Of a stretch of 50,478 nt of DNA, positions 1-50,478 are shown in pieces. A model generated the notes under the pieces. The model did not search any database. It was not told the DNA's origin and saw only the letters and a list, made by a program, of their open reading frames with translations. Origin of the DNA: a virus (Duplodnaviria > Caudoviricetes); the IMG/VR virus record IMGVR_UViG_3300005805_000123, positions 1 through 50,478 of that record, one strand, 5' to 3'. Position numbers and translations under genes: made by a program. Within the stretch, counting starts at the first letter, position 1, and the number at the start of each line of letters is the position of its first letter.

Positions 1-1
1 T

Positions 2-430
<429 letters not shown>

Positions 431-452
431 TATAAAACCTAAAAATAAATAG

Positions 453-478
453 AAGGAGTTCTCCGAACTCCTTTTTTT
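453..478 (+). terminator. Rho-independent terminator after psbA
   Basis: AAGGAGTTC-TCC-GAACTCCTT hairpin running into a T tract. Confidence 0.85.
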
Positions 479-559
479 ATGGTCACCATTCTTATATTTT
501 TTATAGCATTTGGAATTTTTATGTTTCTAATGTCATTGACAGATCACTATCATTACTAA
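479..559 (+). CDS. 26-aa hydrophobic peptide
   Basis: MVTILIFFIAFGIFMFLMSLTDHYHY; single TM-like segment, read manually. Confidence 0.4.
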   Translation: MVTILIFFIAFGIFMFLMSLTDHYHY

Positions 560-564
560 AAATC

Positions 565-726
565 ATGAAAACTCTATCACTTTCAGAAGAACAAATTAAA
601 CTTTTAGCAGATGCTCTTTGGATGCGTCAAAGATGTTTTATTGCAGGAGATAAAAGATTTAAAGAATATGGAGAGATGTTAGACACTCTTTTAGAAGATA
701 TGGATTACACTCCAAAAAGATTTTGA
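565..726 (+). CDS. Hypothetical protein (53 aa)
   Basis: MKTLSLSEEQIKLLADALWMRQRCFIAGDKRF...; stop overlaps the next ORF start. Confidence 0.65.
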   Translation: MKTLSLSEEQIKLLADALWMRQRCFIAGDKRFKEYGEMLDTLLEDMDYTPKRF

Positions 727-786
727 TGATCACCTCCGAAACACCATACAAACTTGCAGAGATTATTAGAGATACTTGGCCTAATC

Positions 787-815
787 TTTACAGACCTCCA
801 AAAGAAACTTATAAT
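787..815 (+). promoter_or_regulatory. Sigma70-type promoter for glutaredoxin
   Basis: TTTACA-N17-TATAAT, 27 nt before ATG 843. Confidence 0.65.
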
Positions 816-842
816 ACATATTCTATAAACACTCAAAAAAGT

Positions 843-1079
843 ATGACATTTACAGTTTATTCAAAAGACGGTTGCCCATATTGCACAAAAGTTCAACAGG
901 TGTTAGAGTTGGCAGAACTACGACATGTAGTTTACAAACTTGGTGTAGATTTTACCCGTGAAGAGTTCTATGCAGAATTTGGAAATGGGTCTACTTTCCC
1001 CCAAGTTATTGTAGATGAAAAACATATTGGAGGATGTACAGATACTGTTCAATACCTTAAGGAGCAAAATCTAGTTTAA
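843..1079 (+). CDS. nrdC: Glutaredoxin (in-frame upstream extension from 723/726 possible)
   Basis: YSKDGCPYC active site, TFPQV and IGGCTD motifs. Confidence 0.92.
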   Translation: MTFTVYSKDGCPYCTKVQQVLELAELRHVVYKLGVDFTREEFYAEFGNGSTFPQVIVDEKHIGGCTDTVQYLKEQNLV

Positions 1080-1438
1080 TGGATACTAATTTTCACGAAG
1101 TTTATAACGATGTTGAGAAAGCAATTGATTATGCTTTTAATGGACAATTTGTTTTAAAATTTTACGATTACCTAAAAGTCCGTGGAACTAAAAGAATTGA
1201 AGTTGAAGAGTTTATTGAGAGTGCAACTGCAAGTGAATTAAACAATCTTGTAATGGATCTTGATGACTATCTTGAAGGTGGTTCTGATGAAATACATAAA
1301 CAACTTCGTGAAGGTTATGGTCATATACCAAAACCACAAGCAAGAAAAATCAGAAATTACTTGTATGGCATCTTAGAAGATGCATGGAAATATAGTCATG
1401 ATAGACGACCTGGACGACGAAAAAAGCAAACTAAATAA
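1079..1438 (+). CDS. Conserved cyanophage hypothetical protein
   Basis: 119-aa ORF coupled to nrdC; QLREGYGHIPKPQARKIRNYL motif. Confidence 0.8.
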   Translation: MDTNFHEVYNDVEKAIDYAFNGQFVLKFYDYLKVRGTKRIEVEEFIESATASELNNLVMDLDDYLEGGSDEIHKQLREGYGHIPKPQARKIRNYLYGILEDAWKYSHDRRPGRRKKQTK

Positions 1439-1604
1439 AAGTGAACCCCAAATTAATCGGGGTGTTGAGTTATTACTACGCAATAGGAGGAGAAAATCAG
1501 AAAAACCAAAAACTTTTCAAGTGAAGTTTGGTAAAATGATTTCTCTCTTCCGCAGAGAATTTCATTTCTTTATAGACTTTCACTTTGATATAAGGAAAAA
1601 GTAA
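1380..1604 (+). CDS. Conserved cyanophage hypothetical basic protein (start uncertain)
   Basis: INRGVELLLR...FGKMISLFRREFHF; fills the gap between neighbours. Confidence 0.65.
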   Translation: MHGNIVMIDDLDDEKSKLNKSEPQINRGVELLLRNRRRKSEKPKTFQVKFGKMISLFRREFHFFIDFHFDIRKK

Positions 1605-1622
1605 ATTCTCTGGAGAAGACAA

Positions 1623-1847
1623 ATGCTAGCAGTAACTCTCACCATAGGAACATTAGTTTCAATCATGTTCTTTTTTGTAGGAGGGGTAGTAGGATGGTTA
1701 GCGAAAGAACACTTCTACCAAACTCAACCTGTTTACACACACCCAGAGATGTTTGATTCAAATGGGAATGTAATACCCGACGAAATTTTAGCTGTACGAT
1801 TTGAAAATGACGATGACTACTACGACGAAGAAGACGACGACGAATAG
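1623..1847 (+). CDS. Membrane-anchored hypothetical protein
   Basis: N-terminal TM helix, HPEMFD.NGN motif, acidic tail; GGAG RBS. Confidence 0.8.
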   Translation: MLAVTLTIGTLVSIMFFFVGGVVGWLAKEHFYQTQPVYTHPEMFDSNGNVIPDEILAVRFENDDDYYDEEDDDE

Positions 1848-2322
1848 AAGACCTAGTTCAAAGCAAAAGAAAGATACTAGTCTTCCACCAAATCCTTTTA
1901 TGAATGAAATTCTTGAATTGGTGTCTGAACAAACTACAGAGGATGACAAAGTTTCTATTTTAAAAAAATATGAAACAGATGCTCTTAAAACTCTTTTGAT
2001 TTGGAACTTTGATTCAAGTATAATTTCTGTTCTTCCATCTGGACCTGTTCCATATAAACCAAATGAAAATCCTCTTGGAACTGATCATTCATCACTCCGA
2101 AGAGAATATAAAAATCTTTATCACTTTGTAAAGGGTGGTAATGATACACTTTCTACAATTCGTAGAGAAACTATTTTTATTCAAATTTTAGAAAGTCTTC
2201 ATCCAAATGAATCTGACATTTTAGTTTTGGTTAAAGATAAAAACCTTCAGTCTAAATATAAAATCACGAGAGAGATTGTAGAAAAAGCATATCCAGATAT
2301 TCAGTGGGGTGGTCGTTCGTGA
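1813..2322 (+). CDS. Conserved T4-like cyanophage hypothetical protein
   Basis: LPPNPF..EIL..VS, IWNFD, RRE..FIQILESLHP.E motifs; start may be 1807 or 1813. Confidence 0.8.
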   Translation: MTTTTKKTTTNRRPSSKQKKDTSLPPNPFMNEILELVSEQTTEDDKVSILKKYETDALKTLLIWNFDSSIISVLPSGPVPYKPNENPLGTDHSSLRREYKNLYHFVKGGNDTLSTIRRETIFIQILESLHPNESDILVLVKDKNLQSKYKITREIVEKAYPDIQWGGRS

Positions 2323-2657
2323 CCATTGCTACAAGCACGGAGAAAAATATGGCAGAACAAAGAAAAGAAATTAAAAATATTCTGCCAGATACTTATGGGT
2401 GTGATATTCTACTTCAAGATACTACTTTAGATAAAGTTAAAGATCCATCTTTCCCAAATGATGCATATTTGATATGGTACATTGTTGATGGTCAGCAATG
2501 TATGGATCTTGTAAGAGGTTCTAGAGTTCGTATTTTTGATATGTATTATGATAAGTATGGTCCTGGTGTTGTGCAAAAAATTGATTTTGGATATGGTCGA
2601 ACCAACCCTAAATTGTGGGGATATAAACAACCTGAGAAAAAGAAAAAAGGAAGATGA
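2319..2657 (+). CDS. Conserved cyanophage hypothetical protein
   Basis: IFD.YYDKY and GYGRTNPKLWGY motifs; GTG 2319 overlaps the upstream stop (alternative ATG 2349). Confidence 0.75.
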   Translation: MTIATSTEKNMAEQRKEIKNILPDTYGCDILLQDTTLDKVKDPSFPNDAYLIWYIVDGQQCMDLVRGSRVRIFDMYYDKYGPGVVQKIDFGYGRTNPKLWGYKQPEKKKKGR

Positions 2658-2836
2658 GTGAAGGATTTAGTGAAGAAAGCATTGAAGTTGCTGTAAATAA
2701 AGATGAAGTAAAAAATCTTCTTAAGAGATACAAAAAAATAAAAAAGTATATGAAGTCTCCATTATTTGCTGTTAAAACAATGGATGGCACTGAGGAAATC
2801 GTAAGTGATTTGTTAAAGGAACTTGAAGATGGGTAA
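2654..2836 (+). CDS. Hypothetical protein
   Basis: 60-aa ORF, ATGA overlap. Confidence 0.7.
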   Translation: MSEGFSEESIEVAVNKDEVKNLLKRYKKIKKYMKSPLFAVKTMDGTEEIVSDLLKELEDG

Positions 2837-3155
2837 GCATTATCTTCTAAATCTATATGGATGCTCTTTTGTCCTTTTAGATGATGAACGTTGTCTTATT
2901 GATTTACTTGAAAATGCAGCAGTTGCAAGTGGTGCTACTGTGATTCAAACCATTTCAAAAAAGTTTGAACCCCAGGGAGTCACTGTAATCTGTTTATTAT
3001 CCGAAAGTCATATTAGTATTCACACTTGGCCTGAGGAAGGTAAAGCAGCAGTGGATGTTTATACCTGTGGAGACTGTAATCCAAAAATTGGATGTGATAT
3101 TATTATTCAACAACTTTATGCTCAAGATCATACCTTGAGTTATATTGAGCGTTAA
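2829..3155 (+). CDS. speD: S-adenosylmethionine decarboxylase proenzyme
   Basis: MGKH start, FEPQGVT, LSESHISIHTWPE autocleavage motif, DVYTCG. Confidence 0.95.
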   Translation: MGKHYLLNLYGCSFVLLDDERCLIDLLENAAVASGATVIQTISKKFEPQGVTVICLLSESHISIHTWPEEGKAAVDVYTCGDCNPKIGCDIIIQQLYAQDHTLSYIER

Positions 3156-3162
3156 CTAAATA
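3155..3162 (+). promoter_or_regulatory. T4-like late promoter
   Basis: ACTAAATA about 20 nt before ATG 3183. Confidence 0.55.
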
Positions 3163-3182
3163 CACTATATCTGGAGAAGTAT

Positions 3183-3500
3183 ATGCTCTCTACTCAATAC
3201 CGCCTTCGTCTTGAATCAATCTGTGAGAAGATTGTAAAAGGTGAATCTGTAGAGTTAAGTGAAATGATCTGGGCAGAAAAACTAGCAAAAGCAAATAGAT
3301 CTGCAGCAACTCTTTTGAGACAGGCAAGACGCCGTGCGTCTAATCCAGATATGCAAGAGGGTGGCCTTGATGATTTTATGAATGCTCTTGATTTAGGAGA
3401 TCCAGATCCTAGCAATCATAGAATAGGATTTTATAGTGCCGATGATATTGTTGACTTTTTTGCAGAGGATAAACCAGAAGATTGGAGACAGAGAGACTAA
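3183..3500 (+). CDS. Conserved cyanophage hypothetical protein
   Basis: MLSTQYRLRLE...GDPDPSNH...DWRQRD; GGAG RBS. Confidence 0.8.
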   Translation: MLSTQYRLRLESICEKIVKGESVELSEMIWAEKLAKANRSAATLLRQARRRASNPDMQEGGLDDFMNALDLGDPDPSNHRIGFYSADDIVDFFAEDKPEDWRQRD

Positions 3501-3703
3501 TGAAAAGTTTTAAAGATTTTTTGTCTGAAGAAGAAAAATCATCTAAAAAAACTGCTGGATATATCAATCAACCAAAAGGAAATGAAAAGTGCTCTAATTG
3601 CAATATGTGGAGACCACCAAATGCTTGCACTGCTGTAAGTGGTAAGATCTCTCCGAATGGTTGGTGCAAGTGGCACCAGTACGATAGAAAGAATCAAGAT
3701 TAA
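3500..3703 (+). CDS. HiPIP-like (high-potential iron-sulfur) protein
   Basis: Y...P....KCSNC...C.AV.G.ISPNGWC.W matches the HiPIP four-Cys pattern; TAATG coupling. Confidence 0.75.
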   Translation: MKSFKDFLSEEEKSSKKTAGYINQPKGNEKCSNCNMWRPPNACTAVSGKISPNGWCKWHQYDRKNQD

Positions 3704-3718
3704 GAAATAATAAAATTG

Positions 3719-3755
3719 GTATAACATTTTACAAACTTACTTGTATAACTATAGT
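3719..3755 (+). promoter_or_regulatory. NtcA-type box overlapping a putative sigma70 promoter
   Basis: GTA-TAACATTT-TAC (GTA-N8-TAC) at 3719-3732 overlaps TTTACA(3728)-N16-TATAGT(3750). Confidence 0.5.
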
Positions 3756-3776
3756 GGTAGGTCTATAATGACCTTA

Positions 3777-3822
3777 CGTTCATCAGAGGAAACTCTGACG
3801 CAAGTAAGCCGACTCGGAACGG
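3777..3822 (+). ncRNA. Glutamine-riboswitch-like aptamer 1 (glnA/Downstream-peptide class)
   Basis: CGTTC-A-[TCAGAG-GAAA-CTCTGA]-CGCAAGTAAGCCGACTCG-GAACG: P1 CGTTC/GAACG, P2 with GNRA loop; upstream of DUF4278-like ORFs. Confidence 0.7.
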
Positions 3823-3824
3823 AT

Positions 3825-3997
3825 CGTTCATCTATGGAGCAACTTTTTTTAACCTGTTTACAAGCACAACTTATTATTAATAGGATTAACACAAACCAAG
3901 TTGTTAATACTCAACAAAAAAATAATCTTGTGTGGGAAGTTAAACAAGTAACAAAAAAAGGATGCTTTATAGACGCAAAAGCCGACTGAAGGAACGG
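3825..3997 (+). ncRNA. Glutamine-riboswitch-like aptamer 2 with ~130-nt insertion in P2
   Basis: CGTTCA-TCTAT...ATAGA-CGCAAAAGCCGACTGAAG-GAACG; same flanking sequence as aptamer 1. Confidence 0.6.
3834..3989 (+). CDS. 51-aa protein nested in aptamer 2
   Basis: MEQLFLTCLQAQLIINRI...KGCFIDAKAD; ATG lies in the P2 5' strand and the stop lies in the aptamer 3' half. Confidence 0.65.
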   Translation: MEQLFLTCLQAQLIINRINTNQVVNTQQKNNLVWEVKQVTKKGCFIDAKAD

Positions 3998-4030
3998 GAC
4001 TAACCATCTCATTTCTTTAGGAGAACCCCA

Positions 4031-4168
4031 ATGTCGAAAGTAGTTTATCGTGGTCAAGCATACGACACAGAAGTTCGTAAGCAGCAACAATCACAACAGC
4101 AACAAGAACCCCAACAATACAACGAAACCTATCGTGGTGTTCGTTTTGTAAAGGAGGGACACAAATGA
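4031..4168 (+). CDS. DUF4278-like small protein
   Basis: MSKVVYRGQAYDT...ETYRGVRFVK; two YRG motifs; AGGAG RBS. Confidence 0.8.
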   Translation: MSKVVYRGQAYDTEVRKQQQSQQQQEPQQYNETYRGVRFVKEGHK

Positions 4169-4263
4169 AAAAACTTAATGTACTTCAGATCATCAAAGAG
4201 CAAAAGCAAAAAGAACAACGTCGTCATCAAGCACAACTTGCTAATGTTGGAGCAGGAAAATGA
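4165..4263 (+). CDS. 32-aa basic helical peptide
   Basis: MKKLNVLQIIKEQKQKEQRRHQAQLANVGAGK; AGGAGG RBS, ATGA overlap. Confidence 0.7.
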   Translation: MKKLNVLQIIKEQKQKEQRRHQAQLANVGAGK

Positions 4264-4346
4264 TTGCTACAATTGCTGCAATCACTGGAGCATCAACAGC
4301 ATTCATTTTTTTAATCTATGCAGAAGTTCTATTGCTGAGTAAGTAA
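4260..4346 (+). CDS. 28-aa hydrophobic peptide
   Basis: MIATIAAITGASTAFIFLIYAEVLLLSK; ATGA overlap. Confidence 0.6.
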   Translation: MIATIAAITGASTAFIFLIYAEVLLLSK

Positions 4347-4501
4347 TGGAAGATTACCATTATCATTATGATGATATGGATAAGGACAGTAGAGGTCCTG
4401 CGTGTTATCTATTAACATATCGTGGGTGTCGTTATTGGTCTTGTTATCGCATTCATTTGGTAGAATGGTTTGAAAAAATGTTTAAGTCAGAGGGGTCTTG
4501 A
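4346..4501 (+). CDS. 51-aa YRG-motif peptide
   Basis: MEDYHYHYDD...YLLTYRGCRYW...; TAATG coupling. Confidence 0.6.
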   Translation: MEDYHYHYDDMDKDSRGPACYLLTYRGCRYWSCYRIHLVEWFEKMFKSEGS

Positions 4502-4517
4502 CAACCCCTCTTTTTTT
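4489..4517 (+). terminator. Rho-independent terminator
   Basis: AGAGGGGT-CTTGACA-ACCCCTCT followed by a T tract. Confidence 0.85.
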
Positions 4518-4526
4518 GTGTATAAT
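4498..4526 (+). promoter_or_regulatory. Consensus sigma70 promoter embedded in the terminator
   Basis: TTGACA-N17-TATAAT. Confidence 0.85.
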
Positions 4527-4549
4527 TAGCTTTGTCAGCGTTCATATGA

Positions 4550-4729
4550 ATGGATAGAGAAAAGCTTAAGTTAATTGTCAGAAACCTTGAATCTCTGGTA
4601 GAATGTTTGAAGTCAGAGATTTATTCTGATGTAGATTCATACAAAGCAAGTTACGAAGAAGTAGCACCTTACATTTCCGATTACGACGAAGTATTTTACG
4701 ATGGAGACGATGATGGATATCCCGACTGA
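4550..4729 (+). CDS. Conserved cyanophage hypothetical protein (59 aa)
   Basis: MDREKLKLIVRNLESLVECLKSEIYSDVDSY...DYDEVF; read manually. Confidence 0.75.
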   Translation: MDREKLKLIVRNLESLVECLKSEIYSDVDSYKASYEEVAPYISDYDEVFYDGDDDGYPD

Positions 4730-5429
4730 TTTCGAATTTATGAAACCAGAAGTAAAACTTATTAGTGTTACTCCAGATGCAGAGAAGCATATGGCTTACT
4801 GTGCTAGGGTGAGTAATCCTGCTAATCAAGAGAATGAAAAGTTCTCTGGACTACTTAAGTATTGTATTCAACACCAACACTGGTCGATCTTCGAACAAGC
4901 TTCGATGACTGTGGAGATCAATACGACTCGTGGTATTGCAGCTCAGATTTTGCGTCATAGGTCCTTCACATATCAAGAATTTTCACAACGATATGCTGAT
5001 ACTAATCTTCTGAATAAAACGATTCCTCTTCCTGAACTGCGTCGTCAGGATACTAAGAATCGTCAGAATAGTATTGATGATATTCCTGATTATTTGAAAC
5101 TGACTCTGACAGAAGATATTCGTGTTCATTTTGAGAGTGCTCTGCGACTCTACAACCGTCTTCTAGAAAAGGGAGTGGCAAAAGAGTGTGCAAGGTTTGT
5201 ATTGCCTCTTGCAACCCCTACAAGACTGTATATGACAGGATCCGTGCGTTCTTGGATTCATTACATTGATCTAAGGTCTGCACATGGTACTCAAAAAGAA
5301 CATATGGAGATTGCAGAACTAGTGCGTTGTATTTTTACTTGTCAGTTCCCTGCAGTATCTGAAGCACTTGGTTGGACTCGTGAAGGTTGTTCTGAGTGTT
5401 CTGACGCACCTTCTATTACTATTGAATAA
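4701..5429 (+). CDS. thyX: FAD-dependent thymidylate synthase (true start may be 4713 or 4740)
   Basis: HWSIFEQ, RHRSFTYQEFSQRY, ECARFVLP, LRSAHGTQKEH motifs. Confidence 0.96.
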   Translation: METMMDIPTDFEFMKPEVKLISVTPDAEKHMAYCARVSNPANQENEKFSGLLKYCIQHQHWSIFEQASMTVEINTTRGIAAQILRHRSFTYQEFSQRYADTNLLNKTIPLPELRRQDTKNRQNSIDDIPDYLKLTLTEDIRVHFESALRLYNRLLEKGVAKECARFVLPLATPTRLYMTGSVRSWIHYIDLRSAHGTQKEHMEIAELVRCIFTCQFPAVSEALGWTREGCSECSDAPSITIE

Positions 5430-5454
5430 ATATCCGTATAGATCATAGAGTAAA

Positions 5455-5697
5455 ATGCCAACTTACAGATTTGAAAATACAGAAACTGGTGAGATATTTG
5501 AGAAATGGATGTACATGGCAGAAAAAGATCCATATCTCAAAGAAAACCCTCAACTCAAACCTCTTATTCCAACGCAAATGAATGTTGGAGAAGTTGGTGA
5601 TTGGGCAAACAAGCTTATCAACAAACATCCTGGATGGAATGATGTTCTTCATAGAGCATCAAAAATGCCTGGTGCAAAAGTAAAACCTATCAAATAA
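5455..5697 (+). CDS. FmdB-like conserved hypothetical protein
   Basis: MPTY.F.N..TGE...YLKENP...GWNDVL; AATAAATA upstream at 5425. Confidence 0.75.
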   Translation: MPTYRFENTETGEIFEKWMYMAEKDPYLKENPQLKPLIPTQMNVGEVGDWANKLINKHPGWNDVLHRASKMPGAKVKPIK

Positions 5698-5701
5698 GTT
5701 T

Positions 5702-6451
5702 ATGCCAAGAAAAAAAGTTGCAAACCCAGTGCCTTTTGGAACAAGTAATAGGCAAATGAAAAGGAAAAAACCAATCAATTTGGACTATATGAAAACTATA
5801 GATCCATTGACTGATAATCAAGAAGAACTTTTTAAAAAGTATAAACTTGATCAGAATATAGTTGCATATGGTGCAGCAGGAACTGGTAAGACATTTATCA
5901 CTCTTTACAATGCTCTTAGAGATGTATTGGATGAGAGATCTCCATACGATAAAATTTATATTGTAAGAAGTCTTGTAGCCACCCGTGAGATTGGTTTCCT
6001 TCCTGGAGATCATGAGGATAAGTCTTCACTTTATCAAATTCCATATAAGAATATGGTAAAGTATATGTTTGAAATGCCAGATGACTCTGCGTTTGAAATG
6101 CTTTATGGCAATCTTAAAACTCAAGGAACGATTAGTTTTTGGAGCACTTCTTTCATTCGTGGAACAACCTTAGATAATGCAATCATTATCGTAGATGAAT
6201 TTCAAAATTTAAACTTCCATGAACTTGATAGTATAATCACTCGTGTTGGTGAAAATAGTAAGATTATGTTCTGCGGTGATGCTACTCAGTCAGACCTTAT
6301 TAAGACAAACGAAAAGAATGGAATTATTGATTTCATGAGAATTCTTCGTGTAATGCCATCTTTTGATATTATTGAATTTGGTGCAGAAGATATTGTTCGT
6401 TCTGGTCTATGTAAAGAATATATTGTTGCTAAAATGGAACTTGGTTTATGA
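5702..6451 (+). CDS. phoH: PhoH-family ATPase
   Basis: GAAGTGKT Walker A, IGFLPG, RGTTLD, DEFQN, GD..QSD. Confidence 0.96.
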   Translation: MPRKKVANPVPFGTSNRQMKRKKPINLDYMKTIDPLTDNQEELFKKYKLDQNIVAYGAAGTGKTFITLYNALRDVLDERSPYDKIYIVRSLVATREIGFLPGDHEDKSSLYQIPYKNMVKYMFEMPDDSAFEMLYGNLKTQGTISFWSTSFIRGTTLDNAIIIVDEFQNLNFHELDSIITRVGENSKIMFCGDATQSDLIKTNEKNGIIDFMRILRVMPSFDIIEFGAEDIVRSGLCKEYIVAKMELGL

Positions 6452-7128
6452 GTTTTATTCATCATAATTATCTGGGTGAACTTGAATTAGATTGTAAAAC
6501 AACAGAAAACATTCGTCTTTATAATCTTCCAAGTGGTCAATGGGTTCCTTCCATCACTTCAGTCACTTCATTTTACAATCGTCAAGTCTTTGTGAAATGG
6601 CGTGAAAGAGTTGGTATTGAAGAAGCAAATCGTATTACTAAAAGAGCAACTGCAAGAGGAACAGACTTTCACCAAGTATGCCAAGATTATCTTGAAAACA
6701 AAGATCTAGACTGGAATAATTATCAAATCCTAACAAAGCACATGTTTCATCATGCAAAACCTTATCTGGATAAGATAAATAATATTCATGCGATTGAAAG
6801 GACTCTTTATTCGGAATACTACGGACTTGCTGGACGAGTTGATTGTATTGCGGAATATGAAGGAGAACTTGCCGTAATCGACTTTAAGACTTCAGACAAA
6901 ATTAAACCAGAGGAGTGGATTGAAAATTACTTTGTGCAGGAAATGTTTTATGCTGCTGCTTATTACGAATTAACTGAAATTCCCATTAAAAAACTTATCA
7001 CATTAATGGTTACTCCAGGTGGAGAGGTAAAAGTATTTGACAAAAGGAACAAAGGGGACTATATTAAACTATTAGTTCGTTACATCAAGGAATTTGCAAA
7101 TCACAATACTAGGTCAAATGGAGAATGA
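6448..7128 (+). CDS. PD-(D/E)XK exonuclease
   Basis: PSITSV, RGT.FH, AGRVDCIAEY...IDFKTS, Q..FYA. Confidence 0.88.
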   Translation: MSFIHHNYLGELELDCKTTENIRLYNLPSGQWVPSITSVTSFYNRQVFVKWRERVGIEEANRITKRATARGTDFHQVCQDYLENKDLDWNNYQILTKHMFHHAKPYLDKINNIHAIERTLYSEYYGLAGRVDCIAEYEGELAVIDFKTSDKIKPEEWIENYFVQEMFYAAAYYELTEIPIKKLITLMVTPGGEVKVFDKRNKGDYIKLLVRYIKEFANHNTRSNGE

Positions 7129-7375
7129 ATTAGAAAAGGTTTTAGAAAGTAAGTTTTTTTGCCCTTCTAGATTCGCACAAGAAATTGAATCGTTAGTTCA
7201 TACGAATGAAGACATGAACTATATCGATGCTATTGTTCACTTCTGTGAAAAGAATAGTATTGATTTGGAGTCTGTTCCAAAGCTAATATCTAAACCTCTC
7301 AAGGAAAAGATTAAGTATGAAGCAATGGAGTTAAACTTTCTTAAGAAGACCTCCAGAGCAAAATTGGTTTTTTAA
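7118..7375 (+). CDS. gp33: Late transcription coactivator gp33
   Basis: F..EIE..V...NYIDAIV.FCE...KLISKPLKEKIKYEA.ELNFL; synteny with gp59 and gp32. Confidence 0.88.
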   Translation: MENELEKVLESKFFCPSRFAQEIESLVHTNEDMNYIDAIVHFCEKNSIDLESVPKLISKPLKEKIKYEAMELNFLKKTSRAKLVF

Positions 7376-7429
7376 TTCATTTTTGGGGGGAAAAAATTCC
7401 CGGCAAAAAATCCTTATATTACTTTTTTG

Positions 7430-8026
7430 ATGATGCCAGTTGATGCCTATCGTTGTTATCTGTCTTTAAAAAATCACTTCACTAAAGACAGTTATGACTA
7501 CCACAAGTATTGTGGAAAGAGTCGTGCGACTGTACAATCTTTTTACAAAAGAAAAGATCGTTTCTGGTTTGAAAAAGTATCCAGACAAAAAACAGATCAA
7601 GAAATAGTTGAATTTTTTGTATCAAACTTCATCACCTGCACTGATCCAAGTAAACTTTGGATAGGAGAAATGATGAGAGAGGGTGAAGATAGATACATGG
7701 AATGGAAAAAAAGAAATCAATCTCTTTCTTATATCTTTAAACAAGAAACTGAATCTTTATTTGAAGGTAACAAAGTGGATGATGTTTTTGATTGTTCTAA
7801 GGGACATCCATTAATTTTAAAAAAATTCCTGAACGGGACAATTAGTATAGAGACTTTGGTAATCTATGACAAAATATTCCTGTTCGGTAAAAATTTTGAT
7901 AAGAAACTTTTAGATCCTGTGTGGGAATCTGTATCAATGCGTATGAAAAAGTATTCCCCATTCCTAAATATCGATGTACTTCATTATAAGAAAATTTTGA
8001 GAGAAACTATCATTGGAGAAAAATGA
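7430..8026 (+). CDS. gp59: Helicase loader gp59
   Basis: Y..YLSLKNHF...YDY.KY.GK...F.KRKDRFWFEK; ISIETL. Confidence 0.9.
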   Translation: MMPVDAYRCYLSLKNHFTKDSYDYHKYCGKSRATVQSFYKRKDRFWFEKVSRQKTDQEIVEFFVSNFITCTDPSKLWIGEMMREGEDRYMEWKKRNQSLSYIFKQETESLFEGNKVDDVFDCSKGHPLILKKFLNGTISIETLVIYDKIFLFGKNFDKKLLDPVWESVSMRMKKYSPFLNIDVLHYKKILRETIIGEK

Positions 8027-8367
8027 GTTTTTTTGATTCGGAAGTCGTTCGTTCTGAGATGTCTGAAATTTCGGAACTTCAACAAGAAGTTTATCATAAT
8101 GTATTTGAGTTTCCTCGCATGAAACGTGAGGATAAAATTAAACATGTGGATCTGCTTCAATCTCTTCTGGAAAAACAAAAAGTCTTATACACAAGACTGA
8201 GTTTATCTGATGATCCTGAGGCAAAGAAAATGAAAGAAAAAATTACAGAATCATCTACTATGATGGGACTTCCTCCTGATGTTGATATGAATGTAATTTT
8301 TAACAATATGACAAAACTTCTTGATGTGATGCGTGATCAGATTGACAAAACTGGTTCTGACCAGTAG
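8023..8367 (+). CDS. DUF1825-like hypothetical protein
   Basis: MSFFDSEVV..E...Y.RL.LSDDPEA motif. Confidence 0.75.
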   Translation: MSFFDSEVVRSEMSEISELQQEVYHNVFEFPRMKREDKIKHVDLLQSLLEKQKVLYTRLSLSDDPEAKKMKEKITESSTMMGLPPDVDMNVIFNNMTKLLDVMRDQIDKTGSDQ

Positions 8368-8370
8368 AAT
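8342..8370 (+). promoter_or_regulatory. Sigma70 promoter for gp32
   Basis: TTGACA-N17-TAGAAT; CTGGT/ACCAG hairpin in the spacer. Confidence 0.8.
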
Positions 8371-8413
8371 AACGAAGTACACAAAGGCCAAATCCAACTA
8401 ATACGAGGTACAA

Positions 8414-9349
8414 ATGTCTTTTGAAAATCTTAAAAAGCAATCCAAACTTGGTTCACTGACCCAGAAACTGGTCAAAGAAGTTGAGAAAATGAGCACTTCT
8501 TCTGGTAGTGCTGATGATCGTTTCTGGAAACCAGAAATGGATAAGACTGGTAATGGTTTTGCAGTTATCCGTTTCCTTCCTGCACCTGAAGGTGAAGAAC
8601 TTCCCTGGGCTAAGATGTATTCTCATGCATTCCAAGGTCCTGGTGGTTGGTATATTGAGAACTCTCTGACTACTGTTGGTGGTAAAGATCCTGTTTCTGA
8701 ATACAATCGTGAACTTTGGAACAGTGGTAGTGATGTTGATAAAGAAACTGTTCGTAAACAGAAACGCAAACTTTCTTACTATAGCAACATCTACGTTGTA
8801 AAAGATGCTGCTAATCCTCAAAATGAGGGTAAAGTATTTCTTTATAAGTATGGTAAGAAGATCTTTGATAAGATCATGGAAGCAATGCAACCTGAGTTTG
8901 AGGATGAAACTCCTATTAATCCTTTTGACTTCTGGCAAGGTGCTAACTTCAAACTGAAGATCGTCAAGAAAGACGGTTACTGGAACTACGATAAGTCTGA
9001 GTTTGATCGTGTTGCTCCTCTTCTGGACGATGACGATGCTCTAGAAGCACTTTGGAAAAAGCAGTATTCTCTGACTGCTATTACTGCTCCAGATCAATTC
9101 AAGTCTTATGATGATCTTGAAAAACGTCTGAAGTATGTGCTTGGACAAAAAGGAAGTTCACGCATGTCCATCCAAGACGAAACTGAATATGATAATTACA
9201 CAGAAAACAGTATTGAAAGTTCTGTTGTAAAGGAACTGGAAGAGTCTTATGCTCGTTCAAAGTCTCCTTCACTTCCTGTAGTAACTAAGGAAGTTGATGA
9301 AGATGAAGATGATGCACTTTCTTACTTCCAGAAACTTGCAGAAGACTGA
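8414..9349 (+). CDS. gp32: Single-stranded DNA-binding protein gp32
   Basis: DDRFWK, GNGFAVIRFLP, WYIENS, PFDFWQGANF, acidic tail. Confidence 0.96.
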   Translation: MSFENLKKQSKLGSLTQKLVKEVEKMSTSSGSADDRFWKPEMDKTGNGFAVIRFLPAPEGEELPWAKMYSHAFQGPGGWYIENSLTTVGGKDPVSEYNRELWNSGSDVDKETVRKQKRKLSYYSNIYVVKDAANPQNEGKVFLYKYGKKIFDKIMEAMQPEFEDETPINPFDFWQGANFKLKIVKKDGYWNYDKSEFDRVAPLLDDDDALEALWKKQYSLTAITAPDQFKSYDDLEKRLKYVLGQKGSSRMSIQDETEYDNYTENSIESSVVKELEESYARSKSPSLPVVTKEVDEDEDDALSYFQKLAED

Positions 9350-10069
9350 TTATTGATATAATCTAATATTGTCTCCTTTCTTTAAGGTGCTGCTTACATA
9401 CTGAGCAGCACCTTTTTTATATGGCATAATATTTTCTAGATCATTGAAAACAACATTTAGATATTGTGGTTTAAGAACAAAAATATTTCTCTTATCATTT
9501 TCGATTGTTGACTCATATTCATAATTTGTAACTGCAACTGCTACTTCATTAAACGGAAGAGTTACATAATAACCAAGATTGTCATCATAATATTCATAGT
9601 AATAAGCACTTCCAGATTTGACAAAATTTCCATTTGTTTGCCATGTGCTAGGAATTTGTAATCCTTTGGAAAGCAACGTAATTCCACTGGAATTTTTTAC
9701 TTCTAGAGTTTCGTAATGATGAACTCCATTATAAAGAGTATTGTAATCACCATATTTCTCTAAAAGAATGCGGTCAAAATCTCTTTGAGGTAATGGCCAT
9801 TCTGTTTGGATGTTGAGGATATTGTTAGAAAGAAGAACAACCCAGTCAAGAGTTTCATCATTATAAACTTTATATGCAACATTATCAGGTCTTTCGTCAC
9901 CGATGATTTGATATTTTGTAAAAAAGTTTAAATTTCCAAAAATATCTTCACGAAGTTTTCCACGTTTAAATAAATTTTTTACATCAATGTAACTTGAAAT
10001 GTCTTGATTGTCTGCATTTCTGTTAACATATTCAAAATTAGGGACTTGTCTAAAATAAGTTTTTGCCAT
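9350..10069 (-). CDS. gp53: Baseplate wedge protein gp53
   Basis: YF...P, ERPDNVA..VY...DWVVLLSNNI....EWP, HHYE, NYEYE...ND.KR.I. Confidence 0.88.
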   Translation of the reverse strand: MAKTYFRQVPNFEYVNRNADNQDISSYIDVKNLFKRGKLREDIFGNLNFFTKYQIIGDERPDNVAYKVYNDETLDWVVLLSNNILNIQTEWPLPQRDFDRILLEKYGDYNTLYNGVHHYETLEVKNSSGITLLSKGLQIPSTWQTNGNFVKSGSAYYYEYYDDNLGYYVTLPFNEVAVAVTNYEYESTIENDKRNIFVLKPQYLNVVFNDLENIMPYKKGAAQYVSSTLKKGDNIRLYQ

Positions 10070-10071
10070 TT

Positions 10072-11448
10072 TTAGAATCCTATTACTGACTTATCTGCAA
10101 ATTGTTGATAGTCTCTATCATAAACTGGTTCAAGTTCTTGGAAAGTAAGTGCCATATCATACGAAGTCATTGTTGCTTCTGTATCTGTAAAAGTCATGTA
10201 AGAATTATCTGGTGTATAATTAACAGTCATACTTGTTAAAGCACAAGTTTTAACTCTATTTAATGATGTATGATCTTGACCAGATCCTGCTTTGATATAT
10301 TTTATTTGAAATACATTTGGAGATTTTAAAAATATAGCATTGTTTGCAGTTCTTACGGCACTCATTTCTTTAAAAAATCTGATGATTGTTTTAACAGATT
10401 TTGCTTCTTTCGTATTTCTTGGTGACAATCTAAAAGAATAATTGAAAGTTCTTAAAGTAGGACCATTAAATAATAGTTCTAAATTTGGATTGATGATTGC
10501 TCCTGTTATTCTGGTAAAGAAAGACTGATTACCCACTGCTCTTCCAGCAAGATATATTCTTAGTGCGTTTTGAATATTAGGATCTCCACCCAAAACTCCT
10601 AGTGCTCCAGTAAAATCTTGAAATCCTTTCAAAACTTGTCCTGGATTATTTGCAATTGCATATGATGCCTGTGCAAATAATGCACTAAATGCATCCATAT
10701 TTTCTGGACCCCAATTAACTATGTTTTGATCTAGAATAATTGGTTGTATTGGAAGATAACAAGTTCCTCTTCTTATTGTTTTATCTCTTGGAGTAAATCC
10801 TTGACTTATTTTTTTGAAGTCAAAATTTGTTCCAGTTGTTCCTAATGTTCTTGCTCTATATTCTAATGCTGTTATTTGTAAGTAGTCTTGAGTGGATTTT
10901 GAAAGATTTGATGGGTATATCATTTCCACCTTACTAAAATCCGCAGAAGCAGTTCCTTGTATTTCTGAATTTTGTAATTGAGTTTGTACTGCTTCTTCAA
11001 AAGATGTTGTTGATGGAAGACTTGGTGCTACTGGATCTGGTGCAGGAGCTGTGGGAGCTAAGTTTGGTGCTACATCAAGAGTTAAACGTGCTTGTTGTTT
11101 TGTTACTCCTGCAGCAGAACTTAATGCATTTACTGTACTATCGTCTAACGAAGCAGTTAAACTATTTGGTCCTTTTTCAACAAGTGCTTTTTTAAATCCA
11201 GCACCTGCTGCAGGTGTAAAAGACCAATTACTTTGACTTGTATTATCTCTTTCACCTAATTGGGTCCAAACTGGAAAAGGATCGAATGGCCCAGGTGGTG
11301 GTAAATATTCAACTACATATCGAATTGGTGCTGTGGTGCTTAATGTTCCTGGAACACCCAATCCATCTTGATATACTACTTGAGTTCTGACTTTATATTT
11401 TTGTCCATCTATGGTTATAAGTTTTTCCCCACTAGTTGCTTGTGCCAT
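10072..11448 (-). CDS. gp48: Baseplate tail-tube cap gp48
   Basis: NPNLELLFNGPTLRTFNYSFRLSPR, CALTSM.VNYTP, LTFQELEP. Confidence 0.85.
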   Translation of the reverse strand: MAQATSGEKLITIDGQKYKVRTQVVYQDGLGVPGTLSTTAPIRYVVEYLPPPGPFDPFPVWTQLGERDNTSQSNWSFTPAAGAGFKKALVEKGPNSLTASLDDSTVNALSSAAGVTKQQARLTLDVAPNLAPTAPAPDPVAPSLPSTTSFEEAVQTQLQNSEIQGTASADFSKVEMIYPSNLSKSTQDYLQITALEYRARTLGTTGTNFDFKKISQGFTPRDKTIRRGTCYLPIQPIILDQNIVNWGPENMDAFSALFAQASYAIANNPGQVLKGFQDFTGALGVLGGDPNIQNALRIYLAGRAVGNQSFFTRITGAIINPNLELLFNGPTLRTFNYSFRLSPRNTKEAKSVKTIIRFFKEMSAVRTANNAIFLKSPNVFQIKYIKAGSGQDHTSLNRVKTCALTSMTVNYTPDNSYMTFTDTEATMTSYDMALTFQELEPVYDRDYQQFADKSVIGF

Positions 11449-11510
11449 CAGAATTCCTCCCCACTTACAGGAGGATTAATCATCTCAATTTTTTGTAGAG
11501 TATGAGACAT
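11448..11510 (-). CDS. 20-aa leader ORF coupled to gp48
   Basis: MSHTLQKIEMINPPVSGEEF; TGATG overlap with the gp48 start; minus-strand CTAAATA at about 11528-11534. Confidence 0.4.
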   Translation of the reverse strand: MSHTLQKIEMINPPVSGEEF

Positions 11511-11525
11511 TATAGACTTTTTTAT

Positions 11526-11999
11526 CTATTTAGTTCTATATTTTATGAGTTTTGTATATTCTAAAGATCTAAAATAGTCAATTTCATGGGGGTAGATCAA
11601 ATGCAATTGTCCAAGCACCTCATCCCAAGTATAGTTTCTCATTTTTCCCCAATGAAAGTTTAAACCTTTAAATCCCCAAGGTTTTATTTCCATCACTGCT
11701 ACAAGAGGATGTTGATCATAATAAATTTCATCTGTTGGCATTCCTGGATATTGTTTGTCTTTATCTTTAACAGTCTTGGCACGATAAACGAAAGTATAAT
11801 AATTTCCTGGATCTGGTATAATTTCCATTTCAGTCAAAACTTTCATAATTTCTAACATCTTATCTTCGGGATCACTAATACCATCTAAAGTTTTTTTTAA
11901 CAAATTAATTCTTCTGTCTTTTTGTTGCTTTAATTTTTCTCTTTGTCTGGAAAGAAAAGTGCCTTCTTGTTTTTGTGCTTTGCTGACTTTTCTTGCCAT
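11526..11999 (-). CDS. gp2-like DNA end protector (putative)
   Basis: G.YYTFVY.AKT...YYDQHPLV...GFKGLNFH; position next to gp4. Confidence 0.55.
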   Translation of the reverse strand: MARKVSKAQKQEGTFLSRQREKLKQQKDRRINLLKKTLDGISDPEDKMLEIMKVLTEMEIIPDPGNYYTFVYRAKTVKDKDKQYPGMPTDEIYYDQHPLVAVMEIKPWGFKGLNFHWGKMRNYTWDEVLGQLHLIYPHEIDYFRSLEYTKLIKYRTK

Positions 12000-12445
12000 T
12001 ACTTGATACCTAATTCTTCTTCGGTAATGATTTTGAATTCTAGCATTCTATCTGCACACCACTCTTTTGCTGCTTTCCATTTTGCTTCATTAACAGCATA
12101 AGTTTTCACTTCATTGATGAATGTTCTAGTTTTTTTCTTTGAAGTTTGGCTTGGTGGGATTGTCTGTTTTTTTGGTTTTACTTCAATAACATACTTTTTA
12201 ATTTTTCCATGCTGATCTTTTACTTTAATTAAAAAGTCTGGAAAATAACGATGAACTCTATTATCTAATGGGGAGAGATATGGTATAAAAAATTCTTCAC
12301 TACCCCACTCAATAATATTTTCATTCAAATCACACCACCTACAAAAACGTCTTTCCCAACTGCTGCGACAAATAATATTATTTGGATCACCCTTATATTT
12401 TTGTGGATACTCTGGTTTATAACGACTCTTAATGCTCTCGGCCAT
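11999..12445 (-). CDS. gp4: Head completion nuclease gp4
   Basis: KYKGDP.NI..RSSWE, IPY.SP.D.R.HRYFPDF, IEVKP, N.AKW.AA. Confidence 0.92.
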   Translation of the reverse strand: MAESIKSRYKPEYPQKYKGDPNNIICRSSWERRFCRWCDLNENIIEWGSEEFFIPYLSPLDNRVHRYFPDFLIKVKDQHGKIKKYVIEVKPKKQTIPPSQTSKKKTRTFINEVKTYAVNEAKWKAAKEWCADRMLEFKIITEEELGIK

Positions 12446-12468
12446 TATACATAATATATCAGTAAAAG

Positions 12469-12476
12469 TATTTATA
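12469..12476 (-). promoter_or_regulatory. T4-like late promoter for the gp4 operon
   Basis: TATAAATA on the minus strand, 23 nt before the gp4 ATG. Confidence 0.75.
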
Positions 12477-12477
12477 G

Positions 12478-13266
12478 ATGGCAACGTCTGGAGCTCCGAC
12501 ACCTACAATTTATTCAATGTCGAATATAAAGTCAAAGTTGCTCAGACCATCTTTGACTTCTAATTTTGTTTGTTCTTTTGATATTCCTCATCTTCCTGCA
12601 GGGGAAGATGGACTTGATTTAAAAACCTGGTTAGAACTAAGAGAAAATGCAGGTGCTGCAGGAATCATTTATGATAGCAATAATATAGAATTACTCCAAT
12701 TATCTTGTTCGGAGGCATCATTACCCGGATCATCTTTAATTACAAATCAAATTGATAATGATTATTCAGGTGTAACTGAGAGACATGCTTATAGAAGGCA
12801 ATATGATGATAGGGCAGATTTCACATTTTATGTAGATCGTGATTATACGATTATCAAATTTTTTGAGGGATGGATTTCTTATATTGTTGATGAGCAAACT
12901 TCTGCCAATAAACCGAATTATAGTTACAGAGTTAGATTTCCAGATACGTACCAAACAGAAAACCTTTATATTACAAAATTTGAAAGAGATGTTAACTCTG
13001 GACCATCACTAACTTATAAATTTATAAAAGCATATCCAATCAGCATAAACTCTATGCCAGTTTCTTATGAAGCTTCTGATCTTTTAAAATGCACAGTATC
13101 ATTTACTTATAGTAGATACTTGATTAACAGAACTGATAATAATGCAACACTTAACCAAAATACTCTAGCAGGACTTACTCAACAGGCTCGACAACTTAGC
13201 ACTGGAAGAATTAATACTATAGGTCAAGCTGGAACACCTCTTCCACTTCCTCCTAATATTGGATAA
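12478..13266 (+). CDS. Tail tube-fold protein (gp54/gp19-like)
   Basis: C.EASLPG, FTFYVD, FFE.W, AYP.SI..MPVSY, V.FTY. Confidence 0.75.
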   Translation: MATSGAPTPTIYSMSNIKSKLLRPSLTSNFVCSFDIPHLPAGEDGLDLKTWLELRENAGAAGIIYDSNNIELLQLSCSEASLPGSSLITNQIDNDYSGVTERHAYRRQYDDRADFTFYVDRDYTIIKFFEGWISYIVDEQTSANKPNYSYRVRFPDTYQTENLYITKFERDVNSGPSLTYKFIKAYPISINSMPVSYEASDLLKCTVSFTYSRYLINRTDNNATLNQNTLAGLTQQARQLSTGRINTIGQAGTPLPLPPNIG

Positions 13267-13269
13267 ATA
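13262..13269 (+). promoter_or_regulatory. T4-like late promoter
   Basis: GATAAATA before gp26. Confidence 0.65.
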
Positions 13270-13296
13270 ATCACACTGAAACATCTATAGGACATT

Positions 13297-14016
13297 ATGC
13301 CTTTACCTAAGATCTCTACGCCAACTTATGAACTTGAGTTGCCATCTACAGGACAAACAATTAAGTACAGACCCTTTCTTGTAAGGGAAGAAAAACTTCT
13401 GGTTCTTGCATTAGAATCTGAAGATGTAAAACAAATTACAACTGCAATTAAGGCAGTCATAAAAAATTGTATCGAAACAAAAAATGTCAAGGTAGAATCT
13501 TTACCAACATTTGATATTGAATATCTCTTTCTCAATATTAGAGGAAAATCAGTTGGTGAAGAGATAGAAGTTAATATTGTATGCCCAGATGATAATGAAA
13601 CGAACGTTCCTGTGATGATCAATATTGATGATATTAAAGTCCAAAAAAATACAGAACATAATAAGCAGATTAGACTTGATGATAATATTATGATGGAAAT
13701 GAAATATCCATCACTTGATCAGTTTATTAAGAGTAATTTTGATTTTTCTGGTGATGCTTCCATGGATCAATCATTTGATCTCATTGCATCTTGTATTGAT
13801 AAGATCTATACGGAAGAAGAAGTTTGGTCATCGAGTGATGTTACAAAAAAAGAACTCACTGATTTCTTAGATCAAATGAATTCTTCTCAGTTCAAAGATA
13901 TTGAAAAGTTCTTTGAAACGATGCCCAAACTTTCACATAAAGTCAAAGTAACAAATCCAAAAACTGAAGTGGAAAGTGAAGTCACTTTGGAGGGACTGTC
14001 CAGTTTTTTCGCATAG
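13297..14016 (+). CDS. gp26: Baseplate hub assembly protein gp26
   Basis: MPLPKI.TPTYEL.LPS...YRPFLV.EEK, FDIEY.FL.IRGKSVGE, FF.TMPKL, LEGL.SFF. Confidence 0.9.
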   Translation: MPLPKISTPTYELELPSTGQTIKYRPFLVREEKLLVLALESEDVKQITTAIKAVIKNCIETKNVKVESLPTFDIEYLFLNIRGKSVGEEIEVNIVCPDDNETNVPVMINIDDIKVQKNTEHNKQIRLDDNIMMEMKYPSLDQFIKSNFDFSGDASMDQSFDLIASCIDKIYTEEEVWSSSDVTKKELTDFLDQMNSSQFKDIEKFFETMPKLSHKVKVTNPKTEVESEVTLEGLSSFFA

Positions 14017-14018
14017 GT

Positions 14019-14195
14019 ATGGTCCACATGGACCTTGAAAACTATTTTCAATTAAATTTTTCTTTGATGCAGTATCATAAATACTCATTAACGGAGATTG
14101 AAAATATGATGCCTTGGGAACGAGATGTGTATGTTGCTTTATTGAAAAATCATTTAGAGGAAGAAAAACTTAAGCAACAACAAAATGGCAAGTAG
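14019..14195 (+). CDS. gp51: gp51-like baseplate hub assembly catalyst
   Basis: LENYFQLNFSLMQYHKYSLTEIENMMPWERDVYV.LL; missing from the ORF track, read manually. Confidence 0.85.
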   Translation: MVHMDLENYFQLNFSLMQYHKYSLTEIENMMPWERDVYVALLKNHLEEEKLKQQQNGK

Positions 14196-16479
14196 ATTAG
14201 TCAAAGAAGAAATAGATACACGAATCCTAAATCTTTTAGGAATTGACGATGTTTTTGACATTGACTATACTACCTATTTGCTGTTGCTTAGAGAAGCAAT
14301 GGTTAAAGGTTCTTTTGGAAAATCAAAACTTTCTGATGAAGAACTTGCATTACTTTCGAATGAGAGAAAAAGAATAAAAAACAAACAAGATAATGGTAGA
14401 TTTGAAATTAAAAGCAAAAAAATAAGTGCATCTAAGTTTACCTCAGGTAAATTTCTTCCAAAATCTAGAGTTGGTGGAAGTATTGTTAAGTTTCAAAAAC
14501 CAACAGGAAAAGGTCCTTTAAGTTTTATTGGTGATATTTTAGGATCAATATTTAAAACAATTAGTGAAAAAAATAAATTAGATAAAAAGAACGCAGAACA
14601 ACAAAAGAAAGAAGAGGAAAATGAAAAAAGAAGAAAGAGAGAATCTCTTCTAGAAAAAACAGGTAAAGGTATAAGAGAAGTAAAAAATCTAGTGCAAAAA
14701 GCAGTTGCACCTTTTCAGAGCATCATAGATAAAATTATTAATTTTCTTGTTTTTACTTTTCTTGGAAAGGCATTTAATGATTTTCTAAATTGGGTGAGTG
14801 ATCCAGAAAATAAAAAGAAACTTGATTCAGTAGTTCGTTTTCTTGTAAATCACTGGCCATTAATTGTAGGTGGATTTGTTCTGTTCGGGACAAGTTTTGG
14901 TAGATTTATTCGAGGAACATTAAAACTTGTAGCAAGATCTATTTTCTTCCTTGGACGACAGATACCAAAATTAAGAAACTTTATTACCAAACATAGAAAA
15001 ACTTCTTTTCTAATAGCATCTGCTGCACCTCTTTTAAGTAGAGAGGCAGCAAATATATTAACTCAAAAACCAAATGATGCGGATGGATTAAAACCCTCAT
15101 CAATGGACTTAGGTGAAGGTGATATGCAAGATGCAAAAAAATCTACAGATGAAATTTCAAAATTAAACATACCAAAATTTGTTAGTGGGGGATTAATATC
15201 TCCTAATATAAACCTAAAATTACCACAGGCACCTCCAAACATAAAAGATATACAAATGGCAGGTGGTGGAGCAGTTGATAAACAAACTGGAATGAATATT
15301 ACTGGAGCAGGACCTGATACTCAGTTGGTCGCAGTTCAGCCTGGTGAAATTGTTATGTCCAAAAAAGCAGTTGACGCTTATGGACCACAATTTTTCTTAG
15401 GGTTGAATAAAGCTGCTGGTGCAACTAACGTTCCAAAATATACAAACAATATTCAACTTGCAGCTAATGGTGGAATGGTCGGATCTCCTGGTCCATCAAT
15501 ATTTGCCGGAACACCTTCATTTGGAGATCTGCCTTTAATTAAAGCTGCTAACTCTGCAGGTATTAAAGGACTTGAATTAGCATCATTCCTTTCTCAAATG
15601 TCTCATGAAACTGGTGGATATAAATGGAGTCATGAACTTGGAAAGGGAAGAGGAATGGGATACAGTGGTGGAAGTCAATATTATGGAAGAGGGTACATTC
15701 AATTAACTCACGACTATAACTATAAAAAGTATGGTGATAAACTTGGACTTGATCTTGTAACAAATCCAGATTTAGCTTCGCAACCAGATGTTGCTGCAAA
15801 AATTGCAGTAGAATATTGGAAAAATAATGTTAGACCATCAGTTGGAAATAAATGGGATGATGTATTTTTAGTTTCTAGAGCAATCAACAATCCATCAGCA
15901 TCAAGTAATCTAGGTATAAGAGGATGGAAAGACAGAGTTTCTAAATTTAATGAATATAGAAATAAATTAAATTCTGGATTATTGGAAATTAAAAAACCAA
16001 AGAGTGATGTTGTAAAAAAACCAAAGAGTGAACCAAATTTCCTACAAACAGTATTTGGGATGATGGGAACTTCTTTACCTTTTGCTGGTGGTGGTTTAGT
16101 GCAAGAAAATACTGGGATGAATATTTTGGGAGCAACAGCAGATAGACAACTGGCAGCATTACAACCTGGAGAATATGTTCTTCCCGCAGGAACAGTTTCA
16201 AAACTTGGTGTATCTTTGATTGAAAAAATTGTTTCAATGACCGATAGTGATTCTAATGCAGCAAAGTTAGGAAAATCTAGAGGAATTAAAACTATACCAG
16301 GTCCACCTGTGAGAGGAGCATCTAATATGATGCCAATTACACTACCTCCTATCACTGGTGGAACAGATCCTCAAATGACGAATAATGCATCAGGGACATC
16401 TGTTCCTCAAATTGATGCTATATGCCCAACATCGATGGAAGTGAGAGAAAGTTTGGCATCAATCTACGGAATTGTGTGA
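14185..16479 (+). CDS. Tape-measure-like virion protein with GH19 (chitinase/lysozyme-like) domain
   Basis: Helical N-terminal part; A.FL.Q..HETGG and YYGRGYIQLT..YNY GH19 motifs. Confidence 0.75.
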   Translation: MASRLVKEEIDTRILNLLGIDDVFDIDYTTYLLLLREAMVKGSFGKSKLSDEELALLSNERKRIKNKQDNGRFEIKSKKISASKFTSGKFLPKSRVGGSIVKFQKPTGKGPLSFIGDILGSIFKTISEKNKLDKKNAEQQKKEEENEKRRKRESLLEKTGKGIREVKNLVQKAVAPFQSIIDKIINFLVFTFLGKAFNDFLNWVSDPENKKKLDSVVRFLVNHWPLIVGGFVLFGTSFGRFIRGTLKLVARSIFFLGRQIPKLRNFITKHRKTSFLIASAAPLLSREAANILTQKPNDADGLKPSSMDLGEGDMQDAKKSTDEISKLNIPKFVSGGLISPNINLKLPQAPPNIKDIQMAGGGAVDKQTGMNITGAGPDTQLVAVQPGEIVMSKKAVDAYGPQFFLGLNKAAGATNVPKYTNNIQLAANGGMVGSPGPSIFAGTPSFGDLPLIKAANSAGIKGLELASFLSQMSHETGGYKWSHELGKGRGMGYSGGSQYYGRGYIQLTHDYNYKKYGDKLGLDLVTNPDLASQPDVAAKIAVEYWKNNVRPSVGNKWDDVFLVSRAINNPSASSNLGIRGWKDRVSKFNEYRNKLNSGLLEIKKPKSDVVKKPKSEPNFLQTVFGMMGTSLPFAGGGLVQENTGMNILGATADRQLAALQPGEYVLPAGTVSKLGVSLIEKIVSMTDSDSNAAKLGKSRGIKTIPGPPVRGASNMMPITLPPITGGTDPQMTNNASGTSVPQIDAICPTSMEVRESLASIYGIV

Positions 16480-16488
16480 GGAAAATAA

Positions 16489-19434
16489 ATGAACACAACT
16501 AAGTTTTTACCTCCATCAAAATATATGAGTCCTGCAGATAGAATGGCTGCATCTTATGATAAAAAAATAGATGAAGTTTTAACCTTTGATGTAAAACAAA
16601 AAGCAATTAAGGTTGATAAACTTTTAAAAAATCAATTGATTCAAGAAAAGAAAAAGAAAAAGAAAAAAGATATTAAGAAAGAACAAGAAAAATTTAATCT
16701 TAAAGAAACTTTACTTGAGACAAAAAAACGAACAAAAGGTATGAGAGGAATTAAACTTCCTTCTATACCTAGAATGAGTTTCTTGGATTCTATTCGAAAT
16801 TTTATTACCTTTACTCTTTTAGGAATTGCTGTTAATCAACTTTTTAAATATCTACCACAACTCACCGATATTACAAAAAAAATGATCGGTGTAGTTGGAA
16901 CAGTTGGTGGATTTTTTGAAGGAATTGCAAAAGGATTGTTGAATGGATTTGCAACTTTTGTGCATGAGGGATACAAACTCAGAGATGGATTCAAAGATTT
17001 CATCGGTAAAAAGTTTGGAGAAAACGCAGAAAAACAATTTGAACAACTAGAAAAACAACTAAATTTATTTTTTGATCTTTCACTTTTGACTGGATTGCTA
17101 TCACTTGATATTGGACTGGATCTTGCTAGAACAAGAGAAGGTGATAAGAAAGGTCGTGGTAAACTTGGTTCTTCTGTGGCTGGTATAGAGTCTAGACTTG
17201 GAAGAAAACTTACACCACAAGAACTTAAAGATCTTGGTTTAAAACCAGGGTCTATTGAAGCAAAAGGAATACAAAAAGAGGGAACTAGAGCAGAGAGAGC
17301 AGCAGCAAAACAACAAAAGAGACTTAAGGGTGCAGAAATAAGAGCAGGAAAATCAGTACAACCAGAGAAACTTGCTGGTCCATTTTCTAAATTTGCTGGT
17401 CCACTTGGAAAGTTTCTTAAAGTTGCAGTTCCTGGAGTAGGTGCAGCTCTTGGTGCTATTGATTCCAAAGCCAGATTTGCTGCAGGAGATAATCTTGGTG
17501 GGTCTATTGCTGCTGCCTCAGCTGCTCTTGATGCTTTTGTGACTTTAGGTGCTGCACTCACTTTAGCTGGAGCATCAAGTATTATTGGAATTCCTGTTGC
17601 TGCTCTTACAGGAACTGCAGCAACTGTTGCTGCAGGATTGAGTGTTGCTTTAGATGTGATTCTTTTAATTCGTGATGTTCTTGAAGTTATGGGAATCAAA
17701 GTTCCTGGATTTGGTGGATATTCATTTGCTCAAGGTGGTCAAGTTACTAGAAATGGAAAAGCAATTGGTGGTCAAGTTACAAGAACTGTAAAACCAGTTA
17801 GAAGAAAAGAATCACCAGTTAAACCACAAAAATCACAACCAGGAAAGGATGTTGGTGGTAGAAAAGAAATTCAAAAACTTTTCTCAGATCCAATGAATCC
17901 AACTGAACCTGGACAATTAACAGATCCAGATGCAATTAATCCATTAGGATCACTTGAAACAACTTCTAAGATTTTAAAAACTATTCCATTCTTGGGTGGA
18001 GTGATGGGATCGGCAGTTGATCTTTCAATAGGTGAAAGACCAAGTAAAGGAATTTTTAAATCTTTTGGTGCTGCAATTGGTAATTTGATTCAAGATGTTG
18101 CTGATAATCAAATCAGTTTGAGTTTAAGTGATGTTTCTAGTTCAATTTCTGCAATGGCAAATGGTGGGCAAGTCGAATCCACCAACTTATTAAAAGAAAA
18201 TAACATTGGTTATCAAATCGGATCATTAGTTGCAAAAGCTTTTGAGGGAATGATTGATAATAGAGTTAATCAAATTTTCCAAGAGTTGAGAAAGCAATTT
18301 AAAAAGAGTGATGATGAAGATAGACAACCAAGTGGAGGAGATATGGGTCCAATTGAATATGGACCTCTACCTCTTAATATGAGTCAAAAACAAGCATTCG
18401 CAACAATATATGAACTTGCAAAAAGTAATGGTGCATCGATGCCAGAACTCGTTGCAGCAATGGCAATGTATGAATCTGGATATTTAACAAGTCAATTAGC
18501 TAGAGAAGCAAATAACCCTTTTGGACAAACCGGATCTGGTAACAGAGGAAGTATTCAATATAAAGGTAGAAATTGGGCAGCATATAATAGTTTGAGTGAT
18601 GCTGTCAAATATCATGTTGATAATTGGAACAACACTTCAAAATCTGGAAAAGGTGCTGGAACTTATGGAAGTCCTGTTGCTGGACTGAGAGCAATACTTC
18701 CAATTTATGCTCCAACAAGTGATGGAAATAATCATCAAAATTACATAAAATCTGTTTCAAGTATTCTGACCACAATGGGATTTGATCCTCAAAAGAAAAA
18801 TACACAAACAGATTTGAGTACTACAGCATTAATTCAACAAAGACAACCAGGAGTTGCTGGAGTTATTCCAGGGTACACTTCTCAACCTGGAACTGGATAT
18901 AAACCAAAGTCTCCTGGAAACTTTAACATAGTTCAATATATCACCGGTGATCCTAGTCAAGGTGTTAATTATGATCTTGCTGGTCATGGAAGAAGGAATA
19001 ATTATCATGATCATATTGCTTTTGCTACAGAACAAGATAAAGAAAGAGCAAAGGCAGCATTAAGAGCAGCAGGCATTAAAATTGGCAGTGAATATCGACC
19101 TGGAGATCCTGGATATCATGGAAAAAATTTAGCAATTGATGTTCCAGGATTTCAATGGGGAGGATCTGGTGCAATAGGAAACACTGAATATGATGGTTCC
19201 GCAAAAGTAAGAAGAATTTTAGGTCTAAAAGATGGTGGAGTTGTTGGTCAAAAAACTCCAAGAAATATTGCACCAATCAAATCATATGCATCATATGATT
19301 CAGAATCTCAAGTCATTATGATGATTCAACCTGTTCATTACTATACTAACACTTCTAATAAGTCAGTATCCTTCCCAGGTTTTGTAGTAAATAATAATAA
19401 CTCAAGATCAAATTCAACATTCTTTAGGCAGTAA
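16489..19434 (+). CDS. Tape-measure-like virion protein with GH73-like and M15-like domains
   Basis: Ala/Gly-rich helical region; AM.ESG...NNPFG...Y.S...YAP (GH73-like); YR...YH...AIDV. Confidence 0.7.
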   Translation: MNTTKFLPPSKYMSPADRMAASYDKKIDEVLTFDVKQKAIKVDKLLKNQLIQEKKKKKKKDIKKEQEKFNLKETLLETKKRTKGMRGIKLPSIPRMSFLDSIRNFITFTLLGIAVNQLFKYLPQLTDITKKMIGVVGTVGGFFEGIAKGLLNGFATFVHEGYKLRDGFKDFIGKKFGENAEKQFEQLEKQLNLFFDLSLLTGLLSLDIGLDLARTREGDKKGRGKLGSSVAGIESRLGRKLTPQELKDLGLKPGSIEAKGIQKEGTRAERAAAKQQKRLKGAEIRAGKSVQPEKLAGPFSKFAGPLGKFLKVAVPGVGAALGAIDSKARFAAGDNLGGSIAAASAALDAFVTLGAALTLAGASSIIGIPVAALTGTAATVAAGLSVALDVILLIRDVLEVMGIKVPGFGGYSFAQGGQVTRNGKAIGGQVTRTVKPVRRKESPVKPQKSQPGKDVGGRKEIQKLFSDPMNPTEPGQLTDPDAINPLGSLETTSKILKTIPFLGGVMGSAVDLSIGERPSKGIFKSFGAAIGNLIQDVADNQISLSLSDVSSSISAMANGGQVESTNLLKENNIGYQIGSLVAKAFEGMIDNRVNQIFQELRKQFKKSDDEDRQPSGGDMGPIEYGPLPLNMSQKQAFATIYELAKSNGASMPELVAAMAMYESGYLTSQLAREANNPFGQTGSGNRGSIQYKGRNWAAYNSLSDAVKYHVDNWNNTSKSGKGAGTYGSPVAGLRAILPIYAPTSDGNNHQNYIKSVSSILTTMGFDPQKKNTQTDLSTTALIQQRQPGVAGVIPGYTSQPGTGYKPKSPGNFNIVQYITGDPSQGVNYDLAGHGRRNNYHDHIAFATEQDKERAKAALRAAGIKIGSEYRPGDPGYHGKNLAIDVPGFQWGGSGAIGNTEYDGSAKVRRILGLKDGGVVGQKTPRNIAPIKSYASYDSESQVIMMIQPVHYYTNTSNKSVSFPGFVVNNNNSRSNSTFFRQ

Positions 19435-19435
19435 G

Positions 19436-20758
19436 ATGCGTGCTAATCAATCAGTTTCAGAAACTAATATAACGTTATTTGAAATTTATTCAAATTATGA
19501 TGATAAAAAATCTTTAGACATTTCCGGTGGTTGTGCTGAACTTTCTTATTATGAAAGTCTCTTGGATAATACGGTAAGAGTAAGAGGATCTTTTATTGAT
19601 ACTGGATTCAGAACTGAAGAAAGTTCTTCTGGTGATTCTAAATCTGTTCTTGAAAAGGGAGATGTTCAACTAACTGCTGGAGAAAAAGTTCACCTCGTAA
19701 TGGAGGATTATTATGGACAAAAACTTGTCCTTAAGGATGACTATCAATTGAGAATAAAAGAAGTAAGAGATATTATTGAACACACTCAAAGTCTTGGATT
19801 TACAATTGATTTTTACTCAAAAGAATCTATTGATAATGAATTTTTAGAAACAAGAGTCACAAGAAGATATGATGGAAAAATACCAGATTCTGTTCAACAA
19901 ATTTTAACAACAGTATTAAAGACCCCAAAAAATATTGAGGTTGATCCTGGTCTCAACTCTTTCAATTTTTTAGGGCATGTAGAGAAACCATTATACAAAT
20001 GTGCATGGTTAGCAAAAAGATGCGTCCCTGAAATGAGTGATGCAAACGGAAATTATGCTGGATATTTTTTCTATGAAATTGGAGATGATGGAACTGGAAA
20101 TGGTGGATATAAATTCAAATCAATTGATAAACTTTTTACTCAAAAACCCAAGAGAAAATTAATTTATAATAACACGACTCTTTTGCCTGAAGAATATGAT
20201 GCAAAAATTTTAAATTATTCTTTTGTGAACACTGTGGATATTCAAAAACAATTGGTATCTGGTGGTCTTTATAGCACACAATTAGGATCTTTTAGTACAT
20301 ATAATAATGGATATATTGAGAACTCATTTTCTTATGATAAACAAGTTAATGAAGACAATAATGCCGGAAAAGAAAAAATAAAACTACCATTTCAAGATAA
20401 ACCAACAAGATTCTCTACAAAAATTCTTGACACAGGAGTTTTAAAAGAAGGAACTAATTTTGATCAGTCCAAAACATTAAATTTAGACACTGACAAAATT
20501 GTAAGACAATCTTTTATGCGATATAATAATCTCTTCTCTACAAGATTAACCATCACAATTGCTGCTGATTTTGGATTACATGCTGGAGATTTAATCTATT
20601 GTGATTTTCCAGAAGTTGCAAATACATCTTCTCCAGAAGTAAGTTCACGAAAAGGTGGCATATATATCATAGTAGATTTATGCCATTTAGTTACTTCCAG
20701 AAACACTTTCACTCAATTAAATCTAGTTAGAGACACTATAGGAAGGAAACCTTTTTAA
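19436..20758 (+). CDS. Baseplate hub protein (gp27-like)
   Basis: YYES, GYFFYE..GY.FKSID.L, L.AGD.I...FP, GG.YII..LCH; lies upstream of gp5. Confidence 0.65.
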   Translation: MRANQSVSETNITLFEIYSNYDDKKSLDISGGCAELSYYESLLDNTVRVRGSFIDTGFRTEESSSGDSKSVLEKGDVQLTAGEKVHLVMEDYYGQKLVLKDDYQLRIKEVRDIIEHTQSLGFTIDFYSKESIDNEFLETRVTRRYDGKIPDSVQQILTTVLKTPKNIEVDPGLNSFNFLGHVEKPLYKCAWLAKRCVPEMSDANGNYAGYFFYEIGDDGTGNGGYKFKSIDKLFTQKPKRKLIYNNTTLLPEEYDAKILNYSFVNTVDIQKQLVSGGLYSTQLGSFSTYNNGYIENSFSYDKQVNEDNNAGKEKIKLPFQDKPTRFSTKILDTGVLKEGTNFDQSKTLNLDTDKIVRQSFMRYNNLFSTRLTITIAADFGLHAGDLIYCDFPEVANTSSPEVSSRKGGIYIIVDLCHLVTSRNTFTQLNLVRDTIGRKPF

Positions 20759-20761
20759 CCT

Positions 20762-20977
20762 ATGGACAGAAGCATCCAACAACACATTAATGATGATAAA
20801 GATATCTTGGATAACTCAACACTCTCACCTCAAATGAGAAGACATGTTGAAGATGAATTAAATCATTTGGAAAAATATCAAGCAAACCATCCAGACACTG
20901 ATCATGATCCAACTTCATTTGAGATGTATTGTGACGAAAACCCAGATGCTTTAGAATGTAGAGTGTATGAGGACTAA
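20762..20977 (+). CDS. cp12: CP12 Calvin-cycle inhibitor
   Basis: C-terminal FEMYCDENPDALECRVYED; RRHVEDEL core; no N-terminal Cys pair. Confidence 0.9.
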   Translation: MDRSIQQHINDDKDILDNSTLSPQMRRHVEDELNHLEKYQANHPDTDHDPTSFEMYCDENPDALECRVYED

Positions 20978-23244
20978 TGAACGGAAATTTATTCAATACA
21001 GAATCAATTGCAACTGGCAATTTTATTTGGTGGATCGGACAGATCGTTGATGACTCTGTGTGGAAAGATAATATTTTACCATCAAAATGGAAAGGAACAA
21101 ATAATATTCCTGGATGGGGTGCAAGATATAAAGTAAGAATTATAAGTAGAGATACTGCAACAAAAGATGTTCCAGATTCTCAACTGGAGATGGCTGAGGT
21201 TTTGTATCCAGTCACTGCAGGATCTGGTCATGCTGGTAGTTATCAAACAGCAAATCTAAGAAAAGGTGCTTATGTAGTTGGTTTTTATAAAGATGGAATT
21301 GATATGTCCGAACCCATTATTATGGGTTGTCTTGGAAATAATGATCAAACAAAATTAGCACAAACAATACCTCTGAAAGGATTTGTCCCTTTTAGTGGTT
21401 ATGTCAAAGAAAAAGTATCCATTAATGATATTCCAGGAGAAGGATCTGCTCCACCGTCTGGAGAGTTTCCAAGAGAGGGAGGTACTCCTAGTAGCACCAC
21501 AGAAAGCACTTTAAGTGACCAAATAGAACAATCTGATGGTGAAAAGGAAACATATTTAACTGTTCCAACAGATTGTGATAAACTTCAACTTGGTTCGATT
21601 CAAGTAGAAATTAAAAAGTTTATTAAAGATATTAAGGATTTTAAAAAAAGAGTAAACAGTTGGAAGTATACAATTCTAAAACCTATTAGTGAAGAAGGAA
21701 AAGAATATTCACTTTCGGAATATATTCAGTATAAAGCAAGAAACGTTGCTAAATGGATTTCTGGAAAAATTAAAAATATAATCACAGATATTCAACAGTT
21801 TACAACAAATACAATTAATAATGCTGCAAAAGATTTTTATTATGTACTTTTCCCAAATCAAAGACCAGGACTTAAGAGGGCAATAGAAACTGCCAATGAT
21901 CTTCTTGCCTGTTTGTTTAGGAAAATAGTTGCAAACCTTTTAAAAATGATTACTGATGCTCTATTATCAATTTCAAATAAATTTATCAATACACCTCTTT
22001 GTGCTGTAGAGAATATAGTATCAACTTTACTTGGAAATTTAATTGGATTTATCTCAAGTGCAATCAATGCCATTATTGCTCCAATAGAATCATTTGTTGG
22101 TGGAATTTTTGATGTTGCTGGTGGAGTAATAAATTTTATAACTGATTTGTTATCATTTCTTTCTTGCGAAGAGAAACCAGAATGTCCTGGAGTAACTGGG
22201 TGGACACCTTGGCAAGGTGCAACTAAGTTTAATGCTGGATCAAGTGTAAATTCTGTTATCGAAAAAGCAAATACAATTGCATCAAATTTTTCTCAGGTAG
22301 TGGATATAGATACTTTTGATTTTAATTTAAATTTTGATAGTATTCTTTCCAATTCATTCGGAACATGTAATGTTGGACCTCTTCTTTGCGGACCACCTAC
22401 TGTAGAATTTTATGGTGGAGGTGGATCTGGGGCTTCAGGTAATGTGATCGTAAGTGCAGTTGGAGATATTCTTGGAGTTGATTTGGCAACTTTGGGTGTT
22501 GGATATCAATCAGCACCGATTGTTAGATTTGTAGATAATTGTGGAAAGGGAAAAAATGCTGTTGGAAGAGCAATTATAAATCAATCTTCAGGTGAAGTCG
22601 TAAATGTAGTAATGGAATCGACAGGATTTGATTATCTATCAAGTCCTAATGGAGATCAGGGTGGTGATGGAAGTGTTTTTGCAACTTCTGGACAAACAAT
22701 CGTAAAAAGATCTGACGGATCATATGATCGACCATATGATCCAGGAGAAGTATTTGACGTTAACTCTGGCGATGAAGTTTCTTCTTGCGGAGTTACTACA
22801 ATTATTACAGAGTTTCAAACATTAACAGCTCCTCAATGCACAGGTCAAGAAGTTATTGGAGTTGCTGGAGCAGGAGTTGCTGGAGAAAATCCATCTTTAA
22901 ATAGTGGAACTTATCCAGTATTTTTAGAATTAGATAGTGTTGTGATTGATAATCCTGGAGTTAACTATGATCCGAATGATAAAATGACTATCACTCCAGA
23001 CAATGGTGCTGTTCTTCAACCACGATTTGATTCTTTTGGATCTTTGACTTCTGTAGAAATCGTTCAAACTGGAATAGGATACACAGAAATGCCGACTATT
23101 GAAATTGAGACAGAAACAGGTTATAATGCTTCTTTACTCCCAGTATTTAAGGTAAATAGACTTGGTAATATCACCGAAGAAGAAACAGTTATTCCACCAC
23201 AGACACAAATTATTTCTGTTGTGGATTGTGTAGGTAAATTCTAA
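20977..23244 (+). CDS. gp5: Baseplate hub/spike gp5, N-terminal part (no lysozyme domain recognised)
   Basis: F.WWIGQI, RYKVRI, V.GFY.DG....P.IMG OB-fold pattern; ends QIISVVDCVG. Confidence 0.8.
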   Translation: MNGNLFNTESIATGNFIWWIGQIVDDSVWKDNILPSKWKGTNNIPGWGARYKVRIISRDTATKDVPDSQLEMAEVLYPVTAGSGHAGSYQTANLRKGAYVVGFYKDGIDMSEPIIMGCLGNNDQTKLAQTIPLKGFVPFSGYVKEKVSINDIPGEGSAPPSGEFPREGGTPSSTTESTLSDQIEQSDGEKETYLTVPTDCDKLQLGSIQVEIKKFIKDIKDFKKRVNSWKYTILKPISEEGKEYSLSEYIQYKARNVAKWISGKIKNIITDIQQFTTNTINNAAKDFYYVLFPNQRPGLKRAIETANDLLACLFRKIVANLLKMITDALLSISNKFINTPLCAVENIVSTLLGNLIGFISSAINAIIAPIESFVGGIFDVAGGVINFITDLLSFLSCEEKPECPGVTGWTPWQGATKFNAGSSVNSVIEKANTIASNFSQVVDIDTFDFNLNFDSILSNSFGTCNVGPLLCGPPTVEFYGGGGSGASGNVIVSAVGDILGVDLATLGVGYQSAPIVRFVDNCGKGKNAVGRAIINQSSGEVVNVVMESTGFDYLSSPNGDQGGDGSVFATSGQTIVKRSDGSYDRPYDPGEVFDVNSGDEVSSCGVTTIITEFQTLTAPQCTGQEVIGVAGAGVAGENPSLNSGTYPVFLELDSVVIDNPGVNYDPNDKMTITPDNGAVLQPRFDSFGSLTSVEIVQTGIGYTEMPTIEIETETGYNASLLPVFKVNRLGNITEEETVIPPQTQIISVVDCVGKF

Positions 23245-23819
23245 TGGCAGAAACAAAAAATTATCATACTATTGGTTACGGAACCAAGGATGGAGAACTT
23301 AAATTTGGTCATATTCATGATGATGGAGTTGTTTCATCCACGATTATTAGAAGTGGTCATGAAGCAAATCATTACATATCCCTAGATTCTACTGGGGGAG
23401 TAACAAGAAAACATGGAACTATTGCAAGATCCATGGGTTCTTATCAGGTTATTGCTGGTGATAATGTTCCAGATGAGGTTCCTGCAGTTTATATTGATGC
23501 TGTAAATGGAGACTTAGTTTTAAATGCAAAAAATGGTAGAATTAGATTACTTGCCGAAAATATTGATTTAATTGCAAATGGTCCAGATGGAACAAATGGT
23601 GTTATTACAATTGATGCAAATGAAAAGGTCATTGTAAAAGCACCCACTATAGATGTTAGATCCAAAGTATCAACCAAGATCTTTTCAGAAAAGACTACTG
23701 AAGTGATTGGTAAGGCAATCTTAAATATATACGGTGGACTGATTGATTGTGCTGATGGTGCAACAAAAATAAAAGGTTCTAAAGGTGGTTCTACAAATGA
23801 GGAGCAAAATAAACTATGA
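23244..23819 (+). CDS. gp5 C-terminal beta-helix-like spike protein
   Basis: Beta-rich repeats I.A.NGDLVL.A.NGRIRL.AENIDL.A; coupled to gp5. Confidence 0.6.
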   Translation: MAETKNYHTIGYGTKDGELKFGHIHDDGVVSSTIIRSGHEANHYISLDSTGGVTRKHGTIARSMGSYQVIAGDNVPDEVPAVYIDAVNGDLVLNAKNGRIRLLAENIDLIANGPDGTNGVITIDANEKVIVKAPTIDVRSKVSTKIFSEKTTEVIGKAILNIYGGLIDCADGATKIKGSKGGSTNEEQNKL

Positions 23820-24607
23820 AAGTACCTGATTTATATGTTGGAAAAAGATTATTTGTAGGAGAAGGATTTCCTATTGCACTTGGAATAGGTCCTGCAGAAG
23901 CAAGAGGATCTGCTTATATTGAAGGTCCAACGATTACTGGAGATCCTAGTTCGTTTCCTGTTGTTCAAGCAACATCAATGATTGGTCCAAGTCTTAATGG
24001 AGAAGCAACAACTCCAGTTATTTTTGGTGCTATTTGTGGATTTAATCATTCTCCATATTCTTTAGCAGTTGTTGGTGATGCTTGTATATTTGATAATTTA
24101 ACAGTTAATCGTCAAATTGAAGCAGGCACACATGTCATTGCTCAAGGAGAGGTTGTATCTAGATTTGGTGGTGGGCAACACATTCTCTCTCTAAAGAAAA
24201 ACTTTGATATTCCTCACCCAACAAAAGAGGGGTGGAGACTCAGACATACTTGCCCAGAGGGTCCATCAAATGATGTTTATGTTAGAGGTAGAATTAGAAA
24301 TAAAACGGAGATTCAGTTACCAGATTATTGGAGAAATCTTGTAGATCCAACTTCAATTACAGTATCTTTGACACCTGTTGGTGCTCATCAAGATGTGATT
24401 GTAAAAAGAATCGGAGAAAATAAAGTCTTTCTTCAAGCAAAAGGTGGAATGCCTATTGATTGTTTCTATCATATCTTTGCTGAAAGAAGTGATGGTGAAA
24501 AACTGATCCCAGAATATGCTGGTAAAACACCAGAAGATTATCCAGGAAACAACAATGAATATTCTGTTGTTGGATGGAATTATGATACTCGTACTGTAGG
24601 AGAATAA
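23816..24607 (+). CDS. Virion structural protein with KNFDIPHP...LRH.C.EGP C-terminal domain
   Basis: Domain typical of phage fibre/spike C-termini; paralog of the next gene. Confidence 0.65.
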   Translation: MKVPDLYVGKRLFVGEGFPIALGIGPAEARGSAYIEGPTITGDPSSFPVVQATSMIGPSLNGEATTPVIFGAICGFNHSPYSLAVVGDACIFDNLTVNRQIEAGTHVIAQGEVVSRFGGGQHILSLKKNFDIPHPTKEGWRLRHTCPEGPSNDVYVRGRIRNKTEIQLPDYWRNLVDPTSITVSLTPVGAHQDVIVKRIGENKVFLQAKGGMPIDCFYHIFAERSDGEKLIPEYAGKTPEDYPGNNNEYSVVGWNYDTRTVGE

Positions 24608-24609
24608 AG

Positions 24610-25338
24610 ATGGCACTTGAACCTAGAACATTTGGAAGAAAGAATTGTGCTGATCCAATTATTGTTGGACAACCATCATTCAATTATGATTATGTTTTAA
24701 AGCCTGATAACAATGATATTGGTGCAGATATAGATTTGGTCCTTCAACCAGAATGTATTCCATATTATTATTACAATATGAGAGTTGGAAGCATTTATGC
24801 TGAGGGAAACCCTGGTGTTTATGCAAAGGGTGATGTTGTATCAAATAATGGTGCTCATGTTCTCTCTGGTAAGAAAAATCTTCCATTTGATATGCCACAT
24901 CCAAATAAAAAGGGATGGAGACTAAGACATGTTTGTATTGAGGGACCTGAAATTGCTGTTTATTGCAGAGGTAAAGTTCCAAAGGATGGAATTATTCATC
25001 TTCCAGAATTTTGGAGTGGACTTGTAAATCCTGAAGATATGACTATTAATCTTACTCCAATTGGTTATTGGCAAGAACTATTTGTAAAAGAAGTTCTTTG
25101 GGGAAAACAAGTCATCGTAGGAAATAATGCTGGTGGTCAAATCAATGCAGACTATCACATTATTGCTCGTAGATTAGATGATGATTTGATTGTTGAATAT
25201 GAAGGGGAAACCTATCAAGATTATCCAGGAGGAAATGAAGGATATTCCTTTAATTATGAGCATAATTATGTTGAAAACTTAATCAAAGATACTATTCAGA
25301 AAACAGTATCAGAAATGAAGGAGAATAATAATGGCTGA
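24610..25338 (+). CDS. Virion structural protein (paralog of 23816)
   Basis: PFDMPHPNKKGWRLRHVCIEGPE...LPEFW..LV...YPG.N. Confidence 0.65.
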   Translation: MALEPRTFGRKNCADPIIVGQPSFNYDYVLKPDNNDIGADIDLVLQPECIPYYYYNMRVGSIYAEGNPGVYAKGDVVSNNGAHVLSGKKNLPFDMPHPNKKGWRLRHVCIEGPEIAVYCRGKVPKDGIIHLPEFWSGLVNPEDMTINLTPIGYWQELFVKEVLWGKQVIVGNNAGGQINADYHIIARRLDDDLIVEYEGETYQDYPGGNEGYSFNYEHNYVENLIKDTIQKTVSEMKENNNG

Positions 25339-25888
25339 TTACGATTTTGTTTTTCTACTTCCAGAAGGTGGTTCTTATATTGGAACAACAGGTATTACCA
25401 CAACTAAAAATAGATTACCAAATCCAGGGTTAGGATATACTACACTAGATCCGTGTGGATTGGGTACATTCCAAGGTGATGTTGAAATTATTGCATGTAG
25501 TGGATTTACAGGAAAATTAACTTGTGATGGGGATATTAAAACGTTCTCAAATGCTGATATAGATGGAACTCTTAATGTAGATGGATCTACCACACTTAAT
25601 GGATCTTTAAGTGTCGTTGGAATTTCTACATTTAGTAATACAACAAATTCTTTTAGTAAAGATACTGGTGCATTAATTACTGAAGGTGGTGTTGGAATAG
25701 AGAAAAATTTAAATGTTGGAGGAAATACCATTATTACTGGTATAAGCACGTTTGGATTAAATTCTTCAACAAATCCAGTGTCAAACTCACAAATGAGTTT
25801 TGAACTTACGAACAACACAACTTTAACAATTAGAGTTCGGGGAACGGATGGAACGGTCAGGACAGCAACAATCGCATTAAGTGTTTGA
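25331..25888 (+). CDS. Short fibre-like structural protein
   Basis: TGALITEGGVGIEKNLNVGG and GISTF fibre repeats. Confidence 0.65.
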   Translation: MADYDFVFLLPEGGSYIGTTGITTTKNRLPNPGLGYTTLDPCGLGTFQGDVEIIACSGFTGKLTCDGDIKTFSNADIDGTLNVDGSTTLNGSLSVVGISTFSNTTNSFSKDTGALITEGGVGIEKNLNVGGNTIITGISTFGLNSSTNPVSNSQMSFELTNNTTLTIRVRGTDGTVRTATIALSV

Positions 25889-25913
25889 CACGGACCCCCC
25901 ACCATGCTATGAT
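25885..25913 (+). promoter_or_regulatory. Sigma70 promoter with extended -10
   Basis: TTGACA-N17-TATGAT with TG at -15/-14. Confidence 0.85.
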
Positions 25914-25938
25914 ACCTAGGTAATCGACAGACGACCGA

Positions 25939-26121
25939 ATGCAAGATGAGTACCTGACACGATGCTTGGTGGACCCTATCAAACGAACAGTGTATCTGTA
26001 TTCTAATGAAGGATCAGAAAAAGAAGTAGTTTGTGACACTGTAGATGAATTTATGAATGTGCTAGACTTTGTTCGTGCTACAGTGGATGCAGAGACACTC
26101 TCATACGCAAATCCTCTATGA
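25939..26121 (+). CDS. Conserved hypothetical protein
   Basis: 60-aa ORF after the promoter; LYS.EG....V.C...DEFMNVL. Confidence 0.75.
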   Translation: MQDEYLTRCLVDPIKRTVYLYSNEGSEKEVVCDTVDEFMNVLDFVRATVDAETLSYANPL

Positions 26122-26324
26122 ATTTTTACAAAATCTCATATAAAAACCTTAAAGAAGAACCTGTTAAGACCACTCCAGAAAACGTAAAAGAGGCAAATGA
26201 AGCACTCTTTACTGCAAAGTGGAATCTTCCTCAAGCAGCAAAGCATTGCGGAATGTCACATAAAGAAATGAAGTTGACATTCTGGGAGTATCTCAAGTAT
26301 AATCCTGTTACTTACCAATCGTAA
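26118..26324 (+). CDS. Hypothetical protein (HTH-like)
   Basis: WNLPQAAKHCGMSHKEMKLTF; ATGA overlap. Confidence 0.7.
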   Translation: MNFYKISYKNLKEEPVKTTPENVKEANEALFTAKWNLPQAAKHCGMSHKEMKLTFWEYLKYNPVTYQS

Positions 26325-26332
26325 GTTTTTAT

Positions 26333-26417
26333 GCGAGTATGGCGGAATCGGTAGACGCACCGGACTTAAAATCCGTTGGGCATTGTGCCCGTGGGAGTTC
26401 AAGTCTCCCTACTCGCA
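26333..26417 (+). tRNA. tRNA-Leu (UAA)
   Basis: Acceptor GCGAGTA/TACTCGC, anticodon loop CT-TAA-AA, long variable arm, GTTCAAGTC T-loop; CCA not encoded. Confidence 0.95.
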
Positions 26418-26458
26418 CTGAGGTTTATCCTCTAAATAAACAAAAGTACGGAACCTTT

Positions 26459-26728
26459 ATGAAATACCGTATTGATGCCAGATACGTTTGGTACAACAGA
26501 GGAACAATGATTGTTCTGATGTATTTCATAAATCAAGTTCCTTTTACTTTTGATGAGTTGCCAGACGAATCTTTATTTGATTTGGAACTTATCAAACTAG
26601 CAGATAACGAAAGACGTTTTGAACCTGAGGATTTGTATCAATCTTCCTTCTATCTTATAGATGAAGAGTGTCATCCTTTAATGTTTGAGGTAGAACTGGA
26701 AAATCCAGAAATGTTACCTGCTGATTAA
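26459..26728 (+). CDS. Conserved hypothetical protein
   Basis: MKYRIDARYVWY...MYFIN.VPFTFDE...HPL; the ORF-track start inside the tRNA is spurious. Confidence 0.75.
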   Translation: MKYRIDARYVWYNRGTMIVLMYFINQVPFTFDELPDESLFDLELIKLADNERRFEPEDLYQSSFYLIDEECHPLMFEVELENPEMLPAD

Positions 26729-26767
26729 TTTGTAACTATACTAAATAGTTACAAATAATTTAAGAAA

Positions 26768-27124
26768 ATGAAAACTTGCTCTAAGTGTGGTATAGAAAAA
26801 CCATTGACAGAATACCATTCTGCTGGTATTATAAATGGAAAAAATTATATTCGCGGAGAGTGTAAAGTTTGCCAAAAAAAGGTTGTTAAGAAAAGAAGTA
26901 ATTCTATTCGTGAAGATTATATTGAGTGGAAAAAAACTCTTCAATGTAATCGATGTGGTTTTGATGATTATCGTGCTTTACAATTTCATCACGAAAGAGA
27001 CAAAGAACATAATATAGCAGCAATGCTAAAAGGTGGATTTGCTCTTGAAAATATCAAGCAAGAAGCAAAAAAATGTGAAGTTCTTTGTGCCAATTGTCAT
27101 CAAATCCATCATTCTCGCCTCTAA
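26768..27124 (+). CDS. HNH homing endonuclease
   Basis: KTCSKC..EKP, C..CG...ALQFHH, KCEVLCANCH..HH. Confidence 0.88.
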   Translation: MKTCSKCGIEKPLTEYHSAGIINGKNYIRGECKVCQKKVVKKRSNSIREDYIEWKKTLQCNRCGFDDYRALQFHHERDKEHNIAAMLKGGFALENIKQEAKKCEVLCANCHQIHHSRL

Positions 27125-27187
27125 AGCATTGTGGTGATGCACCGCTCTTGTAAAGCGGAGACGACAGTTCAATTCTGTCTAGAGGCT
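27117..27187 (+). tRNA. tRNA-Thr (UGU)
   Basis: Acceptor GCCTCTA/TAGAGGC, D stem GCAT/ATGC, anticodon arm CCGCT-CT-TGT-AA-AGCGG, T arm GACAG-TTCAATT-CTGTC. Confidence 0.92.
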
Positions 27188-27205
27188 CTGAGTTCTATAA
27201 CTCCA

Positions 27206-27364
27206 ATGTCACTTATTTCCCAACAAGATCGTTTGATGGCGATTGAAGCCCTTGAATATTATGTGCAAAAACTAAAAGATGACAACTGTAACCAAGCAGC
27301 AATCAGTTCCTTTCAAACACTCCTTAACTGGATCGAACTGGAGCATTTCAAATATGAAGATTAA
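27206..27364 (+). CDS. Hypothetical protein
   Basis: MSLISQQDR.MAIEALEYY...TLLNWI.LE. Confidence 0.7.
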   Translation: MSLISQQDRLMAIEALEYYVQKLKDDNCNQAAISSFQTLLNWIELEHFKYED

Positions 27365-27527
27365 TCTCTGGTATTGTCCAGACATGAAACAATGGCGTTG
27401 GACATTAACTGATAATACACGTCCTATTTGTAAACAAGAATCGGGACAACAACCACATCTCCGTGATGCTATGAATGATGTAGCAAATACCGTAGAATAT
27501 ATGTTAGAATGCAAACAAAGTGAGTAA
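27354..27527 (+). CDS. Hypothetical protein
   Basis: MKINLWYC..MKQWRWTL...QESGQ...LRDAMNDVA.TVEY. Confidence 0.7.
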   Translation: MKINLWYCPDMKQWRWTLTDNTRPICKQESGQQPHLRDAMNDVANTVEYMLECKQSE

Positions 27528-27536
27528 AAATACCCA

Positions 27537-28148
27537 GTGAAATCAGATTTTTACATAGATAGAGTAGGTAAGGAAGAACTCAAAGATCTTCTTTATACCT
27601 ATCATTATCTTAAAGACGAATCTAAAGATTTTAAATCTGGTTTCAATTATGGGCTTTTCAGATCCTCAGTTTCTGATATTCTTAGGGTTGGTGGGTGTAT
27701 GGGTGCTTGTATCTTTACTGGTCTTCCCGTCCCAGAAATAGCAGTCGGAGCATTTGGACTAGAGAGAAACCAACAAGAAGGTATATATGAGTTGTCAAGA
27801 CTCTGTATTCACCCAGATATTCAAAAAGAAGAGTATAACATTACATCCTGGTTCGTTAGTCGTTGTATCAAGAGGTTTAGAAAAGATGCCACAGTTCGTG
27901 CTATTCTTAGTTACGCTGACTCTAATCACCACACTGGAACTATATACAGAGCTTGCAATTTTCAATATTACGGTTTAACAGATCCCAAAAAAGATTTTTA
28001 TTATGCTGATGGAACAAAGCATTCTAGAGGTAGCACTAAAGGTGTTGCTGGTGAGTGGAAACAACGTAGTCGTAAGCATAGATATTTGATGGTATTTGAT
28101 AAGAAACTTGAGGTCTTGTGGGAACAAGAAAGTTATGGTAAAATATAA
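27537..28148 (+). CDS. Mom-like (GNAT-fold) DNA modification protein
   Basis: HYL, YELSRLC, N..SWFVSR..K, ILSYAD..H.GTIYRA.NF.Y.G, RKHRY. Confidence 0.78.
   Translation: MKSDFYIDRVGKEELKDLLYTYHYLKDESKDFKSGFNYGLFRSSVSDILRVGGCMGACIFTGLPVPEIAVGAFGLERNQQEGIYELSRLCIHPDIQKEEYNITSWFVSRCIKRFRKDATVRAILSYADSNHHTGTIYRACNFQYYGLTDPKKDFYYADGTKHSRGSTKGVAGEWKQRSRKHRYLMVFDKKLEVLWEQESYGKI
28116..28144 (+). promoter_or_regulatory. Extended -10 promoter at the end of the mom-like gene
   Basis: TTGTGG-N17-TAAAAT with TG at -15/-14. Confidence 0.5.
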
Positions 28149-28149
28149 G

Positions 28150-28209
28150 AGTCCGTGTGAAGGAATGCCAACCTGTGCTTACTAATCCTCCTTTTGGGGA
28201 GGATTTTTT
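28150..28209 (+). ncRNA. Candidate ~60-nt small RNA
   Basis: Bounded by the promoter and terminator; no credible ORF; 5' GTGTGAAGGAAT. Confidence 0.4.
28184..28209 (+). terminator. Rho-independent terminator
   Basis: AATCCTCC-TTTTGG-GGAGGATT followed by a T tract. Confidence 0.82.
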
Positions 28210-28212
28210 ATG

Positions 28213-28220
28213 GATAAATA
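28213..28220 (+). promoter_or_regulatory. T4-like late promoter
   Basis: GATAAATA, inside the TATGGAT/ATCCATA inverted repeat, before ATG 28251. Confidence 0.7.
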
Positions 28221-28250
28221 ATCCATAACGGAACTATAAGCATTAATAAG

Positions 28251-31200
28251 ATGGGTCTCTCCAGATTAGATAATTTTCTGAAATCAGTTCGTGGAACAAT
28301 CATATATGTTGATCCCAATTCTCTTGACTCTACAGATAGTATTGAAAATCAAGGCAATTCTTTAACAAGACCTTTCAAAACTTTACAGAGAGCTCTTGTA
28401 GAAGCATCTAGATTTTCTTATCAAAGAGGATTAGATAACGATAGATTTAATAAAACCACAATTATACTTTATCCTGGAGATCATTTAGTTGATAATAGAC
28501 CAGGATGGATTCCTGATGGGGCAAATAATTATAAACTTAGAAGTGGACTGACATCAAATGATTTTGGTGCATGGGACTTAACAACAAACTTTGACTTAAC
28601 TACAGAAAATAATGCTTTATATAAGTTAAACAGTATTCATGGTGGTGTAATCATTCCTCGTGGTACATCCATCGTTGGTATGGATCTTCGTAAAACAAGA
28701 ATTCGTCCAAAGTATGTACCAAATCCAGAAAATGATCAGATTGAAAGATCAGCAATTTTAAGAGTAACTGGTGGATGTTATTTGTGGCAGTTTTCTGTTT
28801 TAGATGCTGACCCAAACTCAATATGCTATAAAGACTATACAACGAATGAATTTGTACCTAACTTTTCTCACCACAAGTTAACGGCATTTGAATATGCTGA
28901 TGGTGTAAATGATGTTGATATTGATGATGACTTTTTAACATATTCCACAGATCGAACTGATCTGGACATGTATTATGAAAAAGTTGGTCTTGCATATGGT
29001 CCAGCATCTGGTCGTGAAATAGAACCAGATTATCCATCAACAGGTTTAGATATTCAACCAAAAATCGACGAATATCGAATTGTTGGTTCTCGTGGTAAGG
29101 AAGTCGGAATCACCAGTATTCGTGCTGGAGATGGTTTACTTACCTCAACAACAATCACAGTTACACTGGCTGAAGTTGCAACAGATTTTGATGTTGATAC
29201 TCCAATTCAAATTGAAGGAGTTGGATCGACTGGATATGATGGTCAATTTGCAGTCTTCAATAAAGTTGATTCCACCACTATTCAGTATAAGGTACAGAAC
29301 GCACCAGCAAATCCTTTACCAACAGTTACTAATGCAACAATTAGTATTGCAGTAGATACTGTAACTTCAGCATCACCATACATCTTCAATATTTCCATGC
29401 GTTCTGTTTATGGAATGTGTGGAATGCACGCAGATGGAAGTAAGGCAGCTGGATTCAAGAGTATGGTTGTTGCTCAATTCACTGGAATTGGACTTCAAAA
29501 AGATGATAGTGCCTTTGTAAAATACAACTCCACGACGGGTATTTACGAAGATAATACAGTCTCTGGAAATGAGAATATTCACTCAGATTCAAGAGCAAGA
29601 TTCAAACCAACATATGAAAACTATCATATTAAAGCATCCAATGATGGATATATTCAGGTAGTTTCTGTATTTGCTATCGGATATGCAAATCACTTCTTAT
29701 CTGAGTCTGGTGGAGACCAATCAATTAATAATTCAAACTCCAACTTTGGAGCAAAAGCACTTGTTTCGTCTGGATTTAGAAAAGATGCTTTCCCAAGAGA
29801 TGATATTGGATACATTACTCATGTAATTCCACCAAAAGAAAATGAAACTTCAGAAACTGGTGTTGAATTTAATGCAATCGACGTTAATAAAGTAGTAGGA
29901 TTTGCAAATACAAATAGACTTTATCTCTACAATCAAACAAACTCAGCAATTCCACCAGAAACTGTTGTTGATGGATATAGAGTTGGTGCAAAGGAAAATG
30001 ATCAACTCAATGTTCTGATTTCTTCTGGTGGTATTTCTACCACATATTCGGCAAGAATCATCATGCCGAATACAGAATTTACTGGATCTGAAATTTCCTA
30101 TGAGAAAAAGTTTCAGGTAGGTAGAAGTGCTGGTGGAATCAGTAGCATTACGAGTAATGTATTTACACTGACTTCAAATCATAATTTTATTAATGGTGAG
30201 TCGGTTAGAATTATTAGTGAGAATGGTCACTTACCTGATGGATTAACTAATAATACTGTTTATTTTGCAATTACTTCTGGAACTGGAATTGTTGGATCAA
30301 ATCAAATTAAAGTAGCACAAACTTTAAATGATGCTCTGACAGATAATCCAATTACAGTAAACAACAATGGTGGAATTTTAAACATTGTTAGTAGGGTATC
30401 TGATAAGAGTGCTGGTGATCTTGGACATCCAGTTCAATACGATTCTAGTGCTGCTCAATGGTATGTTAATGTTGCTACTGCAGCAACAGAAAGATCTCTC
30501 TACAATATTATAGTTGGTCTTGGATCTACAGGACTTGGTTCTGCAACTCCTAGATCTTTCATTAATAGAAGTTCTGATACTAGAAGTTTAAGTGATACCA
30601 TTTATCGTTTCCGTTATGTCATTCCTTCGGATTCTCCAGTAACTGCACGTCCTCCGATTGATGGATATGTAATTCAGGAATCAAATACTTCAATTGGATC
30701 AACAAATACTGAGGTAGCATTTTTATATAATCCAAGCACAGCATCTTTATCAGACTCTACTCAACTTAGAAATCCAAGATATATTGCTGGAGCAAATTGG
30801 TCTGGAGGAACTGCAAACATCATTACAGAAATTCCTCACGGACTTAAAGTTGGATCTGAAGTTGAGGTCATTAATGTAACCAGTAGTAATAATACCACTG
30901 GAGTAGCAAATTCTGCATACAATGGAACTTTTGCAGTTTCTGGAATTAGTAGTGCCAAACAGTTTAGTATTTCAATTACTAACAATCCTGGAACATTTAC
31001 AAATAATACATCTGTAAGAACAACAGATCTTCCATATTTCAAGAAAAAGAAAACCCCAAATACCTATTATATCTACAGAACTCAAGAGATTCAAGAATAT
31101 ATTCCAGGATCTCAAGATGGAATATACCATCTGTTAGTTTTGAATGCATCCAATTCACCAACTGTTGCTCCGTTTACCTCATTAAACTTCTCCCAACCAA

Positions 31201-33743
31201 TTGTAAATTTATATCCACAAACAAACAGAGATAATCCAAAGTCTGATCCTGCTCCAGCAAGTTCATTTGCTTTGCCTGATACCATTGGTCAAGTTGTAGT
31301 TAATGATCCTCAAAAATCTATTACAAAAGAAAATGTAAACAAATATAATGTCGATAATCAAGTTGGATTTGGATTAACTGAGATTATTTCTAATTCAGTA
31401 GGAACATCACATACGTTCTTTACTACCATAGATCATGGATTGAATAGAATTACCAATCTGGGTATCACCAGTGCTGGAGTAAATTATGTTGATGGAAACT
31501 ACTATAATGTATCTTTAGTTGGGTTTGGAACTTCTACAACAGGATCTCATGCAACTGCAAGAGTTACTATAAGTAGTGGTGCAATTTCTTCACTCAAGAT
31601 CATTGATGGAGGTAGTGCTTATGGTATTGGCAATACACTTGCTTTAGTTGGAATTGCGACTACAACTTCTCATACACCTGGATACTTAACGGTAAGCAAT
31701 ATCTACAGCAATGTAGGAGATACTTTAGTAGTTGATTCACTTATACCAAATTCTTTTGATGGATACAATACCTTCTATAGAATTTCTTCAGTTGACGGTC
31801 CACAAAAAGTAACAGTTTCCTCTGCTTCTACAGTTTCCTCTGCTTCTACTACTGGAATTGGAATTACCGTTGCCTCTACTGGAAATGTAATCCTAACAGG
31901 TAAAACTCTGAATGTATCTGCAATTGCATATGATAATGTATCTGGAATTGCAACATTTACTACAGTAGAAACTCATGGATTGCAAGTTGACAATAAAGTT
32001 CATGTTGGTGGAGCAGATTCAAACTTCTTTAATGGTGATTTCATCATTAAGCAAATTATTAACGGAACTTCTTTTAATGTAAATGCAGGAGTTGGAACTA
32101 CTTCTCCAGCAACAACTGGCACCATTTTTGTCTACCAGCCAGCATACACTTCAAATGGTGGAAACATTACATTTACAAATGAGGATGCAAATGGTAGAAT
32201 TATAGCAGAATATGCAGGTATTACTACTACTCTTTCTAGTGCAATTGTCGTAGGAAGTTCTTCAATTTCTATCTCAAATGTAACTAACTTCGACTTTAAC
32301 ATTGGTGATTATCTTTTAGTTGACAATGAAATTGTGAGAATTAGTTCAACTGTCACAGGAAATCCTGTTTCAGTCTTTAGAGGTCTTCTTGGAACTAAAA
32401 AAGTTGCCCACTCAAATGGATCTGTAGTTAGAAGAATCAATCCACAACCAGTTGAACTTCGTAGAAATTCTCTGATTCGTGCATCTGCTCATACCTTTGA
32501 ATATCTTGGATATGGTCCAGGAAATTACTCTACTGCATTCCCAGAAAGACAAGATAGAAATATCAGTCCACAAGAGGAACTGTTAGCACAATCAACAAAA
32601 ACTGATGCAGGTGTTGCAATCTTCACTGCGATGAATGCGGATGGAGACTTCTATACTGGTAACAAAAAGGTTAATTCTGCAACAGGTCAGGAAGAAGTTT
32701 TTGATGCTCCTATTCCAACAGTAACTGGTGAAGATATCAATATAGGTGGAGTAAACGTTGGATTTGATGTCCTTACACCACTTGAGGCAACAATTAGCCG
32801 TTCATTAAAAGTTGAAGGTGGTGCAGACGGAAACTTAATTTCTGAGTTTGATGGACCAGTAATCTTCAATAATAAAATTACATCCAACTCTGATAAGGGA
32901 GTCGAAGCAAGTTCAATCTTCTTACAGGGAGATACAACTGTATCTAGAAAGTACACTGTAGGAATTTCTACACCATCTCTTTCTGGAAACCCAGGTGATG
33001 TTGTTTTCAATGCAATTCCTTCAAGTGGTGGTTATCTTGGTTGGGTGTATTCTGATGATAATAAGTGGAAACGTTTTGGTGCAATCAGCACAGCAACAGA
33101 TTCATTTAATCCTACATTTAATATTGTTCGTGGTGATACTTATATTGGAAATAACTTCATTGGAACATTCACTGGAGATGGATCTGGATTAACTGGAGTT
33201 GATAGTATTTGGGTCGTTGATGGAGTAGGAATTCACACTACAAAATCTGTTGGAGTTGGAACAACAACTGCTGTTTCTGGAACTGCCTTATATGTAAATG
33301 GTAATACAACGATCAATGGAACTTTGAATGTTTATGAAATCATTGAAAAGGCAACGATTAGTGCAGGTATTCTGACTGCACAAAATCCAGTTGGAGTTGC
33401 TACAACAACTAACATTGATCTTGCCAATAACAACGTTTATTACTTTACAAATCAAGCACAAGGCAATTGGAATCTTAATTTTAGGGGTGATTCTTCGACA
33501 ACATTAAATAGTTTCCTGGCAACTGGAGATTCAATCACCGTTGCTATTTTGACAAATCAAGGATCAACCGCATACTATAACTCTGCTATCACTATAGATG
33601 ATGTTTCAGTTACTCCAAAATACTATGGAGGAAATCAGATTACATCGGGTAATGCAAATAGTTTGGACATGTATACCTATGTGATCATTAAAACTGCATC
33701 TTCTACCTACACAGTTCTGTATTCTCAGTCCCAATACGCATAA
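28251..33743 (+). CDS. Large virion structural / tail fibre protein (1830 aa)
   Basis: MGLSRLDNFLK...RPFKT.QRAL N-terminus, repeated T..HGL..G beta modules, GISTP/GVGTT repeats, C-terminal D.YTY.IIKT domain. Confidence 0.8.
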   Translation: MGLSRLDNFLKSVRGTIIYVDPNSLDSTDSIENQGNSLTRPFKTLQRALVEASRFSYQRGLDNDRFNKTTIILYPGDHLVDNRPGWIPDGANNYKLRSGLTSNDFGAWDLTTNFDLTTENNALYKLNSIHGGVIIPRGTSIVGMDLRKTRIRPKYVPNPENDQIERSAILRVTGGCYLWQFSVLDADPNSICYKDYTTNEFVPNFSHHKLTAFEYADGVNDVDIDDDFLTYSTDRTDLDMYYEKVGLAYGPASGREIEPDYPSTGLDIQPKIDEYRIVGSRGKEVGITSIRAGDGLLTSTTITVTLAEVATDFDVDTPIQIEGVGSTGYDGQFAVFNKVDSTTIQYKVQNAPANPLPTVTNATISIAVDTVTSASPYIFNISMRSVYGMCGMHADGSKAAGFKSMVVAQFTGIGLQKDDSAFVKYNSTTGIYEDNTVSGNENIHSDSRARFKPTYENYHIKASNDGYIQVVSVFAIGYANHFLSESGGDQSINNSNSNFGAKALVSSGFRKDAFPRDDIGYITHVIPPKENETSETGVEFNAIDVNKVVGFANTNRLYLYNQTNSAIPPETVVDGYRVGAKENDQLNVLISSGGISTTYSARIIMPNTEFTGSEISYEKKFQVGRSAGGISSITSNVFTLTSNHNFINGESVRIISENGHLPDGLTNNTVYFAITSGTGIVGSNQIKVAQTLNDALTDNPITVNNNGGILNIVSRVSDKSAGDLGHPVQYDSSAAQWYVNVATAATERSLYNIIVGLGSTGLGSATPRSFINRSSDTRSLSDTIYRFRYVIPSDSPVTARPPIDGYVIQESNTSIGSTNTEVAFLYNPSTASLSDSTQLRNPRYIAGANWSGGTANIITEIPHGLKVGSEVEVINVTSSNNTTGVANSAYNGTFAVSGISSAKQFSISITNNPGTFTNNTSVRTTDLPYFKKKKTPNTYYIYRTQEIQEYIPGSQDGIYHLLVLNASNSPTVAPFTSLNFSQPIVNLYPQTNRDNPKSDPAPASSFALPDTIGQVVVNDPQKSITKENVNKYNVDNQVGFGLTEIISNSVGTSHTFFTTIDHGLNRITNLGITSAGVNYVDGNYYNVSLVGFGTSTTGSHATARVTISSGAISSLKIIDGGSAYGIGNTLALVGIATTTSHTPGYLTVSNIYSNVGDTLVVDSLIPNSFDGYNTFYRISSVDGPQKVTVSSASTVSSASTTGIGITVASTGNVILTGKTLNVSAIAYDNVSGIATFTTVETHGLQVDNKVHVGGADSNFFNGDFIIKQIINGTSFNVNAGVGTTSPATTGTIFVYQPAYTSNGGNITFTNEDANGRIIAEYAGITTTLSSAIVVGSSSISISNVTNFDFNIGDYLLVDNEIVRISSTVTGNPVSVFRGLLGTKKVAHSNGSVVRRINPQPVELRRNSLIRASAHTFEYLGYGPGNYSTAFPERQDRNISPQEELLAQSTKTDAGVAIFTAMNADGDFYTGNKKVNSATGQEEVFDAPIPTVTGEDINIGGVNVGFDVLTPLEATISRSLKVEGGADGNLISEFDGPVIFNNKITSNSDKGVEASSIFLQGDTTVSRKYTVGISTPSLSGNPGDVVFNAIPSSGGYLGWVYSDDNKWKRFGAISTATDSFNPTFNIVRGDTYIGNNFIGTFTGDGSGLTGVDSIWVVDGVGIHTTKSVGVGTTTAVSGTALYVNGNTTINGTLNVYEIIEKATISAGILTAQNPVGVATTTNIDLANNNVYYFTNQAQGNWNLNFRGDSSTTLNSFLATGDSITVAILTNQGSTAYYNSAITIDDVSVTPKYYGGNQITSGNANSLDMYTYVIIKTASSTYTVLYSQSQYA

Positions 33744-33749
33744 TAACCC

Positions 33750-35933
33750 ATGAGTCCATTACTAGGTTCTATCGGAGCTGTATCCGAGTATTCATATCGT
33801 GGTAATTTGGATGACTATCCAAATCCATTTACATTTACTGATGTAACAAATGCAGAACCTGGGACTGCCTATACAACTGGTATTACAACTATAACTGGAA
33901 TCAATTATAAGGCAAAAGTTTCAATATCTGGATTTGGTTCATTTTCAATTAATGGTGGAGCATTTACAACCTCAACATCGTTTATTCGAAATAATGAAAC
34001 TGTTTCAATTCAAATTCCAACAACTTCTGGAACTAGCACAGACTTTTCCAAACTTTATTCTTCAATATTAACAATAGGAAAGGTTTCATCAGATTGGTCA
34101 GTTCTTACTAAAACAATTGATCAAACTCCAGATTCATTTTCGTTTACTTCAGTAACTGGAATGGAAGTTGGAATAGGAACAACCAGTAATACAGTCACTA
34201 TGGCTGGTCTTCAAACTGGAATTCCTATTTCATCTCAAATCATCTCAGGAATCGGATCTTTTAGTATCAATGGAGCAACACCAGTTTTTTCTGGAAATGT
34301 GACTAACGGAGATACTGTTCAAATGAATTTGATATCTTCAGTATCATTTGCATCTACAAATACAACTGCAATTCGTGTTGGATCTTTTACAACAACCTTT
34401 TCAGTTTCGACAAGATCCGCCGATACTACTCCTACTGCATTTACTTTTACAGATCAAACCGATGTCAATTTTTCAACAAATGTAGAAAGTAATACTATTA
34501 CTGTATCTGGATGTGATGCAAATGTTCCTTTATTAACTTCAATCTCTGGAGGAGGAGGTCAATTTAAGGTTGTTAGAAGTGGAGTGACGGTTAGAGATTA
34601 TAGCACATTATCTTACGCATCAACTCTCAATGGTGATCAAATTACTGTCAGATTAACATCATCAGCATCTGGAAGCACATCAACTTCAACAACACTGACA
34701 GTTTCTGGAGTTTCTGATACATTTACATTAACAACAAGAATTCCTGCAATTAATACGATACCATCTCAATTTACATTTACTGATGTTACTGGGCAAGAAC
34801 TAAACTCTACAATTACAAGTAACACAATTACTTTATCAGGTATGACACCTGGAGAAAATGGATCTGCATCTATAAGTAATGGAACTTTTAGAGTTGTTAG
34901 AGGTGGATCGACAGTTAGAGATTTTTCTTCAGCATCCACGAGTGTTCAAAATTCAGATCAAATTACATTAAGAACAACGAGTTCTGCTTCTGCTTCTTCT
35001 ACTGTGCAAGTTTCCTTCACTGTAAGTGGAACAAACACAATTACATTACCGGCAACAAGTGGAAGCACAAGTGATACATGGTCAGTAACAACCAGAAGTC
35101 CTAACTGCAATCCATTAAATGCAAACTATAACTTACTTAATGTATCTGATGCTGATCGTTCAACTACATATAGTCAATCATTTACTTTAACTGATGTAGA
35201 TGCTTCATGCACTGGATTTACAGTTTCTGTAACGGGAGCAACGGCATATCTAACAGTTGACGGTGTAACAGGAAATAATCTACCAGCAAATTATGGAAGT
35301 AATATTACTGTCTTTATGACATCTTCAGATTCTTATGATACAACAGTTTCTACTACATTCCAAATATCTAGAGGTGGATCGGCAGTAGTTTCCTCTTCTT
35401 GGTTTATCACAACAAAAGAACCCATTCCTTGTGATTGGATAGGTGGTTTTATCGATAACGTAGATATAAACAGAGCAATATCATTGGGATATAGTTCTGC
35501 AAATATTACAGATGATTTAAGAAATTGTGCCCTTGATGTTCAGAACAGTGCCATATCACTTGGTCTAAACACCAATATCACATATCCAAATTCACCATCT
35601 TCAACATATGTTTCATCTAGATCAAAATTAATTTTTGATTATGCAGCATCGTCAATTGCATCAACTTATGGTGTAACTATTCTTCCACAAAATATTAAAT
35701 ATGGAACGTATAATGGATATGCTGGAGGAGTTGCTGTTGGAGCTCAATTTGGTTGGGGATCCTTACAAAGAGCTCTTACTGATCAATATCCTCTTTCTGA
35801 AATGGTTGCATGGTTGAATGCTAATTTAAGTGTTATAATTGGAACTGAAACTGTAGACTACTTTGTTGCTAACGGGTATACAAAGGCTCAACTTTCGTGC
35901 GGAACAAGAACATCAAATGGAGATAACTGTTAA
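33750..35933 (+). CDS. Ser/Thr-rich adhesin-like virion protein with ~100-110-aa beta repeats
   Basis: Repeats beginning D..P..F.FT.V/Q and ending W/F.V.T.; divergent C-terminus. Confidence 0.7.
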   Translation: MSPLLGSIGAVSEYSYRGNLDDYPNPFTFTDVTNAEPGTAYTTGITTITGINYKAKVSISGFGSFSINGGAFTTSTSFIRNNETVSIQIPTTSGTSTDFSKLYSSILTIGKVSSDWSVLTKTIDQTPDSFSFTSVTGMEVGIGTTSNTVTMAGLQTGIPISSQIISGIGSFSINGATPVFSGNVTNGDTVQMNLISSVSFASTNTTAIRVGSFTTTFSVSTRSADTTPTAFTFTDQTDVNFSTNVESNTITVSGCDANVPLLTSISGGGGQFKVVRSGVTVRDYSTLSYASTLNGDQITVRLTSSASGSTSTSTTLTVSGVSDTFTLTTRIPAINTIPSQFTFTDVTGQELNSTITSNTITLSGMTPGENGSASISNGTFRVVRGGSTVRDFSSASTSVQNSDQITLRTTSSASASSTVQVSFTVSGTNTITLPATSGSTSDTWSVTTRSPNCNPLNANYNLLNVSDADRSTTYSQSFTLTDVDASCTGFTVSVTGATAYLTVDGVTGNNLPANYGSNITVFMTSSDSYDTTVSTTFQISRGGSAVVSSSWFITTKEPIPCDWIGGFIDNVDINRAISLGYSSANITDDLRNCALDVQNSAISLGLNTNITYPNSPSSTYVSSRSKLIFDYAASSIASTYGVTILPQNIKYGTYNGYAGGVAVGAQFGWGSLQRALTDQYPLSEMVAWLNANLSVIIGTETVDYFVANGYTKAQLSCGTRTSNGDNC

Positions 35934-35934
35934 G

Positions 35935-35942
35935 TATAAATA
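35935..35942 (+). promoter_or_regulatory. T4-like late promoter
   Basis: TATAAATA upstream of ATG 35977. Confidence 0.75.
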
Positions 35943-35976
35943 GGAGTATAAAACTCTAGGGGGAGAGTGAACCCTA

Positions 35977-38187
35977 ATGGCTATAGAAAAGAATTTTGTA
36001 GTTAAAAACGGTTTAGAGGTTAACGCAAATCTTATTCTTGCAGATGCTAATCTAAACCGAGTAGGTATTGCAACAACTACTGCTTCATACACTCTACACG
36101 TAAATGGGGGCATTGGAGCCACTGACATTTATGTTTCTGGTGTTACTACATCAAATGCTTACTTAGTTGATGGAACTCAAGTAATCAGTTCTGCAAGACA
36201 ATTGCAGAACATTACATCATTTGATGCAACAACGTCCTCTGCAATTGAAAGTGTTTTATCTAGTGGATCGCCAATTACACTTTCTGGTTTAAAAGTAACC
36301 GGAGTATCTACATTTGTAGGATTATCTACTTTTAATAATGGACTCGTTGTTACTTCAGGTATTGCAACTTTTGGATCTGCATCTGCAACAAATTTAACAA
36401 CACAAAATTTAAATGTAAGTGGTATTGGAACTGTTACCACTTTAAGTTCTACCAATGGAATAGTAACTAATTTAACAGGAACTGCAGGAACAATTACAAC
36501 TTTAAGTTCTACTAACGGAACTATAACAAACTTAACTGGCACTGCTGGTACTATTACTGATTTAAATAGTACTAGTGCAACTCTTGGATCATTATTTGTT
36601 CAGACTAATGTTCTTATTGATGGAAATTTAAGTGTTGGAGGAACCACTTCAACTGTTTTTTCACAAACTTTAAGGGTAAAAGACTCAGATATTATTCTTG
36701 GAATAACAACTGATGCTAATAATGAAGATATCTCCACAGATATCACAGCAAATCATGGTGGTATTGCAATTGCATCTACAGAAGGAACTCCTTTAGTCAA
36801 TTTAACAATTGCTGGACTTGAGACTGCACCTGCCACATATAAGAAAATTATGTGGTTTAAGTCTGGATCATTTACTGGACTTAATACAGATGCTTGGTTA
36901 ACAAATTATGGTGTTGGTATTGGTTCTACTCAAGTTCCAGATGGAGTTCGTCTTGCAGTAGATGAGATTCAATTAACTAAAGATACAGTTAAGACTCGCA
37001 ATTTATCTGTTTCTGGTGTTGGTACAATCCCAACCTTAAATTCTACTTCAGGCACCATAACAAACCTTTCGGGTACTATTGGGACTGTAACTACCCTTGA
37101 AAGCACAAATGGGACAATAACAAACTTAAGTGGTACTATTGGAACTATTGGTGGTGTACAAATATCTTCTGGTATTATAACTGCAAGTTCTGGAATCGTT
37201 ACTTATTATGGTGATGGTCAATATCTTCAAAACTTACCATCAAATCCTAATTTACAGACTGTTTTAGATACTGGAAATACCGCAACTATTGGATTATCAG
37301 TGACTGGTATTATAACAGCAACTGGATTCTCCACTACCACTGGAACATCAAGTCAATTCTTAAAAGCAGACGGGTCTGTTGATGCAAGTACATATCTTCA
37401 AAATGTTGTTGAAGATATAACTCCTCAACTTGGTGGGGACCTTGATGTAAATGGAAAAGACATTATAGGAACCGGTCAAATTAATCTGACTGGCATCATA
37501 ACAGCAACTTCATTCACTTCTAGTGGTGATATAACTGCAAACGGTAATATAGTTGGTGATACAGCAACAAATATTTCTGGTATTAATTCTGTTACTGCTA
37601 CTACTTATTACGGTGATGGAAGTCAATTGAGTGGAATTTCTGGTGGATTAACAATTTCAGATGATACTACCACAAACTCTACTTTCTATCCAACATTTAC
37701 TTCTGCTACATCAGGAACTATAACTTCTGAAAATGTATCATCAACAAAACTTACATTTAACCCTTCTACAGGAACTGTAACTGCAACTACCTTTAGTGGT
37801 GCATTGAGTGGTAATGCTACTAGTGCAACAAATGCAACTAACATTAACGTTGTTGCTGATAATTCTACAAACGCAACACATTATCCGGTCTTTACCGGAG
37901 GTGCTACTGGTAACCAAGAACCCAACAGTGATACTTCATTAACATATAATCCATCTACAAATATATTAACTGCTGGAACTTTTAGTGGTGCATTGAGTGG
38001 TAATGCTACTAGTGCAGCCACACTTCAAACAGCAAGAACCATCAATGGAGTTTCCTTTAATGGTTCTGCAAATATTGTGGTAAATCCGACCAGTGGTGCA
38101 TATTCCAATGGATATGGTGCAAGAACAGTTCAGTCTGGAGGATCTCCAACGGGGGGCTCTGATGGAGATATATACTACATCTACTGA
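35977..38187 (+). CDS. Tail fibre protein
   Basis: KNFVVKNGLEV N-terminus, 10-aa GTITNL.GT repeats, LQTARTINGVSFNGSANI, ends GSDGDIYY.Y. Confidence 0.82.
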   Translation: MAIEKNFVVKNGLEVNANLILADANLNRVGIATTTASYTLHVNGGIGATDIYVSGVTTSNAYLVDGTQVISSARQLQNITSFDATTSSAIESVLSSGSPITLSGLKVTGVSTFVGLSTFNNGLVVTSGIATFGSASATNLTTQNLNVSGIGTVTTLSSTNGIVTNLTGTAGTITTLSSTNGTITNLTGTAGTITDLNSTSATLGSLFVQTNVLIDGNLSVGGTTSTVFSQTLRVKDSDIILGITTDANNEDISTDITANHGGIAIASTEGTPLVNLTIAGLETAPATYKKIMWFKSGSFTGLNTDAWLTNYGVGIGSTQVPDGVRLAVDEIQLTKDTVKTRNLSVSGVGTIPTLNSTSGTITNLSGTIGTVTTLESTNGTITNLSGTIGTIGGVQISSGIITASSGIVTYYGDGQYLQNLPSNPNLQTVLDTGNTATIGLSVTGIITATGFSTTTGTSSQFLKADGSVDASTYLQNVVEDITPQLGGDLDVNGKDIIGTGQINLTGIITATSFTSSGDITANGNIVGDTATNISGINSVTATTYYGDGSQLSGISGGLTISDDTTTNSTFYPTFTSATSGTITSENVSSTKLTFNPSTGTVTATTFSGALSGNATSATNATNINVVADNSTNATHYPVFTGGATGNQEPNSDTSLTYNPSTNILTAGTFSGALSGNATSAATLQTARTINGVSFNGSANIVVNPTSGAYSNGYGARTVQSGGSPTGGSDGDIYYIY
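37792..38016 (+). repeat. Exact 36-nt direct repeat (37792-37827 and 37981-38016)
   Basis: TTTAGTGGTGCATTGAGTGGTAATGCTACTAGTGCA twice, 189 nt apart. Confidence 0.9.
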
Positions 38188-38221
38188 TCAAAACGCATAA
38201 AAACAAACGGGAGATCTAAAA

Positions 38222-38917
38222 ATGCCTTCAGCAGGAGAAACTTATTGGATGCCAGATATTTTTCCAGAACCAACAGAAGAATATCAAAAAAAACAATCCG
38301 AAAAATGGTATTTAACTCAAAATAATGTTGAAAGAAGACATCCAAAATGGCATTATGACAATGGAGCATATGTTGATGATGAGTATCTTTACAAAAACGA
38401 TGGTTGGAGAGTATTACTAGAAAAAACAATAAATTTTGACGATAATCAAATTTATATAAAAAATCCAATGACAGAGTGGATTGTGAGTGCCGATGACAGA
38501 AAAGTTACAGTTACTTGGAAAATTTACCAAATTATTGAATCTTCAGATTTTCAAGATATAGATCAAGACTTAATCATATCAAAAATATTAAAACCACAAG
38601 AAGAGTGGGTTTACAATGATGATCAAATGACTTCAACAAAAACTTATAATTTTGATATTATGAGTGAAGAAACTTTACTATCTAAAAAGAAAAATATATT
38701 AAGATCTATTAGAAATGAAATTCTTTCCGAATTTGATTGGACTGTAGTTTACGCCATTGAAAAAAATGTGACAATTTTACAAAAAGTTTTAGATTACAGA
38801 CAACAACTTCGAGATCTTCCACAAAATATTGATGTTTCCACTTATAAGTTATTAGATATTATAAGTAGAAAGGTATTTCCCCCAGAACCAAAAGAACCTT
38901 ATTTCAACGAAGTATAA
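38222..38917 (+). CDS. Tail fibre assembly chaperone-like protein
   Basis: R..RN..L...DW...YRQ.LRDLP C-terminal motif; follows the fibre gene. Confidence 0.75.
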   Translation: MPSAGETYWMPDIFPEPTEEYQKKQSEKWYLTQNNVERRHPKWHYDNGAYVDDEYLYKNDGWRVLLEKTINFDDNQIYIKNPMTEWIVSADDRKVTVTWKIYQIIESSDFQDIDQDLIISKILKPQEEWVYNDDQMTSTKTYNFDIMSEETLLSKKKNILRSIRNEILSEFDWTVVYAIEKNVTILQKVLDYRQQLRDLPQNIDVSTYKLLDIISRKVFPPEPKEPYFNEV

Positions 38918-38919
38918 TC

Positions 38920-39915
38920 ATGGCATCGACACACATAAAAGATTCCGGAATTTGGAGAACATCCACTGAAATTCATGTAAAAAGTGGTGGAGTTTGGAGA
39001 GACATCATATCGGGATATATTTTTGCTTCTGTGTGGAGACTAATTTTTGCGAAGCCACTTTTTGAAGAGTACATATATACTGGAGCACAACAAACTACCC
39101 TTACAGTTTCAGTTGGAACTAATATTATAATATTTGCCGGAGTTGCTCAAGGAGGAAATTCTGACTTTTTTGGCCCGGTAGCCTCTGAAGGAGGAGGAGG
39201 GGGAGGAGCTGCAAATCTTTCTGGATATACCATAAATCCCGCAGCTCCTTATGTAGGAACAACTCTTTATATTGGTGTTGGTGGACCTAGTGCTCCCAGA
39301 AATACTTATGTAAGAACATCGAGCCACTCTGGACCTATTATTTTTGAATTGAATAAAGGTGAAAATAGTATCCCCTCCAACCCTGTTCCTACTAATTATG
39401 GACCCGGTGGAGCAGCAAATCCAACTTACTCAACAACTGCAGGTGGACCCGGTGGCCCAGGAGGCCCTCGATTTGTTGCTGGAGGTCCTGCACCGTCTGT
39501 ATCAAATGCTGCTGCTGGTGGTGGTGGGGGAGGTGGGTATGGTGATAATTCTCCTTTTATCGCAGGGTCTCCTGGAGGTAATGGGGGAAATGTAACAATG
39601 TCTCCTCCAACTTATCTAGCACCAGTCGGGTATACACCTTGGACTTGGGGTTCATCATCTACAGGAGGTGTTGGGGGAACTAGACCCGGACCAGGTGATG
39701 GATCTCCTGCACCGAATAGTGGCGCAAGTGGTGGTCTCAGCGGAGCTCCTACTGCAAACGCTGACGGATGCGGCGGTGGTGGTGGTGCTGGCATTATTTT
39801 TAATGGGGTTAGTTATGGTGGAGGTGGTGGTGGACATAATAGATCAGTTGGCCCACCATCACCTGGAGGTCTAGGCGCGCCCGGTTTTCTCATTGTTCAA
39901 TTCAAATCATCATAA
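38920..39915 (+). CDS. Glycine-rich adhesin (T-even gp38-like)
   Basis: Trp-spaced N-terminus (GIWR, GVWR, VWR); multiple poly-Gly runs; G.PG...VQ C-terminus. Confidence 0.7.
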   Translation: MASTHIKDSGIWRTSTEIHVKSGGVWRDIISGYIFASVWRLIFAKPLFEEYIYTGAQQTTLTVSVGTNIIIFAGVAQGGNSDFFGPVASEGGGGGGAANLSGYTINPAAPYVGTTLYIGVGGPSAPRNTYVRTSSHSGPIIFELNKGENSIPSNPVPTNYGPGGAANPTYSTTAGGPGGPGGPRFVAGGPAPSVSNAAAGGGGGGGYGDNSPFIAGSPGGNGGNVTMSPPTYLAPVGYTPWTWGSSSTGGVGGTRPGPGDGSPAPNSGASGGLSGAPTANADGCGGGGGAGIIFNGVSYGGGGGGHNRSVGPPSPGGLGAPGFLIVQFKSS

Positions 39916-40043
39916 GTTAAATTTTTTGAAGTATTTTATTCAAATTTAGGACAAATAACATGTATGAAGACACCTTAAAAAAGATAAATTGACTCCCCCC
40001 ACTCTATCATCATATATAATAACACTGAATACATTATTAAAAT

Positions 40044-40664
40044 ATGGCATTTCAATCAATTTGGTACTTTTCGGATCTTCCAGAAGATGTAGTAGATATC
40101 ATTGAACGAGACCTAACAGAAAAGTTTGATGAGCAGATGGCAGACTCCAGATTGCATGGAGATGCTCTCAACAAAGATAAAAGAAATTCACAGAATGCAT
40201 GGATTCCTACGACTCACTGGGTTGGTGGATTCGTGTGGCATTATATTCAACGTGCCAATCGTGAGAACTTTTTGTATGACTTGCACTGTATTGATGGAGA
40301 ATCAATGCAGTTCACAAAGTATGAAGTAGGTCAGTTTTATGGTTGGCACAATGACGCAGGACTTGCAACTCAATACAAACCCGTAAGTGTTGGTAATCGT
40401 CAAGAAGGTCTTGCACAAGATTATCTGAACGAGAACATTGAACTTGTGCGTAAGCTTTCATTTGTGGTTCAACTGTCTGATCCTGATGATTATGAAGGTG
40501 GTAATCTACAACTTCTTGATGAGGCAGGTAATAGTTACATCGCACCCCGTAAACGTGGCACTGTGATTCTGTTTGATTCTCGCACACAACATAGAGTTCT
40601 TAAAGTTACAAAAGGTGTTCGTAAAAGTTTGGTAGGTTGGACGGTCGGTAAGAGGTGGCGCTGA
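40044..40664 (+). CDS. 2OG-Fe(II) oxygenase (PKHD-like)
   Basis: Y.WHND, RKLS..VQLS....YEGG.L, HRV..VT.G.RKSLV.W. Confidence 0.92.
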   Translation: MAFQSIWYFSDLPEDVVDIIERDLTEKFDEQMADSRLHGDALNKDKRNSQNAWIPTTHWVGGFVWHYIQRANRENFLYDLHCIDGESMQFTKYEVGQFYGWHNDAGLATQYKPVSVGNRQEGLAQDYLNENIELVRKLSFVVQLSDPDDYEGGNLQLLDEAGNSYIAPRKRGTVILFDSRTQHRVLKVTKGVRKSLVGWTVGKRWR

Positions 40665-40665
40665 T

Positions 40666-41379
40666 ATGGCAGAACAAATGACAGAACTGCAACTGATGAT
40701 GCAGGAGAGGATGAATACGGGAACTGCTTGGACTCGCAACGAATCTTTTGAGAAGAATGGGTATCTAGTTATCAAAAATCTCTGGGATTCTGAAGAACTT
40801 TATCACCCACTTCCACAAGAGCGTGGACAGATGAACTGGTGGGGTAAAAAGATGGACCAATTCACCCATCATGAAGTAGAAATGCAGGTTGAAGGTTCTC
40901 TTGCACGCTACTGGCACCCACAGTATCGTCAGATCCATTGTGGTATTCGTATGAAACTTGAAGAGGCACTAGGTCGGAAACTTTATAATACTTATTATTA
41001 TGACCGTTACTATTTCCCTGGACAAGAACTTACCCGTCATGCAGACCGTGATGCCTGTGAGATTTCTGTGACTGTTCATATCAGCACGAATCTTGATGAA
41101 GAATGGCCAATCTGGATTAAGACTCCTGATACTTATGCTGATAAAAAGAAAACACAAGTTCTTGTTCCTGGTGAGAATCGTTCTGTGATTCTTAAAGCAG
41201 GTGATGGAATGGTTTACAAGGGATGCGAACGTCCTCATTGGCGTGATGCTATGCCTGGTGCAAAGAGAAGTAAGAAACTGTTTGGTAAGAGTTCTGAACT
41301 TTATTATCACCAAATTTTCTTTCACTATGTTTTGCAAGATGGACAACGTGCTCACTGTGCTTGGGATAAAGCCCAATAA
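40666..41379 (+). CDS. 2OG-Fe(II) oxygenase-like protein
   Basis: L.RHADR.ACEISVT, GD.MVYKGC..PHWR, QIFFHY. Confidence 0.85.
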   Translation: MAEQMTELQLMMQERMNTGTAWTRNESFEKNGYLVIKNLWDSEELYHPLPQERGQMNWWGKKMDQFTHHEVEMQVEGSLARYWHPQYRQIHCGIRMKLEEALGRKLYNTYYYDRYYFPGQELTRHADRDACEISVTVHISTNLDEEWPIWIKTPDTYADKKKTQVLVPGENRSVILKAGDGMVYKGCERPHWRDAMPGAKRSKKLFGKSSELYYHQIFFHYVLQDGQRAHCAWDKAQ

Positions 41380-41402
41380 AACCAATACACAGAACCCTCT
41401 AT

Positions 41403-41458
41403 GACACCTATGTAAGTGTCCCCTGATGCCCTGTAAGGTGTCTGGAGGGTTTTATAGT
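41403..41458 (+). promoter_or_regulatory. Promoter with upstream GACA-N10-TGTC palindrome (copy 1)
   Basis: GACA-CCTATGTAAG-TGTC, TATAGT at 41453; poor -35. Confidence 0.5.
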
Positions 41459-41468
41459 ATCCAGGTAC

Positions 41469-41497
41469 TTGACACACCCCCATCAAACCCTTATAAT
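41469..41497 (+). promoter_or_regulatory. Consensus sigma70 promoter
   Basis: TTGACA-N17-TATAAT. Confidence 0.88.
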
Positions 41498-41516
41498 GAC
41501 CTTTGTGGAGGTTGAA

Positions 41517-41729
41517 ATGATTAACTCTATGAAAACTAAGAAACGTTTTGTGAATGTCATTCCGAAGAGTAGCAAAGCAAAGAATCGTTTCGTAAATATC
41601 ATGAATTCTTTTCATGCAATGGAAGTTGAACAAGAAACTGATGATAAGTTCTTCTTAGTTTCTATCAACAAAATGTACTGTACATGGGTTCCTAAAACTG
41701 GTAACGAACACTGGGAGATTGTTAAATAG
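41517..41729 (+). CDS. Conserved hypothetical protein
   Basis: GGAGG RBS; V.PKSSKAKNRF.N.M...FL.SIN..Y..WV. Confidence 0.75.
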   Translation: MINSMKTKKRFVNVIPKSSKAKNRFVNIMNSFHAMEVEQETDDKFFLVSINKMYCTWVPKTGNEHWEIVK

Positions 41730-41747
41730 TACAATTGCTGAAAATTT

Positions 41748-41918
41748 ATGAATGAACCTGCTGAAGTTAAGTGGAATCGCGGATTGGACTTGTTTATTGA
41801 ATCAGTCTATAAACCAGATCATGAACTTCGTCAATGTTCTCACAATCAAAAGTGTCATACGGAACTGATGGAAGTTCGTGAACGTGTGTTAGAATATCTA
41901 AAAACACTAAGACGATGA
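41748..41918 (+). CDS. Conserved hypothetical protein (56 aa)
   Basis: KWNRGLDLFIESVYKPD.ELRQC.HNQKC; read manually. Confidence 0.7.
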   Translation: MNEPAEVKWNRGLDLFIESVYKPDHELRQCSHNQKCHTELMEVRERVLEYLKTLRR

Positions 41919-42151
41919 CTTCTACTTATGTTTATTTTATTATCTTTGCTTGTGCTGGATATTTGATCGTTACTGACCAGAGTATTGCAAAAGCAGTATT
42001 TTTTGTATCTCAACTGATAAAGAATAAGTTTGAGATTATGAAGTGGTGGGCTATGAATAATCCCAAACTTCCATGGGTTCGTTATTCTATGCATCGTCGT
42101 TCTATGAAACTTGCTGAAGAACTGATGAAAGAGTTTCAAGACAAAAATTGA
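41915..42151 (+). CDS. Membrane-anchored hypothetical protein
   Basis: N-terminal hydrophobic helix; ATGA overlap. Confidence 0.7.
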   Translation: MTSTYVYFIIFACAGYLIVTDQSIAKAVFFVSQLIKNKFEIMKWWAMNNPKLPWVRYSMHRRSMKLAEELMKEFQDKN

Positions 42152-42195
42152 ACTGTCCACTGACCCTTGACTTTTGTGGTTGAGGGTATTATAGT
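42140..42195 (+). promoter_or_regulatory. Promoter with upstream GACA-N10-TGTC palindrome (copy 2)
   Basis: GACA-AAAATTGAAC-TGTC then TTGACT-N17-TATAGT. Confidence 0.75.
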
Positions 42196-42221
42196 ATCTG
42201 TATAGAAAATACTCCTTCCAA

Positions 42222-42635
42222 ATGTATAAGGCATCTCTCAAAGTTCACTTTGATACTGAATGGACTCCTACTTATGGTGGTTCTGGAATTTATGATGATG
42301 AGACACTTCCAGAGCAACACTATACATTTGAGATCCCCTGTCAAGACATCAATAGCATCCAACTCTTTCGTTTCTTTGGGGATGTTGCTCGTTGTATGGG
42401 ACACAATGATCTTGGCATTATGAAAGGGGCGTGTGCTCTTGCATTTAATGATATGCAAAGTCAAGAAGATATGCGTAAAGTCGCAGAAGAATTTGAACTC
42501 ACTCTCGCAGAAGATTTGAAAGGTAAGTTTGAGGATTGGAAGGAAGCAGAAGAAGAATGGGCACGACTGAAGAAAGGACCGATGGGAACTGCTTTGACTG
42601 ATGAAGAACTCACTAATCTTGAGGAAGGACAATGA
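42222..42635 (+). CDS. Hypothetical protein
   Basis: 137-aa ORF directly after the promoter. Confidence 0.75.
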   Translation: MYKASLKVHFDTEWTPTYGGSGIYDDETLPEQHYTFEIPCQDINSIQLFRFFGDVARCMGHNDLGIMKGACALAFNDMQSQEDMRKVAEEFELTLAEDLKGKFEDWKEAEEEWARLKKGPMGTALTDEELTNLEEGQ

Positions 42636-42868
42636 ACCTGATTAACTTTAAACATCGTGAAGATTTTGGGCACGAATGGTATGTTCAGGTTCTCAACGTA
42701 AAAAATTGGAGTTTGATTCAAGCATCTGTAAGTTGGAATGATTACCCATCTTGGCCCTATATTCAAATCAAATCAGGTTCTGGTTCTACTTTGAGTATTC
42801 TATTCTGGGCTTATAAGTTTGGGTTTGATATTGGTATCATTGAACGCACTTGGAGATGGAATGACTGA
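42632..42868 (+). CDS. Hypothetical protein
   Basis: 78-aa Trp-rich ORF, ATGA overlap, GAGGAAGG RBS. Confidence 0.7.
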   Translation: MNLINFKHREDFGHEWYVQVLNVKNWSLIQASVSWNDYPSWPYIQIKSGSGSTLSILFWAYKFGFDIGIIERTWRWND

Positions 42869-43025
42869 CCCAACCCACGAAGAAATGCTTGCTATTGCTG
42901 AACGTAGAGAACTCATTAACGAAGCACTTGAAGAACTCAACGCAATTGTATTGGGGGGACAAAACACCAGAGAGTTTTATCTTTCAGTGTCTCATATTCG
43001 TAATGTATTGGAAAGATTGAAATGA
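42861..43025 (+). CDS. Hypothetical protein
   Basis: MTDPTHEEML...; GGAG RBS. Confidence 0.65.
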   Translation: MTDPTHEEMLAIAERRELINEALEELNAIVLGGQNTREFYLSVSHIRNVLERLK

Positions 43026-43228
43026 CTTACGATGAACTCTACGATCATGTGGTAAACTATGTTGCCATGCCACATACTACCATCACGGAGCATGACAAAC
43101 GCCGTGCCTGTCTTATTCTAGGGGCATTCATGGAGTTTATCATGGATTGCACTGATGCTGGTATTGATCCACGCACACTTGATATGACTGGTATTATGAA
43201 TGAGAAACTTGATGAGATTGGAGCATGA
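43022..43228 (+). CDS. Hypothetical protein (paralog of 43938)
   Basis: VA.PH.T.TEHDK.RA motif. Confidence 0.7.
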   Translation: MTYDELYDHVVNYVAMPHTTITEHDKRRACLILGAFMEFIMDCTDAGIDPRTLDMTGIMNEKLDEIGA

Positions 43229-43428
43229 CTAACAAAAACAACTACAAACAAGGTGTTGGTATTTTTGAACTTCTTACAATTATCTTTATTGTTCTCAAAC
43301 TGACTGAAACGATTGATTGGACTTGGTGGCAGGTATTTTCTCCTTCTATTATTGCTCTCTCTGCTGGTTTTATTGAAGGTGTTATTGAAGTTATTGTTGA
43401 GTATTCTCAAAAGAAAAAGGAAAACTGA
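43225..43428 (+). CDS. Small membrane protein
   Basis: LLTIIFIVLKLT..IDWTWW.VFSP two-helix motif. Confidence 0.7.
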   Translation: MTNKNNYKQGVGIFELLTIIFIVLKLTETIDWTWWQVFSPSIIALSAGFIEGVIEVIVEYSQKKKEN

Positions 43429-43429
43429 A

Positions 43430-43597
43430 ATGACATACAAAGTCAGATATACTGGTTTCGGTCCATACAAAGACAAATTTGAAATCAATCAAATCTTTAC
43501 AGTCAAAGAGATGCTACCTTATGCTTGGCACGAAAACTTTACCTTTGAAGAAGTAGAAGGTGAGTATCATACAATTTTCTTTGAGGATGTAGAATGA
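43430..43597 (+). CDS. Hypothetical protein
   Basis: MTYKVRYTG...EEVEGEYHTIFFEDVE. Confidence 0.6.
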   Translation: MTYKVRYTGFGPYKDKFEINQIFTVKEMLPYAWHENFTFEEVEGEYHTIFFEDVE

Positions 43598-43941
43598 GAT
43601 TCCAAGAACCTACGAAATGGGAACTTTTCTTTGACGGGTTCCATAACTTCTGGAACTGTCTGGATTGTTATAATGATGGTGATGAGTGGGGATACGATGA
43701 ATTCTGGGAAGGATTAAATCTTGGATGGTATATGGAGTATATCTATCCTTATGATGATGCTTTCAATCCTACTATTTCACACGTTCGTCAGTTGAGATTA
43801 GATGCGAAACCATATGTTCATACAATTTATGTGTCCGAAGAAGCATATGATAAACTGATAGAAGCAATCAACAAACCACCAGAATATGATGAAAAGATTG
43901 CCAGAGTACTAAAACGCACACCACCTTGGGAGGAAAAATGA
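43594..43941 (+). CDS. Hypothetical protein with DUF1778-like C-terminus
   Basis: IYVSEEAYDKLIEAINKPPE...I.RVL...PPWE. Confidence 0.65.
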   Translation: MRFQEPTKWELFFDGFHNFWNCLDCYNDGDEWGYDEFWEGLNLGWYMEYIYPYDDAFNPTISHVRQLRLDAKPYVHTIYVSEEAYDKLIEAINKPPEYDEKIARVLKRTPPWEEK

Positions 43942-44249
43942 GCAACCCACTGAAACTAAACGAAGAAGCAAAGGCATTCTCTTACACTCCTGCCGAACTA
44001 TTCAACACAATTATGTGTATCGTAGCACATCCACATAAAACACTCACAGAGCACGATAAATCCCGTGCTATGGCAATCTTTGTAACCTTTGCGGATTATC
44101 TCAACAACTACACTGAGAGTGACAATAATGGTGGGCATTATGTCTATGAGAGTGATGCCACAGATTTTGAGGGTTATGTATTAGAACTACTCGGTCAAGC
44201 AGGTTTGCCTGGTTGTGATAAAGTTGATGTTGATGAGATTCTGAAATGA
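43938..44249 (+). CDS. Hypothetical protein (paralog of 43022)
   Basis: VAHPHKTLTEHDKSRA; GGAGG RBS. Confidence 0.7.
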   Translation: MSNPLKLNEEAKAFSYTPAELFNTIMCIVAHPHKTLTEHDKSRAMAIFVTFADYLNNYTESDNNGGHYVYESDATDFEGYVLELLGQAGLPGCDKVDVDEILK

Positions 44250-44536
44250 CTGAATGGAAACCAGAACCACAAACACCAGAACAAGTGGAACAGGGACTGA
44301 AAGATGCTATGAAACAAGCAAAGAAGGATGGTGTGTTTGATTGGTATCTAACTAAATCCCCTGACTATCAACTCATTCACAATCCAAAAAAGCTATCTAA
44401 CTGGACTTGTCATCTGTTTGGTGGTTCTCCTGGTAATGGTATTGCTTATACTCCAGTAGAAGGAGAAGTGCCTAATAGGTTTGTGAGGTTTATGTCTAGG
44501 ATCTTTTTTGCTTGTACTTGGGTGGAGAAGAAATGA
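44246..44536 (+). CDS. Hypothetical protein
   Basis: 96-aa ORF, ATGA overlap. Confidence 0.65.
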   Translation: MTEWKPEPQTPEQVEQGLKDAMKQAKKDGVFDWYLTKSPDYQLIHNPKKLSNWTCHLFGGSPGNGIAYTPVEGEVPNRFVRFMSRIFFACTWVEKK

Positions 44537-44718
44537 GTAGATTTACAGAAAACCCAGACGAAATCGTACTTCAAGACATTCAAATGTTTCATCTGGAAAG
44601 TATGAATGAGAGGACACTTTGGATTGGTGTATATGGTGAAAATGATAAAATCTATCACTTGAATATTTCTGCGGATGGTGATAAACTGCGTTATTATTGG
44701 AGTGATGAGACGCCGTGA
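44533..44718 (+). CDS. Hypothetical protein
   Basis: MSRFTENPDEIVL...FHLE.M....WIG. Confidence 0.65.
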   Translation: MSRFTENPDEIVLQDIQMFHLESMNERTLWIGVYGENDKIYHLNISADGDKLRYYWSDETP

Positions 44719-44915
44719 CTAAAGGTATTATCATCTTCTTTGTTGGACTTTTTCTTCTATCAATCGTTATGAATGGTGCAGCAAACTGGGTAGAAAGCAA
44801 ACCATCACCACCAGAACGAAAGTTTGAGGTTGTTGATACTTATAAAGGTTGTGATGTGGTAAGATATACTCCCGATTATTCTGCAAAGTTTGCTTACTTC
44901 CTGGACTGCAAATGA
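44715..44915 (+). CDS. Membrane-anchored hypothetical protein
   Basis: N-terminal TM; FEVVD.YKGC.VVRY...YFL.C. Confidence 0.7.
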   Translation: MTKGIIIFFVGLFLLSIVMNGAANWVESKPSPPERKFEVVDTYKGCDVVRYTPDYSAKFAYFLDCK

Positions 44916-45088
44916 ACGAAAAATCTAAAATCTTTTTCAGTGTCTGGTGTTGTGCTTATCAACGCAGATGGATATATAAAGGAACAGATAGGGAACACAG
45001 AGAACACGAAACTGTTCGTATGTGTCTTGATATGAAAGATGTGAAGTTCTATAAGTTTGATACCGAACAACCGCATTATCTAAAATGA
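44912..45088 (+). CDS. Hypothetical protein (58 aa)
   Basis: MNEKSKIFFSVWCCAYQRR...REHETVRMCL; overlaps at both ends. Confidence 0.65.
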   Translation: MNEKSKIFFSVWCCAYQRRWIYKGTDREHREHETVRMCLDMKDVKFYKFDTEQPHYLK

Positions 45089-45408
45089 CTTGGGCACAAT
45101 ACATCTTCACTCATTTGATTCCTTCGTGGTTTCAATCCTTTAATGGCAACTTCCGCATCTGGCGTGATTTGATGACAGGAAACTACAAAGATTATGCACT
45201 AATGTGGTATGATGACCCTTATGAAGAATGTTATGAATGGTTCTGGACTCAACTAGGTGAAGATGATACATTACCTAAACATTTTCTTGAGTATCTACAA
45301 CAAATGGTAGATGATATTGAGAGTGGTAAAGTAGAGACAATTCCATTCACTCAAGAGATGTTTGATGAGATAGATAATCTTGTTGGAGATTTGATGGAGG
45401 AAGATTAG
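45085..45408 (+). CDS. Hypothetical protein
   Basis: 107-aa ORF; EC..WFW..L..D...PK.FLE.L. Confidence 0.7.
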   Translation: MTWAQYIFTHLIPSWFQSFNGNFRIWRDLMTGNYKDYALMWYDDPYEECYEWFWTQLGEDDTLPKHFLEYLQQMVDDIESGKVETIPFTQEMFDEIDNLVGDLMEED

Positions 45409-45471
45409 TAGTGGGGCAGCAAAGTCGGGTAGGGGTATTTGACTTGCGTAAGTCCCCATTTTATTCTATAC

Positions 45472-45479
45472 TATAAATA
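45472..45479 (+). promoter_or_regulatory. T4-like late promoter inside a long stem
   Basis: TATAAATA enclosed by GTAGGGGTATT/AATACCCCTAC. Confidence 0.75.
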
Positions 45480-45502
45480 GCAATACCCCTACTAAAAGAA
45501 CA

Positions 45503-45991
45503 ATGGAAATCTGGAAACCAGTTGTAGGATACGAATGTCTTTATGAAGTTTCTGACCAAGGAAGAGTTAGAAACAATAGAGGACTTATTCTAAAAGATAG
45601 ATTTAAAACACCTATGAGATATAGGTATGTTGTTCTATGTAAAAAAGAAAAAAGCATATCCAGCCTTGTTTTGGAAACATTCGTATCACCAAGACCACCT
45701 AAAATGGTAGTTAGGCACTTAAATGGAAATGCACAAGATGATAGATTGTGTAACTTGACTTGGGGCACACAATCTGATAATATCCTTGATAAAATACAGC
45801 ACGGGACAAATAACTTTAATGACGTTATGATTAAAATAACTAATTTAAAAACTGGTGAGGTATTTGTAGGGAGACAAAGACCTTTATCAAGACAACTTAA
45901 TTTAAATCAAAGTTCAATTTGGCAATCTTGTAATCGTGGATGGACGACGAAAGGATATAAATGTGAATATGTTGTGACTGAGGAGGAATGA
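45503..45991 (+). CDS. NUMOD4-HNH homing endonuclease
   Basis: EIWKPVVGYE.LYEVS..GRVR (NUMOD4); VRHLNG...D.RL.NL.WGT..DN. Confidence 0.88.
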   Translation: MEIWKPVVGYECLYEVSDQGRVRNNRGLILKDRFKTPMRYRYVVLCKKEKSISSLVLETFVSPRPPKMVVRHLNGNAQDDRLCNLTWGTQSDNILDKIQHGTNNFNDVMIKITNLKTGEVFVGRQRPLSRQLNLNQSSIWQSCNRGWTTKGYKCEYVVTEEE

Positions 45992-46000
45992 TCCATCGGA

Positions 46001-46390
46001 ATGTTCGATTACGTTCGTTCTTCATATAATCTTGGAGAACAATTCACAAATGTAGAGTGTCAAACAAAAGATATTGAAGAAGGATATAGTGGCACAATGT
46101 CACACTTCTGGATAGACCCTGCTGGTTATTTGTGGGTTGGTGATTACGTTGGTACTTCATCTATGGAAATCTATGAAGAAGGACATCCAAAGTATGATCC
46201 TGACAGGAAGTGGTTAAACTTTGAGTGGATTCCTACAGGAGTTCATGGAAAGTATCGTGTTCATGCTATTACCAAGTATGTGGAGATTTACCCAGCAACT
46301 TGGGATGGTCAGTGGGAAGATTGGCCTCGTTGCAGAATCCACTTCAAGTATGGTAAAGTGGTTGAGTACGAAGATGTCACTGGCCGATGA
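46001..46390 (+). CDS. Conserved hypothetical protein
   Basis: MFDYVRSSY.L....CQTKD...FWIDP.G.L...F..GK. Confidence 0.75.
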   Translation: MFDYVRSSYNLGEQFTNVECQTKDIEEGYSGTMSHFWIDPAGYLWVGDYVGTSSMEIYEEGHPKYDPDRKWLNFEWIPTGVHGKYRVHAITKYVEIYPATWDGQWEDWPRCRIHFKYGKVVEYEDVTGR

Positions 46391-46704
46391 TTAGTACAGA
46401 ACTATTCCCTTATGATAAGTTTGGATTTCGTCTTGAGTTTGGTGAAAAGAAAAACAGTACAGTCTGTTACTTTGAGTGTCAGGAACATCTTGACAAATAC
46501 CTAGAAAGGTATAGACTGGATAAGAGAACTATTAAGATTGACTATCGTGATGGAGAACCCGTTGACACCAGTAAAAAACGTAAGAGAAGTGTGGAACAAA
46601 AGTCTAAATCAAAAAGTGACGGAGGTTCAAGTCCAGTTCGCAAACGAAAATCCAGCATGGATTCCACTAGAAACACTACTCGCACTCCAAAATCTAAAAA
46701 ATGA
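46387..46704 (+). CDS. Hypothetical protein with basic tail
   Basis: C.F.C.EHL.KY..RY motif. Confidence 0.7.
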   Translation: MISTELFPYDKFGFRLEFGEKKNSTVCYFECQEHLDKYLERYRLDKRTIKIDYRDGEPVDTSKKRKRSVEQKSKSKSDGGSSPVRKRKSSMDSTRNTTRTPKSKK

Positions 46705-46871
46705 CATCCAAAGTTAATCTTATTCTTGCTCTGCAACAAGTAGAGAATATTAGTAATCTTGTGAGGGAAAATAACTATGAGGGGTTTTTCACTTCTCATC
46801 TCCTACCTGTTAAATATGAGTTACAACGTCAACTAACACTACAAAATAATGGAAGAAAAGAAACTGATTGA
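46701..46871 (+). CDS. Hypothetical protein (56 aa)
   Basis: LILALQQVENI..L...N.Y...HL.PVKYEL.RQL; read manually. Confidence 0.65.
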   Translation: MTSKVNLILALQQVENISNLVRENNYEGFFTSHLLPVKYELQRQLTLQNNGRKETD

Positions 46872-47058
46872 TGATTGCTTTTATGTTAAGCAAGGAAGAT
46901 TTCTTTGGGATAGTTATGATCTAGACGGTAAAGGTCTTGTATCAGCACTTACAGAAGAAGATTGTATTAGTGGAACTCGTTTTTATCTTAAAGGTAGACA
47001 AGAAGGTTGGCCTGATGATACAATTAAGCATGAAGGAACTGTTGGAGGAAAACTCTAA
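46849..47058 (+). CDS. Hypothetical protein
   Basis: IDD.FYV...LW.S...TRFYLKG.QEG...VGGKL. Confidence 0.7.
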   Translation: MEEKKLIDDCFYVKQGRFLWDSYDLDGKGLVSALTEEDCISGTRFYLKGRQEGWPDDTIKHEGTVGGKL

Positions 47059-47225
47059 TGACACTACGCACTTTTGTTGACAAGAATGGTAATACTTGGG
47101 AGTGGAATGAAACTCCAGAAGTCCTTGAAGCAGTTAAAAAACTGACAGAATTTGCTGGAAACTATTCTGGACCACTATATGCACCACACCCTGATTTAAA
47201 AAATGAAACTGCGTCTGACTCCTAA
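47058..47225 (+). CDS. Hypothetical protein (55 aa)
   Basis: MTLRTFVDKNGNTWEWNET...FAGNY.GPLYAPHPDL; TAATG coupling. Confidence 0.6.
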   Translation: MTLRTFVDKNGNTWEWNETPEVLEAVKKLTEFAGNYSGPLYAPHPDLKNETASDS

Positions 47226-47376
47226 TCAACAACTATGGGCTGATGTGTTTCGTTGTGCTGTTTATAGGTCTAATCTTTACTTTGAAGAGAAAGACCTTGA
47301 CAGACACGCAAGGGAACACACAACTGCTGTATTAGCACTTCAAAAAGGAGATCATTTCTGGAAAGAATTGCTATGA
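47203..47376 (+). CDS. Hypothetical protein (57 aa; resembles 44912)
   Basis: VFRCAVYR..LY...DR..REHTT. Confidence 0.6.
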   Translation: MKLRLTPNQQLWADVFRCAVYRSNLYFEEKDLDRHAREHTTAVLALQKGDHFWKELL

Positions 47377-47510
47377 GTGATACAGACCCTACAAGTCCTT
47401 GGTATGAATTTATTTCATATTGTCGTTGTTGTGACAGTTTAGGTGTTTCCATTCGTCTACAATCGTTTATGTGTTATCAGCAGTATTTGAAAGAGATTGA
47501 TTTAATATGA
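47373..47510 (+). CDS. Hypothetical protein (45 aa)
   Basis: MSDTDPTSPWYEFISYCRCC.SLG; ATGA overlaps at both ends. Confidence 0.6.
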   Translation: MSDTDPTSPWYEFISYCRCCDSLGVSIRLQSFMCYQQYLKEIDLI

Positions 47511-47731
47511 TTAAAAAATTTATTAATTGGTATTTTTCATCATCTTCAAAGTCAGTTGAAGAGAATATTGATTTATATTCTAAAATTGCTAAGTTGGAAG
47601 AAAAAATACTTCATCTTGAAAATGAAAATGTAGAAACATCAAACTGTCTTTATGAGTTGTCAAATCATATTGATGCAGTTGATGCTCGTATAGATATAAT
47701 CATTGTTGAAAATCTTACAAACAATGTATGA
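47507..47731 (+). CDS. Coiled-coil hypothetical protein
   Basis: I..LE.EN...SN.LYEL.N.ID.VDARIDI. Confidence 0.65.
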   Translation: MIKKFINWYFSSSSKSVEENIDLYSKIAKLEEKILHLENENVETSNCLYELSNHIDAVDARIDIIIVENLTNNV

Positions 47732-47900
47732 AGATCTTGACTCATTCGAAAAAGCATTGTCACATTTTGGAACAAGAGTTGACATCATCGTTGCTCTTGA
47801 AATGGGGGGTAAGTTAGATGCTGACACAGCTTACAAAAATATTAAAATGGAACTCAAAGAACTCAAAAGAGTTCGTAAAAAGTGGAAAAAGGATCTGTAG
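47724..47900 (+). CDS. Conserved hypothetical protein
   Basis: MYEDLDSFEKAL.HFGTRVD.I.A.E.GGK.....AY..IK. Confidence 0.7.
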   Translation: MYEDLDSFEKALSHFGTRVDIIVALEMGGKLDADTAYKNIKMELKELKRVRKKWKKDL

Positions 47901-48018
47901 TAAATGTGGTGAGGAGAAACCACTTGACGCCAACCACTTTCAGGTGGTAAAATCATTTCGAGAGGGTTTCTCTTACTATTGTCTTGAGTGTTCTAAACCT
48001 AAACCCAGAGAAGATTGA
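47818..48018 (+). CDS. Stand-alone CxxC-CxxC zinc finger (start uncertain)
   Basis: ICSKCGEEKPL...F...YYCLEC, resembling the N-terminus of the HNH at 26768. Confidence 0.5.
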   Translation: MLTQLTKILKWNSKNSKEFVKSGKRICSKCGEEKPLDANHFQVVKSFREGFSYYCLECSKPKPRED

Positions 48019-48020
48019 TT

Positions 48021-48560
48021 ATGGATTACAAAAAGTATTCACTTGAAAATCTAGAGAATTGGTTGTATGATGCAATGTCTTGTGGTGAAGCAACACCGCA
48101 GGAAATTTATGATGTAATTGTAAATGTAGTCAAAGATGAATACTATACTTACAAGAAGAGAGCATCAGAATCATATGAACTTCTTGCTCTTCTGAATGGT
48201 AATGGTAAAGGACACATCAAAGAGTATGATGATTGTGTAGATAAAATCTTGTCCTGTGATAAGAATGATCCATCACCAGAATGTAAAGGTGCTTGGAATG
48301 ACTTTTGGGAAGAATCAAATCAATATACTGAAGAAGAACTGAACGCAATGTGCGATAAGGCAGCATCAGATGAAATGAACGATAAAGTAGTAAAATGGCA
48401 ACTTCCTGTTCAGGTTGATGGATTGACTGGTGAATGTTTTGTAGAGTTTCCTGATGATTTGTTAGAAGCAGCAAATCTTAAGGAAGGAGATCAAGTTGAA
48501 TGGATTGATCGTGGTGATGGTAGTTTTGAATTGAGGAAAGTAAATGGCGCTAAATATTAA
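48021..48560 (+). CDS. Hypothetical protein with C-terminal AbrB/MazE-like domain
   Basis: C-terminal FVEFPDDLLE..NLKEGD.VEW.D.GDGSF.L.K. Confidence 0.7.
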   Translation: MDYKKYSLENLENWLYDAMSCGEATPQEIYDVIVNVVKDEYYTYKKRASESYELLALLNGNGKGHIKEYDDCVDKILSCDKNDPSPECKGAWNDFWEESNQYTEEELNAMCDKAASDEMNDKVVKWQLPVQVDGLTGECFVEFPDDLLEAANLKEGDQVEWIDRGDGSFELRKVNGAKY

Positions 48561-48613
48561 TACCTGATTTGCTCGCAACACATCGGGAGGAGGGTGAAAG
48601 TCCCTCCTTTGCC

Positions 48614-48622
48614 ATATAAATA
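48614..48622 (+). promoter_or_regulatory. T4-like late promoter inside a long stem
   Basis: ATATAAATA enclosed by CTGATTTGCTCGCA/TGCGAGCAAATTAG. Confidence 0.75.
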
Positions 48623-48649
48623 CATATGCGAGCAAATTAGAGTAGAATT

Positions 48650-49444
48650 ATGCAACCACGCATCTACACATATAAGATTACCTTTGAAGAAGTTCCTTAC
48701 TATTATTATGGTAGTAAGAAGGAAAAGTATTATAATCAAGAATACTGGGGTTCTCCTGTAACAAATAAATGGTGTTGGGAACTTTATACACCAAAGAAAC
48801 AGATATTAGAAATATTTGATTATAGTGATGAAGGATACGAAGAATGTAGAAAGGTTGAAGATAGATTGATTAAACCAGTTCTCAATGACTTGTATTGTCT
48901 AAACGAAAGATGTGGTGGATCTTATTCATTATTAGTAAAGAAACAAAATGGCATAAAGTCTAGAAATGATAAAAAAGGTATTCACTCTCTAAACAGAGAA
49001 GAAAGAATAGAAAATGCAAAAAATGCAAGGAAGTTTCTACCCAAAGAAGTTCTTTCTAGAGCAGGAAAAAGAGCAACAGAAGTAAATAAAACTAACAAAG
49101 TAGGAATATATGGATTATCAAAAGAAAGAAAAATAGAAATATGTAGTAATGGTGGAAAAGTAGCAGGTAAAAAGTTATATGATGAGGGTAAAGGTTTATT
49201 TGGGATGAGTGATGATGATAAAAAGAAATCTCAAATAGATGGTGGAAAAAAACAAGGAAATATCAACAAAAAACTTGGAAAGGGTATATGCGGATTATCA
49301 AAAGAAGAAAGAAGTCAAAATGCTAAAAGGCAAAATAGTACGAAATGGAAGTGTCTTGTTACGGGACATATTTCAACTTATAATGCACTCTCAAGGTTTC
49401 AAAATAACAGAGGTATTGACAAAAGTATGAGAGTTTTGGTATGA
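48650..49444 (+). CDS. GIY-YIG (Seg-like) homing endonuclease
   Basis: IYTYKITF...YYYGS, YWGS, E..LI, CLN; four G[IL]..[LM][SN]..[ER] repeats in the C-terminal half. Confidence 0.8.
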   Translation: MQPRIYTYKITFEEVPYYYYGSKKEKYYNQEYWGSPVTNKWCWELYTPKKQILEIFDYSDEGYEECRKVEDRLIKPVLNDLYCLNERCGGSYSLLVKKQNGIKSRNDKKGIHSLNREERIENAKNARKFLPKEVLSRAGKRATEVNKTNKVGIYGLSKERKIEICSNGGKVAGKKLYDEGKGLFGMSDDDKKKSQIDGGKKQGNINKKLGKGICGLSKEERSQNAKRQNSTKWKCLVTGHISTYNALSRFQNNRGIDKSMRVLV

Positions 49445-49445
49445 T
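49416..49445 (+). promoter_or_regulatory. Sigma70 promoter in the 3' end of the endonuclease gene
   Basis: TTGACA-N18-TATGAT with extended TG. Confidence 0.65.
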
Positions 49446-49466
49446 GTGTAGAGTTTCAAATAAAAA

Positions 49467-49700
49467 ATGTCCCTAACAAACCAAGTGGAAGATGGACTCA
49501 AAGAAGCAGAAGGTTGTCTTCGAAATGCCCTGCATTGGGCCGCTAAAAATGAAAAACCTTTTGTTTCCCGTGAGATTTCAGAGATGATCTGTCGTATTGA
49601 TAGTTTAATTAAGACAGATCAACTTCTTGATAAACTAGAAGATCGAATGAAAGGATTTGGTGATGAGAGAGGTGGATTTGGTACATTCTTTGGTTCGTAA
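49467..49700 (+). CDS. Conserved hypothetical protein
   Basis: L..QV...L.EA...LRNAL..AA..EKP. Confidence 0.72.
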   Translation: MSLTNQVEDGLKEAEGCLRNALHWAAKNEKPFVSREISEMICRIDSLIKTDQLLDKLEDRMKGFGDERGGFGTFFGS

Positions 49701-49793
49701 AGAAACATTACTCAATCCCAAAGAAAGTATTAAGAAACCTCACATCTCCCTTAAATAATGTTATGATATGCACATAAACACGGGAGCGAAAGT

Positions 49794-49958
49794 ATGACTC
49801 TTCCTTCAAAAGGAAACTCAAAATTGACTGATGATGAGTGGAAAGAGATGGCAGCACTCAAAAATGTCATCAACCAAAGACCACAAGCAGTTGTTCCTGA
49901 AAAGATGGAAGAGTTTACTGAGTATCTTGTGCGAAGTTTGCGTGAAAAAGGAGGTTGA
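49794..49958 (+). CDS. Hypothetical protein (54 aa)
   Basis: MTLPSK...LTDDEWKEMAALK..I...P..V.PEKME.F..YLVRSL; GGGAG RBS. Confidence 0.7.
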   Translation: MTLPSKGNSKLTDDEWKEMAALKNVINQRPQAVVPEKMEEFTEYLVRSLREKGG

Positions 49959-49961
49959 TAG

Positions 49962-49989
49962 AGAGGGTCAGAAATGACCCTCTTTTTTT
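49962..49989 (+). terminator. Rho-independent terminator followed by late promoter CTAAATA (49990)
   Basis: AGAGGGTCA-GAAA-TGACCCTCT followed by a T tract. Confidence 0.88.
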
Positions 49990-50011
49990 CTAAATACTTG
50001 AAAAAAGTATT

Positions 50012-50478
50012 ATGGCATCAACAAGTTTAAATGAATCATTATCTTGTGTTGCTCTAGGATATGTAACATATAAAGATGATCACAGTTTAGAAGATTTTCA
50101 TAAACTCATCACAGAAACAAGTGGTAATTTGTGGAATAAAGTAATTGCTAGATGTGAGATTTCTGATAGATCCGTATCAACATATAGAAACGCATATAAA
50201 GACAAAGATGGTAAAATAAATTCCTGGATTTATACTTCATATTATACTGCTGTGGAAATAGTAGATAAATTAAAAATACAAAATTTGCAAGATTATAAGT
50301 TTTCTAAAGTAGAAAAAAATGAAAAGTATATGTCATATATTCTCAAACAAAAAGCAACTTCTGCAATTAAAAAATATTCCAAGTTGATTTTGGGAAATCG
50401 TGCAGGGATATTGGGAACTTTAAATGCCGACAAAGTTAATATTGGTGATATTTTCATCATTGATGACAAGAAAAAGCA
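50012..50478 (+). CDS. Late hypothetical protein, 3' truncated
   Basis: Open frame MASTSLNESLSCVAL...DKVNIGDIFII to the window end; follows a late promoter. Confidence 0.65.
   Translation, partial: MASTSLNESLSCVALGYVTYKDDHSLEDFHKLITETSGNLWNKVIARCEISDRSVSTYRNAYKDKDGKINSWIYTSYYTAVEIVDKLKIQNLQDYKFSKVEKNEKYMSYILKQKATSAIKKYSKLILGNRAGILGTLNADKVNIGDIFIIDDKKK

Follow-up and report, generated by a model that had tools for sequence, protein, structure and literature searches.

The nested gene and its setting

A gene of 51 codons that begins in one strand of a riboswitch stem and ends among the nucleotides expected to form the ligand core raises the question of how one RNA can serve both as sensor and as message, and what each role does to the other. 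The locus lies in the window, meaning the whole 50,478-nucleotide stretch analysed here, which comes from a linear source record of a T4-like cyanophage (IMGVR_UViG_3300005805_000123); judged from protein features, we take the window also to carry the end of psbA and genes for glutaredoxin, PhoH and gp32. Two tRNA genes are present at 26333-26417 and 27117-27187. The small open reading frames (ORFs) that flank the nested-gene leader match phage families in PHROG profiles, and a homologous leader element adjoins SpeD and thymidylate synthase in S-PM2 and is carried by other annotated T4-like cyanophages as well. Positions 3777-3997 correspond to a tandem glnA-type (glutamine-I) riboswitch, with an NtcA box upstream and a DUF4278-like gene downstream. 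The feature is real and conserved and, as far as the literature searched extends, is a glutamine-I riboswitch in a previously undescribed form; the regulatory logic set out below is hypothetical. The features mapped from 3719 to 4511 lie on the + strand apart from the NtcA-type box, which is given no strand.

Two interlocked units

The original prediction treated the two units as independent aptamers. Comparison of homologous sequences gives good support to a different arrangement, in which the units are interlocked rather than side by side and form an outer pocket of canonical type and an inner pocket that is circularly permuted. In the outer pocket the 5' strand of unit 1 and its AGUA would be brought together with the GAAG-GAACG of unit 2, the shared central helix serving as P3. 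Along the window, the 5' strand of the outer P1 (CGUUC, 3777-3781, with C1 and G2 of the glutamine-I pocket) would pair with 3992-3996, a partner assigned from cross-unit covariation. It is followed by the P2a hairpin (3783-3798) and by J2/3 of the outer pocket (3799-3806), in which G3800 is the G22 equivalent, C3801 is the linchpin that pairs with G3997, and AAGUA is one strand of the E-loop (position numbering as in the available parts of PMC6698751 and PMC6212724). Two 8-nt segments resembling P3 loops pair with each other as the central helix, of which the 5' strand, AGCCGACU (3807-3814), meets 3980-3987 in six pairs and two A.C positions; the two inner positions of this helix are mostly A.C across the elements. 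The inner, circularly permuted P1 is a GAACG-GAU-CGUUC hairpin (3817-3829), found in the minimum-energy fold, that includes G3822, the inner linchpin partner of C3976. The P2b stem and its loop (3831-3973) enclose the nested ORF, and the closing segment, 3974-3997, holds the inner J2/3 (G3975, C3976), the 3' strand of the central helix (3980-3987), the E-loop strand GAAG (3988-3991), the 3' strand of the outer P1 (3992-3996) and the linchpin G3997, while doubling as the codons ..AKAD*.

The support for this fold comes from covariation. Among 232 distinct complete elements (one misparsed row was dropped), the outer linchpin, which joins position 23 of unit 1 to position 60 of unit 2, is paired in all 232 (CG in 157, GC in 75), against 147 for the 23-60 pair within unit 1, and the inner linchpin, the reverse cross-unit pair, is paired in 223 (208 CG, 15 GC), against 146 within unit 2. 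At the end of the central helix, in the 221 elements of standard length (11 were left out), the pairs across units form in 221 and 220 elements with four pair types each; the P3 end pairs that would give each unit its own three-way junction and local P3 form in 127 and 125 and show no covariation. When the elements are reduced to 31 core haplotypes, cross-unit pairs are formed in 31, 27, 31 and 30 of them and within-unit pairs in 19, 18, 16 and 15. On a tree built from downstream flanks (173 rows), each of the two outer linchpin sites changes 12 times and all of these changes coincide; for comparison, two sites 13 nt apart share 5 changes. For 20 short-loop elements, hand-picked for diversity, the interlocked model leaves 98.5% of positions paired with a covariation of 0.312 (0 of 500 shuffles), against 76.8% and 0.028 (363 of 500 shuffles) for the side-by-side model. 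In five isolates both strands of the central helix have been shortened together into a perfect 5-bp helix.

Two independent aptamers side by side, joined at most by a loop-loop kiss, would agree with the way in which the literature lists tandems. The P1 strands are invariant and identical in both units, and hence cannot discriminate between the folds, and nearest-neighbour energies go against the interlock (14.3 versus 10.5 kcal/mol in the window), the side-by-side fold being favoured in 185 of 201 elements and the interlocked fold cheaper in only 16, in a comparison where the constraints were unequal and tertiary terms absent. Nevertheless, the linchpin and P3 pairs expected inside each unit cannot form in between a third and a half of the elements and do not covary, and AGUA is confined to unit 1 and GAAG to unit 2, the two facing each other as an E-loop at the end of the cross-unit helix. 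The side-by-side fold was therefore rejected on covariation despite its favourable folding energies, and we regard it as very improbable. The region 3775-4045 has a folding z of -3.5.

Probable glutamine-I identity of the two pockets

The ligand contacts of glutamine-I aptamers, as given in the available text of PMC6698751, are C1:G59, G22 and C58, and a G23-C60 pair is described as critical in the portion of PMC6212724 at hand. The interlocked fold places the P1 pairs C1-G59 and G2:C58 together with G22 in the outer pocket (C3777, G3778, G3800, C3995, G3996) and the same contact set in the inner pocket (C3825, G3826, G3975, C3820, G3821), the P1 strands having been partly fixed by the search patterns. 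The outer E-loop is present, AAGUA (3802-3806) and GAAG (3988-3991) facing each other where the cross-unit helix ends; the inner pocket has no E-loop, AAA (3977-3979) lying opposite CG (3815-3816). Glutamine is the likely ligand of both pockets.

Standard models recognise the element poorly. Rfam RF01739 matches unit 1 (3775-3825) with 28.1 bits (E 0.0011; gathering cut-off 35), and the same scan of the window returned no match for unit 2. For the empty tandem of ACG-2014f, Rfam aligns a single outer aptamer at 41.1 bits, above the cut-off. The glutamine-II riboswitch (RF01704), a single-unit pseudoknot with its second stem downstream, has no match in the window, and RF01704 matches in homologs (24.6-32.7 bits) fall below its cut-off of 33.

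A different ligand or a bound protein, or an outer pocket that alone binds glutamine with the inner unit as scaffold, would account for the replacement of the inner E-loop by AAA/CG, and the sub-threshold score of unit 1 and the weak glutamine-II matches in homologs lean the same way. Against this stand the equivalents of C1, G2, G22, C58 and G59 in both pockets and the covariation of both linchpins, and the NtcA box and DUF4278 gene, considered below, point to nitrogen on sequence grounds. A non-glutamine or scaffold role is accordingly improbable, and glutamine binding by both pockets is the reading carried forward.

Genes inside the P2 stems

The coordinates given in the original prediction are all confirmed. 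The P2 of unit 1 is closed by the predicted GAAA tetraloop (3783-3788 with 3793-3798, loop 3789-3792) and is empty in the window; many homologs hold an ORF of 59-70 codons there. The P2 of unit 2, proposed as TCTAT (3831-3835) with ATAGA (3969-3973), extends to 11 pairs (3831-3841 with 3963-3973). The nested ORF (3834-3989) also has the layout first described, with its ATG in the 5' strand of P2, its final codons, DAKAD, formed by aptamer nucleotides, and its TGA at 3987-3989.

The proposal that P2 should covary across inserts of variable length was borne out for unit 2, where the mean paired run of P2b is 6.6 versus 3.7 after permutation and slid registers give less than 0.9. Across 99 distinct unit-2 inserts, P2 positions 2-5 are paired in 100, 91, 91 and 75%, against 78, 45, 57 and 58% when permuted. 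For 49 unit-1 inserts the paired run is 4.6 versus 3.3, with no excess beyond position 3; relatedness of the inserts was left in all of these pairing statistics. All 195 distinct long inserts have their ATG on the P2 strand, no further in than the first 8 nt.

A viral scan with the RNA motif only covered 120 loci of about 1600 estimated, 115 of them distinct; 106 of these are complete elements and 9 are cut or unresolved. Each P2 loop may be empty or contain an ORF, the ORFs of the two loops being paralogous and having two cysteines; all four combinations are common, with both loops empty in 27 elements, only unit 2 filled in 38, only unit 1 filled in 18 and both filled in 23. The riboswitch core was found in 11 of 11 isolates examined, among which S-PM2, S-CREM1 and ACG-2014f have empty loops, S-SRM01, S-SM1, P-SSM2 and S-RIM2 have unit 2 filled, and P-SSM4, P-HM2, S-CAM3 and Syn9 have both filled; a count of 412 records by blast (E up to 10) includes chance matches. 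The states are labile: of 629 locus pairs whose flanks are 85-92% identical, about half differ in state, and on the 173-row tree the states change 36 and 41 times, where shuffled labels give 53 and 57. In cellular genomes a loose pattern returned 120 loci (about 280 estimated), of which 3 are real elements, located on contigs of 3.8-7 kb from assembled or single-cell genomes and having phage-like neighbours.

Several further configurations were observed. The unit 1 of L176 has a 20-nt P2 insert whose two ends are those of a long insert with an ORF, and which looks like a deletion scar. In L122 (11-592, - strand) a 194-aa homing-endonuclease-like ORF (PHROG 314, E 4e-5) occupies the short linker between units, a third insertion site in the same RNA, and runs through unit 2 to stop at the same TGA; a 44-nt remnant of it persists in L278 and L301. 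In L138 (578-905) three units stand in a row, the middle one holding a unit-1-type ORF and the cores of units 2 and 3 being complementary and shortened.

The nested protein and its tail

Both aptamer halves surround the nested gene in 77 of the 80 viral loci found with the nested protein, the other 3 being cut by contig ends. The ORF of the window encodes 51 residues, matches PHROG 504 (E 2.2e-6, residues 5-49) and is predicted to form a hairpin of two helices, flanked by the invariant Cys8 and Cys44. A profile search gathered 930 proteins at 90% clustering (298 at 50%); a 2888-aa repeat protein among the matches looks spurious and was rejected. Selection at the protein level, which had been put forward as a check, is apparent as purifying selection, with pairwise dN/dS of 0.16-0.33 for the unit-2 ORF and 0.10-0.30 for the unit-1 ORF (first 3 and last 7 codons left out; pairs not independent) and 635/224/1162 differences by codon position. 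Cys8 and Cys44 are invariant in 71 aligned sequences, and exactly two cysteines are present in 80 of 80 unit-1 and 109 of 110 unit-2 proteins. When the unit-1 and unit-2 sets are aligned their cysteines coincide (probability 75%, E 2.6e-5), and both sets are modelled as helical hairpins (pLDDT 86, 83), in which a disulfide between the two cysteines is likely. The nested protein has no Pfam match above cut-off and no match to a solved fold at E <= 0.001; its best viral-model matches are uncharacterised cyanophage proteins, and its matches in Atlas are unnamed clusters, under 0.9. The nested ORF of P-SSM2 (L447:740-889, AY939844.2) and that of DSL-LC03 (163522-163674) stand without annotation.

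RNA runs are not evidence of expression: three runs hold only 4-5% of the window's words, and contigs from relatives show aptamer halves and no start, strand or level. An RNA contig that skips 3838-3970 fits an empty relative and does not demonstrate splicing.

The stop codon of the unit-2 ORF is the same J3/1 codon in 109 of 115 cases, adjoining the outer P1 strand about 40 nt before the downstream start. This constancy could suggest that the gene acts mainly in cis, ribosomes that cross and terminate in the core stripping the pockets and so setting downstream output by glutamine and translation capacity. Against such a role, the two invariant cysteines, the confident helical-hairpin model and a loop dN/dS well below 1 show selection on the protein itself; moreover, many elements are empty, and RNA constraint alone can explain the fixed stop. 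A main role in cis therefore seems quite improbable. Where a compensatory RNA change deletes the stop codon, as in S-SRM01, L281 and L296, the ORF reads on, and it is therefore the RNA that dictates the DAKAD tail of the protein. An aptamer-type tail is carried by 114 of 146 distant relatives, as scored by a crude pattern. Of the relatives that have no such tail, three distinct ones were examined in context and proved to be ordinary free-standing genes (L453, L454, L455/L456); L457 proved a false match, and further context searches for tail-less relatives found nothing.

The lability of the inserts, the frequency of all four states, the free-standing PHROG 504 genes and the tail imposed by the RNA would also fit another account, in which the riboswitch is real and the nested gene exploits a tolerant loop behind a nitrogen-regulated promoter, being swapped by recombination between conserved flanks, with P2 pre-formed and the ligand of hardly any consequence. 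Yet the AUG never drifts into the loop, remaining on the P2 strand in all 195 long inserts across many stem sequences; the Shine-Dalgarno match at the nested start is weak (-3.9 versus -7.3 kcal/mol for the downstream gene); and any translation must still open the shared helix. A mere passenger is on balance unlikely, and coupling between nested gene and sensor is the preferred reading. Nevertheless, 45 of the 106 complete elements selected by motif have no insert in unit 2, and members of the protein family also occur on their own, so that neither the gene nor the RNA needs the other.

Promoter, NtcA box and downstream genes

Upstream of the aptamer lies an NtcA-type box, GTA-N8-TAC (3719-3732), centred 51 nt before the first aptamer C (consensus from the part of PMC3037559 available). 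A perfect box occurs in 156 of 197 distinct upstream regions, against a mean of 6 and a maximum of 13 after shuffling and at most 19 for other spacer lengths in the same regions, and its distance has its mode at 51-52 nt before C1; across the whole window, NtcA-type sites number 10 versus 7.8 by chance, a chance number only. At 19 sites the box instead covers the promoter and start, 12-14 nt ahead of the aptamer (upstream regions L083, L448, L450), and P-HM2 has three boxes. A HiPIP-like small ORF (3482-3703; PF01355, 21.8 bits, cut-off 22) is located directly upstream of the window's box.

A likely host-type promoter, judged from its sequence, follows at 3741-3769 (TTGTAT, 17 nt, TATAAT); a consensus promoter scan missed it because its -35 matches at only 3 of 6 positions. 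The corresponding promoter in S-PM2 and similar homologs is TTGACT-17-TATAAT. From this promoter, which NtcA would modulate, transcription would start near 3776. An in-frame ATG at 3768, from which reading through both aptamers had been envisaged, does exist, but it overlaps the TATAAT -10 hexamer (3764-3769), and an upstream in-frame ATG with open frame occurs in only 6 of 92 comparable loci (not de-duplicated); it is thus probably outside the transcript, and read-through from it was rejected.

Beyond the riboswitch, the expression platform (3998-4030) contains the Shine-Dalgarno sequence AGGAGA (4019-4024) and leads into a DUF4278-like (IF17-like) gene of 45 aa (4031-4168), probably the main regulated gene. 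It matches PHROG 5049 and scores 16.8 bits against Pfam PF14105, below the cut-off of 25.3; its positional counterparts in P-SSM2 and P-HM2 exceed that cut-off (29.0 and 28.8 bits), these being the 2 that pass among six isolate homologs, of which 3 fall below and 1 has no match. DUF4278 is the family of the glutamine synthetase inhibitor IF17. Three more coupled small ORFs (4165-4263, 4260-4346, 4346-4501) extend over 4165-4501, the first with a weak match to PHROG 545, and a terminator-like hairpin (4489-4511) closes the unit. This hairpin overlaps the promoter of the next gene (4498-4526), a perfect TTGACA-17-TATAAT.

A proposed switching mechanism

The preferred reading, to which we assign a probability of roughly 0.6, is that the interlocked leader binds glutamine, that translation of the gene within the inner P2 would melt both pockets, and that the ligand dampens this translation. 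The interlocked pairing, the closure of P2, the selection on the protein, the NtcA box and the lability of the inserts are established at the level of sequence comparison. That folding and translation exclude each other, as originally proposed, would follow from the geometry, and the exclusion would be wider than envisaged, taking in both pockets, since the ORF runs through the helix that the units share and its end adjoins the outer P1 strand. A ribosome on the nested ORF would have to unwind P2b, the inner junction and this helix before terminating next to that strand. Translation of the nested gene would be weak, though stronger with the pockets empty, and would reset the sensor in every round. 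The nested AUG is predicted to be paired already in the ligand-free state (P about 1.0 in the window, median 0.67 in 113 inserts), and the ligand may therefore add little to the block.

The DUF4278-like gene downstream would be the main output, controlled through its translation. Two expression platforms occur, according to whether the outer linchpin is C-G or G-C (at 3997 in the window and in homologs). In all 64 C-type tails the linchpin C forms an anti-Shine-Dalgarno hairpin with the ribosome-binding region, an arrangement proposed for Synechocystis gifB in the available part of PMC6212724, and the predicted opening cost, 7.4 kcal/mol, drops to 4.8 kcal/mol; loci of this kind are predicted to be ON switches. 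The window is of the G type, and for the 117 G-type tails, including that of the window, the predicted opening cost rises slightly when the P1 strand is taken (4.6 to 5.7; 6.0 to 6.7 kcal/mol). A whole-leader model lowers the opening cost in the G-type window (10.3 to 5.6 kcal/mol) and opens the ribosome-binding site in 192 of 201 elements, a count that the constraints bias in that direction. On these models the two platforms may have different or opposite switching directions.

A more ambitious version of this reading is conceivable, with odds somewhat short of even. It would make the element a two-output nitrogen switch exclusive to cyanomyophages, in which a cooperative two-pocket sensor drives the IF17-like gene and the P2 cassettes oppositely, ribosomes reset it, and the aptamer arms act as recombination sockets for gene capture.

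Relation to known systems

ORFs are found in the loops of other structured RNAs, including the endonuclease ORFs of group I introns and HEARO elements, and leader ORFs such as mgtL occur in the mgtA Mg2+ leader. As in those cases, the coding sequence lies in a folded RNA and its translation competes with structure; unlike them, the ORF described here specifies a selected, folded small protein, starts in an aptamer stem and ends in the ligand core. The nested ORF gave no sign of splicing or of codon-sensing attenuation.

Among the closest known systems is the glutamine-I riboswitch (glnA RNA, RF01739), including the Synechocystis gifB/IF17 leader. As far as the available portions of PMC6212724, PMC6698751 and PMC5393176 describe it, the phage element shares the P1 strands CGUUC/GAACG, G22, the 23-60 linchpin, the E-loop and the three-way junction, and, with the gifB/IF17 leader, a downstream DUF4278 gene, a promoter with an NtcA box and, at C-type loci, a linchpin C in an anti-Shine-Dalgarno hairpin. 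It differs from that leader in being phage-encoded, in having two cores interlocked through a shared helix, in an inner core that is circularly permuted and has no E-loop, and in carrying protein genes inside its P2 loops. Tandem glutamine riboswitches are known (PMC2864571, in part), and the accessible text of PMC9481103 counts 157 doublets and 4 triplets, with two units in a row as here; the section of the Weinberg alignment available (part 128) contains units with cores identical to those here, AAGUA-AGCCGA and GCCGACU. In these sources the tandems are treated as separate switches of a pseudo-cooperative kind and their units are aligned singly; the words nested, interlock and phage are absent from the accessible text of PMC9481103. 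In the available Weinberg glnA alignment file, a motif search for six typical starts of ORF-bearing units did not find them.

In phages, glutamine riboswitches appear only as rare Rfam matches in the available parts of PMC5473149 and PMC9004378, the former recording two phage aptamers and concluding that phages rarely use riboswitches; the core described here occurs in about 1600 viral stretches by estimate. The glnA RNA of S-CREM1, annotated as a plain Rfam match in the portion of PMC9964418 at hand, is a 99-nt feature that equals the empty form of the window's element. Standard scans miss the element because of its interlocked fold and inserts, ORF-filled forms escaping the Rfam cut-off. Within a literature search whose coverage of glutamine-riboswitch papers was partial, no description of the interlocked fold or of nested genes was found.

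The reading of tandem glutamine riboswitches changes as a consequence, at least for those of phages, and in this element nature supplies both an aptamer that is circularly permuted and an aptamer stem with genes inside it. How cyanophages sense the nitrogen status of their hosts can be tested directly with the element, for which natural empty and filled variants would serve as controls, and its core occurs in isolates that include Syn9, S-PM2, S-SM1 and P-SSM2. In P-SSM4 (L083:715-900) a manA RNA is found about 90 nt upstream of the same element.
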